Assembly (NCBI RefSeq): GCF_006345805.1
Contig: NC_043005.1
Location: 79,794,001-79,858,000 of the forward strand
DNA: 64,000 bases
DNA from: Octopus sinensis
Lineage: Eukaryota
Direction: 5' to 3'
In this document: positions 1 to 64,000 of the stretch, one piece after another
Numbering within the stretch: position 1 is the stretch's first letter
How the letters are laid out: every line of letters begins with the position of its first letter
The notes under the pieces: model-generated
What the model was told of the DNA's origin: nothing
The model's database searches: none
Seen by the model: only the letters and a program-made list of their open reading frames with translations
Made by a program: the position numbers and the translations under genes

Positions 1-75
1 ACACTCACACGCACAGACACACACAAGCATGCACACGAAGCAGAAGTACACACATACCAGCACGCACACACGCAC

Positions 76-470
76 ACGGATAACCCCGAGAACAAAGAAA
101 TAAGAACCCGCAGGATGGTAGAATCATAGCCCCTCATAATAAAAAAGGAGAACTTGTGAAATGTTCCAGGGAAGACCTCAATAAAATGTAAATACAACAG
201 ACCTCATATAATAATTTGAGATAGAGAAGAGAAACGGTGTACAGTTGTGGAAATTAGTTACCCAGCGCATGTTAACATAAATCTGCAGTTACTCTACCCA
301 GATTACAGGTTCAGGTTTATACGTGTAATTTTTTGGGCCCTGAGGTATGTAACACGCTGCCTAAATATCAATCCTGAGAAATTAGGCTTCTCAAAGCCAG
401 AAAGGAGAAAGACTACAGATCCAATCATTCACTGGAACTGTAAAAATCTACAAAACTCTCCAGAAGTTTA
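76..470 (+). mobile_element. Degenerate 3' end of an RLE-type (R4/Dong-like) non-LTR retrotransposon
   Basis: Frameshifted translation reads KYNRP(H)I..DREEKRCTVVEISYPAHVNI...RFIRVIFWALRYV, resembling the NRPD...D/E-(I/V)-S-x-P and IPVIIGALG motifs of restriction-like endonuclease C-termini. Confidence 0.6.
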
Positions 471-1360
471 TCATTTACATATATATGACCATGTGTAGAT
501 ATGTAAGTATATGCATGAGTAGACATACATAAAGCAGACCATACAAATCTGCAAGAAGGAGCCTTGAATATAGATTAAAAACCGGCTCTTTCTCTTTTGG
601 CAAGAACACTTGAAATAAAACCGAACGACATATCTACATATATGCATACTTACACCGGAACCTTGTTGCCGTACCACTAGGTTACGATTTCAAACCCCTG
701 ATAGACAAATACAAACACACATACACACAAAATTACACACGCGCAAACACACATGCACACATACACACACACATATATATGTATATACATATACACATAT
801 CATGCCAACACGTAGACATTCGCCTGCATACTCACAAACACAATACTGAGTAACACGTCTCGCCTTATGTGACACACTAGATAAATGTATACGTGTCGAC
901 AAATTTCGTAGCCTGAGAATAAATGAGTAACCTTGATGTTTATCATTACTAAACATACGGTCTTTAATGTTTTATTATTAGAGTTTATTATTCGGTCTAA
1001 TTACTCCTTTCCAGAACACCAACAGGGAAGCCAATAATTTCACAACTGGCTGCCGTCAAAATATAGCAAGACATATGTACTTTTAAAATATGTATATGCT
1101 AAGAATTAAAGAAAGTCAGAAATCAATGTGTGTGTGCATGTACGTATGTATCTATCTATAAGTAATATAATCGAAATATGTTTTATGTTATCTATACAAT
1201 TTGACCTAATTCACATGCCAAAGCTTAGTGTACGCGAAAATCAACTGTAAATATTGCTTGGCGTATGTGCAAATATACATATGTATAAATGTATGTATGT
1301 ATATCTATATAGAAATATATATGTAATATATAGGTATATATATGCATATATATGCATGTG

Positions 1361-1461
<101 letters not shown>

Positions 1462-1764
1462 TATATATATAATATATATACGTATATATATACATATATA
1501 CATAAATATAAACATATATATATATACATACATATAACACTTGTATATACACACACATACACATATATTTGAATATATGTACGGATATTATTGCTTACAA
1601 TAATGTCAAAATATCAAGCGGCAGAGTATGCGTAAGAAAACATACAGGTAATGTCATAAGGTAAAGAATTATTTTTTTAATAATTAAGTGTCATACAAGT
1701 AGTACCAGCACTGGTATCTTTCGTGTGCTGGTGCTACATTTAGCACCCTCAATTATTAATGTGT

Positions 1765-1916
1765 GCCTGCGTGGTAAGTAGATTGCTTACCAACCAGATG
1801 GTTCTGGGTTCAGTCTCACTGCGTAGCACCTTGGGCGAGTGTTTTCTACAAAAGCCTCGAGCTGACCAAAGTTTTGTGAGTGGATTTGGTAGATGGAAAA
1901 TGAATGAAGCTCATTT

Positions 1917-1948
<32 letters not shown>

Positions 1949-1949
1949 C

Positions 1950-1982
<33 letters not shown>

Positions 1983-2066
1983 TGTATGTATGTATGTATG
2001 TATGTATTATGTATTTATGTATCTGTGTGTCTGTTTGTATCCCCAACATCGCTTGACAACCGATGC
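1765..2066 (+). mobile_element. SINE family 1 (tRNA-derived head, CCTTGGGC(A/G)AG CORE-like segment, internal microsatellite), 3'-truncated
   Basis: Matches the full copy at 42389-42800 (GTGGTAAGTAG..GGGTTCAGTC..GCACCTTGGGC..GTGGATTTGGTAGA), internal (TA)/(TATG) tract, then CTTGACAACCGATGCTG. Confidence 0.8.
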
Positions 2067-2537
2067 TGCTCTCTGGAACTCCCTCCCATCACCTTGTATT
2101 CCTCTTGGCTATAACATTAAGTGTTTCAAGCATTCTTCTTCTAAATATATAGGCTCTTTTCGTCCCTTTTTCTTTGTTATTTTTTACAGTCATACCAAGC
2201 TTTGCTTGAGACAAAATCAACGAAAAACTAAAGAGGTATTTTAAATCGATTTTAGATGAAACAGATGAACAAATCAAGAGACATCTGGTCCTGTGATCTA
2301 ACAAGGCATAAACTAGAACCACGTCTCACGATCCAACACCTTGGGAAGCTTTCATCTGAATAAATTGTCAGGCTTATAGCAGAATGTGCTGAAATACCAA
2401 TTTATATGTAACGTTCCTCTTGTAATATTATTATTAAACGAATATGATGAACTTTCATGGAATATTCTGACACAGGCGTATCTAAACACACACACACACA
2501 CTCTCTCTCTCTCTCTCTCTTTCACACACACACACAA

Positions 2538-2594
<57 letters not shown>

Positions 2595-2679
2595 CTCTCA
2601 CTCTCTCTCTCAAACACACTAACACACGCGCGCATTCTCTCTCTCTATCACACAGACATACAACATATATACGTACGTA

Positions 2680-4345
2680 CATTCTGTCAGAGACTTCTTT
2701 AGCTTACAGGTGTTTCTGCTACATATGCCTGTTGCGCAAGTCATATGCCAGAAATATGCCCCAGTGCACAAGGCCAAAACAAATAGGAACAAGATTCTAA
2801 GGGAGAGGATGATCCTCATGAGACGACGGACGAAGTTTGCAAATCGCCTCAACCAAAATCCCAAAAGTAGTGAAAGGTCCCACCTAAAAAACTGTTGAAG
2901 AATGAAAAAAGCCTGCAACAATCCTTTATGAGGGAAAGAGCAGACAAAGAAACCTGGGTTATAAAAAAAACATTAAGTCAAACCCAAAGGCCTTCTTTCA
3001 TTACGCGAAAGAAACACATTAGTACGCTGCAAGATAGAACCCCTCTTCCAAAAGGATGGCTCCCTCACAGATAGTCCAACGAGGATCAGTGAGGTACTGA
3101 ATGAGCAGTTCAAAAGTGTCGTTACCACCCTGTTGGAACACAGACAAGTGAATGAACCAGTGGACTTCTTTGGCGCCTCACCTATAACAAGCGAAGCAAT
3201 TACGATGGAATACATCGACATTAGCGAAGAAGATATACAAGTAGGCATAGATGAATTGGATGCAAACTCAACTGCTGGTCCTGATGGTTTCCCAGCAATC
3301 CTCCTCAAATCGTGTAAGCACGCCCTGGCAAACCCCACCCCCCAGATGATTTTCCAGAGTTTTCTTGAAAATGGCAAACTGCTAAGCAAGCTGAAGTGGA
3401 AGCAGAGTGGATGCCAAAAACTATAGGCCTATCTCTCTGACTTCACACATCAGTAATGTCAGAGAACGGATAGCTAGAGGGAATCTAATCGCATTTCTTG
3501 AAGAAAATAACTTGCTGAGTGATGCTCAGCATGGCTTTCGACCAGACAGAAGCTGCCTGACACAGCTCTTACAACATTACGACTGGGTGTTGAGGTAGTT
3601 ACTCAACAACTCAAGTGTGGACGTAATATACCTTGATTATACAAAAGCTTTTCATAAAGTGGATCAGGATATGATATGCCACAATCTGCGTGATCTTGGC
3701 ATAGCTGGAAAACTTGGAGACTGGTTACATGAATTTCTGAAAAATAGAAGTAAGGCGGTAGTGGCCAATTGAGCCATCTCAATGAAAACACAGATAGTGT
3801 GGTGTTCCATAGAGCACTGTTTTGGGACCACTTCTTTTCATAGTGGCCCTCTCAGATATGTCTTCATCTACCTGGATAGCTACCGTTGCTAGCTACGCAG
3901 TTGACACGAAAGTCTCGAAGAAAATACAGAACCCCAGCGATGTTGCACATCTGCAGCAGGAGTTGGACTCAATTTAAAGATGGGACGAGGATAATAATAT
4001 GCAGTTCAATGCTAAAAAATTCCAAGCCCTGCGCTACCAGCGTCCAAAACTGAATATAAAACTTACAAGCTACACTGGCCCACAGGGAATTACAATCCCA
4101 GAGCCTAAATGAAAGAGAGACCTGGATATCGACATGAGTGATGATACCTCTTTGCAAGTGCACATTACCAGGATGGCGACAAAGTGCAGACGACTCTCTG
4201 GCTGGATCCTGAGAACATTCAGAACCAGAGATAAGGAAACCATGATGGTCCTCTGGAAGACATTCTTCTTCAGCCGCTTGGATTACTGCTTCCAGCTAAT
4301 GGTCACCCAACAGTGTGAAATTAACAGTGGACCTTGAAGCAATCT
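2680..4345 (+). mobile_element. Decayed CR1/L2-group LINE ORF2 (reverse transcriptase) fragment
   Basis: Broken frames give SNPKAFFHYAK, STAGPDGFPAILLK, KNYRPISLTS, QHGFRPDRSCLTQLL, VDVIYLDYTKAFHKVD, TVLGPLLF, YAVDT, WILRTFRTRD, SRLDYC; many stops and frameshifts. Confidence 0.9.
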
Positions 4346-4361
4346 AGTTAGCTAGCTAGCT

Positions 4362-4500
4362 GGCGGAGATGTGGCTGGGTGATAAGAATCTTGCTTCTAT
4401 CCACGCAGTTCCGGGTTCAATCCGGCTGCGTGGCACCTTAGGTCAACCAAAGTCTTGCGAATGAATTTGGTAAATGGAAACTAAAAGAAGCCCTTCGTAC
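4362..4500 (+). mobile_element. SINE family 1, 5' fragment
   Basis: CTTGCTT..CCGGGTTCAATCC..GCGTGGCACCTT..AATTTGGTAAATGGAAACT matches family 1 head; marks the end of the LINE fragment. Confidence 0.7.
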
Positions 4501-4760
4501 ACACGCATACACACACGCTCGCGCGTATATGAGTAATTTAATATCCTTATCTAGCAGTCATTAGTGTCCAGTCATTTGTCTTATACAGGAAATAAATATC
4601 ATGCATGGCGCTAAGATTACATCTTCGATTGTGTTTCATAGTGTTTGAGATAGAAATTGTGTTGCGTATATAAAGTAACTTGCCGGATAATATTACTGAG
4701 AGTCACTGGTTTTCGGACAGTTGTGTGAGTTTAAGAGACTGACTTTCCAAACGTGTGATA

Positions 4761-4966
4761 CAGTAATCCTTCGACTATCGCGGATGTTACGTTCCAAAAC
4801 CACCCACAGAAATAATTAAAATTTACAAAAATATGACTGCCCATCGGTCGCAGAAACCCGTGATATCCTGGGGAGTCCGCGATGTAAATTTACATATATT
4901 AGCCAGAAAAATCCGCGATGTACTGAGTGCGTGATAAGTGAACCGCGATATAGCGAGGAACTGCTG
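4761..4966. mobile_element. Tigger/pogo-like MITE
   Basis: Imperfect ~23-bp TIRs CAGTAATCCTTCGACTATCGCGG / CCGCGATATAGCGAGGAACTGCTG; TA on the left flank, TG on the right. Confidence 0.7.
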
Positions 4967-5156
4967 TGCTTTGCTCGTTCTTACCGCATAATATTTTGGA
5001 TAAGTAGCGTCGGTTGTATTAATGCTTTGTGTATGAAAACACGTGTAGCTGTATATATAATTACCAATGCATGGTCCCACAACTATAAGCTGCCACCCGA
5101 ACTCTAAGTCAACTCCATTCACGTTATATTTAATCTATCTAGTTAGCTAGTGGGCT

Positions 5157-5295
5157 GGCGCCAACGTGGCTGGCTGGTAAAAAGTGAGCTTCCAACCACA
5201 TAGTTCTGAGGTCAGTGCAACTGCATAGCACCTTGGGCCGACTAAACTCGTGTGAATGAATTTGGTAGAGGGAAGCTGAAAGACGTCCTTCGAAT
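5157..5295 (+). mobile_element. SINE family 1, degenerate 5' fragment
   Basis: CCAACCACATAGTTCTGAG..GCACCTTGGGCCGAC..GAATTTGGTAGA, followed by (CA)n. Confidence 0.65.
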
Positions 5296-5298
5296 ACA

Positions 5299-5338
<40 letters not shown>

Positions 5339-5364
5339 AGACAGACTTATAATATAGTTGAAAT

Positions 5365-5548
5365 TCATGGAAAAACAAAAGTCGAAGACAGGCGTATGAA
5401 CAACAAGCAAGTGTTTTAGTTTGACGCTCGGGAGAAAATGGAAATGTCTTTTACGTTTCGAGATTACGCTCTTCAGCAGAAAGGAATAAGAGAAAATAAA
5501 GAGAGAGCGAGAATGAAAAAAATCTTGGAGATTTTAGCGGTCTAGCAT
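5365..5548 (-). mobile_element. Penelope-like terminal-repeat remnant, family A, with degenerate hammerhead motif (5446-5484)
   Basis: Homologous to 12950-13075 and 13955-14170; minus strand CCUUU-CUGcUGA-A-GAG(cguaau)CUC-GAAAC-GUA-AAAG. Confidence 0.55.
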
Positions 5549-5777
5549 TTATATATATATATATATTCTTGCAGGCAAACAATAGACTTACTAATTTCAT
5601 TATGGATAGGAATCGAAACAATTATATGTAATTTCTATTTGATATTTATTATATTATATTATATTATTATAAGAATATGATATAATATAATATTACGTTA
5701 ACAAATTTAATTTTTGAATTGACAATTGTACTTCTCCATTTTCTTTTCAATTATATATATATATACATATACATATA

Positions 5778-5836
<59 letters not shown>

Positions 5837-5919
5837 ATAATATATATATATAATAAAAATAACATATGCATATATAGATACATATATGTACGTACCTACC
5901 TCTACATGTATATATGCAT

Positions 5920-6630
5920 GCATATATGGGTACAGAACACAAAAAAACGTCGAACACAATGAGAAACGAAAACATATACACAAAAACAAGGAAATGGACA
6001 TTTCTTTTAAACAACGAATAAATAGAGTACAGGACATGCAAAACAAGGAAAATTCCCCTTCTTCAGTCGCCTTAGTTTCATCTACTCCACGTTTCGAAGG
6101 TCAAGGCGATACATGACTTCAATAAAACTTTCCTTCCCGCAAAAATCAAATTAAATAGAATTTGAGATTTTTTGTGGAGGGGTAAAAATGGTAAAAAAAA
6201 CAGGACAGTAACGACAGTACAAAATATAAACAGTGAAAGACAGGACACGGAGAATATCACAAACAAGAAGAGCTGTTAAGCCAAACGAGATAAAAAATTT
6301 TTACGAACGCTATTTTTTGAGAACGGCAGAGAGCAACAGATTTTACCGTCTCTACTTGAAGAAAGCCAGGAGAAGAAAGACAGTGGGACCCATCTCATCA
6401 CGTGACGCGACGGGAGGGAGGAGGAGGGTAAGAGAAAGGGAGAGAAAAAAGGGAATGGTTGTAGAGAAAAGAATGAAGAATGAGAGAGAGAGGGAGAGAC
6501 AGTAAGGTAGAAGAAAAGGAAAGCCAAAAAGAATGAAGGCTGAGAAAGAGAGGGGGAGAGAAAGGTTAAGAGTGCGCATCATTATTAATATTAAGAACAA
6601 TCTTTCTTAGAAATGGATGCGTGCTTTCCG
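5920..6630 (-). mobile_element. Penelope-like / unclassified non-coding repeat, family B
   Basis: Homologous to 14355-14860 (same strand) and 18386-18625 (opposite strand); bounded by (TA)n-rich tracts. Confidence 0.5.
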
Positions 6631-7324
6631 TCATATAATAAATATATATATATATATATTATTTGAGAGTTGCAGTTCGTTTAATCAACTTCGCTTAACG
6701 GTGCTTAGAAAACAAAATGTAGAAAAGCAATCTTGACCTCGACAGGATTTGAACGTAAACCCTCCGAATAAATGCACAATTGCTTTCTGAAGGTTTTTGA
6801 ATGCCAGCAGTTTGTAGGCAAGGTATATAGTCAAAATTATCAATGCCTGTACATGTCAGGCTTAAATTTTTACTCTTGCAAGTTTTTAAAATATGGCCAC
6901 CACAGAGTGATTACTAACAAAAGGCTAGTCAAAGCGTGGAGAGACATGACCAGTGAACATCAGTACCGACGGCTACATACAGCAGCGCTAGGAACATATA
7001 AGCTCTCCACTTTTGTCCAGTAGGCCAACAGCTCATGAAACTGGGCTAACTACAGCTCCGTCTATGCTTCAGGCCGTGAGAAAATTTTAAAGAAAAATTT
7101 ATTGTTTTTACGTAACATGTAAAGTTATATCCGGTGTTTGAAGATACGGGAATAATTGTTTTTATGTAAAGTACCGATTAAATTTCTTGTATAGTGAAGG
7201 AAATATCTTTATAAGCAAGATAAAAAATATGTGTATACAGACAAATAAATACACACACATACGTACATATATTCATCCAGTCATACGTGCGCATGTGTGT
7301 ATATGTGTGTATGCGAGCGTGCTT

Positions 7325-7580
7325 GAAGGCACGTGGTCTATTCTTTCTTGGTTTCAATTCAAAGACCGGTGGTGCGTTGTCTTCCTGAGCAAACACTTCG
7401 TTTCACTTTGCTCAGCTGTAAATAGGTAGATCTAGGACGCAGTGGTGTTTCGTTCAGGGGGAGTAGTCGCCTGCATTTCTAGCCACCAGGATAGCATCAT
7501 TCGAAGGCTTTGACCATGCGTTTCCTCGCATTATGACCATGTAACAAGCGATGTATAATAACATCCGATACTCTGGTCGA
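7325..7580 (+). mobile_element. Degenerate tRNA-derived SINE (family 3-related) with RTE-type tail
   Basis: GGTTTCAATTC box-B-like motif and TTGTCTTCCTGAGCAAACACTT; tail similar to the reverse complement of 17115-17238. Confidence 0.5.
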
Positions 7581-7638
7581 TAAAGTGATACATATGCATT
7601 TAAGTAAATAATTAAATAATTATATATATATATAAATA

Positions 7639-7699
<61 letters not shown>

Positions 7700-7703
7700 A
7701 TAT

Positions 7704-7799
<96 letters not shown>

Positions 7800-7809
7800 C
7801 ATGTATGTG

Positions 7810-7990
7810 TGTGTGTCTTTGTCCCGCCATCACCGCCTGACAAACGCTACTATTGTGTTTACGTTCCCATAACTTTCCGGTTCGGCAAAAGAGACCGATA
7901 GAATAAGTACTAGGGTTAAAACATAAGTCTTAGGGTGGATTTGTTCCTTCTAGGCTGTACTGAAACAAATAAAGGAATAAAAGAATAAGT
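7810..7990 (+). mobile_element. SINE family 1, 3' half
   Basis: GTGTTTACGT..GGTTCGGCAAAAGAGACCGATAGAATAAGTACT..TGAAACAAATAAA matches the 3' half of the 42389 copy. Confidence 0.8.
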
Positions 7991-7995
7991 ACATA

Positions 7996-9620
7996 CCGTA
8001 TATTTCCGCGAATAAGACGATCTTCAAATCCTAAAATTTACCCTAAAATTTGAATTTCAAGTGATTTTATAAGTAAGGTAACCTTGCCCTCAGTGCAATA
8101 ACCACAGAGATATACGTAATCAAGTTAATAAAATAAAAGAAAATATTATAATATAGGTAATAAAAACATTTTTACTTTCAATATTATTGGCATATCTTCA
8201 TAATAAATATACTATTCGAGAGATAATTCTATATCATTGAAATCAACTTTTATCTATGCGATCTCGGCTGAGAAAAGATAAACATCGAGTTATGGTTGCG
8301 CTCACAGAAACCTTTATCTTTCTCTAACCTTTCAAAGATTTTGATGGTTATATATAACTATAGTAATGGCATTGAGAAAAACATATTTTTCATAAAATAT
8401 CTATTATCATTTGGTGGTAAATAACACAATTTGGATTATACCACAATCTTAATTTTTCAATAAAATCATTTTACTATAGTTGCATTTAAAACATAAGACA
8501 ATTTTTTTTTTCATTTCCTATGAAGATAAATAATATTAATAAAACATCAAGCCTGCCACGTATTTATCTAAAACCCATCAAATTCCTCATTAGCATCACT
8601 ATGTGTTTCTAAAAGTTTCTCATACATATCACAAGATTTATCACATACGCCATCATCGTAAGGAATCCAGTCTGGTTCTGGTGATTTGACTTCGACTTCG
8701 TCGTTGGTATTGTACAGAATATCATCTTCGGTACCATCGATGGCATTAGAGATACCGCATTTTAAAAATGATTTCATCACATTTTCTACTTCAACTTTGT
8801 CCCATGCCTTTATAACAAAATCACAGAGAACATCAAGAGAGGCAAAACACACAGCTCCACCTTTTGTAAAAGATCTTTTTCATTTATCATCCAGTCGTTC
8901 CATTGCTCTCTCACATTATGGCATGTTAAACTGACATCATGTGGCTGCAGTATAGGAGTCAAACCACCAGGAATAGCAGTAATATTGGTTTTGGATAACC
9001 GGGTTTTAGTATTTGCCGTTAATTGGCTACGAAACATATCCCAAACTAATAGACTGCATTCGTTCCGTATGCCTCTTTGCCACCTGTTCCAAATATTCTC
9101 AATCCATAATTTCACATTACTCTCGTCCATCCACCCTTTCTCGTGAAAATGAACAAAAACGCCAGGAGGAAAATCTATTTTGGGCTTTGTTATACGTTTA
9201 AAAATAAGCAAGGGTTTTAATTTTGTACTGTCAGCCATGCAGGATATCACCATAAACCGCGTTTTCTTACACCTTGTACTTCTAACGTGCACTGTTTTTA
9301 CCCCTTTCAAAGTTACCGTTTTTTTTACCCAGCATGTCAAAGTTTAATGGAGTTTCATCCATATTTCCAGTATGAGACAATGGAAGCTGATGCTTTTTCC
9401 TCAGCTGGATGATAAACTGGTGAAAACTGGTTACTTTGTGATAGAGATCTCTCGGGTGTTTGGGGGCGATTTTTGACTTCCCCATTATTACCAGACATTT
9501 ACTGTTCATAAAACAATCGCACCAGCCTACTGTTGCTTTAAAACCTTTGCTTTCTTCTTTATATCATTTATCCCATTTTAGGGCATGCAGAGTAATTCTC
9601 GTGTTGATATTAACGAATTC
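7996..9620 (-). mobile_element. pogo-superfamily DNA transposon (DDE_1 transposase pseudogene, POGK/Passer-like)
   Basis: Minus ORFs 9282-9509, 8810-9340 and 8568-8852: GNMDETPLNFDM, KLKPLLIFKR, GWMDE, LLVWDMFRSQ, IPGGLTPILQPHDVS, KSFLKCGISNAIDGTEDD; TA|CCGTATATTTCCGCGAATAAGACG terminal repeat at 7996; other terminus not located. Confidence 0.88.
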
Positions 9621-11319
9621 TGAGTTGGGTCTTGCAAGAACAGTATTATACTTAGGACCACTAATGGCTGAGTCTACCAAAGGTAAATTTTGAAAGAAAG
9701 AGATGTCAGCCATTTCTTTCATTTTACAACATAAATGGGCGTTGTTCTCTCTAGGTCACCTGATCATCACCCTCGTTTTACTTTACTCAGAATATTAATC
9801 GCTTCCTTTGGGCAATTGTAAATTATTTATGTAGAAGTATGAATGGAGACTTGTTACAGTTTCTCAGACTGATTTCAATGAAACAGTATCTGTTTCATAG
9901 ATTAAGATCTTTTGTTATTTAATATTTTTAAAAAATCTCATATAAAGAAGAGCGTTGGAGTTTCAGAAAATGTAGGTTGCGGTGCTGTATTTGGTCACGT
10001 CATGCTGCGTTCAAATCTGACATAGGTTGTCTCTACTTCTTACGTTTGCAGGATCGATTCCATGCATCCATTGGTGATGTTGTTATTATCCCAGTTCATC
10101 CCTAATTGATTTCACCAATGTTCAAAATCATTCCAGATGTAATCATCTCGTCTTTATTCTTTTTTTTCATGCCTTTTGCCCTATTTCCTGAATGTGTATT
10201 CCACCCCACATCTTTTCCTTTTATTTTTACAGCTTAAGTTGTGATTTGAAAGATTTGCTTACTATCTCTAGCAATTCGTGCGGCTACATAGAAGTAGCCT
10301 CATTGTGATCCATAAATATTTGTGATTGTTGTGGCTGTTGTTAAACCTTGATCTTCAAGTCTTTATTCCTTACTGGAATAAAATCTCTCAGACTACAGTA
10401 TTCAATGTAGCTAGTAGGCTATGATATACAGAAAATTTTAGCTGTTGTTTCTAGCAAGGCGAGCGGCTTTGCCATTTAAATGCCGCCTCGTTAATTCGTA
10501 TAATGATCAGTAAACTTGTGCGATTAAATGATTTTAGATATATTTTTATATATCTGTTTTTGTACGTTATTGTAAGACTTAAGAAAGCGGATTTCAACGA
10601 TACGGTTGAAGGGGTATCTAGGTACGCCAAAGATGTTTTTAAAAATACGAATTAAGTTAATGAAATATCTATATTTTAATTAGAAATTGTATGGATTCCG
10701 TCGGAATGTTTATTTTTATTCTTTCATGGTAGATTAACGTAATCCTTTACCAGGTTTAGAACAACAACATAACATTTAGGAGTTCATAATGAAATGCAAT
10801 CTGCTACACGTATCTGGACCAGCTCTCTGGTAAGAGAAGAACTTCGCAATATAGCGTACTAAGTTCGATATCACCATGTGGTACCTTGGATTGTGTCATC
10901 GAGCTTTAGATTTTCATTAAAATTTGGTAAACGAAAATTGAATAGGATTTTGTCTGTAAGTCCATTTGTATTCTTGTATAAGAAACATGGAAACAAAAGT
11001 GACTAAGAGGTGGTTCTGTCAAAGTCCTAAGTATGAGTTTACTAGTATGTATTGGAATTACATCTGGAATAAGGCCACTTGCACTCATCCCAAAGGACTA
11101 AGCATAGACGAGGCCCTTCAGCTCTTTAGCTGCTCATCAAAGAAGAGATAATTCCAAATAAATCCTGTCTCCTGATAACTAATGGACTCGTGGTGCTTGT
11201 TGCACCAGACCAATATAATTTTGAAAGGACACTGTTTTGTGCAGAGAATGGTTCCGCGCAAAACATACCCACTATAGTAATACTCATCGTGCAGGTTCTA
11301 GGCAAGAAGTTACGAGGGA

Positions 11320-11985
11320 GGGAGGACAAGTCCATTGTATCGACCCCCACTGTTGGACTTGCTCCTTATGTTATCGATCCCGAAGTTAATGAATGTAAAC
11401 GTTGACTTCGGTGTGTTTTGAACTCAGAACATAAAGAGCCGGAAGAACTGCCACTAAGCTTCTTGTCCGATGTACTAACGTGTCAGCCAGCTCGCCACCT
11501 TTTTTTTTGGGGGGGGAGGTTGAAAATATTGATTCCAAATTTTGGCATATGGTCAGTAATTTCGTGGGAAGAAGTAAGTTGATTACACCACCGCCCACTC
11601 CGCCCCCAGTTCTCAACTGATATTAATTTTATCGTTGCCGAAAAAAATATGAAAGGCAAAGTCGATCCCGATAGAATTTGGACCCAACGTAAAGACGGAC
11701 GAAACACCGCTAAGTGTTTTGTCCGGCATGCTTATAATTCTGCTAACTCCCCTAATGATCATCTGTAATATTGATTTCCAAATTTGGCACAAGGCCAGCA
11801 ATTTTGTGGGAGGAACTAAGTAGATTATATCAGCCCTAGTACTCAAATGCTACTTATTCTATCGTCCCCGAAATGATGAAAGGCGAAGTCGATCCTGGGG
11901 GAATTTGAACTCGGAGCATAATGACAAGCGAAATGTCGCTGAGCATTTTCTCCGGCACGCTGAATGATTCTGCTTGCTCGCTGCA
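11320..11985 (-). mobile_element. Three tandem degenerate SINE family 2-related copies
   Basis: Repeated (GA)AAGGC(A/G)AAGTCGA...ATTTG(A/G)AC..CGCTAAG..CCGGCA and TCCAAATTT(T)GGCA blocks spaced ~240 bp; reverse complement of the 53267 and 63030 copies. Confidence 0.7.
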
Positions 11986-12609
11986 TTTAGTGTTCAACAT
12001 ATTACAGCTCACTGAATGAACAGGGTTCTTAAATGCAACAGTAAACGTTTCGTGTCTTTTCATTTGGGATGTGATTTTTTATCAAAACATCGCTGTTGCC
12101 GGTGTACAATTTCTAGTTTTAAGGACAAACCAAAGTAGATGTATTTGCTATGCAGTCGGTTGACTTGTTTGACAACAGAGTTAAATATCCTATAAATCAT
12201 ACTCTGCTACCATATAAGGGAAATTACCTGTGAGACATTTTAGCCTCGTTCCTCAATGAAAAAGAAGCTACTAAAAGACCAACCAACAACAAACAAAAAG
12301 CAGATAATCAGCTTTGATGTCTTAGCATTCAGATCTCTCTATTCAGGGCTGACATAGCATTAAGCAACTACAGCAGCAGTAATAAACAGGTTTCATAGAG
12401 AAAGATAATCTCTACTGTGGACAAAGTGGAAGATCTAGGAGGATTATTAATAATAAATTCCATGAATGAGTTGACGACATTTTCTTAAGTACACTCTATG
12501 TTGTGCGTCACATGGATATAAAACACAAACGCACGATATAGTGAAGGTGAAAGCGATTAGTAAAATAAAATGCATTAGATTTATAATACTGTATAGTATA
12601 ACTATGAAT

Positions 12610-12641
<32 letters not shown>

Positions 12642-12910
12642 ACACACATACACACACATATTTAGTAAATCCTAAAACTGAAGGACAAACACAAACTTCA
12701 ACTCGAGGACGTGGTACATGTAAAGTATTAGCAGTAGCTCAGGGAAGAAAAGAAAGGTGGTTTAAGCTCTTCTTTGGAAATAGAGGAAAGTCCAATAGAA
12801 AAGGAAGACGGTGGGAAAAAATCGCCAACGATACGGATGTGGTTACGTTTATATATGTGCGTATGTATGTATATACACAAACTAACATATACACACATAT
12901 ACATTCATAC

Positions 12911-12946
<36 letters not shown>

Positions 12947-12949
12947 TTA

Positions 12950-13075
12950 GGCAAAACAAGAAAAGGCAAAACGAGAGGAAGTTTAAACAGATGTGCTATT
13001 ACTACAACGCTTGGGTGTAAGAGGAAGGGTCATTTACGTTTCGGAAGTAGTCCTTCATCAGAAAGAAAGTAAATA
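12950..13075 (-). mobile_element. Penelope-like terminal-repeat remnant, family A
   Basis: Similar to 5365-5548 and 13955-14170; contains a hammerhead core. Confidence 0.55.
13031..13065 (-). ncRNA. Minimal type I hammerhead-like motif (extra A after A9)
   Basis: CUUU-CUGAUGA-A-GGA(cuacu)UCC-GAAAC-GUA|AAUG; stem III only possible intermolecularly via the ACGU palindrome; stem I 3 of 4 pairs. Confidence 0.55.
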
Positions 13076-13207
13076 AATGGGAAAACGGGGAAAAGATGGT
13101 GATGAGAAAAAATATTTAGGGATCAGTTGGGAATAGGGTTCTATGGAGCATTACGACGGGAGAACGAAGCCAGGTGATGTGTGTATATATACAAGAGTGC
13201 TCATGAC

Positions 13208-13319
<112 letters not shown>

Positions 13320-13784
13320 CTATGGATGCACATCTATTCTTATACTACGATTAGGGATATAAGGTTTATTTATCTTAATGTATAATTACTAAGAAGAACA
13401 GATACACATATAAATAATTTACACTTATAAAAGCATTTCTGTGTGTGACGAATTTTATTTTTCTCGTTTGAAAGTATAAGGCCTTCTCTCTCCATTTCTC
13501 CCTGCCTCTCACCCTTTCCCTGTTTCTATCTCCGTCTCCCTCTCATTCTCTTTCATAGACTTGTCATTTACGCTTGTCTGGACTTGCGAATACACGAATG
13601 TCCGTGAGTGTGACAGAGAGAGAAAGAGGCAGAGAGACAGACAGACGGACAGACAGAGAGGCAGACAGAGAGACAGAAAGCTTTTGTGTAATGACCGCAA
13701 GACTATTCTATCTCTTCCTCCAGTGAGATTGTAACAGCAACATACACATTCACACAAACACAAACACAACCACTTCGATACGTG

Positions 13785-14170
<386 letters not shown>

Positions 14171-14173
14171 TAA

Positions 14174-14256
<83 letters not shown>

Positions 14257-14354
14257 TATATACACATATATATGCACATATACATACATATATATATGCA
14301 TATATACATACATGTATGTAATACATACATTTATATGTATAGAGGTACGCATAT

Positions 14355-14860
14355 ATAGGGATAGGAGTCATAAAACGTAAACAATATGAAATACGAAAAT
14401 AAAGTTGGGTGCGCAATGAACGAGAGAAACAAATGGAAAACAAAACAAGTAACATAAAAGAATGACTCTTCATCAGTTAAGACTTTGAAGGTAGTTGCTA
14501 CTGCGAACCAAAATGACATTTGGAATTTGCGGAGGGTTAAAGTTTGTAACAAAAACAGGACATACAACAAACCAAACGAAACGAAGACAAACCGAGAGGG
14601 CCGTTAGGCTAAGACCGTGTAAGATAGCGAACGCTGGAAGATTCTTTGATAACAGAAAAGATAGGAGAGGAGACAGATAAGAATGCGTCTGGACTGCGCG
14701 ACAGACTGAAAAAAAAGAAAGATGATCACGTGAGGAAGGGAAAAATTGACAAAGGTTACGTGTAAGCAACGAGAGAGAGTACAGGAGGAAGAAGGAGAAA
14801 GAGATAGATAGAAAACGGTGAAGTGGAGAAAAAAATTAGAGAATGGATGAGAGATATCTT
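14355..14860 (-). mobile_element. Family B repeat (homolog of 5920-6630)
   Basis: Shared blocks with 5920-6630: GGAGGG(T)TAAA..AAAAACAGGACA and ATCACGTGA; CTTCATCAGTT shared with the 18339 copy. Confidence 0.5.
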
Positions 14861-14879
14861 GATGATATCTTCACAGAGG

Positions 14880-15310
14880 TTTATGCAAAGCTTTCAAAGA
14901 GTTCCATCTTTCTCGACACAATCAAGGAGATCTTGTGCAACTGAAAGCCGAGTGACTTTTTGGTCACCCGAAATCAGCTTTAGCTCAAACTTGGCAGACA
15001 TACCTAAATCTTCAGTGATAATGGACTGAAATAAACCGTGACTAATCTGCATATCCCCTGATAACTCACGGATGGCCATTCGACGATTTGCTCTCTCTTT
15101 GCTGGTTGCGTATCTCCCAGAACTTTCGTCAATATCGACATTTTTTCAACCGTCTTGGAAACGTCTGAACCACTCGTACACTTGTGTGTGGCTAATGCAC
15201 TCCTCTCCATAAACTTTCTACTACATTGCATAGGACTCTGAGCAGGTTTCGCGATTACAACTTTCTCTGTTATGGTCAATACAACGTTCACATGATACAC
15301 ACCTTCCTTC
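14880..15310 (-). mobile_element. mariner transposase N-terminal fragment
   Basis: Minus-strand peptides VYEWFRRFQDG and MAIRELSGDMQISHGLFQSIITEDLGMSAKF..RLSVAQDLLDCVE match mariner HTH/linker; frameshifted. Confidence 0.75.
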
Positions 15311-15499
15311 CAAGCAGTGCGGTAAACAGCGGAAGTAAGCTAGGTGTTTCTTCACGGAAGTGTCTGCCTGCATGTGTTCCTTAATGCGTATATGCAGTTT
15401 ACATGTTGTGCTTCCTATGTAGGATGCGCCACATTTGGCACAGATTTTCTCGTATACAACATAAGCCCTCTAGCACAATTCAGGTTCATTGATGGGGCA

Positions 15500-15720
15500 G
15501 TTTGACAATGTGCATTCCTCGGAGTAGTGAGCAAACACTCCCGTGAAGAGACATCTGCGGAAATGCCAGACCTGGGAATTCAGAATGCACACCAAGGCAT
15601 CACAGCGGAACAGAGGCAACCTTAAAATCTCTGAAGCCATCCTCATACACGAAAACAAAGCAATTATAAACAACGGAAGAGAGTTACAGGAAGCTAGTTG
15701 ATTGCTATAGCAACACCTTT
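15500..15720 (+). mobile_element. Penelope-like element, GIY-YIG endonuclease C-terminal remnant
   Basis: Translates KRHLRKCQ...RGNLKISEAILIHENKAIINNGRE, like the H..C / LxIxEAxxI...P.IN tail of PLE GIY-YIG domains. Confidence 0.55.
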
Positions 15721-15916
15721 CCGCGCATGTCCACTCTACTCACGGTCATCTGCAACATTTGTTAATTTCTTGAAAATAGGGTCATGGTAAGTCTACATTA
15801 ACTCCTATATTTTTTTCTTGTGATTTGCCTTGCATTTACTTCGCATTGTTCTAGCCTTACCCACAATCCTTTACACAATACATTCTACACAATATATATA
15901 TATATATATATATAAT

Positions 15917-16147
15917 ATTAGGGAATAAATTCAAACTTACAGGGAAAAATCAGATTTAGGATTGAATCCAATTTTATAGTAAAATATTATATCATAAACA
16001 GCCTTGAAACGATCGTAGTGATATATTAATTATATTTTTTTAATAATTTTGTTATATATTTAAATAATATAACTTAAATAATCTTGTATTGGCTTAAGTT
16101 TTTCATTGTATGATTTGCCTAATAGTGGTTTTGTCTCTAATTTAATA

Positions 16148-16150
<3 letters not shown>
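15917..16150. mobile_element. Second copy of family C, head-to-head with central deletion; keeps the 3' half of the hammerhead
   Basis: 15917-15990 is the reverse complement of ~44296-44372; 15998-16148 matches 44139-44290 (ACAGCC-TT-GAAACGATCGTA-GTGAT); (TA)n on both sides. Confidence 0.75.
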
Positions 16151-16186
<36 letters not shown>

Positions 16187-16199
16187 TACATAAAACGCA

Positions 16200-16640
16200 A
16201 TTTGTTTCGACCAAAGATTGGTCCAGGCCATGTCTAACTTAATAGCACCAACTGATAGGATTAGCTAAATCGTTTTTAACTCAAGTTTTCTCGAATCATG
16301 ATCCATTCGAATAGGGATTCTTGATGAATGAGTTGTATCCAGGTATAGGTGGCTTATCTGGAATTCCTTGAAGAAATTTGTCCAGATTCCGTTTAAAGGT
16401 GATGGGATCGTTTTCCTCTTTGATCTAGTTTGGGACAATGTTAAATGGGGTGGGTCTGTTGAGGAAAAGAACTGTTGTTGCAGGGGTCGTATGACCCGTG
16501 GTCCCAGCCTTGGAGGAACTTTGAAGCTAATATTGATGTCGTTTGGGCAATGCTGGGGTATACTCCCCACATCGTTTAAATGATGTATCGCTCGCGGTGG
16601 CGCTGGAGAGAGTAGATTTTTCATGCTTTAAGGCGGTCCC
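16200..16640 (-). mobile_element. CR1/L2-group LINE 3' fragment
   Basis: Minus-strand peptides SLQRHRERYII, PNDINISFKV.PRLGPR, DPITFKRNLDKFLQGIPDKPPIPGY. Confidence 0.7.
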
Positions 16641-16654
16641 AATATATAAAAAAT

Positions 16655-16915
16655 AAATTAAATATTAATTCAATGAAATTAAAACATGGTCTGGTTTTCA
16701 CGTTTTATATTATGGTATTTAAACATTTTAACATTAAAAAATTATTGTATAATGCTCATAAAGTTAAATTAGCTCTTTTATATATTTTTCTTTCTTCCAA
16801 CCTCACTTGTTTCATGTAGTTTATGAGCATTACAAAATCATTTTTTAAACTATAGAATATCATAATAAAAAAAAGAGAAAACCAGATCATGTTTTATCTT
16901 TATTCAACTAAGCTA
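16655..16915. repeat. Imperfect foldback / MITE-like inverted repeat
   Basis: AAAACATGGTCTGGTTTTC vs GAAAACCAGATCATGTTTT and TAATGCTCATAAA vs TTTATGAGCATTA, symmetric about ~16790. Confidence 0.6.
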
Positions 16916-16948
16916 TTATTCTATACGCATTCACACAAATTCAAAACA

Positions 16949-16996
<48 letters not shown>

Positions 16997-17246
16997 CACA
17001 CACACACACATACACACACACATATATATATATAAATATATATATATATAAACATTTTGGAAATGGGTGCGTGGCATTCAACTATGTAATATTGTACATA
17101 ATATAATATGATATATCACCGTGATCACCGTGACAGACAAGGCTATCAGATGTTGCTACACATCGCTGGTCACAATGCACTTCGCATTGTTTTAGCCTTC
17201 AAATGACGCCACCACGCTGGCTAAGCGAGCAGGCCAATATGATATT

Positions 17247-17278
<32 letters not shown>

Positions 17279-17345
17279 CACAAACGTTTTGTAAATAGGT
17301 GCGTGGCATTCAGCTATGTAATAATGTACATAATATATAATATAT

Positions 17346-17416
<71 letters not shown>

Positions 17417-18150
17417 AGAGAGTAACCACCATGTGGTCGACTCTAGCACTAAAAATAGATCCGCTAGGTTTCAGCCACAAAGAATTGTTTCCGATGAAAG
17501 TTAGCACGACTACTAGCGCAAACGAACAGGGCAAATAAAAATAACAAAAATGCAGATTAGTTCAGGACAACTGTTTCGCTATTAATAAATTATGTAATTT
17601 TACTCACACAACATATCTGTAGCTCTTCAGCCGAACCCGTCCAAAATACAATTTACTCAACCGCACGCTAGATTTTACCAAACCGATAAACACACGTGCG
17701 GTTCAGTCGATTGCATTCGTTGTTATAATTCAAGTGCCCCTGCCACAGCCCGCCGAAATTCACGGAAACAGATACTACATCCAAAATTAAATGCAGTATA
17801 ATTACAATCAACTAATAAGGGTGAGAAAATTGGATACTAATTTAATAGTACATCCATTTAACACCAACTGGCTTAGTGCGTAAATACTTGGATTACAATA
17901 AATTTTATACATAAATATCAGAGAGTAACCACCATGTGGTCGACTCTAGCACTAAAAATAGATCCGCTAGGTTTCAGCCACAAAGAATTGTTTCCGATGA
18001 AAGTTAGCACGACTACTAGCGCAAACGAACAGGGCAAATAAAAATAACAAAAATGCAGATTAGTTCAGGTTTTTACGCACTAAGCCACTTTGTGTTAAAT
18101 GGATGTACTATTAAATTAGTATCCAATTTTCTCACCCTTATTAGTAGATT
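17417..18150 (-). mobile_element. Retrozyme/Penelope-like non-coding element (family D): 503-bp unit with 150-bp direct repeat and 82-bp 5' inverted segment
   Basis: 17417-17566 = 17920-18069; 18069-18150 is the near-exact reverse complement of 17806-17887; (TA)n on both flanks; hammerhead inside. Confidence 0.8.
17559..17637 (-). ncRNA. Type I hammerhead ribozyme (canonical core)
   Basis: GGUUCGG-CUGAAGA-GCUA(38 nt)UAGC-GAAA-C(AGUU)G-UC|CUGAACU; 7-bp stem I (two G-U), G-C closed stem II, 2-bp stem III, GUC cleavage triplet (cut between 17566 and 17565). Confidence 0.85.
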
Positions 18151-18159
18151 ATATATATA

Positions 18160-18216
<57 letters not shown>

Positions 18217-18224
18217 GTGGATAT

Positions 18225-18625
18225 ATGAGTAAAGAATTTCACCAACTGTAAACAACATGAAGTACGAAAAGAAACGAGTGAAATGCGCAAACAATGAGAG
18301 AAAAAATGCTAAACAGGACAAGTAACACAAAGAACGATCCTTCATCAGTTGTCCGCTATCTCTCTGCTCCTCATTTCGAGCATCCCAAATTTTAATTAAT
18401 TTGCGGGAAGGACTGTTTTTACGAAGTCGCGTCTTGTCCCTGCCGTCGAAACGCGAGGTACATAAAACGGGGACAACTGATGAAGGGAATGTTCTTTATG
18501 TTGCCTGTCTCGTTCCTCTATTTGTTTCTTTCGTTGTTCGAAAAAACGTTCGTTTTCTATGATTTTGTTTTTTTATCTTTTCGTTTCTCATTCTGTCCTC
18601 ATTTTTTGATGTCCAGTACCCATAT
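18225..18625. mobile_element. Head-to-head pair of family B-related repeats
   Basis: 18225-18385 contains CCTTCATCAGTTGTCC; 18386-18625 contains GGACAACTGATGAAGG and is the reverse complement of ~5920-6150. Confidence 0.6.
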
Positions 18626-18753
18626 ATGCGTGCATATATGCAAATACATGGAGGTATGTGCATATATATGCATATATTATATATTTTTTTACATTATTAT
18701 ATGATCGAACGCCACGAATCCTTTTCGAAGTAAGTTTTATCTCTCTCTCTCTG

Positions 18754-18787
<34 letters not shown>

Positions 18788-18923
18788 GAGGGCATTATAC
18801 ATACATGCCAGAGAGCATTATACATACATGCCACACGCTAAGAGGGACAATTAGTCCTTTCTACCGAAAATATTACTAATCCCACCGAATGCAATTTTTC
18901 AAAATAAGACATTTAAAAAATAT

Positions 18924-18971
18924 AGACCTGTATCACAGTGATTTCATACTTACGTATTCATCAGCAGGCCT
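18924..18971 (-). ncRNA. Type I hammerhead ribozyme, copy 1 of family E
   Basis: AGGCCUG-CUGAUGA-AUAC(GUAA)GUAU-GAAA-UCAC-U-GUGA-UA|CAGGUCU: 7-bp stem I, 4-bp stem II with GNRA loop, palindromic stem III, AUA triplet. Confidence 0.85.
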
Positions 18972-19399
18972 GAATGTATCATAAATAAACGACCCTGTCC
19001 CGCTTAAGCCGATCAGCTAACTGATCAACATCAACGAAGCACATGGGTGAGTTTACATATATTACATCCTGTAAATGGCATATTTTTACGAATTGCATTT
19101 CGGGAGAGGAAAAGTTTTTTCGGAATAAAAATTTAGCAATTAAGGACAACTACTTAATAAGGAAAACTTAACAAGAAATTGTCAGGTAGATAGCGTGAAA
19201 ACCTCATAAGAGAATAAATTTCGAAAATAATTATTTCTTATTGAACATATTAATTTATATATAGAGGGCATTATACATACATGCCAGAGAGCATTATACA
19301 TACATGCCACACGCTAAGAGGGACAATTAGTCATTTCTACCAAAAATATTACTAATCCCACCGAATGCAATTTTTCAAAATAAGACTTTTAAAAAATAT

Positions 19400-19447
19400 A
19401 GACCTGTATCACAGTGATTTCATACTTACGTATTCATCAGCAGGCCT
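19400..19447 (-). ncRNA. Type I hammerhead ribozyme, copy 2 of family E
   Basis: Identical to 18924-18971. Confidence 0.85.
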
Positions 19448-19963
19448 GAATGTATCATAATAAACGACCCTGTCCCGCTTAAGCCGATCAGCTAACTGAT
19501 CAACATCAACGAAGCACATGGGTGAGTTTTTACATATATTACATCCTGTAAATGGCATATTTTTACGAATTGCATTTCGGGAGAGAAAAGTTTTTTCGGA
19601 ATAAAAATTTAGCAATTAAGGACAACTACTTAATAAGGAAAACTTAACAGAATTGTCAGGTAGATAGCGTGAAAACCTCATAAGAGAATAAATTTCGAAA
19701 ATAATTATTTCTTATTGAACATATTAATTTATATATAGAGGGCATTATACATACATGCCAGAGAGCATTATACATACATGCCACACGCTAAGAGGGACAA
19801 TTAGTCATTTCTACCAAAAATATTACTAATCCCACCGAATGCAATTTTTCAAAATAAGACATTTAAAATATAATATATATAATATATATATATATAATAT
19901 ATATATATATAAACATAGATACATTCATATACATACATAATACATATATTATATATATATATA

Positions 19964-19997
<34 letters not shown>

Positions 19998-20011
19998 GAG
20001 GAGAGAGAGAG

Positions 20012-20075
<64 letters not shown>

Positions 20076-20096
20076 AAGATAGACGACAGACAGGAC

Positions 20097-20188
<92 letters not shown>

Positions 20189-20261
20189 GTATACTCACAA
20201 ATACATATGTAAACGATCATGTTGATGTACGTTTGTATAAATAAATTCGTATTTACATACA

Positions 20262-20570
20262 TCGTCCACGTCGTGGCACTCCTTCGGTTAGGACGACGAG
20301 GATTTCAGTTGATCCGGTCGTGATATTAACGTGCAATGGGCTGAGTACTCCACAGACACATGTACACTTAACGTAGTTTCTCGGAGAGATTTAGCATGAC
20401 ACAAGACAGGTACAACAGAAACAAGAAGAAAAAGAGAGCGAAAATTCTAACGTACAGCAAGTTTCGCCACTACCCACTGCTGGAGCCACGCGGAGCTTTA
20501 GGTGTTTTCGCTCAATAAACACTCACAACGCGAATCCGCTGCTCTAACCACTGGGCCATTGCGCCTCCAC
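20262..20570 (-). mobile_element. SINE family 3 (tRNA-like head GGAGGCGCAATGGCCCAGTGGTTAG)
   Basis: Shares GGCTGAG(T/C)ACTCCACAGACAC..GGAGCTTTAGGTGTTTTCGCTCAATAAACACTC with 23366-23658. Confidence 0.8.
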
Positions 20571-20620
<50 letters not shown>

Positions 20621-20652
20621 GATATATATATATACTATATACAAATGTAAGC

Positions 20653-20808
20653 GCGGGAGTGGGTGGGTGTTAAGTAGCTTGCTTACCAACCACATGGTTC
20701 CGGGTTCAGTCCCACTGCGTGGCTCCTTGGGCAAGTGTTTTTACTATAGCCACGGGCCGACCAAAGCCTTCCGAGTGGATTTGGTAGACGGAAACTGAAA
20801 GAAGCCAG

Positions 20809-20868
<60 letters not shown>

Positions 20869-21110
20869 ATGTGGTGTGTATGTGTGTTTGCGCGTGAGTA
20901 TGAGTCTGTGTTTGTACTCTCAGCATCACTTGACAACCGATGCTGGTGTTTACTCCCCCGTCACTTAGCAGTTCGGCAAGAGAGACCGACAGAATAAGTA
21001 CTAGGCTTACAAAGAATAAGTCCTGCTGTCGATTTGCTCGACTAAAGGCGGTGCTCCAGCATGGTCGCAGTCAAATGACTGAAACAAATGAAAGAAAGAA
21101 AAGAAGGAAA
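20653..21110 (+). mobile_element. SINE family 1, near full length, with internal (GT)n
   Basis: Collinear with 42389-42800. Confidence 0.88.
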
Positions 21111-21532
21111 TGTACATATAGATATGTGTAATTCTTTCTCTTTCCTTCTTTCTCTCTCTCTCACTCGCTGTACGTGTGTGTGTGTCTATATATGTATACA
21201 TCCGTGCGCTCACTTTTAAACTCTCCCATATACCTTATTTACACAAATTAAATTCTTTATTTTACTTTGTTATGTTTACCTATTTATCTTTTATGTGTAT
21301 GTCACATATTTCCCCACATTTCCCCACCTTTTCCCCCATTTTCTCACTAATCTTAATATAGTTCTGTATTGTCTTTTTCTATAGTCCTATTCTTTTCTTT
21401 TTGTCAGTCTAAATGTAAATTCGCCAACACATTTTTACTTGCTTCCATCTACGATCAATGATTTTTTGTACTTTTCTTTCATCTGTGTGTCTATGTGTAT
21501 GTGCGTGTGTATGTACTTATAAATGTATGCAT

Positions 21533-21588
<56 letters not shown>

Positions 21589-21746
21589 ATATATATATAT
21601 ATATATATAGATATATATATATATAATATATATATATACATGTAGTAATCATATTTTATATATATACATATATATATATATACATACATACCATACATAT
21701 ACATACATTACATACATACATAAATACATACATATATATATATATA

Positions 21747-21827
<81 letters not shown>

Positions 21828-22349
21828 GTATGTATGTGTGTATGTGTATACTCATTTCTCTTTTTTATTGTTAACTGTCATGAAGACACAATGAATATTA
21901 AATCTTCAGATTTGTTTCACCAACTCACTTTATAAAGAAACTATTGTATGTCTATTGTCGCCAGAAATGTTGTCACCGCAAGTAACAGCGCAGACATATC
22001 TTGTAGTAACAGTAGCTCACTGACAAACACCTACAGCTATTTATCTTCATACCTATCTCGCTGGCTTTTGTTCATTCGCTCTGATTATTTACAATTTTAC
22101 TTATCGTATCATCTCACTCTTTATTATCTCTATCCTGTTCAAATCTCATAAGCCCACAAATCTCGCTAAAGCCATTTTCATTTGCACAGCCCATATATGT
22201 TGTCTTATTCAAACTTATTTGCCTTCAACTTCTTTCATGTAGCTCACAAATCTTTTCTGATTTTTGCACTAAAAAGAATTTGCGTGTATGAGTACAAACA
22301 CGCATATATACATATTTAATATAATCAGACTTGTGTAATTATATATATT

Positions 22350-22448
<99 letters not shown>

Positions 22449-22452
22449 ATAT

Positions 22453-22497
<45 letters not shown>

Positions 22498-22845
22498 TGT
22501 CTGAGTGTGTGTGTGTGAATATATAAGTTATGCATGTATGCATGTATGTATGTATGTATGTATGTATGTATGTTGTATGTATGTATGTATGATGTATGTA
22601 TGTAGGTATGTAGGTTGTATGTTATGTATGAAATATATACATGTGTATGTATTTATATATAGATCTATATGTATATGTATTTACATATATTTTATATTTA
22701 TATTTTATATTGCCGCCCGACACACTTTTCTGCAAAATATGGAGTTTATGCTGTAATGCTATATTATTAAACATATTATGCGTTTCACATAAAATATTAT
22801 TTCATAATATCATAATATAATATATTATATATTATTACTATAGTA

Positions 22846-22903
<58 letters not shown>

Positions 22904-23125
22904 ATATATATATATATACATATAATATATAATAAAGCTGCAAAGAAATCACAAAAACTGCTGCAGCTTTTGTGGAGTCTTTGTAGATTTATTAATAAAG
23001 TATATTATTCTACCTCCAGTTTTCGAGTACAAGTTTATCCACTTTGTTTCACATTTATGTGCTTACTCTGCCACACACACACACATACACACGCACACGC
23101 ACACACACACACACAAACATACACA

Positions 23126-23164
<39 letters not shown>

Positions 23165-23165
<1 letters not shown>

Positions 23166-23658
23166 CTTCACGTTTTTCGGCCATGACTGGCCATGGGATT
23201 GCACCTAGAATGTTACCCTCAGAGGCACAAGTCTGGGCAAGATTGTTTATGGAAGACCAGCAGTCGCCCATGCATACCAACCTCCCATCTCCACGCCACT
23301 GATGTTATCCAAGGGAAAGGCAAAGGCCGATACCACTTGGAACCAGTGACGTCGCAGCTAATTTATTAACGTCCAAGTGGCTGAGCACTCCACAGACACG
23401 TGTACACTTAATGTAGTTCTCGGGGAGATTCAGCGTTACACAGAATGTGAAAAGGCTGACCCTTTGAAATAGAGGCAAATAGAAACAGAAAGAAAGTTGT
23501 GTGACAGAGTACACCAGGGTTCATCCCACCCCTGCCGAAGACTCGTGGAGCTTTAGGTGTTTTCGCTCAATAAACACTCGCAATGTCCGGTGTTGGAATC
23601 GAAATCACGACCTACGACCGCGAGTCCGCTGCCCTAACTACTGGGTGACTACGCCTCC
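23165..23658 (-). mobile_element. SINE tail (23165-23360) joined to a SINE family 3 copy (23366-23658)
   Basis: Family 3 head with GTTAGGGCAGCGGACTCGCGGTCGTAGG..TTTCGATTCC on the minus strand; tail segment is the reverse complement of 49030-49113. Confidence 0.75.
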
Positions 23659-23694
23659 ACACACACACACGCACAGATACATATATAGAGAGAT

Positions 23695-23793
<99 letters not shown>

Positions 23794-23849
23794 TCACAGA
23801 CTTGGTTTATTCGGGAAAATGGGAGAATGACTGCATGACTTTCGGAAAG

Positions 23850-23957
23850 ATAGAAACCAAGCAGTAATAACCAATGCAAATATTGAGTGGTGTTCCGCAA
23901 GGCACTGTTTTGGGAACATTACTGCTTATAATGGCCCTCTCAGATATGCCCTCAGCC

Positions 23958-24000
<43 letters not shown>

Positions 24001-24530
24001 AGCCACGATCACAAGTAATGCGGATGATACAAAAACATCATAGGTGCTACGTGAGTTAGGTGAAATATATAATGCTGAAAATTTCAAGCCCTATGCTATC
24101 AGCATGCAAATCTAAATGCAATTCCAATTTAATACAGTGGACCTGGAGCTATTGTAATCCCAGGGACACAGTCTGTGCATGATCAGGTTAGTTACATAAA
24201 TAATTATGCATCCTTCCATGTGCATGTTGCTAAGCTGGCAATGAAATGCAGGCGGCTGACCGGATGGATTCTTAGTACTTTTTAAATGAGAGATGAAGTA
24301 ACCATGATGGTATTCTGGAGGAAAGTTGTCCTAGGCTGCTTTGACTATTGCTCCCAGCTATGATCACCAACCAATGTAAAAGTAATTTCAGAACTTAAGG
24401 CAATCCAATGAAGCTACACGAAGAAAAAAGCCACTGCACAGGGTATAAGCTACTGGGAAAAAGTCAAGGGATTGAGACTCTATTCATTAGAGTGTATGCG
24501 GCAAAGATATACCGTGATATATATCTGGAC
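23850..24530 (+). mobile_element. CR1/L2-group LINE RT fragment interrupted by (GA)n, same family as 2680-4345
   Basis: SGVPQGTVLGTLLLIMALSDMPS, ADDT, and nucleotide similarity to 3790-4340. Confidence 0.8.
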
Positions 24531-24824
24531 ACTTAAAGGATCATATGGGTCCCGGTTGAGAACCTTTGATCTAGAAACATACAGATAGCACCTTTAAAAA
24601 GTCCTACAGTATATCTAAGGTCCCATATCCATGGGGTTGGTTGTGAGTACATGGCTAGCACAGAGAATGACTCTACTTCATGGTTACTTTCAACAATAAG
24701 ATACAGTTTCTTGGATTGTCCTGTTATAAACTGATTATGAACAAATATATACCAGAGTACAGTATGGTATTGGCAGTGACAGATGCCTGGTACTCCATCA
24801 GTTATGATGAGGCGTGTTCCTGTT

Positions 24825-25095
24825 TATCCGATCAACATTATATCCCGCTCGTGAAATCAATGTACAAGTAGCTGAGCACTCCTCACACATGCGTGCCCTT
24901 AACATAGTTCTGAGAAATATTCAACGTGACACAGTTTGACAAGGTTGGCTCTTTGAATGACAAGTACTACTCAATTTTCTTGCTGGGTGAACTGGAGCAA
25001 TGTAAACTAAAATATCTTGCTGAAAGACACAGCGGACCGCTGGCAATCGAACTCACGGCCTTACGATCGCGAGCCGAAAACGCGCAGTGAGCACT
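24825..25095 (-). mobile_element. Degenerate SINE family 3-related copy
   Basis: GCTGAGCACTCC..TTAACATAGTTCT..GTGACACAG..GCAATCGAACTCACGGCCTTACGATCGCGAGCCG. Confidence 0.65.
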
Positions 25096-26282
25096 GAGGG
25101 ATATAAGGCTACATTAATGAATGCTTCTTGAGTGATCGATGGATTGTTTTGTTGAATTACGTCTTTGATTTCTGATGCACATCCATATTGAAATCTTGAT
25201 CAAGGCAATGAATACAAACATACAGAAAGTCTGAGAACCTCTTCATATAAGGCAAGGTCCCTGCCAGCGGGGCCACATGACTTCATTTGAGAATTTCTGT
25301 ACTTGATGGCTACTTACAATACAGTCATTTTGCTACTTACGAATTGATAGCAAGAAATATAAATCGGGACACCGCAGTGGTATGACGTACCTCCATGTTG
25401 GGAAAAACAGACGCAAGCCAAAGTAGATACAATGCATCTGTAATGAACTATCTGGTTTGTCAGCCGATTTACAAATGATTTTGAATCGCTAATCACAATG
25501 TAATTAGTCGTCAAACTACTCCACCAGAGTTTTGGTTTCGAACTAATCAAGCTTCAATATAGTCGCATTTCTATACAGTTTACTTTCGTAAACCTTTCCT
25601 CAGGCTTGTCAGTTTCCCAGATTTGCTGTTTTTTATGAAACCTAGTTTATAGTCAGTCTCTTCGCATCAAATACTCAGTTCGCTCTTTCTCTAGAAGTCG
25701 ATGGTTGAAACTCAAGCTTTTTAATAATTTATTCTTGTATTAGAAGCTTACATTGATTGTTTTCATGCAAGGGCTTCGTCTTCAGTGCTTTAGTCGACCA
25801 TATGTATATGAATTGCAGAGTACTTCTTTGAGATTCCTACATATTCTAAAGGGTCATATTTGTTCAGTGGCAAACAAAACCATTTCAAACACAATGCAAA
25901 CACACCCAACACCCAACCCACATGAAAGTTTATTTACAAAAACAACTCTACGAACTACTTATTGTTCTCAAATCTGACGACGGAGAGCAGGTGTAAATGG
26001 CTAGCACACTTGTCTACGAGAAAACCATTTTTCCATCGAGGACTTATATGCTCCCATATTAGACTATTTTCTTTAGTAATTGCAGTGATCACTTATAAGC
26101 TTTAAGCTTATAAAATACTATAAATACTATAAATACTATTTATATATATATATATGTATGTATGTATATACATGAATATATTAATAGTATTAGTAAGACA
26201 ACAAAAGAATGAAAGAGACATTGATATGTGAATAGAGGAATTTATCTGTAATATAATATGTGACAATTATTCGGTTGCCATA

Positions 26283-26341
26283 ATAAAACTCCGAGTTTCG
26301 GATGAAGGGGCGGACACTTGCACTGGCATCTCTTCAGTTAT
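26283..26341 (-). ncRNA. Degenerate type I hammerhead in a PLE-like remnant (~26180-26500)
   Basis: AUAA-CUGAAGA-GAUG(22 nt)CAUC-C-GAAA-CUC-G-GAG-UU|UUAU; palindromic stem III, one-base register defect in stem II. Confidence 0.5.
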
Positions 26342-27120
26342 CGAAGCAATAAAAAAATATGCTATGAAAATGAGCGTTAAAGAAAAGGAAATTACTTTGT
26401 AATTGACCGTTATCAAGACAAAAGGGCTATAAGAATGACCGTTAAGTAAGGGGAAAAAACCAAGGGGGGGGGTAAGTAAAAAGTAAAGGAGTATAAATGC
26501 TCATAGCAATCGCGTATGCGCGCATGCACATGTATACATATGCGCGCACGCAAGCCCACGTAATGTGCCTATATGCAGATGCTCACTAACGCTCCCATGA
26601 AACACACACATGCGCACCCATACATACGCCAAAAGATGCACATATATATGCAACCATGCATGTACACGTATACATATCCACATACACGCGCGCACAGACA
26701 CACACACGTGCACGTACTCATACGCACACAGTTATATTCAAATACTCGTCTAAAAATATGCACATGCTATATGCTCACTCACACTCGCGTGGAACACATG
26801 CATGTACACCCACATAAATATGCAACCATACACATGTACGTATACATTTACATATATACATACCGACACACACGCACGCACACACACACGTACGATGTAC
26901 ATATATGTATATCCGCACATGCGCATATATTTAGGACGAGTGCGTGAGATACCACAATATAAGTTTCTATACACGAGTTACACCAAAATCCTACAGACGA
27001 CATACAAAATGCAATATTTAAGAAATATTTTAATATCGAGCAACGAATTTAAAATAACATAGAATACTTGACAACAGAAATTTACTTTAAGAATTTGATA
27101 ATATATGGTTATACATACAA

Positions 27121-27187
<67 letters not shown>

Positions 27188-27924
27188 CATCCAGCTACCT
27201 ATTTATTTATCTGTCTATTTATCTATGTATATCCCTCTTTCTCTATATATCTATCTATATGTAATGTATGGGTGTATGTATGTTTGTATGTATACGTATA
27301 TATATTCATGTATGATTATGTATAGATAAAGTACTTCATTATATTCGGTTCGTTTTCTTATTCTATTATATTTTTATATTTCCTTTCTCATACAATATGG
27401 CCTCTGGGAGGCATACGACAACATTGCTTAACGCCATTACGACTGTTCTTCCATAATTCGATTGTTCACAATCCACTCATCATCGAATGCGCAAAGAAAG
27501 CATTTAGCTTGGCCGTTGGCAAAGATATCTATATATGTACGAAAGGGAATGTTTACTTCTTCTGTTCCTCTAAACAACCTAGAGGCAGTACTGGAATCCA
27601 CGATGGCCATTTTTACTATTGATGGGAAAGGAACTTCATTAAATTATGAATATTTTGTCAGAGCTAGGGGTTAGCTTCATAAAAATGACACAATACTTAA
27701 ACGGGGCGTTGAAGCTTTATCGAATAAATTCTATGCAAGTACGTCAACGAACGAACAAATTGCCTTTCTTGCTCGCTTGCACGCTTACTCCAGTGTTTGA
27801 CTTCGTTTTGTGGCGTATTATTTAGCTTTTCTTTATTTTCTCTTGGCTTTATTATCGGCTAATATACATTACTAATACAATCTAATATAATCAGCTTTCT
27901 TTCAGGCGATGCAAAATTATAGGA

Positions 27925-28213
27925 AAGACGAGGAGGAGAAGAAGAGGGGAAGGAGAAGAAGAGGAGAAGGAGAAGAAGAGGAGAAGGAGAAGAAGAGGAG
28001 AAGGAGAAGAAGAGGAGAAGGAGAAGAAGAGGAGAAGGAGGAAGAGTTGGTTGTGGTTGTTGTTGCTGTTATGTTGGCGGTGGTGGTGGTGGTGGTGGTG
28101 GTGGTGGTGGTAGTGTTTGGTGGAAATAAAAACGTCAAACAATGATAGCCATAACATCAACAATACGAATATCTTAATAACGACAATCTTAATAATAATG
28201 ATAATGCAAATAC

Positions 28214-28292
<79 letters not shown>

Positions 28293-28480
28293 TAAGAAGA
28301 AGAAGAAGAAGAAGAAGAAGAAAAAGAAGAAGAAGAAGAGGAAGAAGAATAACAATAATGATAATAATAAATAATAATAATGATAAAAATAATAATAATA
28401 ATTACAATAGTAATAATAATGATAACAACAGCAACAATAGTAATAAAAATAACAATAGTAATAATAATAATAATAATAAC
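27925..28480. repeat. Compound (GAA/GGA)n, (GGT)n, (AAT)n simple repeats
   Basis: Direct inspection. Confidence 0.9.
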
Positions 28481-29115
28481 CGTTTATTTATTGGACATAA
28501 GGATCTGTATTTACAATAGAAAACGCGTCATACAAAGGAATTACAAAAGATGGGCTTTACATACCCACAAATATATACATGCATATATATTTATTCAGTC
28601 ACACAAACACACACGGATACGTAGACACACTAACACTCACAGGCATACACGCATACACACACATTTTATGTATGTATGTATAATGAGCGAAGATTGGGGC
28701 AGATATGTAATACTATGTATTAAAATATGCTAGAAGAATTTAGTGCACAAAGAAAAAACAAATTGCAACGCATCCACAAACCGAGAGGATAACTCGTGAC
28801 TTTGATATCTTGTCTCCACATATCATCTGCTCCAACGAAATTCTCTAAGCTAGGACTTTCAAAATTGCTCGAGAGGGTGTCTAGCTTTTGAGGAGTTTCT
28901 AGATCCCACAAGCTTTGAAGGGTGGTTATTTTGATCTAGCTTTTGTAATATACATAGCTGCATAAATACACACACACACATATTGTTTTTGGAATGATTT
29001 GTCTCGAAGCAAACAAAGGTATAACCTATAGCCTGTAAATATTAGGCTAAAAAAAAACATTGGATAGAAAATGTCGAAAGGTGGCAAAGGTCTTTTAAGC
29101 TCAAATATCTATATG

Positions 29116-29169
<54 letters not shown>

Positions 29170-29368
29170 TATATACGGTAATAAGAAAATGGAGGTTATC
29201 AAGAGGTGGTATTCATCAATTTTTAGACATTATATTATGTCTTTTTATTTATTAAAAAAAATATAACAATAAACATACATGTATAACATGTTCTGCTTTA
29301 CATATATAAAAATACCGGTAATTATTAAAAGATATAATGTAGAACATAGGAAGTATATATATATATAT

Positions 29369-29421
<53 letters not shown>

Positions 29422-30544
29422 GTGTGTGTGTGTGTATGTGTGTGTATAGATAGATAGATACATACATACATGCATACATATATACATATGTAAAAGAACA
29501 GGAGAGCAGTAGAATAACGCATCTTACAGGATTACATCAGGCAAAATCGACCTCGCATTTCAAATATGCAAGCATCAGTCGATATTATCATTCAACGTTA
29601 CAATATACAAATCGGTCTATATTGAATCGACTGAGACACCAGATACGTTCAAGAATTTATTCTAGCAATTTTTTTTTTTTAATCGATCCGCCCGTGTTGT
29701 GATCAAGCGAGAACTGAAATTTTAGCATAAATACAAAAGAACTAACCATGAACTAAGAGAGAAAAGTTTAAAAGACAGAACACTTATGTAATATATGTTA
29801 AGCAATGTCAATAAGGGGATATTAGCGAACTTTAATGGGGTCCGAGAAATCGGTATACTTAGCCAAGAGCGCTTACATAGTATTTGCCTGGTGTTTTGAA
29901 TCCTTATTAATTTGTGCTGTTGACACACACATACAGACAGACTGACAGACAGATAAACAAAGAAGAAGTCAACGCACTAACTCACACATTACGAATACAA
30001 TTTGTAAGAGGAATAATAATAATATGCTAGACTTTTCTCAAGTTTAAAATCTGATATTGTTTTCGTTTTCTATACTCCAACGATGGAGTTTTGTATCTTT
30101 ATTTGAAACCAGCGCCTTTCCCAGAAGGAGAATTGAAATAATTAAAAACAGAAGAATACATACATACATACATACATACATACAACATACATACATACAT
30201 ACAACATACATACATGCATGCATTTATACATACATGCACACAGACAAACATTCATATGTACGTACCTACATGTGCATGTGTGTGTTTGTGTATAAGTATA
30301 TATGAAATCATACTTCGCAAATTGTGCAGAATCAAATATTATAGAAAAATATATGTAACAGTACATTAATCCCAAGACTTGACTGAATTTTGTTGTGCAT
30401 CGTGTATTTATTACTTATCAATGCGAGGAAACCTCTATTTTATTTGACTACGGCGTATTTGCTTTATAAAGAGCAACGTAAAGGAATTTGATGAGGACCC
30501 GAATACATGTGACAGAAGGGATAATAGTGGAAGGCTTAACAGTA

Positions 30545-30692
30545 TTTCGTCGACTTTGTCTTTCATCTTTTCGGGGTTGATTAAATAAGTACCAGTTACG
30601 CACTGGTGTCGATATAATCGACTTACTCCGTTTGTCTGTCCTTGTTTGTCTGCTCTGTGTGTAGCCCGTTGTGGGCCGTAAAGAAATAAGAA
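30545..30692 (+). mobile_element. SINE family 2, 3' part
   Basis: GTCGACTTTG..CTTTCATC..TTCGGGG..AAGTACCAGTTACGCACTGG..GTCGATATAATCGACTTA. Confidence 0.8.
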
Positions 30693-31704
30693 GGGATAAA
30701 GGTGTTCTCAGAACGGGTACCATACTTCGAAAATTTCGAACAAATCAAACTTCGCTAATGTTGTCCAAGTCTGACAGAATGATTCTAAAACCTAAAAATG
30801 AAATGATGTACAAAATCTGACCGGCTCCCACACAGCAACCGACTCCAGATTTTCATTCATGGAGTTTGTATTGACCCAAAGCGGTGTATAATTCCTTCTT
30901 TCTCAAGATGCTCTTCAGCTGAATCGATTCCGTAGGCACTTGCGTATAGAGTGAACCGTTTATACATACCTTTTATTTGTCATTATATTTACGATAAACG
31001 CAAAAGAAAGAGATTTTTGTACTGTTATTCTTATGTACATTTCAGTTTTTCTTTAAATCAGTTAAATTCCCATTGAATTACCATAATAATGCACTGCACA
31101 ATTAGAGATTTCTTTGTCGGAAGATACTCTTTTGACTTTGTTTTGCTAATATTACTGACAATACGTTTCATGTTTGCGAGGTGAATAGTAAGTTATGTTA
31201 ATATATACAGTGGTTGTTCGTTTGGCGTTTCATACAGACATTTTTCTTGTAGTTTATGCACAGGTCAGTCGTCGACAAGCTGACCTGCGATCAAAGACAT
31301 TCCAACAATAATCAATTTTGCATTTTAGTCTGACATTATTATGTAATGTATCCTTCATTTCTTTAAAATATTACATAGTATGTTTTAAGAACCCGAAGGC
31401 AGGTAGTAGAAGGGAGGAAGGTTTTCTCAGAACGGGTATCAGGCCCCGAATGATTGCAACAGTAGAGAACAGAACGAACGTATAAGAGCTCCTTTAGGGC
31501 TACTATTCTATGTATAAGCAGACATCATGTCCTGTATTAACCATTAATGCCGTTGCTTAATCCGCAGAATATTCGCCTTCATGAATTATCTCCCTGCTAA
31601 CTCGATTAAAGTTGATTGGACAAAATAGTAATCTTGAGAAAGGGCGGAGAGCGAGTTAGTATGTTTGTTATGCATGTATGTACGAGTGGGGTATGTATAT
31701 GTGA

Positions 31705-31940
31705 GGGAACGTGGCCTAATGGTTAGGGCATTGCACTCACGCTCGCGAAATAGTTATTTCGATTCCCAGACTGGCTGAAGCATTGTGTTCTTGAGCAAGC
31801 CTTCATCTCGCGTTGCTCTGCAATGACTTCGACATCTGACGTGTGCCGTATCATGTACCTGTTCAGGCAATTTCGTTTTGAAGAAGTGAATAAATTAATG
31901 AGCAGCACAAACATTTGATCTCTTTAGACGAATCATCGTG
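31705..31940 (+). mobile_element. Degenerate tRNA-derived SINE (family 3-like head)
   Basis: GTGGCCTAATGGTTAGGGCA (A box) and TTTCGATTCCCAGAC (B box), TTGTGTTCTTGAGCAAG. Confidence 0.6.
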
Positions 31941-32599
31941 CGTTTATTACTTACCAATGCAAGGAAACCTCAAGGAAACCTCAAGTTTATCTCATAAAGA
32001 GCAACGTAAAGGAATTTGTTGCGGTCCGCCCCCGGGGGGGGGGGACACTTTTAGAAGGGCAACACTTTTGACTCTGTCTGAGCAATGTCTTAATCAGTTT
32101 CCATCTCTGTGAAACACATCCTCATTCGCTGTGACCATCCAGTATGTGACCGACCAACGCGAGCTGTCACACCAGCCGGATCACCAGAGAAAAGAACATA
32201 GTACGCAGGATTGGACTAGGGAAAATCAAACAACATGACCAAACATTTATGTTTATGTTTGGTCAAATTACAATTGCTCTGGGAAATTACAAAGACTATT
32301 AGAAGACAAACGTCTACATTAGATAAAGAATGTAACTCGTATTTTGTATAAGCAAAACGTGAATGAAATCAAAAGGTACGGACATCTGGATGATATACTC
32401 TTTTACTCTCTTTTACACTCAGAAAAGAATTTTGTTTGGAATAAATAGTAAAGCGGTAATTGCAAAAATGTAATTACAATAAGGCGCAGATCGGAGCCCT
32501 ACATTTTTCTCTTCACATTTGTATTCTGTGTCGCAAGGCAGGAAATTAGCCACATCTTAAGACGTGTTGGATATTCCTTCATTGTTCGTTTCTGCTCTT

Positions 32600-32900
32600 T
32601 GCATTATTAGTTAGAATACTAAAGTGGTTGACTTTGCATTTCAACCTTTTAGACTCGACCAAGTCCAGTCCTGCATAAGGGGCGATTCTTTTATCCCCAC
32701 TCCACATCTCTCTTGGACCAGTGTTTCTCTTTCCAGTATAAATACAATGTGCTAAAATCTTGAGAAGGATGGGGTCCACCATGTCCAAAAATGCCAAAGC
32801 TACCTTCTGTGCTACAACGCCACTTTTATGATTTCATCAAGAGTTGAGCTAGATGGATTCTTAGTTTGCACATAATGTATATCATCTTTATTCATTGCCA
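32600..32900 (-). mobile_element. RTE-clade LINE C-terminal remnant
   Basis: LDEIIK..LWHF / MVDPILLKILAHCIYTGKRNTGPREMW resembles the RTE WxGHV..IPK..L..GKR..GRPRxRW tail. Confidence 0.45.
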
Positions 32901-33699
32901 TCATCCTGATGGAGAGAGACAGAGGTAGAGAGAGAAAGACAGCGAGATGGGGAAACAGAGAGAGAGGGAGAGAGAGAGAGAGAAAATCAGAGAGTGGGAG
33001 ATAAAGAGACAGACACAGAGAGACAAACAGACACAGAAGGAGACAGAGAGAGAGAGAGAGGGAGTGAGAGAGAGAGAGAGAGAGAGAATAGGGGATATCA
33101 ACTTCAGCGTTACGACTTTATAGGATGAAAGCCAAAGTTGACTTCAGCAAGATTTGAACCCAGGACGCAAAAAAGACAGTGCAAACACATTAGGACATTT
33201 GTCCGATGGATCAATGATCCTGCTAACAGAAAACTGTAAATGGGAACCATTAATAACCTTTATTAACGTAGATACACTTATGGGGCATTCTGTAACGTCT
33301 CCTCTAAATCTAATGATAAATTTTGATGAGACGAGGTGAATTAATTTGGGATACCTATAAGTAAAGTCGCATTTTATGTGTTCAAATCAGAATAAGACAT
33401 ATCGTAAATGCATTTATTCATTCAATATATAGTTGCCATTGTTAGAAATAGCATTTTCCCACCTCAAAACCAGTTTTCTGATTTCTCGGGCAAAAAAAAT
33501 CTGTTTCTTTAGCAGAGAAAAATCTTTGGAGAGTTGTTTCGATATCGTCACTGCTAATAAATGCCTTTTTTTCTTTCCATTAGCATAGTGATCGAGTGAC
33601 CTGAATAAGTGAAAATCTTATGGTGCACAGTATGATAAGCAGAAAGGATGAGGTAGAGCTTCCCATCTTAACGAATTTTGAATTATATTTTGTTGAATG

Positions 33700-33960
33700 C
33701 ATTACTTCATTCTCGGTAAACAGCTGACAAGTTGCCCACTTCCTTTCTCTATGCTTTTTTACGATCAGCTTGCGATGTACGTTGCTCAGTGAACCAACGT
33801 TTAATAAACCACCAGAGTAAGTCACCGATACTTTGACGCAGGTCCTCTTCAACTGTTCATTTCCCTACGTCAGTTATTGAGAGCATTTGGCCTTCCTGAT
33901 CGATTCCCATCCAGAAGATCGAAATCACCTTATTCGTATATGTTAAATCATCTTTGACAT
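33700..33960 (-). mobile_element. mariner-like remnant
   Basis: Minus strand RSGRPNALNN...VEEDLRQSIGDL resembles the mariner GRP linker and second HTH. Confidence 0.4.
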
Positions 33961-34039
33961 TTCTAAATACGAACGGCTTCAGGGTTTACAGAACATATGG
34001 TTTCCCTTACGTGTATGCATTCTAACTCATAAAAAATTC

Positions 34040-34470
34040 GTGGCTGTGTAAGTAGCTTGCTTACGAACCACACGATACCGGGTTCAGTCCCACTGAACCA
34101 CATGATACCGGGTTCAGTCCCACTGCGTGGCACCTTTGGTAAGTATCTTCTACTATAGCCTCGGGCCGACCAAAACCTTGTGATTGGATTTGGTAGAAGG
34201 AAACTACCAAAGATAGAAGCGCGTCGTATATATGTATATGTGTATATGTGTATGTGTGTGTATATGATTGTGTGTCTGTGTTTGTCTCCACAACATCGCT
34301 TGACAACCGATGCCGGTGTGTTTACGTCCCCGTAACATAGCGTTTCTGCAAAAGGGACCGATAGAATAAGTACTATGCTTACAAAGAATAAGTCCTGGGG
34401 TCGATTTGCTCTACTAAAGTCGGTGCTCAAGCATGACCACAGTCAAATGACTGAAACAAGTAAAAGGTAA
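34040..34470 (+). mobile_element. SINE family 1, near full length, with 30-bp tandem duplication in the head
   Basis: Collinear with 42389-42800; GAACCACA(C/T)GATACCGGGTTCAGTCCCACT twice (34065-34124). Confidence 0.88.
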
Positions 34471-35284
34471 TAGAAAAAGTATGCAAATCCGAAAATACAA
34501 TTAACTAAAGTTCTTGTCCTCCATGGGCTATCCAACGGGATTATATGCACAAAGCTCGTATCGCTTGATCATTAACGCTATGCTGATTGGCTGAATGCAG
34601 GGATACCTTTTACCGGCTTGTAAACTATTTGTGGAATGACGTCAGATAATTAACTTCAAAACGCGATATTGCTTTTCAGAGTCCTTAAAATATGCTCCCT
34701 CAGACTGCTAGAAATACCAAAGAAACATCCCACTGTTGTATTATACTGCCTCCAGAATTAGAAGGACGTTGTATAACGTAAGGTGAGGAATACATTGTAT
34801 AATATAGTAATATAAGTCCATATAAGGAAATATCTAAACCCCCACCAAAAGAAAAAAGTGTGAGGTCACGGTTGGAGTGCCTTTCATTATAGATCTGCTC
34901 AATCAGGACTGGCCTGAAGCTAAACAACATAACAAGAAGTTATGATGTTCTAATCTTGTGAGAAATAAGACGGACAGGCTTGTAAATTCGGCCACAGCTG
35001 GACAACGGACAGCTTACTGAGATAATGATATAGTTTGATAGACGAAGAGTGGGAAATAAGAACAGGACGAAGCTTTTGAAGCGATGCATTCGTGACTGAA
35101 ACCATCTACCTGCAAGTCAAAATCGTGATCCCTAGTAAGAGAGAATTTCTTTTTTTGAAAAAAAAGAAGAAAAGAACGGCAAAGCATTGCTGACCTTCCC
35201 ATTCGTTTATAACTTACATACATACATATATAAATGTGTGTGTGCATATATATATATGTGTATATATACATGTATATATACATG

Positions 35285-35340
<56 letters not shown>

Positions 35341-35938
35341 AAATATATATAATGTATATATATACACATATACGCATATACACATATACAGGTATACGTA
35401 TGTATGTATATATGCATAGATATAGATATACACACATTTTATATACAGATACATTGCATATGTATATATATATAATATATATAACTTTATATATATTATA
35501 TATATATATTATTTGCATATATATATTTATATATATGTATATTATATGTATATCTATCTATCTGTCTATATATATATATATATATATATTACACATATAT
35601 ATTTGTATATATATATATATGTGTGTAAATATGTATGTATGTATGTATGTATGTGTGTGTGTATTAAAGAAAAGAATGTAGGAATGTTATAAATATATAT
35701 TTGCCTGTATTATTCACATTTTCTCTACCACCATTAATAGGTCAATTCCAAGACATAAACATGTACGCGTACGCATACAGCAGACACACACGCATACACT
35801 CACACACACTGACGTACACGCATCATCCAGTATAGCCATAATAAAATGGCTGAAACCATACAAAAATATATCTCATTCTCGGCTATCTCTGTCTGTGTAT
35901 GTTTGTTGTGTGGCTCTCTCTCTATATGTTATATATGC

Positions 35939-36047
<109 letters not shown>

Positions 36048-37488
36048 ATGAATGTGTGTGTGTGAGTGTGCATGTATTTGTATATATATATATACACACC
36101 TACATTTATGTCTCTATGACTCTTCATACATCAATCTATCTATCTATTTATACATGCATGTATATACATGTGTAGATATATCTGCATATTCATTCTATGT
36201 GTCCAGGTAGAGCCACCGCCTGGATGTATGTGGTCGTGTGTGGATATATGTATATTGGTATGTATGTGTGCGTGTGTGTGTTTTTTTTATATTGCAGCAA
36301 TAAGTATGTCTCACACTTTAGTATTTTATATCTCGTTGAAGTACAGAGAAAAAGTAATGAATTCGAAGTGTTTTAATCAAATCTATATTTGCTAAATAAC
36401 TAGCTTGCCCACTTTCCTGCTGGCTATGCCTGTTATACTTATTAAATCTTTTGATTTACACATTTCTTGCTGTTTGTTTATACTCACACACAACCACTCA
36501 CACACACATGCACACACACGCACACATACACAAACGTATATTCTGTAAATAATAATAATAGTAACCTTAAAACTTATGAACGTTCAGTGTATTGGGTAAA
36601 GAAGATTGTCTAATATCGGGGCATATGGGATGTATATACATATAATGATAACTGCACATAGAGACGGTGGAAAATTCCTTTATTTCAATTTTTGTGAATA
36701 TTTCAGTACCCAAGGTATCATGCCGACGAATGTCAACAATTATTCGGCTAGAACTAAATAGTTCTAATAACACTTCATCGTCATAATTGGCTGTCAGTTC
36801 TAGAATACAAATATTATATATATAACGACATAATGAAAGAAAGATAAGAAGGAACTGACATGGTTTTTAATTTATCTAAGCGAGGTGTATTATCATTCCG
36901 AGTGAACAAAGCACACGGATTAAACAGGCAGTTTGTGATACGACTTTACGTTTCTATGTTGTAAACAAATGGGAAGAATAGAATTAAATATATCTCATGA
37001 AAAATTATTATAGTATAATTTTATACACATAGATACATACATGGACACAGACATACATAAATACATATATATGTACATATAAATATATGTATATCTATGT
37101 AGATACAAATACACATATGCATATGTATATATAATTATATATAAGCTTGTATGTATATTTGCTTCAATTATCCTTTTATGGTATCAGTAAAATAAGTCTA
37201 TAGAATACAGTAAAGTCCATTGACAACGCTATGCAGCCATCTGTTCCTAAACAGTAGATGAACGAGAAGCCTTCCATACATACACACCTCATCGTTAAAA
37301 TTACATGTGACAGTGATCAATGAAGCTGTATTTTGATCAGATGAGTTAGTAATCATAAAAGAAAGAAATAAGATGCAGTGTTTGAGATGTTTATTCGAGC
37401 TAAAGTCTATTACGTATCTTTCCTGTGCGTTCTTTTTTTTTTGTCGAATCTGAAGTCTATTGATTCGGAGTTTGTTTGCATGAGCATG

Positions 37489-37520
<32 letters not shown>

Positions 37521-37555
37521 TGTATGTATGTAGGTGTAATTATACGTATATGGAT

Positions 37556-37592
<37 letters not shown>

Positions 37593-37634
37593 CACAAACA
37601 TATTCATAAATATATATTAAATATATATGCACAA

Positions 37635-37677
<43 letters not shown>

Positions 37678-37796
37678 GGAGAGAGAGAGAGAGAAAGATA
37701 GATAGATAAATAGATAGATATAGATAGATATAGATGTAGATAGAGAGACGGACAGACAGATATATAGATAGATAGATGGATACATACATACAGACG

Positions 37797-37879
<83 letters not shown>

Positions 37880-38158
37880 GATATATATATTATATAAAGA
37901 ATAGAGAGAGAGAGAGAGAAACATACAGACAGATAGATAGATAAATAGGAACGTGTATGTGTGTGTTTCTATAAGTGTGTCTGTCTATATATATGATCAT
38001 GTCTACGTCTGCAAGTGTCAGTTTGTATGTTTTTCTGTGTACGCATCTTTGTATGCCTAAATGTGCCTCCACTTGTTTGCCTACGTGTGCCTACTTTGTA
38101 TGCCTACATACGCCTCCATTTGTATATATGTGGGTAAGTGTATATCTATAACACTGTG

Positions 38159-38197
<39 letters not shown>

Positions 38198-38249
38198 GTC
38201 TATATGTGTGCACGAATATGCTGTATGTATCCTTATGTTAATCCGCTAG

Positions 38250-39077
38250 TGGCGGATGGTGGTGGTGGTGGTGGTTGTCTTTGTGGTATTGACGGTGGTA
38301 ATGCTGAAGACAATGATGATTCTGATTCTGATGATGATGATGACGGAGATGATGATGATGAGGAGGAGGAGGATGGTTGTGGTAGTGATGATGATGATGA
38401 TGACAATGAGGATGCTGGTTGTAATTATGATGGTGGTGGTGGTTATGGTGATGATGATGACGACGACGAGGACGACGACCACGATGATGGTGCTGATGAC
38501 GGTAATGATGATGATGATGATGTTGAAAATATGTCTGTGTATAATATGCACCTTACTGCATATGCAAGTATGTGCATGTATTTAGCAAGCTATTGCGGAT
38601 ATTCCTCTGTGTATGTGTGTGTATGTTTGTGTGTGTGTGTGTGTGTGTGTGCATGTACCTTTTTCTACGTATCTGTATTGTGTGTGCATGTGTGTTTGTG
38701 TTCTTTTATATATGTCTGAATTCGTACATGTATGTGTGTACGTACGCATCAATACGTCTGCGGTTGTGTTTGTGCCTGTATAAATATGTGTGTGTGTGTG
38801 TATGTGTGTGTGAATATATGTGTGTTCCTTTGTGGGTGTGTAAGTGTCACTGCGTATGTGTGTGTGTGTGTATGTGGGGTGGGTGTATATGTTTTTCTGT
38901 GTTTTTCCCCATTTGCAAGTCTTCGTCTCGTTTTCATCTCTCACAATCACCATCACCATCGCCATCAGCATTATAATTATGAATGTCGTGACAATCATTA
39001 CAACAACAACAATAACAAAAGCAATAACATCATCAACAAGAACAACGGGAATAATAATAATAATAATAATAATAATG

Positions 39078-39129
<52 letters not shown>

Positions 39130-39340
39130 TAATAATAATAACAACAACAACGATTATAATAATAACAACAACAACAATAATAATATAATGATAATAATAA
39201 TAATAATAATGATATTTATAATCACCACCATTACCACCAATCTTCATCGAATGTCATCTTCAATATCATTTATTATCCACATCATCCTATCTCTGTCATC
39301 TTCAAAGTCGTAAGATATTCATCATCACCATCGTCGTCGG

Positions 39341-39375
<35 letters not shown>

Positions 39376-39590
39376 CAATCGTCGTCATCATCGTCACCGT
39401 TGTCGTCTTCATCATTGCCGTCGTCATCGACGTCGACGAGAGAATCTCAAAATGACCACCATGAACGTTACCTCCGCCACCACCACCATCACCACAGGCA
39501 CTTACACCACCACCACCATCGTCGCTACCCTCCTCCTCTTCATCATCATTATTGTCATCATCATCACCACCACTATCACCAACGCCGCCA
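38250..39590. repeat. Low-complexity block: (GAT/GGT)n, (GT)n, (AAT)n, (CAT/CAC)n
   Basis: Direct inspection; homopolymeric ORFs in all frames. Confidence 0.85.
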
Positions 39591-39914
39591 TAGTGTCCAG
39601 TTATATTTCCTTTCTTTAAATCCATTGATATTCGTTTTAATTCTATCATCATTAATTTAAATACTTTCATCTTTTCTTTATTTGGTTTTTCTCCATGTTA
39701 AGTATACTTTAAAACGAGCTTCATTTAATTTTATTTTATCTTATTTTATTTTATTTTATTCTATTTTGAAACAACATCGTTGCTTATTTATATATTTATT
39801 TATTTATTTATTTATTTATTTATTCATTCATTCGTGGAAATTAATTTCTTCAGTACAAGAAGATTATTAAGAAAGAAAATTGCAGAAATTTCATAAGGAA
39901 AAAACAAAATTTTT

Positions 39915-39965
<51 letters not shown>

Positions 39966-40284
39966 GCACACGCACACACACACACTCACTCACATATACA
40001 CATACATATACACACACACACACACTCACACATCGAGGAGTGAATAAAATTAACATCTCCTAACAACGCTTACCTCTTTCTTTATAACACCAATGCATCG
40101 TCCTCCTTCTCCTTCTCTGTCCGTCTATCTTTCTCTCTCTCTCCTTCTTTTTATAAATGTGTGCGTGGTGAATGTATGTGTTCCTATCACACGTGTACAT
40201 ATATATATATAATAATATATACATACACACACACACATATATATATATGTATAAGCACAAACATATATTTATATATATATATAT

Positions 40285-40371
<87 letters not shown>

Positions 40372-40994
40372 CATATAGATGCGCATATACATGCAGTTAT
40401 GTGTCCATATCACGGTTCTACTTGCCCCTGTCTTCTTTTCCTTCAATCCATTATGCATCACACTCTCCCCAATTATCTCCCTTAACCTCCCAACACAGCA
40501 GCAATTTTTCTTCCTCGTTCCTCATTCTTATTTTTCCTTTGATTTCGCCTTCCATATCATTTTATTATATTATCTTTTGCTGCCATTCTTCTTAGTCTCT
40601 TCTTATTATTCTTCTCATCTTCCTCTGTATTCCGATATTTCTCACTTGTAATCATACCACCCACATCATTGCCGACTTCAAACCTAGACCCATTGCCTTC
40701 CATTTCACTAATACACTACACTAAATGAATACAAATTAAAGAGTTTGTATCGAAACGAAAAAAAGACCAAATCTCCTGTTATAGTGTATTTCAGCTTCTT
40801 TTTTATTCTTATTCTACAACATCGTATTTTCTTTTGTTATTAAGTTCCAGTTCAGATTATGCTGAATTCTTTTCCTGTATATTTTTCTGATTGTAACAAA
40901 CACTCAATTTTCACTGAAGGAAAATTGCTTGTTTAATTAATTTAGTTTCAACTACGTGGCTGTTATAATTTGTTCTTTATCAGTTCGAGACGTA

Positions 40995-41300
40995 TCTCTA
41001 GCGCAACGGGTAAAATACATAGCGGCATTTCTCCCTGCTCTTCACGTTCTGGGTTCAAAATCCACCGCGTCAACTTTGTCTTTCATAAAGACGGTGAGCT
41101 GGAAGAATCGTTAGCAAACCGGACAAATTACCTTGTGGCAGTTCGTCCGTCACGTTCTCAGTTCAAAATTTGGCGAGATGGAATTTGTCTTTTATGCTTT
41201 CGGAGTCGATAAAATAAGTTCCAGTATAACACTGGGGTCGATGTAATCGACTCAGCCCCTCCCCACAAAATTTCAGGCATTGTGCCATTAGTGGAAAGGG
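40995..41300 (+). mobile_element. Two tandem partial SINE family 2-related copies
   Basis: CACGTTCT(G/C)(G/A)GTTCAAAAT at ~41043 and ~41151; GTCGATAAAATAAGT..ACTGGGGTCGATGTAATCGAC. Confidence 0.7.
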
Positions 41301-41644
41301 TCAATACTATTTCTGTTATTTCTGAAAGAGCTTCCAGTGTCCATTCCACAATCACAAATAACATCATATGAAATAGTAAGAAAAGAAAATAATGTTTAGA
41401 TATATGTATGTATTTAGACATACATACATACATAAATACATACATACATACATATATACATACATATATGTATGTGTGTATGTATATATATATATATGTA
41501 TATATATATACACACATACATATATACATGCATACATACTTACACATATACATACATACACATATACATACATATATATACATATATATATATACATGTA
41601 TATATATGTGTGTATGTGTGTCTGTGCGTGTATGTATTTATGTG

Positions 41645-41860
41645 TGTATGTCCATCTGCCTGAGTTTGTCCCCCAAAACCGCTTTACAGCCGGTATTGAT
41701 GTGTTTACGTCCCTCTACTTACCAGTTCGGCAAACTAGAACGATAGAATGAGTGCTTGGCTTAAAAAGTAAGACTTGAAGTCGATTGTTTCAACCCTTCC
41801 AGGCAGGGACCCAGAATGGCCGCAGTCAAATGACTGAAACAAATAAAATGTAAAAGATTA
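41645..41860 (+). mobile_element. SINE family 1, 3' half
   Basis: TTTGTCCCCC..GTGTTTACGTCCC..GTTCGGCAAA..GGCCGCAGTCAAATGACTGAAAC. Confidence 0.75.
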
Positions 41861-42388
41861 AAACTGTAGACAAAACGGCGATCTTGAGGCGAATCGTGAC
41901 AGGAAGTTGCGACAATATCCGGTTTTCACTCTCTTCCCAACAAAAATGTCCATAGATAAAGGCAAACTAATGAAGGAGACTTCATTTGGTGATGTTATCT
42001 TCTCCAAAATTCCAGCCAATTCTAGGTCTAGAATGAATGGTTTGCAGAAAATTGATTACTCCCTGTTTTATATATTAGAAAGTAATTTTATTGTGAGACA
42101 GCTTAAATATTTTAAAAGGACCAGAAAACCCTATTGAGCTTTATATTATTTTCTTGATCATCCGTTGTATTGACGCATCCAATTTCACTTGGAACATCTA
42201 AAGATGTTGTTCTAAGTAGTTACCCGCTGAAATGTGGGTAAGGAACAAATTTTATGATGTTATATAAATAAATATCTCTCAATAATTAACTATTTACTTT
42301 CATACGTAGTTAATTTTGTGTTTGACATTAAATTAAATTTTGGTGAAGGGAGGTTGATCATCTATTAAGTCACACCCATGGTTTTATT

Positions 42389-42800
42389 AGGAGTGGCTGT
42401 GTGGTAAGTAGCTTGCTAACCAACCACATGGCTCTGGGTTCAGTCCCACTGCGTGGCATCTTGGGCAAGTGTCTTCTGCTATAGCCCCGGGCCGACCAAT
42501 GCCTTGTGAGTGGATTTGGTAGACGGAAACTGAAAGATGCCTGTCGTATATATGTATATATATATATGTGTGTGTGTATGTGTGTGTGTATGTGTGTTTG
42601 TCCCCCTAGCATTGCTTGACAACCGATGCTGGTGTGTTTACGTCCCCGTCACTTAGCGGTTCGGCAAAAGAGACCGATAGAATAAGTACTGGGCTTACAA
42701 AGAATAAGTCCCGGGGTCGATTTGCTCGACTAAAGGCGGTGCTCCAGCATGGCCGCAGTCAAATGACTGAAACAAGTAAAAGATAAAAGATAAGAGATAA
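42389..42800 (+). mobile_element. SINE family 1, full-length reference copy
   Basis: tRNA-like head (GTGGCTGTGTGG A box, GGTTCAGTCCC B box), TCTTGGGCAAGT CORE-like segment, internal (TA)/(TG) tract, 3' body, (AAAGAT)n tail. Confidence 0.9.
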
Positions 42801-43306
42801 AGTACATTGAATAATATGCCCCCGGGTAGACTATTCCTGCTGCAAATGTGGAAAAGAATATTTATACAGACGTAGAAAACTTCGCTATCCCTAATGGTAA
42901 CAGCTGTTTCATTACTTACTCCGATTTACATCGTAAACTTTAATACGTAGCTACATACAATGTAATTACGCTGAACATATAAGTTATATACGTTCATGCA
43001 TGCATGCACATGAACACAGACAACCTTATACAGTACATTTGCACATCTCAGCTGGTGTTTATCGTGTGCTGCGCTTAATTTAGCGAATACAATCTCCCAA
43101 TATATTTTATTTATATCTATACATACATATACACATATATACGACAAACTTCCGGCTCCAACCTTGCTACACCGGCTTCAAATCCGGGTAGCCCCCCCCC
43201 CCCCCCGTAATGCAGAATAGTGAAAATTGACTGGCAACAAGGAGCTTGTTAGCAAGGCATATACAGACAGATGGATAGATAAATATATCAATAGACAAAT
43301 AGATAA

Positions 43307-43366
<60 letters not shown>

Positions 43367-43418
43367 GTAGACAGCTAGATAGATAGACAGAGAAAGAGAG
43401 AGAGAGACAGACAAACAG

Positions 43419-43469
<51 letters not shown>

Positions 43470-43611
43470 AACAAATAGATATGTAGATTTCTTTATTGGC
43501 CACGCAGGGCTAAACACAGAAGTGACAAAATACAAAGTAGAGTTTTTCTTTTTTGAGAAGAAGAGAGGAAAAAGTGTCGAATTGCGATTAAAAGGGATCG
43601 TGGAAAAATAA

Positions 43612-43642
<31 letters not shown>

Positions 43643-43643
43643 A

Positions 43644-43710
<67 letters not shown>

Positions 43711-43711
43711 T

Positions 43712-43771
<60 letters not shown>

Positions 43772-43960
43772 GTATATAGATAGATAAATAAATAGATGAT
43801 ATTATATATATAATATAATATATATAATATATAATATATTAAATTAGAGATAAACCACTATTAGGCAAATCATACAATGAAAATCTCAAGCCATACATAA
43901 GATTAATTAATTTATATTATTTTAATATATAATCAAAATTATTAAAAAGATAATTAGTAT

Positions 43961-44028
43961 AACACTACGATCGTTTCATGGCTGTCCAATTCTTAAAATT
44001 TCGGGTTACAGTCATTCTTCAGGTGATT
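43961..44028 (-). ncRNA. Type I hammerhead (left arm of palindrome)
   Basis: Reverse complement of 44096-44164. Confidence 0.75.
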
Positions 44029-44095
44029 TAAATATTTAACTTAGCGAGGTTTAATCAATGAACTCATTGATTAAACCTCGCTAAGTAAATATTTA

Positions 44096-44164
44096 AATCA
44101 CCTGAAGAATGACTGTAACCCGAAATTTTAAGAATTGGACAGCCATGAAACGATCGTAGTGTTA
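44096..44164 (+). ncRNA. Type I hammerhead with palindromic loop 3 (right arm)
   Basis: AAUCAC-CUGAAGA-AUGACUGU(22 nt)ACAGCCAU-GAAA-C(GAUC)G-UA|GUGUU; stem II 7 of 8 pairs; GUA triplet, cut after 44158. Confidence 0.75.
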
Positions 44165-44366
44165 TACTAATTATCTTTTTTAATAATTTTGATATATATT
44201 TAAAATAATATAAATTAATTAATCTTATGTATTGGCTTGAGATTTTCATTGTATGATTTGCCTAATAGTGGTTTTATCTCTAATTTAATATAATATAATA
44301 TTTTACTATAAAATTGGATTCAATCCTAAATCTGATTTTTCCCTGTCAGTTTGGATTTATTCCCTA

Positions 44367-44430
<64 letters not shown>

Positions 44431-44454
44431 GAGAGAGAGGAGATAGAGAGAGAG

Positions 44455-44494
<40 letters not shown>

Positions 44495-44688
44495 TCAGGT
44501 CACAGATGATTATGGTCCAACTATAAATTCTAAAAACATACATCGCTTTAATTCTGGTGTCTCTCTGTTTGCGCAGTGAAGTGTCGATTTTCTGTTGAAA
44601 TATTTGTAAACTTATTTGACGAAAATTTCAAATCTGAAGAAAAATGAATCTGCTCTGATGAAACACAAAATCATGCTAAATTACATGT

Positions 44689-44739
<51 letters not shown>

Positions 44740-45391
44740 GCACACACACACTCACAGCACACACACAAATACACACTCATTCACTCACTTACTCACTCGC
44801 ACACACACAATCACTCACTCACACACTCACTCGTACACACACACACTCACTCGTACACACACACACTCACTCACACACACACACACATTCTCATTCACTC
44901 ACTCCCTCATACTCACTCTCTCACTCACTCGTACACACACAATCACTCACTCACACACTCACTCGTACATATACACACGCGCGCGCGCGCACACACACCG
45001 TCGCACACGTAGACAGTCAAACAAGAACACAGACGGGCACGATCACGTCATATGCGTTTATGACGCAACAGTTAAAAGTGCAAACATTATACGCTTCAGT
45101 TCTGATGTCTTTGAAGAAAAGAAATTTCAAATCTGCAAAAGGAAAAAAAAAATCTACATTCAACCTAACAGTGGTGCACAGATGGACACACGCGCGCGCG
45201 GGAATACATACAAACATACATACATACATTCATACATACATACATACATACATACATACATACATACATACATACATACACACATACACACACACACACA
45301 CAAAATGACACACACATTCCCACACTCATCACTCACACATCACACATTACACACCCACACATTAAACCAATGGTTCCCCAAATGTTTCTTA

Positions 45392-45621
45392 TTTCTTTAC
45401 TGCCCACAAGTGGCTACACACAAAGGGGATAAACAAGGACAGACAAACGGATTAAGTCTTTTATATCGACTCCTTTGCATAACTGGTACTTATTTAATCG
45501 ACTCCGAAAGGATGAAAGGCAAAGTCGACGTCGGCGGAATTTGAACTCAGAACGTAGCGGCAGACGAAATACTGCTAAGCATTTCGCTTGACGTGCTAAC
45601 GTTTCTGCAAGCTCACCGCCT
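45392..45621 (-). mobile_element. SINE family 2 inserted in the hAT terminus
   Basis: Reverse complement of 53267-53500; 9-bp TSD TGTTTCTTA at 45383-45391 and 45622-45630. Confidence 0.9.
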
Positions 45622-46041
45622 TGTTTCTTAACCCACGGCGCACCTTACAAGAATTCAAAATAGTTTGGCGTACTTCGTACATAAAATTTTAAAATCTGTT
45701 GAAGAGGTGTTTTATACATATTAACATAGTATAAACGATAAAACAATAAATAGATAATCAAAAACACAAAAAATTGCATGTATTTACTTTTGGTTGAATA
45801 TATGAAGCAAAGTTATCAATGTGAAACACGCTCTTGATATTTTTTGGAAACATTTTCAATATTGGGACGTATCTGAGAAAGGCAAACCCTCATTTCTTCT
45901 TCGATGCAACGGAGCCTCTCTCTTATTATGGATTTGATGTTACTGAGGGTTGAAAATCCCAATTTACATTAATACGAACTGGAAAACTGCAACAAAACGG
46001 ATAAAGGAGTTTTTCGCTACTGAGGGGTATTCTCCTATATT

Positions 46042-46735
46042 AGATTTCTTTATTAGCCACGCAGGGCTGAACACAGAATGGATAAAATACAAAGTAGGGC
46101 TTTTCTTTTTGGGAAGAAGAGAAGGAAAAAATGGGTCGGATTCCGATCAAATGGGATCGTGAAAAGAAAAAAGGTAGGGACGATCAATAGGGATCGTGTA
46201 TCACAGAAATGTCAATGTAAAAGGGGAAAACAGTTTAGGTTTGTCCGTGGAGAGAAAAGCCTACGGAACAGACCACGGGAACCTTGGACAATAGTGTCAT
46301 GCAAAACGAAAACACATTACAATAAGTGGCTCTCTTTTTTCCTTTCGTTTTCTTCTTTTGGTTCATAGGATTATGCTCAAGCTGGCTCCGTCATTCACAT
46401 GTGCCATCCTTGCTACATTCATCCATCCTTTTTTGAGACATTCACTAGAAAGAACTTCCCTTTCTGCTCTCACCTTACTCTTTAAAAGATACGTGAAGAA
46501 GTTGATGAGAGATTGTCCAGAGAGGAAAGTGTTTGTCTCTAGACCTTTCAGACGCGTCCACCATACAAATTCTTTCGCCATAGCCACACGTACGATGAAA
46601 ATGGTTCTTCCTTCCCGTTTCAAGGAAGGAGGTGCGACAATATTCATGATAGACTCGGTTGATAAACCGACTCGTCCCACACAATATAGCAGTCGTTCGA
46701 CATAGGTCCACAGGTCAGCAATCCAAACTGTATCA
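46042..46735 (-). mobile_element. L1/Tx1-like LINE 3' end nested in the hAT; a short copy of the same 3' tail lies at 43485-43605
   Basis: IADLWTYVERLL..VAMAKEFVWWTRLK..FF..KGW C-terminal pattern; shared AGATTTCTTTATT(A/G)GCCACGCAGGGCT tail. Confidence 0.6.
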
Positions 46736-49116
46736 ATAGTTAACTCGGCATACTTGATTTGAAGTCCGCGATCGCCGGATATGAATGCCAGTTCCTCTTC
46801 ACATATTTTCAGGCCAATCAATATTAGATGGAATTTTAATGAAGGGATTTCAGACCTACTCATACACTTCTGTGTTCAATGACGGAAAATAAATGTTTAT
46901 TTTTTCTTCCAGATTTATCAAATGTTCAAATACAATAGCAGTCATTTCTTTTATGCAGCTTTTACGTATTAAGGGAAACATTTCGAAGTCACCACTTTCA
47001 GCTCTATTTTACCAAATTACAACTTCCTTTTTCAACGAAACCAGCTATCGAAGTGAGAATGTTTTCATTTCTACCTCGCATACTTGTGTTGACGCTATTA
47101 AGTTATGCACATATCTCTGTTAAATATTCTAGCTTGGAAACCCTAAATTCACATTGTAGATATTCCAAGTAGCGCGCATGTTTTACTTTTCTTAAAAGAA
47201 AATGCATGTAATTCCTTGTGGAGTTCATGTATGCGATGTACAACCTTACCTTTGGAGAGCCATCTGAATTTTGTGTGTAAATGTAAGCGCTTGTGCTAGG
47301 AATCCATATCAACACAAATTTATTCAAATAAGCGACACTTCAACGGCCTACTTTCAATATAATTAGCCATTTCAACTTGGTTTAATACTTGCTTTAATTC
47401 AACTGGTATTGTTTCTGAAACCAGTCCCTCCTTATGAAGGAAGCAACGACTACGCATAACATTAGAAATTTGAGGTTGTATGAGCGATACAAAACCTTTG
47501 ATAGAACCTATCATAGATGGTGCCCGATCGGTACATATTCCACATGAATTCCAGGATGAATTCTATTGTTCGAGGTAGGCAAATTAAATGTCAGAAATAT
47601 CCTGACCTCTTGTAGTCAGTGGCCTTTTCATTGCGACAAAAGAACTGATTTATGATTTGGTTACCATCAATAAAGCGAATAAATGTAAGTAATTGTGCTT
47701 TGTCGCTAACGTCAATTGACTTGTCAACTCGCAGAGAAAATTCTGAGTTCTGAAGTTTGTTCTGTACATTTTCCCTCTATATCAGCAGATAGATCCATAA
47801 TTATCCTATGGATTGTATTATTTGAGAGCGGAATCTTGCTCCTTTCTTGCTCGGCTTCATCACCTTACATGGTTTTAACAAGCGGGTAAGATAACAGACG
47901 CGGCTAATGAATGCGATTTCGTTTATAGTGCAATCATTTCGGCTATCTCAATAGACGCGACTTGAGCCTTTTCAGAGAGTTCATCCTTTTTTGTTCTATT
48001 TGTTTATATTGTTCTAGCCGTTTTTGGAAATAATCCAGGTCTTTACAGTGAAGATGTGTTTAGTTGTAAAATGTCTTTTCAACTTACTGGGCAATAAGCC
48101 TTCGTTGGACATTTTTTCATCACAAACAACACACAGGAAGAGGTCGATTCTCGTTAAATAGCTACTGCAATATTTACGATTGGGGTAAGCTTTCGCATTA
48201 TTATCACTACTGAGACCGAGACAAGCGACTAGTGAAGAGAGGTAGCGTGTCACATATCGGACTCTTCTGAGAAATCTTTCAAAATTAATTGAAAAGATGA
48301 ACATTCTTGCCATTATATGAATGAAAAAAATTGAAATACAGCTGCAATGAATGAAGACTATTAAAAGATTTAGTTCAGCATCGCATATTTTAGTTCGCTA
48401 GTTTATTTTTCACACTCATTATTGAAATAAAAATTGCTGAGGCTACGACCGAAATAAACTGAAACATAATCGTGCACTGAATATGTCCATAAGACGTCAA
48501 TTTCGAGGATAGATTGATGCTAATTTACTTCTTATCATTATGAAATTTCAACAAAGTCATACCATAATTCGCCTAAATGAACTGAATGATACATCCACCT
48601 CACATTCATAGTTTAGAACTTAGTATTTAGTTTTCTGCCACATTTCTAGTGAATTTCAGTTTGTACTTTTTCATATTTTAAAATATAATCTTACTTTTTC
48701 GAGGTGAACGTAATCATATCTTGCGGCGCATGGTTTGGGAATCACTGCACTAAACTCATGCATATTTATTCAAACGAAGCTCATACACACACATACACCG
48801 ACACAGATGACACAGACACATATCAACCGCTTCGATCTTTTCGATTTGAAAAACCTCTTCAGATTTTATTGAACACGACCAGACAGATACAAGTTTCTCG
48901 GCAAATCTCGAAAACCAGAAACATTTTTTAAAAATGAAATTAACGATAAAAGGCTATGAAACTTTAAATACTTAATTGGGAGGGTGAGTTAATGCTTCCT
49001 CTTAAATATTTAAACATCCTGGAATTCCATAAATAATCTTGCCCGGACTTGTGCCTCAGAAAGGAACTTTCAAGGTGCAATCTCATCTTATGGTCATTCA
49101 TGACTGAAGAGGGTAT

Positions 49117-49189
<73 letters not shown>

Positions 49190-49214
49190 CATTTATTTAC
49201 GTATGTATGCATGG

Positions 49215-49450
49215 TGCGTTTTTGTGTTATCCGTTTGTGTTTGTTACCATCTACCAATTGACAAATGGTGTTGGTTCGTACTCTTCCCGTAATCCAGTGG
49301 TTCGGCAAAAGAGATCGATAAACTATGTACCACACTTTAAAAAGTAATTATATATGTGTACAAATTGAGATGAAGGTTTTGCAATAAATTCTTCATGGTG
49401 GTGTCCCAACATGGCTGTACTCCATTGACTGATACAATTAAAAGATAAAA
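49215..49450 (+). mobile_element. SINE family 1, degenerate 3' half
   Basis: GGTTCGGCAAAAGAGATCGATA..GGTGGTGTCCCAACATGGC..TGACTGA..AAAAGATAAAA. Confidence 0.6.
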
Positions 49451-49949
49451 AGTGAAAGAATGACATTTATGCCTCTACCTGATAGTTACACATGCTAGAC
49501 ATAGCACCCATACTTCCTTTGAAATTCATGCTGTAATTTCAAAAATATAAAGGCCACATTGGACAAGGTAGTCGTAAGTATACGATAACATAGGATGGCC
49601 GTAGCTGCAGTGTTTCTTATCAGAAATCTGTTGCAAATGGCTGACTTGCAGTAAAATAAAAGCAATGGTATCAGATTTTGTTTTATGCATATCATAGTTT
49701 AGGAATCGCAGTTACCTCTCATTGATTTTCAGCGACTTTTCTGTGATTTCAAAGAAAGGTTTTTCACGGATTTAAAAAAAATATTTCAAGCAAAAATAGT
49801 ATATTCCACATTTCACGTAAATGAATTCCCGTTTCGTCTTGGGAAGGCCAACACACCAACAAAAATATAAACACGCCCTGGTTCAATATCATATCCTTAT
49901 TTATATTATTTACATTCGACGGATATTTGTCCTCATCTTGTATGTTTTT

Positions 49950-49997
49950 AAGACAACGTTTCGGCTGATAATCCCTCCAGCCTTCTTCAAGTGTCTT
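49950..49997 (-). ncRNA. Minimal hammerhead-like motif (C3>U, extra A)
   Basis: AAGACAC-uUGAAGA-A-GGCUG(10 nt)CAGCC-GAAAC-GUU|GUCU. Confidence 0.5.
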
Positions 49998-50043
49998 GGG
50001 GGAAATTTCCAACCTGGGTTCTCATTACTAACGTATTTTTCGA

Positions 50044-50092
<49 letters not shown>

Positions 50093-50256
50093 GTTGTTGT
50101 TGTTGTTTGCGTTCAGGTCACTGCTAGGAATGGAACTCGGAATCTTGGGTTTAGTACACAACGCTCTTAACCACTACGCCATATGACTGTGGGCATATGG
50201 CGTAGTGGTTAAGAAAAATACCTTAAGAATGAGAACCCAGGTTCGAACTTTCCCCA

Positions 50257-50305
50257 AGACACCTGAAGAAGGCTGGGGGGGGTATATCAGCCGAAACGTC
50301 GAGTT
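50257..50305 (+). ncRNA. Minimal hammerhead-like motif (extra A)
   Basis: AGACAC-CUGAAGA-A-GGCUG(12 nt)CAGCC-GAAAC-GUC|GAGU; stem I 3 of 4 pairs. Confidence 0.6.
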
Positions 50306-50992
50306 AAATACGGAACATTTCCTTATTGTTCGTCAGTTGGTTAAATATCTCACGTGCTAACGAATCGACCATTTGTTTAATTTTTTGGTTAAAATTCAAT
50401 CGGTTGTTAAAGTAAGGATCGTTAAGTTTGATGGTTAGATACTTAACATTAAGGAAGTGATATTGAAACAGTGAGAGGCTTGTTTATTATTATTATTATT
50501 GGAAGAATGACCCTCCCAAAGCAACAAAATTTGTTTCAACACACCAATCCACATCAAGAATTTTGCAAAGGAAATATAAAAACGGAGATTTTCGTTTCGT
50601 TTCAATACAAGAGAGTGATGATTGCTTTATGATATGAAACACTTTAAATATAATGGAAAATTATAAGAATACGGATGAGATTTCCAGTTGTTGACTAATC
50701 TGATCCTTTTGAAGCAAAAGAAGACGTTGAAAGGCAAAAGTCCTTCGTGAAATAAGATCAATGTAATACTTATTGCATGTATATAGAGAATGATACTAGA
50801 CTTGGCAGAGTTTTGCATTTTACAAAAAAGTAATTAAAATTCAAGGAAAATGGAAAAGAATCGCTTAGCTTTCAAGTGCCTGATCTTACAACCAACCTTT
50901 GAAGAATAAGGAGTTTTGAGTGCATAAGATCGGAAATAATTAGAAAGACACTTGGGGGAAATATATAGTTTTTGCGAAATGCATGGTGATTT

Positions 50993-51083
50993 GGAGTAGT
51001 GAATATAACACATTCTCGTAACGGAGTAGTGAATATAACACATTCTCGTAACGGAGTAGTGAATATAACACATTCTTGTAACG
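50993..51083. repeat. 30-bp minisatellite x3
   Basis: GGAGTAGTGAATATAACACATTCT(C/T)GTAAC repeated three times. Confidence 0.95.
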
Positions 51084-51165
51084 CATCCTATTATTTCAAT
51101 TTTAACGATCTCTCTTATTAATAACTCTCTACAAAATCGCACTTAGCTGAGAATATCTATCTAAC

Positions 51166-51207
<42 letters not shown>

Positions 51208-51272
51208 ATACACACGCACACGCACACACAGAGTGCGGGATACATATACATACATAGACATATATACATGAA

Positions 51273-51316
<44 letters not shown>

Positions 51317-51434
51317 TAAATAAATAAACACATACAGAAAGATGTATATATACTGCTTCAGTTAAATTTAATATATATATAAGCGCACGCACACATACAT
51401 ATATGTGTGTATTTATATATATGTATATATATAG

Positions 51435-51487
<53 letters not shown>

Positions 51488-51499
51488 CATATATATATA

Positions 51500-51665
51500 C
51501 CACGAGCTTCTTGTAGTTTCCGTCTACCAAATACACTCACAAGTCTTTGGTCAGCCCGAAGCTATAGTAGAGGTCACTTGCCCAAGGTGCCACGCAATGG
51601 GACTGAACCCGCAATCATGTGGTTGGTAAGCAAGTTATTTACCACACATCCACTCCTGCGCCTCT
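51500..51665 (-). mobile_element. SINE family 1, 5' half
   Basis: Reverse complement of the family 1 head (CACTTGCCCAAGGTGCCACGCA..GGGACTGAACCC). Confidence 0.85.
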
Positions 51666-51674
51666 CTTTCTCTG

Positions 51675-51736
<62 letters not shown>

Positions 51737-52276
51737 TATATATATGTGTCTGTATGTGTGTATGTGTGTGTGTGTGTTGCTACTAATAGATTCATATGTT
51801 GAGAAATATCTCAAACATATGCATCAGTGACAGACCCTGTTAATTCATGGTTACTTTATTGTATCACCTACACGGTGAATTGACAGACTCGTCACAGCAT
51901 TTAAGGAAACACCTTATGATATTCGTCCCGGATTTGTATCCCACTAGGATCAGTTTAGCGTTTCATCCTTTCGGGATTGATAAGTAAATTACTAATCCAT
52001 TACAGGGTCACGATTTTTCTCTCTCTTTCTCTGACCCTTTTTTTCGCTTTGGATCATATATGTAATATGAAAACAGCAACATTGTAAAATATGGATGGGT
52101 GTCGTTCTGAGATTTGCACTAAGAGTGCTTGAGTGCTTCTATATAAATTTTATGAGTAAGGATACAGTTAGCCGAACAATTCATTGAACATTATGGGTAA
52201 TCAAATTTCGTATCACATATATTTTGGTTCGAATATAACTAAATAATCAAGGGTGGAGATCAGGCAAAATCTTTAG

Positions 52277-52455
52277 CTGGCGGGCAAAATGCTTAGCGGC
52301 ATTTCATCAAATTGAGTTCAAATTCTGCCGAGGTCGACTTTACCCTTCATCCTTTCGGGATCGATAAAATAACTTCCAGTTGAACATTGAGATCGATATA
52401 ATTAACTTATTCCTGTTTCAGAAATTGCTGACCTTGCGTCAAAAATTGAAGCCAA
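52277..52455 (+). mobile_element. SINE family 2-related copy
   Basis: GAGTTCAAATTCTGCCGAGGTCGACTTT..TTCATCCTTTCGGGATCGATAAAAT. Confidence 0.75.
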
Positions 52456-52977
52456 TATTAGTAAAAAGCCTGATATTTGGGTAAGAGATGTTATTCGATT
52501 GCACCAATCTCAGTAATTAACTAGAACCTTATTTTGACGTTGCAGGAGGGATGACAGGCGAAACTGACCTAAACAGAATTCAATTATACCTGTAATTCTT
52601 CCGGGTTGGAAATAAATAAAATACCACTCAAGTATTTCATAATAAAGTATCAGTTAAGTTTGTCAGATCTGAGATCTCATCATAGGCTGATGTCAACCAA
52701 TTCTACCTGTTCCATGGTTGAATGGTATGCGACTAAATCCTCTCATCCACTTTTGTTGTTTTTTATTCTTGTAAGGAGGATGCCTGGACACCTAGCGGCA
52801 ATAAAAGCAAGATCTATCGAAGGAGGTATGAACTTATTGTGGACTAATGGCCATCAACTTGAGGAAGGCAATGGCTAACCATTTCAAACGCTTTACCAAG
52901 AAAACACTGTGAGAGGGTCAGAACAAGGTAACGCTATGGAAGGCATATTTTTTCTGACTTTTGGATACTTTAACGAC

Positions 52978-53059
<82 letters not shown>

Positions 53060-53266
53060 TGTTTGTTGTATCTCAAGTTATATATAGAAACAATTTAACG
53101 TTAAATTGAAGAGTCACTCAATATTTTTCTTATTGTATAAGCTTATTAAGCTTTTCCAAGAAGTGATGACAGTGACTTCGAAGTGTAAGGCTGCCTGCCA
53201 TCCTCTGTCTTACAAAAGCTAGCAGGCCGACACGTCGTGGTTACTGTCATGGTATTTTCTTTAAAA

Positions 53267-53500
53267 AGGCGAGCTAGCAGAAACGTTAGCACGCCGGGCG
53301 AAATACTTACCGGTATTTTGTCTGTCGCTACGTTCTGAGTTCAAATTCCGCCGAGGTAGACTTTGCCCTTCATCCTTTGGGGGTCGATAAATTAAGTACC
53401 AGTTATGCACTGGGGTCGATATAATCGACTTAATCCGTTTGTCTGTCCTTGTTTGTCCTCTCTGTGTTTAGCCCTTTGTGGGTAGTAAAGAAATAGGTAT
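53267..53500 (+). mobile_element. SINE family 2, full-length copy
   Basis: GGCGAGCTAGCAGAAACGTTAGCACGCCGGG head, GAGTTCAAATTC B box, CTTCATCCTTTGGGGGTCGATAAATTAAGTACC central domain, GTAAAGAAATA tail. Confidence 0.9.
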
Positions 53501-53577
53501 TTTCTTTAAAAAATGTGTATATTGTATATGTGTGTGCATGTGTGTACATACAAAACTATTATATGTATACATGCATA

Positions 53578-53628
<51 letters not shown>

Positions 53629-54084
53629 TATACTTCTGTATATATATATATGTGTGTGTATATGCACATATACATGCATATACACACAAACACACACACA
53701 TACATACACATAAACACATACATATATGTATATATATATGGACATGGAAATGTACACGCACTCACTAAGCACGATCACACACGCATGTAATTCTTTTGTA
53801 TAGGTGTGTTTATTCTTGTGAGCTTTTTATTATTTGCCCATTAACTTTGGCCATCCTTGTTTAGCTCTATCATTAAATAATGTAGCAACATATTTTCATT
53901 ATTCTCTACTAAGACAAAATTGCAAAGCTTCGTATACAAAAGACGAAAGGCGAAATAATTTGTGTGATGCGTTTCGTAGGTAGCCTTCCGCCGTGGTTTG
54001 ACAAAAATTACATTTAATTGTAGTAACCACGTGAACCGGGCAGTCATTTCACTTATTACGGCTTGTGTTCAAGATTATGGACCG

Positions 54085-54302
54085 TTAATGATAATAATAA
54101 TAATAATAATGATAATAATAATAATAATAATAATAATGATAATAATAATAATAATAATAATAATGATGATGATGATAATGATGATGATGATAATAATAGT
54201 ATTAATAATAATAATATTGAGAAGAATAAGAACAAAAACCAGAACAATCACAGTTGTGAACAATAACAATAAGAAAACAATAATAATAGCAACAACATGA
54301 AC

Positions 54303-54351
<49 letters not shown>

Positions 54352-54364
54352 GTAATAATAATAG

Positions 54365-54433
<69 letters not shown>

Positions 54434-54626
54434 GAGTAATAATAATAGTAATAATAATAATAACAATAGTACTAATAACAATAATAATAATAATAATAAT
54501 AATAATGATAATAATAATAATGATAATAATAAAGGTAATAATAATAATGATAATAGTAATAATAATAATAACAACAATAATAATAATAATAATAATATTA
54601 AAATAATAATATATAATATAATAATA

Positions 54627-54679
<53 letters not shown>

Positions 54680-54680
54680 T
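54085..54680. repeat. Long imperfect (AAT)n microsatellite
   Basis: Direct inspection. Confidence 0.95.
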
Positions 54681-54951
54681 AGGTGGCAATTGTATAATAT
54701 TGATGTCATAACAAGTCTTCTTTGAAGTTAGTCGAACAAGGAGGAAGTGCAGTTTATGGAAATACCGTAAAATATGGTGATCGTAATGGCGGCAACAGAG
54801 GGAAAGGAAGAGGTAATTGGAGTTGTAGTGGAAAGGAAATGGCGGTTATTTTTATATCCGGTATTTTTCAGCGATGCGTAGGGTTCTAAGTTTAATATGA
54901 TTGTTTATATGAATGAATTTGAGAATATGTGTATGTACGTATGAATGTATG

Positions 54952-54989
<38 letters not shown>

Positions 54990-55282
54990 TATATGTATGT
55001 GTGTGTGTGTGTGTGTTTGTCTGTGTGTGTATGTATGTATGTATGTGTGTATATATATACATATAATATAGATAGATAGATATACAATGTACTGTATATA
55101 CGTATATATATATATATATTATATATATATATATATATATATTATGTATATATATATATATAATATAATATACATATACACACATACGTATGTGTAGATG
55201 TATACATAGATGTACACATATATAGGTATGTAAATGTACAAGCATACATATATATTTGCATATATATTTTTTATTTATATTA

Positions 55283-55313
<31 letters not shown>

Positions 55314-55759
55314 ATAAATAAAAATACATAAACACACACGCGTACACACATATATATGGTGTTGTTCGTGGACCCACGAAAGACAGATATAGATATATGT
55401 ATTTACATACATAAATGTATATGAATATATACTATATATTATATATATATTATAATATATATATGAATATATTTAACACACACACTATGTGTACATATGT
55501 GTGTGTATGTGTGCGTATGCGGGTACGTGTTATGTATGTGCATGTACGACGTAGGTGGTGTTGGCGTTGTTGAAGTCATTGTTTACCAAATTTCCAAATG
55601 AAAATTATTCTCGACCAGACTTTTGCCTTTGCTGTTCCAACAGAGAGATAATATAAAAGGACAAACGTAGCTGTTGTGAGAAGTTAATGATTTGTAGTTG
55701 GTGTTTGAGTGATATCAGTCCGGAAACAGGGAAATTAGCTGAACGCCATACGATCGGGA

Positions 55760-56411
55760 AAACCGACAGGAGGAGAATGAGGGAAGAAATGAAGGAAGAA
55801 GAAACAAACAAACAAACAAACAAAAGAAAGGAAAGAAAAATAAACGGAGAGCAAGAAAGGAAGGAAGAAATGAATCAAGGAAGAAAAATAGAAAGAAGCA
55901 AAGAAAGAAAGTAGGAAGGAAAGAAAGAAAGAAAGAAAGAAAGAAGAAAGACTGAATGAAAAAGAAAACAGAGAGCAAGACAGGAAAGAAGGAATGAGGG
56001 AAGAAAAAAGAAAGAACGATGAAAGAAAGAAATAGAAGAAAAGGGGGAAGGATGAAAAAGAGAAAGAAAGAAAATGAAGAAACGGAGATCAAGAAAGGGA
56101 GGAAGGAAGTAAAAGAAGAAAAGAACGGATGACAGAAAGGAAGAAAGAATGAAATAGAAGGAAAGAAGGAAGGAAGAAAGCAAATGAAAAAATAACGGAG
56201 AAGGAAGGAAGGAAAAAGAAAGAAAGAAGGAAAGAAAATGGAAACGGAAAAGAAAGAAAGAAAAGGGAAGAAAGTTAAGAAGGATAAAAGGCGAAGTAGA
56301 AAGATGAACGACAAGATGAACGACGCAAACATGCTGATAATGATCATGATGATCAGTGTGATCATGGTGACGACGACGACGGTGAATATGCTGATAACCA
56401 TGATGAGGTTA

Positions 56412-56442
<31 letters not shown>

Positions 56443-56545
56443 AGTAGCAAAGAAGAAGAAGAAGAAGAAGAAGAAGAAGAAGAAGAAGAAGAAGAAGAAG
56501 AAGAAGAAGAAGAAGAAGAAGAAGAAGAAGACGACGACGACGACT
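55760..56545. repeat. Purine-rich low-complexity tract ending in (GAA)n
   Basis: Direct inspection. Confidence 0.9.
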
Positions 56546-56919
56546 GCAGACAATATCTGTATGTACAGCAAAACTGACCCGAACAATTCCAAGATTTTAA
56601 CAGAAACAGCAAAATTTCTTTGATCTCCAAATATGTGACAACACACACAAACACACACACACAGACACATACACACACACACACACACACAAACAAACAA
56701 ACAAACAAAACAGTTTAATCATGCGAATTGAAACAGAAAGAAAACAGAATTTTTTTTATATTGAACGGCATTCTTCTGCGACATCATTGGATATTTAAAC
56801 TGCACCATTTTCATTGAATGGCATATCACTTCACAACATGAGTTCGTCAGTGATTGCTTGTGGTAGCTAATAGTGTAATCGCGTAAAACCGAATATGTCA
56901 CATCATACAGCCAAACACA

Positions 56920-57345
56920 TTAAGTTGACAGTATAAAACTACTCTATTGTCCCACCAGTGTTTATATCTCACTGAGATATTTAGAAATGTTATATTTCTA
57001 TTTTTGTGATCAGTGGATATATTTCGCTAGGATTCTTATATGTTTACGAGGCCTAGACAAGCATCTGCAGCTAAGCAGGCCATGCTACTTCAGACTGATG
57101 ACGAGAAAGACTCAGAAACTAGTCTCTAGATGCAGGCTTAGCTGTGTGAGGGCGCTTCTCCCCCCCCCTGTAAACATAAGGACACAGGAAATGTGTCAAG
57201 GCCGACAGGAAGCGTTGATGCTTCATAGGGCTAAATAACGGTGTTGTGATTTCCTTCATGGGACCGTCACCTTAAGTTGACACTATACAACTACTCTATC
57301 GTACAACCACTACTTATATCTCTCTGAGATATTTAGAAATGTAAT
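56920..57345 (+). mobile_element. Family G: ~75-bp diverged direct repeats (352-bp period) flanking a hammerhead
   Basis: TTAAGTTGACA..ACTACTCTAT..TGAGATATTTAGAAATGT at 56920 and 57272. Confidence 0.65.
57091..57128 (+). ncRNA. Minimal type I hammerhead (1-bp stem III, palindromic CUAG loop), degenerate
   Basis: AGA-CUGAUGA-cGAG(aaaga)CUCa-GAAA(CUAG)U-C|UCU; GUC triplet; C-A mismatch closing stem II. Confidence 0.6.
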
Positions 57346-57348
57346 ATA

Positions 57349-57399
<51 letters not shown>

Positions 57400-57466
57400 A
57401 CACATACACACGCAAAAGAAATATATATATTGGAACAAATTGGGAGTTGTTTTATATATATACGTG

Positions 57467-57497
<31 letters not shown>

Positions 57498-57629
57498 GAA
57501 GGTTTGAAAATGCAATTTTAAAAGATACATCTTTTAAATTGCACTTTCAAACCTTCTTTCTATATAATTCCACTCGTGTGGTACCTTACAACTCCACTTT
57601 GTTATATATAATATATATATATATACATA

Positions 57630-58915
57630 CATACTACATATGTAAAAAATAGGTGTGAGTTTATTTGTGGCATTGTTAGCTAACTCCTCCTATATCGTTT
57701 TATTGATTTTAATGAAACTTGACACGTGATTAGAACTCATGTCTGGAACCCACGTGACTTGGCCCTGGAAGGGACCTTTATATCTACCTCATATAACTAA
57801 TTTTTAAACACCCAAAGGAAATAACCCATTTTATTGTCTGTGTTCAGTTATTTAGAATATTGAATTTTTTGTGTGTCCAATTTCTAATGTTTGCAGACAA
57901 TATCGTTTTATTTGACACGTGAGTAGAACTCATGTCTGGAAACCTCGTGAAATACTGAGATTGTTAGAAAAAAGTCGATAATAGGGCCCCTCCGATGGAT
58001 TCTTCTATCTACTACGTATTACTAAAATTTTATTTAAACGACCCAAGGGAAATAACCCATAGCACCTGCAGATTTTAGCGAAGCGATCAATATTTGATTC
58101 TGACGATCAGCCGACCTAATTCTGCATTTCACTACTCAGTTTTGCAATTCTTAATTTGAATCTTAAACCATAAAGACTTCATTTATACATTTCTATTCAT
58201 ACATACTTGTTTGAATGCCCATTACTCTGATATTTCTGCATTTTACAGGTACATTTTTTTTCCATGATATTAGACAAAATTTTTATTCCACAACGTATTT
58301 GTAGGGGCTTCATGCAGGCATAACGTGAATTCGATCCTCCATTGCATTATTTCACTTCTTAAGACTTCAACAGTGCTTTTCTTCCGGTAAAACAATAGTT
58401 TTTGTGTAAATGACAGCCGTTATACATTTCCCAGATGCATTCGCAAAGCAGAATAATTTCTTTATCATTTGACACTTCTGACCTATTCTAGTCCACCACT
58501 GTTTCGAATGGAGATAACAGAGCTCCAACGAAATCGTTTGTTCAACAATATGTATATCCTTCTGGCTGCTTTTCGGTAGTTATAAAAACAAGAACTCCAT
58601 AAGCTAAAGGCAGTTAGTGAGAGCGACCATCAGTGAGTGTGATCGTTATTACTGCACTTTCTTCAAACATTTCATTCATATATTTATATAACCTCTCTCA
58701 CCAAGCCCCGACAATATTTCTTGCCAACCTCCGAAAACCTCTCTTGCCAACCTCCAACAATCTCCCCCGCCTCCAGCTGAAAGTTTTTGTACCTTTTCGT
58801 GACGGAAAATACACCTTTTGTGGCAGTTATAACGAAATTGCTTTTTTTATATCAGAGTAATAAGGTGTTTCAATAAAACATTTTACCCCCGGGAATTACC
58901 GGGTACACCCGCTAG
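57630..58915 (+). mobile_element. Probable non-autonomous Helitron
   Basis: 3' hairpin CCCGG-GAATTA-CCGGG (58888-58903) then CTAG|T (58912-58916); AACTCCTCC..GATTTTAATGAAACTTG subterminal motif; internal direct repeat 57719/57912; 5' end approximate. Confidence 0.65.
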
Positions 58916-59252
58916 TATATATATATATACATACATACACACACACAACGCACAGCTTCTGTCTGTCATATTTACTCGCAACCATTTATTTGTATATTAC
59001 AAGGTATCATATACGACCCTTAGCCAAGTTTGTGCGCTGCGGGATAGAAATCTACACCACGAAAAAGGAAATCTCTAACATGCTCATATCTATTTTTTTT
59101 TCGATCATACATAGTGATTTTATAAGTTTTGCATTCAATCTTACGTATAGGCGTAGTTGCCTCCCAGTATGTATGCACGCATGCACACACGCGTGCACAC
59201 ACGCATACACACAAGCACACGCACGCACACATATCTATCCCTCTCTCCCAAT

Positions 59253-59368
<116 letters not shown>

Positions 59369-59379
59369 ATGTATGTATG

Positions 59380-59414
<35 letters not shown>

Positions 59415-59698
59415 ATCTGGCTGGCTAACTGGTTGGTTGGCTACCCGGGTGTCCATTTATGTATCTATCTTTCTCTGTGTGTTTGTGTGAGTGTGTTGTG
59501 TGTGTGTGTGTGTGTATACATGCGTTCGTGTCTATGTGTGTGCGAACGCACACACATTAGTGAGCAAATTATTTCATTTCCTGGCGCAATTTATACATTT
59601 GCGAGAGAGAGAGAGAAGGAAAAGGAGAGAGCAAAAGAGAGGAGAGAGAGTGAGAAGTAAAAGACTAATGAACTGTGTAATAGATAGATAGATAGATT

Positions 59699-59749
<51 letters not shown>

Positions 59750-60597
59750 GGATGGATGGATGGATGGATGGATTGATGCATGGATGGATAGATGGGTGAA
59801 TAAAGGGAGCGAGAGCGAGGGAGAAAGAAAGTGAGAGAGAGAGAGAAATATGTGCTAGACCAAAATATTGAGAGAGAACCAAGTGGGGTGATACATTCGA
59901 GAACATTCTCGTAATCTTCCATATTTTTCTATTTAATTTTTCTCTAAGTAGGCATGTAGCCTGTTGAAAGATATAATTCGTTGCATGTTTTGAAGCAAAT
60001 ATGAAAGCCACGAAAATTTTAAGAGCCTGAAACGGTTAATTTTTTTTTATTCTTTTTTTTTTAAGACTGGAGTCCCTTTGTTGAGAAATAGCTAACAGAT
60101 CGGTTATGTGTTATCCATTGTCGTATCATATAATACCATATCATAAAATATGTTATCAATCCATTGGTGTATATCATCATAAAACATTATATATTAATAA
60201 TAAGATGGCATGAAACATGATTGAATCACGCCCCGTAAAATGATTTAAATAACTTTTTTAAAAATAAGAAACAGGAAAAATTCTGGAGCTGAAGTTAAAA
60301 GTCTAATATCTAAGTACTTGGGGTTTCAATTTCATTTTTTTCATTTTTTTCGTTTTTCATTATCTCCTCAAAGATGATAATAACGGAGCCATTTAAAAAA
60401 ATATTCTTCATTGTTGCTGTTGCTGTTGTTGTTATTGTTGTTATTGTGGTGGTGGTGGTGGGGATGGTGGTGCTGGTGATGGTGTTGCTGTTGGTGCTAT
60501 ACATTACCAAAATAAATGCAGTGTTGTAAACAGTCAACATGGAGAGATATAAGAAAAAACTAAAACAAAAATGTAGAAAACAAACAACTAACAAAAC

Positions 60598-60710
60598 AAC
60601 GATGATGATGATGATGGTAATGGTGACGTTGACTGTGGTGGGGTTGGCGGCGTTGGTGAAGTTGATGATGACGAGGACGACAACGACGGCGACGATGATG
60701 GTGATGATGG

Positions 60711-60771
<61 letters not shown>

Positions 60772-60863
60772 GGTGGTGATCGAAATTCTTGTGGTGTTGG
60801 CAGTGGCGGCGATAATGATGATGACGATGATGATGATGATGTTGATGAGGATGATGATGATGT

Positions 60864-60894
<31 letters not shown>

Positions 60895-61025
60895 AACGAT
60901 GATGATGATGACGACGTTGATTGTGATGATGATGGTAGATGATGGTGATGATGATGATGATGATGATGATAAGGATGATGATGATGATGGTGGTGGTGGT
61001 GGTGGTGGTGGTGGTGATGATGATA
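60598..61025. repeat. (GAT/GGT)n cryptic triplet repeat
   Basis: Direct inspection. Confidence 0.9.
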
Positions 61026-61443
61026 AAATACGATATCGTGCAGTAATTTCAGATGGCAAACAATTTTATGTTGAATAGTATTGGACAGCTATCACGCACT
61101 GTATACTTGCTAATTGACTTAACATAAAAGACCTATTTTAAAAAAAATATGCATATACACAAATACACTCAGGCATGCTTACATACTCACTATCCACACA
61201 TATACATAAATATATACATACTCACTTAAATAGATGTATGTGGAGTTAAATGCATTTGAACTTGGATATGTTTACGAATCTTCACGCACCCCCACACACA
61301 CCCGCACGAGCACACATATATGCACGTACTGATGTAAATGCATATATATATATATATACCTACACATATTTCTCTAGTTATATCCGTATATATATATTTA
61401 TATATACATACATATATATATATATATAAACATATATATATAC

Positions 61444-61480
<37 letters not shown>

Positions 61481-62014
61481 AATATTCATACCATACATAT
61501 ATATATATGCATATATAAATATATATATATTATACATATATCAATATACATATTTATATATATGTATATATATAAATATACATATTTATATATACACGTA
61601 TATAAATATATGTATATTAATATATATACATCTATATATAGAGAGAATACACACGCACACACATACACAAACACACACACACACACACAAACACACACAT
61701 ATATATATATATATGCATATACATATATGTATACATCATACATCACAATCGGAGTGAGATTGAGAGAATGAAATTAGTTAAGAACGGGAGAAAAACAAAG
61801 TAAAAAAAGGAAGAAAAAGAGAAACTATCAATGAATACATGGAAGATTGCATGTTTTAGATTAGTGGAGCAGTCCTTAGCAAACTCGCATTTATGCACCC
61901 GGTAGTGAATAATCACCATTAGTTATTTACTGTAAAAACCGCAAAGTTTTAAAAACATTACTAGTAACTTAAAAGGTAAACATATATATATATATATATC
62001 TTTATATATATATT

Positions 62015-62190
62015 TGTTTGTGTGTCTGTGTTTTTTGTCTCCACAACATCACTTGACAACAGATTCGGCAAAAGAGACCGATAGAATAAGTACTAGGTTT
62101 ACAAAGAATTGGTCGTGGGGTCGATTTACTCGACTAGAGGTGGTGCTTTATTATGGCCGGTGTCAAATGACTGAAACAAATAAAAGAATG
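62015..62190 (+). mobile_element. SINE family 1, internally deleted 3' half
   Basis: CATCACTTGACAAC/TTCGGCAAAAGAGACCGATAGAATAAGTACT..GTCAAATGACTGAAAC. Confidence 0.75.
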
Positions 62191-62254
62191 AAATGTACAT
62201 GCATACATACATACATGCATACATACAAACATACATATATATCTATATATATAT

Positions 62255-62297
<43 letters not shown>

Positions 62298-62431
62298 ACA
62301 CTCTACAAAAAGTATTGAGATTCTTAAGTTTAATATTAAATTGCTTTTTTCATAACTCATGAAAACAAGTATTGTGTGTGTAAGTATTTGTGTGCGTGAG
62401 TGTTGGTGTGTGTGTGTATGTGGGTGTGTGT

Positions 62432-62472
<41 letters not shown>

Positions 62473-63029
62473 TGTGTGTGTGTCTGTGTCTGTGTGTGTG
62501 TGTGATCCTTGACCCTTTAGAAGGCTTGCAATACCATGAACTACTATAAGTAATCTTACAAGTGGATTGATGTAACGAGAGCCAACCCTAATTCTGTGAA
62601 GATCATCGTTGATATATGCTAAAGAAGGCCCCAGAGGGACTGACTGAAGCCTCACATTATCGTATCTGCACTTAGAATGTACAGGCAATTCACTAATAGG
62701 AGAAGCCCAACTCATCCAATTGAGACGGTACAGCATCAACGTTCCTGATGTGACAGAGACGCATTGAACGGGAGCTAGTCACTTCAGTATCGAAGAGAGC
62801 GTACTAGCTGTCTGGTACTCCACTGGTTATGACGATGAGGGTTTTATTGATCAGATCAAAGGAACAGCCGGCTCGTATAATTAACATGCAAGTGGCTGTC
62901 TACTCCAGAAACATGCGTACCCATAACGGAGTTCTTAGGGAGATCCAGCGTGGCACAAAATGTGACAAGGCTGGTACGACTCTTTTTGTCAGCTATGTTG
63001 ACTATAGCAACGAGAAATAAAGAGTTTTA

Positions 63030-63450
63030 AGGCGGCGAGCTGGCAGAAACTTTAGCACGCCGGGCGAAATGCTTAGCGGTATTTAGTATGCCGCTACCTT
63101 TCTGAGTTCAAATTCCGTCGAGGTCGACTTTGCCTTTCATCCTTTCAGGGTCGATTAAATAAGTACCAGTTACGCACTGGGGTCGATATAATAGACTTAA
63201 TCCGTTTGTTTATCCTTGTTTGACCTCTCTGTGTTTAGCCCCTTGTGGGTAGTAAAGAAATAGGTATTTCATTTGCAGTTACGTTCTGAGTTCAAATTCC
63301 GCTGAGGTCGACTTGCCTTTTATCCTTTCGGGGTCGATATATTAAGTACCAGTTACGCACTGTTGGCGATGTAATCAACTTAATCCCTTTGTCTGTTCTT
63401 GTTTGTCCCTTGTGGGACAATATAGTCCCTTGTGGGCAATAAAGAAATGA
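63030..63450 (+). mobile_element. SINE family 2, full copy (63030-63270) plus tandem partial copy (63275-63450)
   Basis: Collinear with 53267-53500. Confidence 0.9.
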
Positions 63451-63819
63451 GAAATAAAGAATTTTGCCCAAGGACATAATGCACCACCCAGTATCGAACT
63501 GACGATCTTACGATCGTCGGCTGACTACCCTAATCAATAAGTCAAGTTGTCTAATCTTGAAGGAACAAGAGAGCCGGCGTGGGAGCAATCATCACTAGGA
63601 ATGCCTCAAAAATCTTGTACTTCTATACGGCATCTAGGAACTATATGCGTTTGGGAGTCTCGCCTTTAAATCGTTCTTTGATCCATGTCTCAACGCCTAC
63701 GACAGACTTAAGCGAGAAAGGAACAATTATTTTCGATTGCATTTTTCATGTCGCTCACAAAGGTTACGTAAGACAGGACATTACATTGGTTTCTAGATAA
63801 TTTCAACCCTTGCTTTAAG

Positions 63820-64000
63820 AGAATTCCTTAATGTCTGCAGGCATTACTGTCCGATAACTCGGAACAACGCCGCAGAACGATTTCTCGACTTCAGTCGCAA
63901 CAACGAATTCTACGTCACAAAACTATGTTTCAATAATTAAAGCTGAGTCGGTAAAATTGTCTTTCTCCTGGTGAGTGGTATACAAATCAGAATAAATACG
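63820..64000 (+). mobile_element. RTE-clade LINE APE endonuclease C-terminal remnant (runs off window)
   Basis: RNNAAERFLDFSRNNEFYVTKLCF..SPGEWYTNQ resembles RN.RGERL..FC..N.L...NT.F..SPDG...NQID. Confidence 0.6.

Follow-up and report, generated by a model that had tools for sequence, protein, structure and literature searches.

The stretch of Octopus sinensis DNA analysed here (the window, 64,000 nt) carries, at positions 17417 to 18150, a repeat whose 5′ end seems to fall at the cleavage site of its own hammerhead ribozyme motif, which raises the question of whether this junction is a genomic footprint of ribozyme self-cleavage in vivo. A true footprint of this kind would matter, as the in vivo role of the hammerheads of Penelope-like elements (PLEs) and retrozymes is described as open in the relevant sections of PMC8557442 and PMC11167929. 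The idea has a counterpart in the HDV-like ribozyme of R2, for which portions of PMC3774820 report that self-cleavage sets the 5′ end of the RNA and that the cut position correlates with genomic 5′ junctions. Literature titles and abstracts yielded no study of 5′ junctions at retrozyme cut sites, and supplements may bear on this question.

Layout of the window element

The features of the locus are as follows.

18150..18216, no strand: (TA)n target run, upstream flank
18066..18150, plus strand: inverted second arm, spanning unit positions 179-263 as far as the fixed family 3′ end B (~263) in a TA run
18066..18069, no strand: 4-nt microhomology, CCTG on the minus strand, at the arm junction, covering the cut-site equivalent (−1 to +3)
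17566..18068, minus strand: non-coding 503-nt unit, cut site to cut site
17560..17636, minus strand: type I hammerhead, predicted cut between 17566 and 17565
17412..17565, minus strand: tail, unit positions 1 to ~151, ending at the fixed family 3′ end A
17346..17416, no strand: (TA)n and then (TG)n run, downstream flank

Read on the minus strand, the order is thus TA run, inverted arm, 503-nt unit, ~150-nt tail and TA/TG run, and comparison of the window sequence with itself bears out the layout described in an earlier note on this DNA, i.e., an inverted segment, a 503-nt unit and a repeat of about 150 nt. The segment 18150 to 18069 is an inverted copy of 17806-17887 with mismatches at 18091, 18088 and 18071 (minus strand), and the tail, from 17565 to about 17416, is identical to the unit start at 148 of 148 positions, with tail and unit unlike at unit position 150. 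The final tail bases blend into the TA run, placing the tail end at 17412-17417, and no target duplication is readable inside the flanking repeat 17346..17416. The arm that ends at site 263 is 85 nt long in this copy, and the arm that ends at site 151 (unit plus tail) about 655 nt.

The 2-kb bin containing most of the element has a GC content of 0.336. A dimer of the unit holds no stop-free frame longer than 67 codons, an ORF for RT plus GIY-YIG is absent from the unit, and tblastn found no remnant of a PLE protein in the window. Since the unit lacks an ORF and the window lacks a PLE protein match, the element is not an autonomous PLE and is not filed as one.

Two further repeats lie nearby. 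An unrelated hammerhead repeat, 600 bp away at window positions 18777-19872, comprises 2.3 copies of a 476-bp unit at 98% identity; its type I motif (minus strand, ~19440 and ~18964) has CUGAUGA, GAAA and a palindromic stem III with a predicted cut after UA, and it is likewise flanked by TA runs. Directly downstream of the element, at 17022-17337, an 84-nt direct repeat (89%, spacing 232) lies amid microsatellites.

Family sample

A DNA search of the 2.72-Gb assembly gave 1487 first-look candidates, 40 of which were scored, so that the sample is partial; a second query contributed a few more long arms. As a control for length bias, sites matching short patterns just after the cut were collected (62, 34 and 23 places), and 4 further exact pattern matches were added, sites with one mismatch being mostly left out. 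Extension against seven natural units gave 180 arms, from which non-canonical ends, duplicates and one internal-deletion piece were removed to leave 148 arms with a canonical 3′ end. Extension of one of them, L015, stopped short at a deletion far past the second cut site, which leaves the tests unaffected. The copies are mostly dispersed 5′-truncated arms rather than long arrays. As a separate observation, a complete two-arm insertion occurs twice in tandem, near-identically, at L010/L014 (G000:C9:97124800-97126700), a doubling at the DNA level or in the assembly.

The unit-plus-tail and two-arm layout recurs at dozens of independent loci, and because it is common to the entire family, the unit-plus-tail arrangement is not a local assembly error. 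That the 150-bp repeat or the junction of the window copy arose in assembly or polishing would fit the lack of any difference between tail and unit start (0/148, against a family mean of 2.4%) and the absence from unit positions 1-149 of all 11 rare variants of the window unit; these two counts hint at local homogenisation. The recurrence of the layout and the difference at unit position 150 both speak against an artefact, which we regard as extremely improbable. Contigs from three putative RNA runs and one DNA run cover the family, and none spans the window junction.

Hammerhead motif

The motif at the unit end consists of stem I (GUUCGG/CUGAAC), CUGAAGA, stem II (GCUA/UAGC) with a long extension, GAAA and GUC|CUGAAC. 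Stem III has two pairs and a short palindrome, ACAGUUGU in the window copy and ACAAUUGU in most copies, with the perfect palindrome ACAATTGT found there in the majority of family copies; the palindromic form of stem III is described in parts of PMC4209133 as working as a double hammerhead. Across 8 copies that represent several subfamilies, standard pairs fill 97.9% of pair cells, compared with at most 44% in slid controls, and three pairs of stem I show changes on both sides, although with 8 copies kinship can inflate the shuffle test. This covariation of stem I across subfamilies suggests that the fold is under selection. A search of Rfam gave 0 matches at the gathering score and no hammerhead among 6 weak matches. 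The hammerhead claimed for the unit end is thus upheld as a motif, with core and stems present and stem I covarying, and its self-cleavage is predicted from sequence. The window copy holds one complete motif, whereas at least 2 complete hammerheads lie in head-to-tail units at the family loci L005, L015, L025 and L076.

Many hammerhead-like repeat families are present in this genome. Those at L186:6764, L187:1453, L189:1000 and L191:7347 belong to other repeat families and lie in TA runs beside PLE copies.

The 5′ junction of the window copy

The unit start was originally claimed to be the exact equivalent of the cut site. This precision is lost when the inverted arm is compared with the family majority (of ~109 copies, 98 have G and 102 have T at the two variant sites): the arm then reads ...TAAAAACCTG, as in two natural copies, and accounts for 18069-18066. 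The two arms therefore overlap by 4 nt, CCTG, at −1 to +3, and since both explain these bases, the 5′ end may lie anywhere from −1 to +4. The earlier exact-site reading arose because the inverted arm had been compared with the window's own internal copy, which bears rare variants at unit positions 181 and 184. The 5′ end of the window copy is compatible with the cut site and is not pinned there.

Such junctions are normal for the family. At 46 head-to-head junctions the arms overlap by 1-5 nt in 25 cases, are blunt in 7, are separated by extra bases in 13 and overlap by 25 nt in one.

5′ ends relative to the cut sites

If self-cleavage set the 5′ ends, arms would be expected to stop at the cut. 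Yet at the first cut site, which 112 arms approach as far as +4, 110 cross and 2 stop in +4 to −1, against 2.2 expected. At the second cut site 2 of 11 arms stop in this zone, one of them being the window copy, without which the count is 1/10 (P 0.18-0.35). Among the 123 passes, the probability of at least one stop in the 5-nt zone is 0.92-0.995. Related copies thus read straight through, and the match at the cut site in the window copy is likely a coincidence.

A sister family gives a second view of the same site. Its 534-nt unit is ~75% identical to the 503-nt unit, its copies (L230-L268) are ~99% alike, so that the family is very young, its arrays reach 16 or more units and its stem I is fully compensated. 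Sampled at 39 loci, less one duplicate and less any arm that lacks a cut site, it yielded 54 arms that cross 154 cut sites with 0 ends in +4 to −1.

These counts speak against the claim that the window junction is a self-cleavage footprint. A plot of 5′ truncation points against the cut site, proposed with that claim as its check, shows ends that are scattered, the outcome that was to refute it, and neither family shows the R2-type pattern, in which full-length 5′ junctions coincide with the self-cleavage site. The claim also combined a possibly circular template with a 5′ terminus at the cut, and the two are inconsistent, as a closed circle lacks such a terminus. RT that nearly always reads through the cut site is what would be expected of a ligated circle or of uncut RNA. 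Two apparent signals were rejected along the way: a pile-up at position 1 in the BLAST table stems from the splitting of matches at the query boundary (the arms extend 5-15 nt past the cut), and arm lengths show no peak at 503, where a stop after exactly one turn of a circle would put it.

A softer signal lies around the second cut site, within 20 nt of which 8 of 13 long arms end (7/12 without the window copy), compared with 1.8-3.6 expected; P is 0.0007-0.04 according to the background hazard used, and this hazard increases with length. In the pattern-only sample 6 of 10 end there (P 0.002-0.02, window copy included). Relative to the cut, the eight arms terminate at +15, +11, +3, −1, −5/−6, −5, −11 and −15, with a ninth at −28/−31, and four of the 13 long arms continue beyond the region. 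These ends are scattered, and five are clearly past the cut and so cannot come directly from a cleaved 5′ end. The sister family lacks this excess: in 102 passes its 43 long arms stop 5 times within 20 nt, where 3.8 stops would be expected (P 0.34), a null result with an uneven background hazard and modest power.

The excess counts towards a repaired form of the earlier model, in which the template is linear, a 1.3-mer or dimer whose 5′ end was cut by the ribozyme while one internal site stayed uncut or was ligated again, RT runs off at +1 and the cDNA end anneals to the other arm through CTG. The window junction is compatible with +1, the excess persists without the window copy, one arm (L020) ends at +2 to +7 with a 5′ segment from another subfamily, and linear multimers are described for the axolotl retrozyme in the sections drawn on from PMC7229834. 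However, a cleaved 5′ end cannot template the five ends past the cut, without the window copy a single arm of 10 stops in +4 to −1 (P 0.18-0.35), and the excess appears neither at the first site nor in the sister family. We consider this linear model improbable.

Two fixed 3′ ends and a shared template

The 148 canonical arms have two 3′ ends, unit ~151 in 78 and unit ~263 in 70, with TA runs after both. They form 62 head-to-head pairs, 16 with a broken or internal end and 46 with two canonical ends, and all 46 of the latter combine one ~151 end with one ~263 end (P 3e-14 against 50:50). The sister family follows the same rule by inspection, with one ~151-type and one ~263-type end in 23 of 23 pairs whose ends are both visible; in three of its pairs the A end runs on into AT-rich sequence. 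Given this one-of-each rule, the segment at the 5′ side of the window copy is a site-263 arm. The PLE-style 5′ inversion first proposed for it holds as to Penelope-style copying, whereas the supposed inversion turns out to be another arm, which was primed independently and has a different fixed 3′ end.

Comparison of tail with unit inside each locus gives 119 differences in 4997 positions (2.4%), and opposite arms diverge by 2.5-2.9%, compared with a median of 7.8% between loci; no recurrent tail-versus-unit differences were found across the family loci. The concerted evolution of tail and unit agrees with a template that is monomeric and probably circular. The low divergence within loci implies that a single monomer sequence supplied every part of an insertion, either as a circle or as linear monomers between which the RT jumped. 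The earlier claim of a 503-nt RNA copied for more than one unit accordingly stands as to length, on a likely monomeric template, and its circularity is putative. We also considered that separate RNA molecules might have supplied the two arms, as the mismatches of the inverted arm could suggest, and rejected this, as opposite arms diverge roughly as little as tandem parts do. Template switches between RNAs do occur, given that L020 (G000:C20:30901612-30902259) is a mosaic with unit positions 3-57 from one subfamily and the remainder from another, with ~9 mismatches to its tail over the first 57 nt and 0 in the next ~60 nt shown.

The same comparison bears on a model without cleavage or circles, in which read-through transcripts of genomic loci of 1.3 to 3 units are inserted and the hammerhead is carried along as a passenger. 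The soft pile-up could then stem from source loci whose 5′ ends lie close to the second site, and the portions of PMC11167929 consulted for PAc report that hammerhead mutants had no effect on insertion by the PAc protein in vitro and that none of the RNA reads started or finished at its cut site. Read-through would, however, let the tail and unit drift apart and pass shared differences to daughter copies, contrary to the lack of recurrent differences above, and neither the selected fold of stem I nor sister arrays of 16 or more units suit it; we judge it very unlikely.

The family is likely a new one among the non-LTR retrozymes, mobilised by a Penelope-like enzyme, and we hold with good confidence that the window element is one of its PLE-mobilised copies with a chance microhomology junction. 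Multi-unit transcripts would cleave themselves, probably in the form of double hammerheads built on the palindromic stem III, and the cleaved monomers may be ligated into putative 503-nt circles. A borrowed Penelope-like RT-endonuclease would then likely lay two back-to-back arms into a TA microsatellite. The two 3′ ends observed, at unit ~151 and ~263, would reflect priming of cDNA by both target strands; the arms read on through the cut site and terminate at scattered positions, and the two cDNA ends would be joined at a short microhomology, here CCTG, which overlaps the cut by chance. Some points weigh against this scheme: a closed circle does not predict the excess of ends at the second site, the PLE 3′ regions compared with the unit share no significant DNA homology with it, and template jumps from one linear monomer to another would produce concerted evolution as well.

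In a variant, an asymmetric Penelope RT dimer would make one cDNA per fixed site from ribozyme-processed RNA, with a template pool that is partly linear ribozyme-cut multimer, and at the second cut site the long arm would run off at the nick or clear it by a jump of a few bases. We think this unlikely. If the linear-multimer reading were true, the soft pile-up would be a genomic trace of germ-line hammerhead cleavage, which the in vitro work on PAc did not find.

Candidate partner enzyme

GIY-YIG sequences are common in the genome (147 matches among 150 scored, from 5029 candidates), and RT plus GIY-YIG frames of ~780 aa occur whose target is TA, as for the retrozyme. Alignment of the window unit with 23 PLE 3′ regions gave nothing clearly above shuffles. 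In one RT plus GIY-YIG family (L009:830-1200 and L269-L294) the copies are 90-94% alike. This family has 3′ ends at two places, 36 nt from each other and both in TA runs, forms head-to-head pairs from unlike ends at L277 and L293, and carries a hammerhead-like GAAACCGGTT motif ~168 nt from its end. Its end motifs resemble those of the retrozyme in matching order (102 of 5000 shuffles for site A, 3 of 5000 for site B; 25 and 728 of 5000 against the sister unit), a likeness noticed before it was tested and therefore a lead only. With this post hoc basis, the family is a candidate partner enzyme and could serve as the partner for in vitro tests.

A second, young RT plus GIY-YIG element (L186-L190) was rejected as the partner, as it has no homology and its end motifs are no better than shuffles. 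Its copies are 99% alike, with a 781-aa frame that is preceded in L189 and L190 by an overlapping 479-aa frame, and its 3′ region holds a hammerhead-like motif, by eye a U3-A8 core variant. One copy of the sister family lies in a TA run behind two copies of this element.

Comparison with known systems

In L1 twin-priming, the second target strand primes an inverted segment that is joined by microhomology. The second arm described here differs in that it has a fixed starting point and repeats sequence that the other arm already contains.

For the idea of a junction footprint R2 provides the precedent, and chance microhomologies are described as priming its second strands in portions of PMC3774820. 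Unlike its 5′ junctions, those described here do not track the cut site.

Metazoan non-LTR retrozymes form circular molecules, and PLEs have been proposed to mobilise them (PMC7229834 and bioRxiv 10.64898/2026.07.22.740005, as far as the sections consulted go); these sections give no analysis of insertion ends. The family described here shares with them a non-coding AT-rich unit, a single type I hammerhead with a short palindromic helix III, a range from monomers to multimers, and coexistence with PLEs. Its unit of 503 nt is above the 170-400 nt given for invertebrates in the relevant part of PMC7229834 and inside the 51-972 bp of the preprint. In contrast to the long arrays of metazoan retrozymes in these accounts, the window family consists mostly of dispersed 5′-truncated arms, and a circular RNA is putative here.

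With EN+ PLEs (Neptune, Poseidon and Naiad), as far as they are covered by the excerpts used from PMC8557442, PMC11167929 and PMC4209133, the family shares 5′ truncation, partial tandems, an inverted 5′-truncated copy adjoining the 5′ end, TA-microsatellite targets, a hammerhead, and a tail that is delimited by two RT start sites and often found at a single end. Inverted 5′-truncated copies, a tail often at one end only and microsatellite targets are described for PLEs in PMC8557442, circles are proposed as templates for more-than-unit copying in PMC4209133, and the PLE protein of PMC11167929 cuts and extends both strands, with RT starting at two internal sites that define the tail. The family differs from EN+ PLEs in that it has no ORF and in that its two starts lie ~112 nt apart rather than 30-40. 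It also differs from PAc in vitro, for which this part of PMC11167929 gives no strand difference in start site, whereas pairing here is strict (46/46). This rule of one arm of each kind turns the tail found often at one end into a testable claim on an asymmetric RT dimer.
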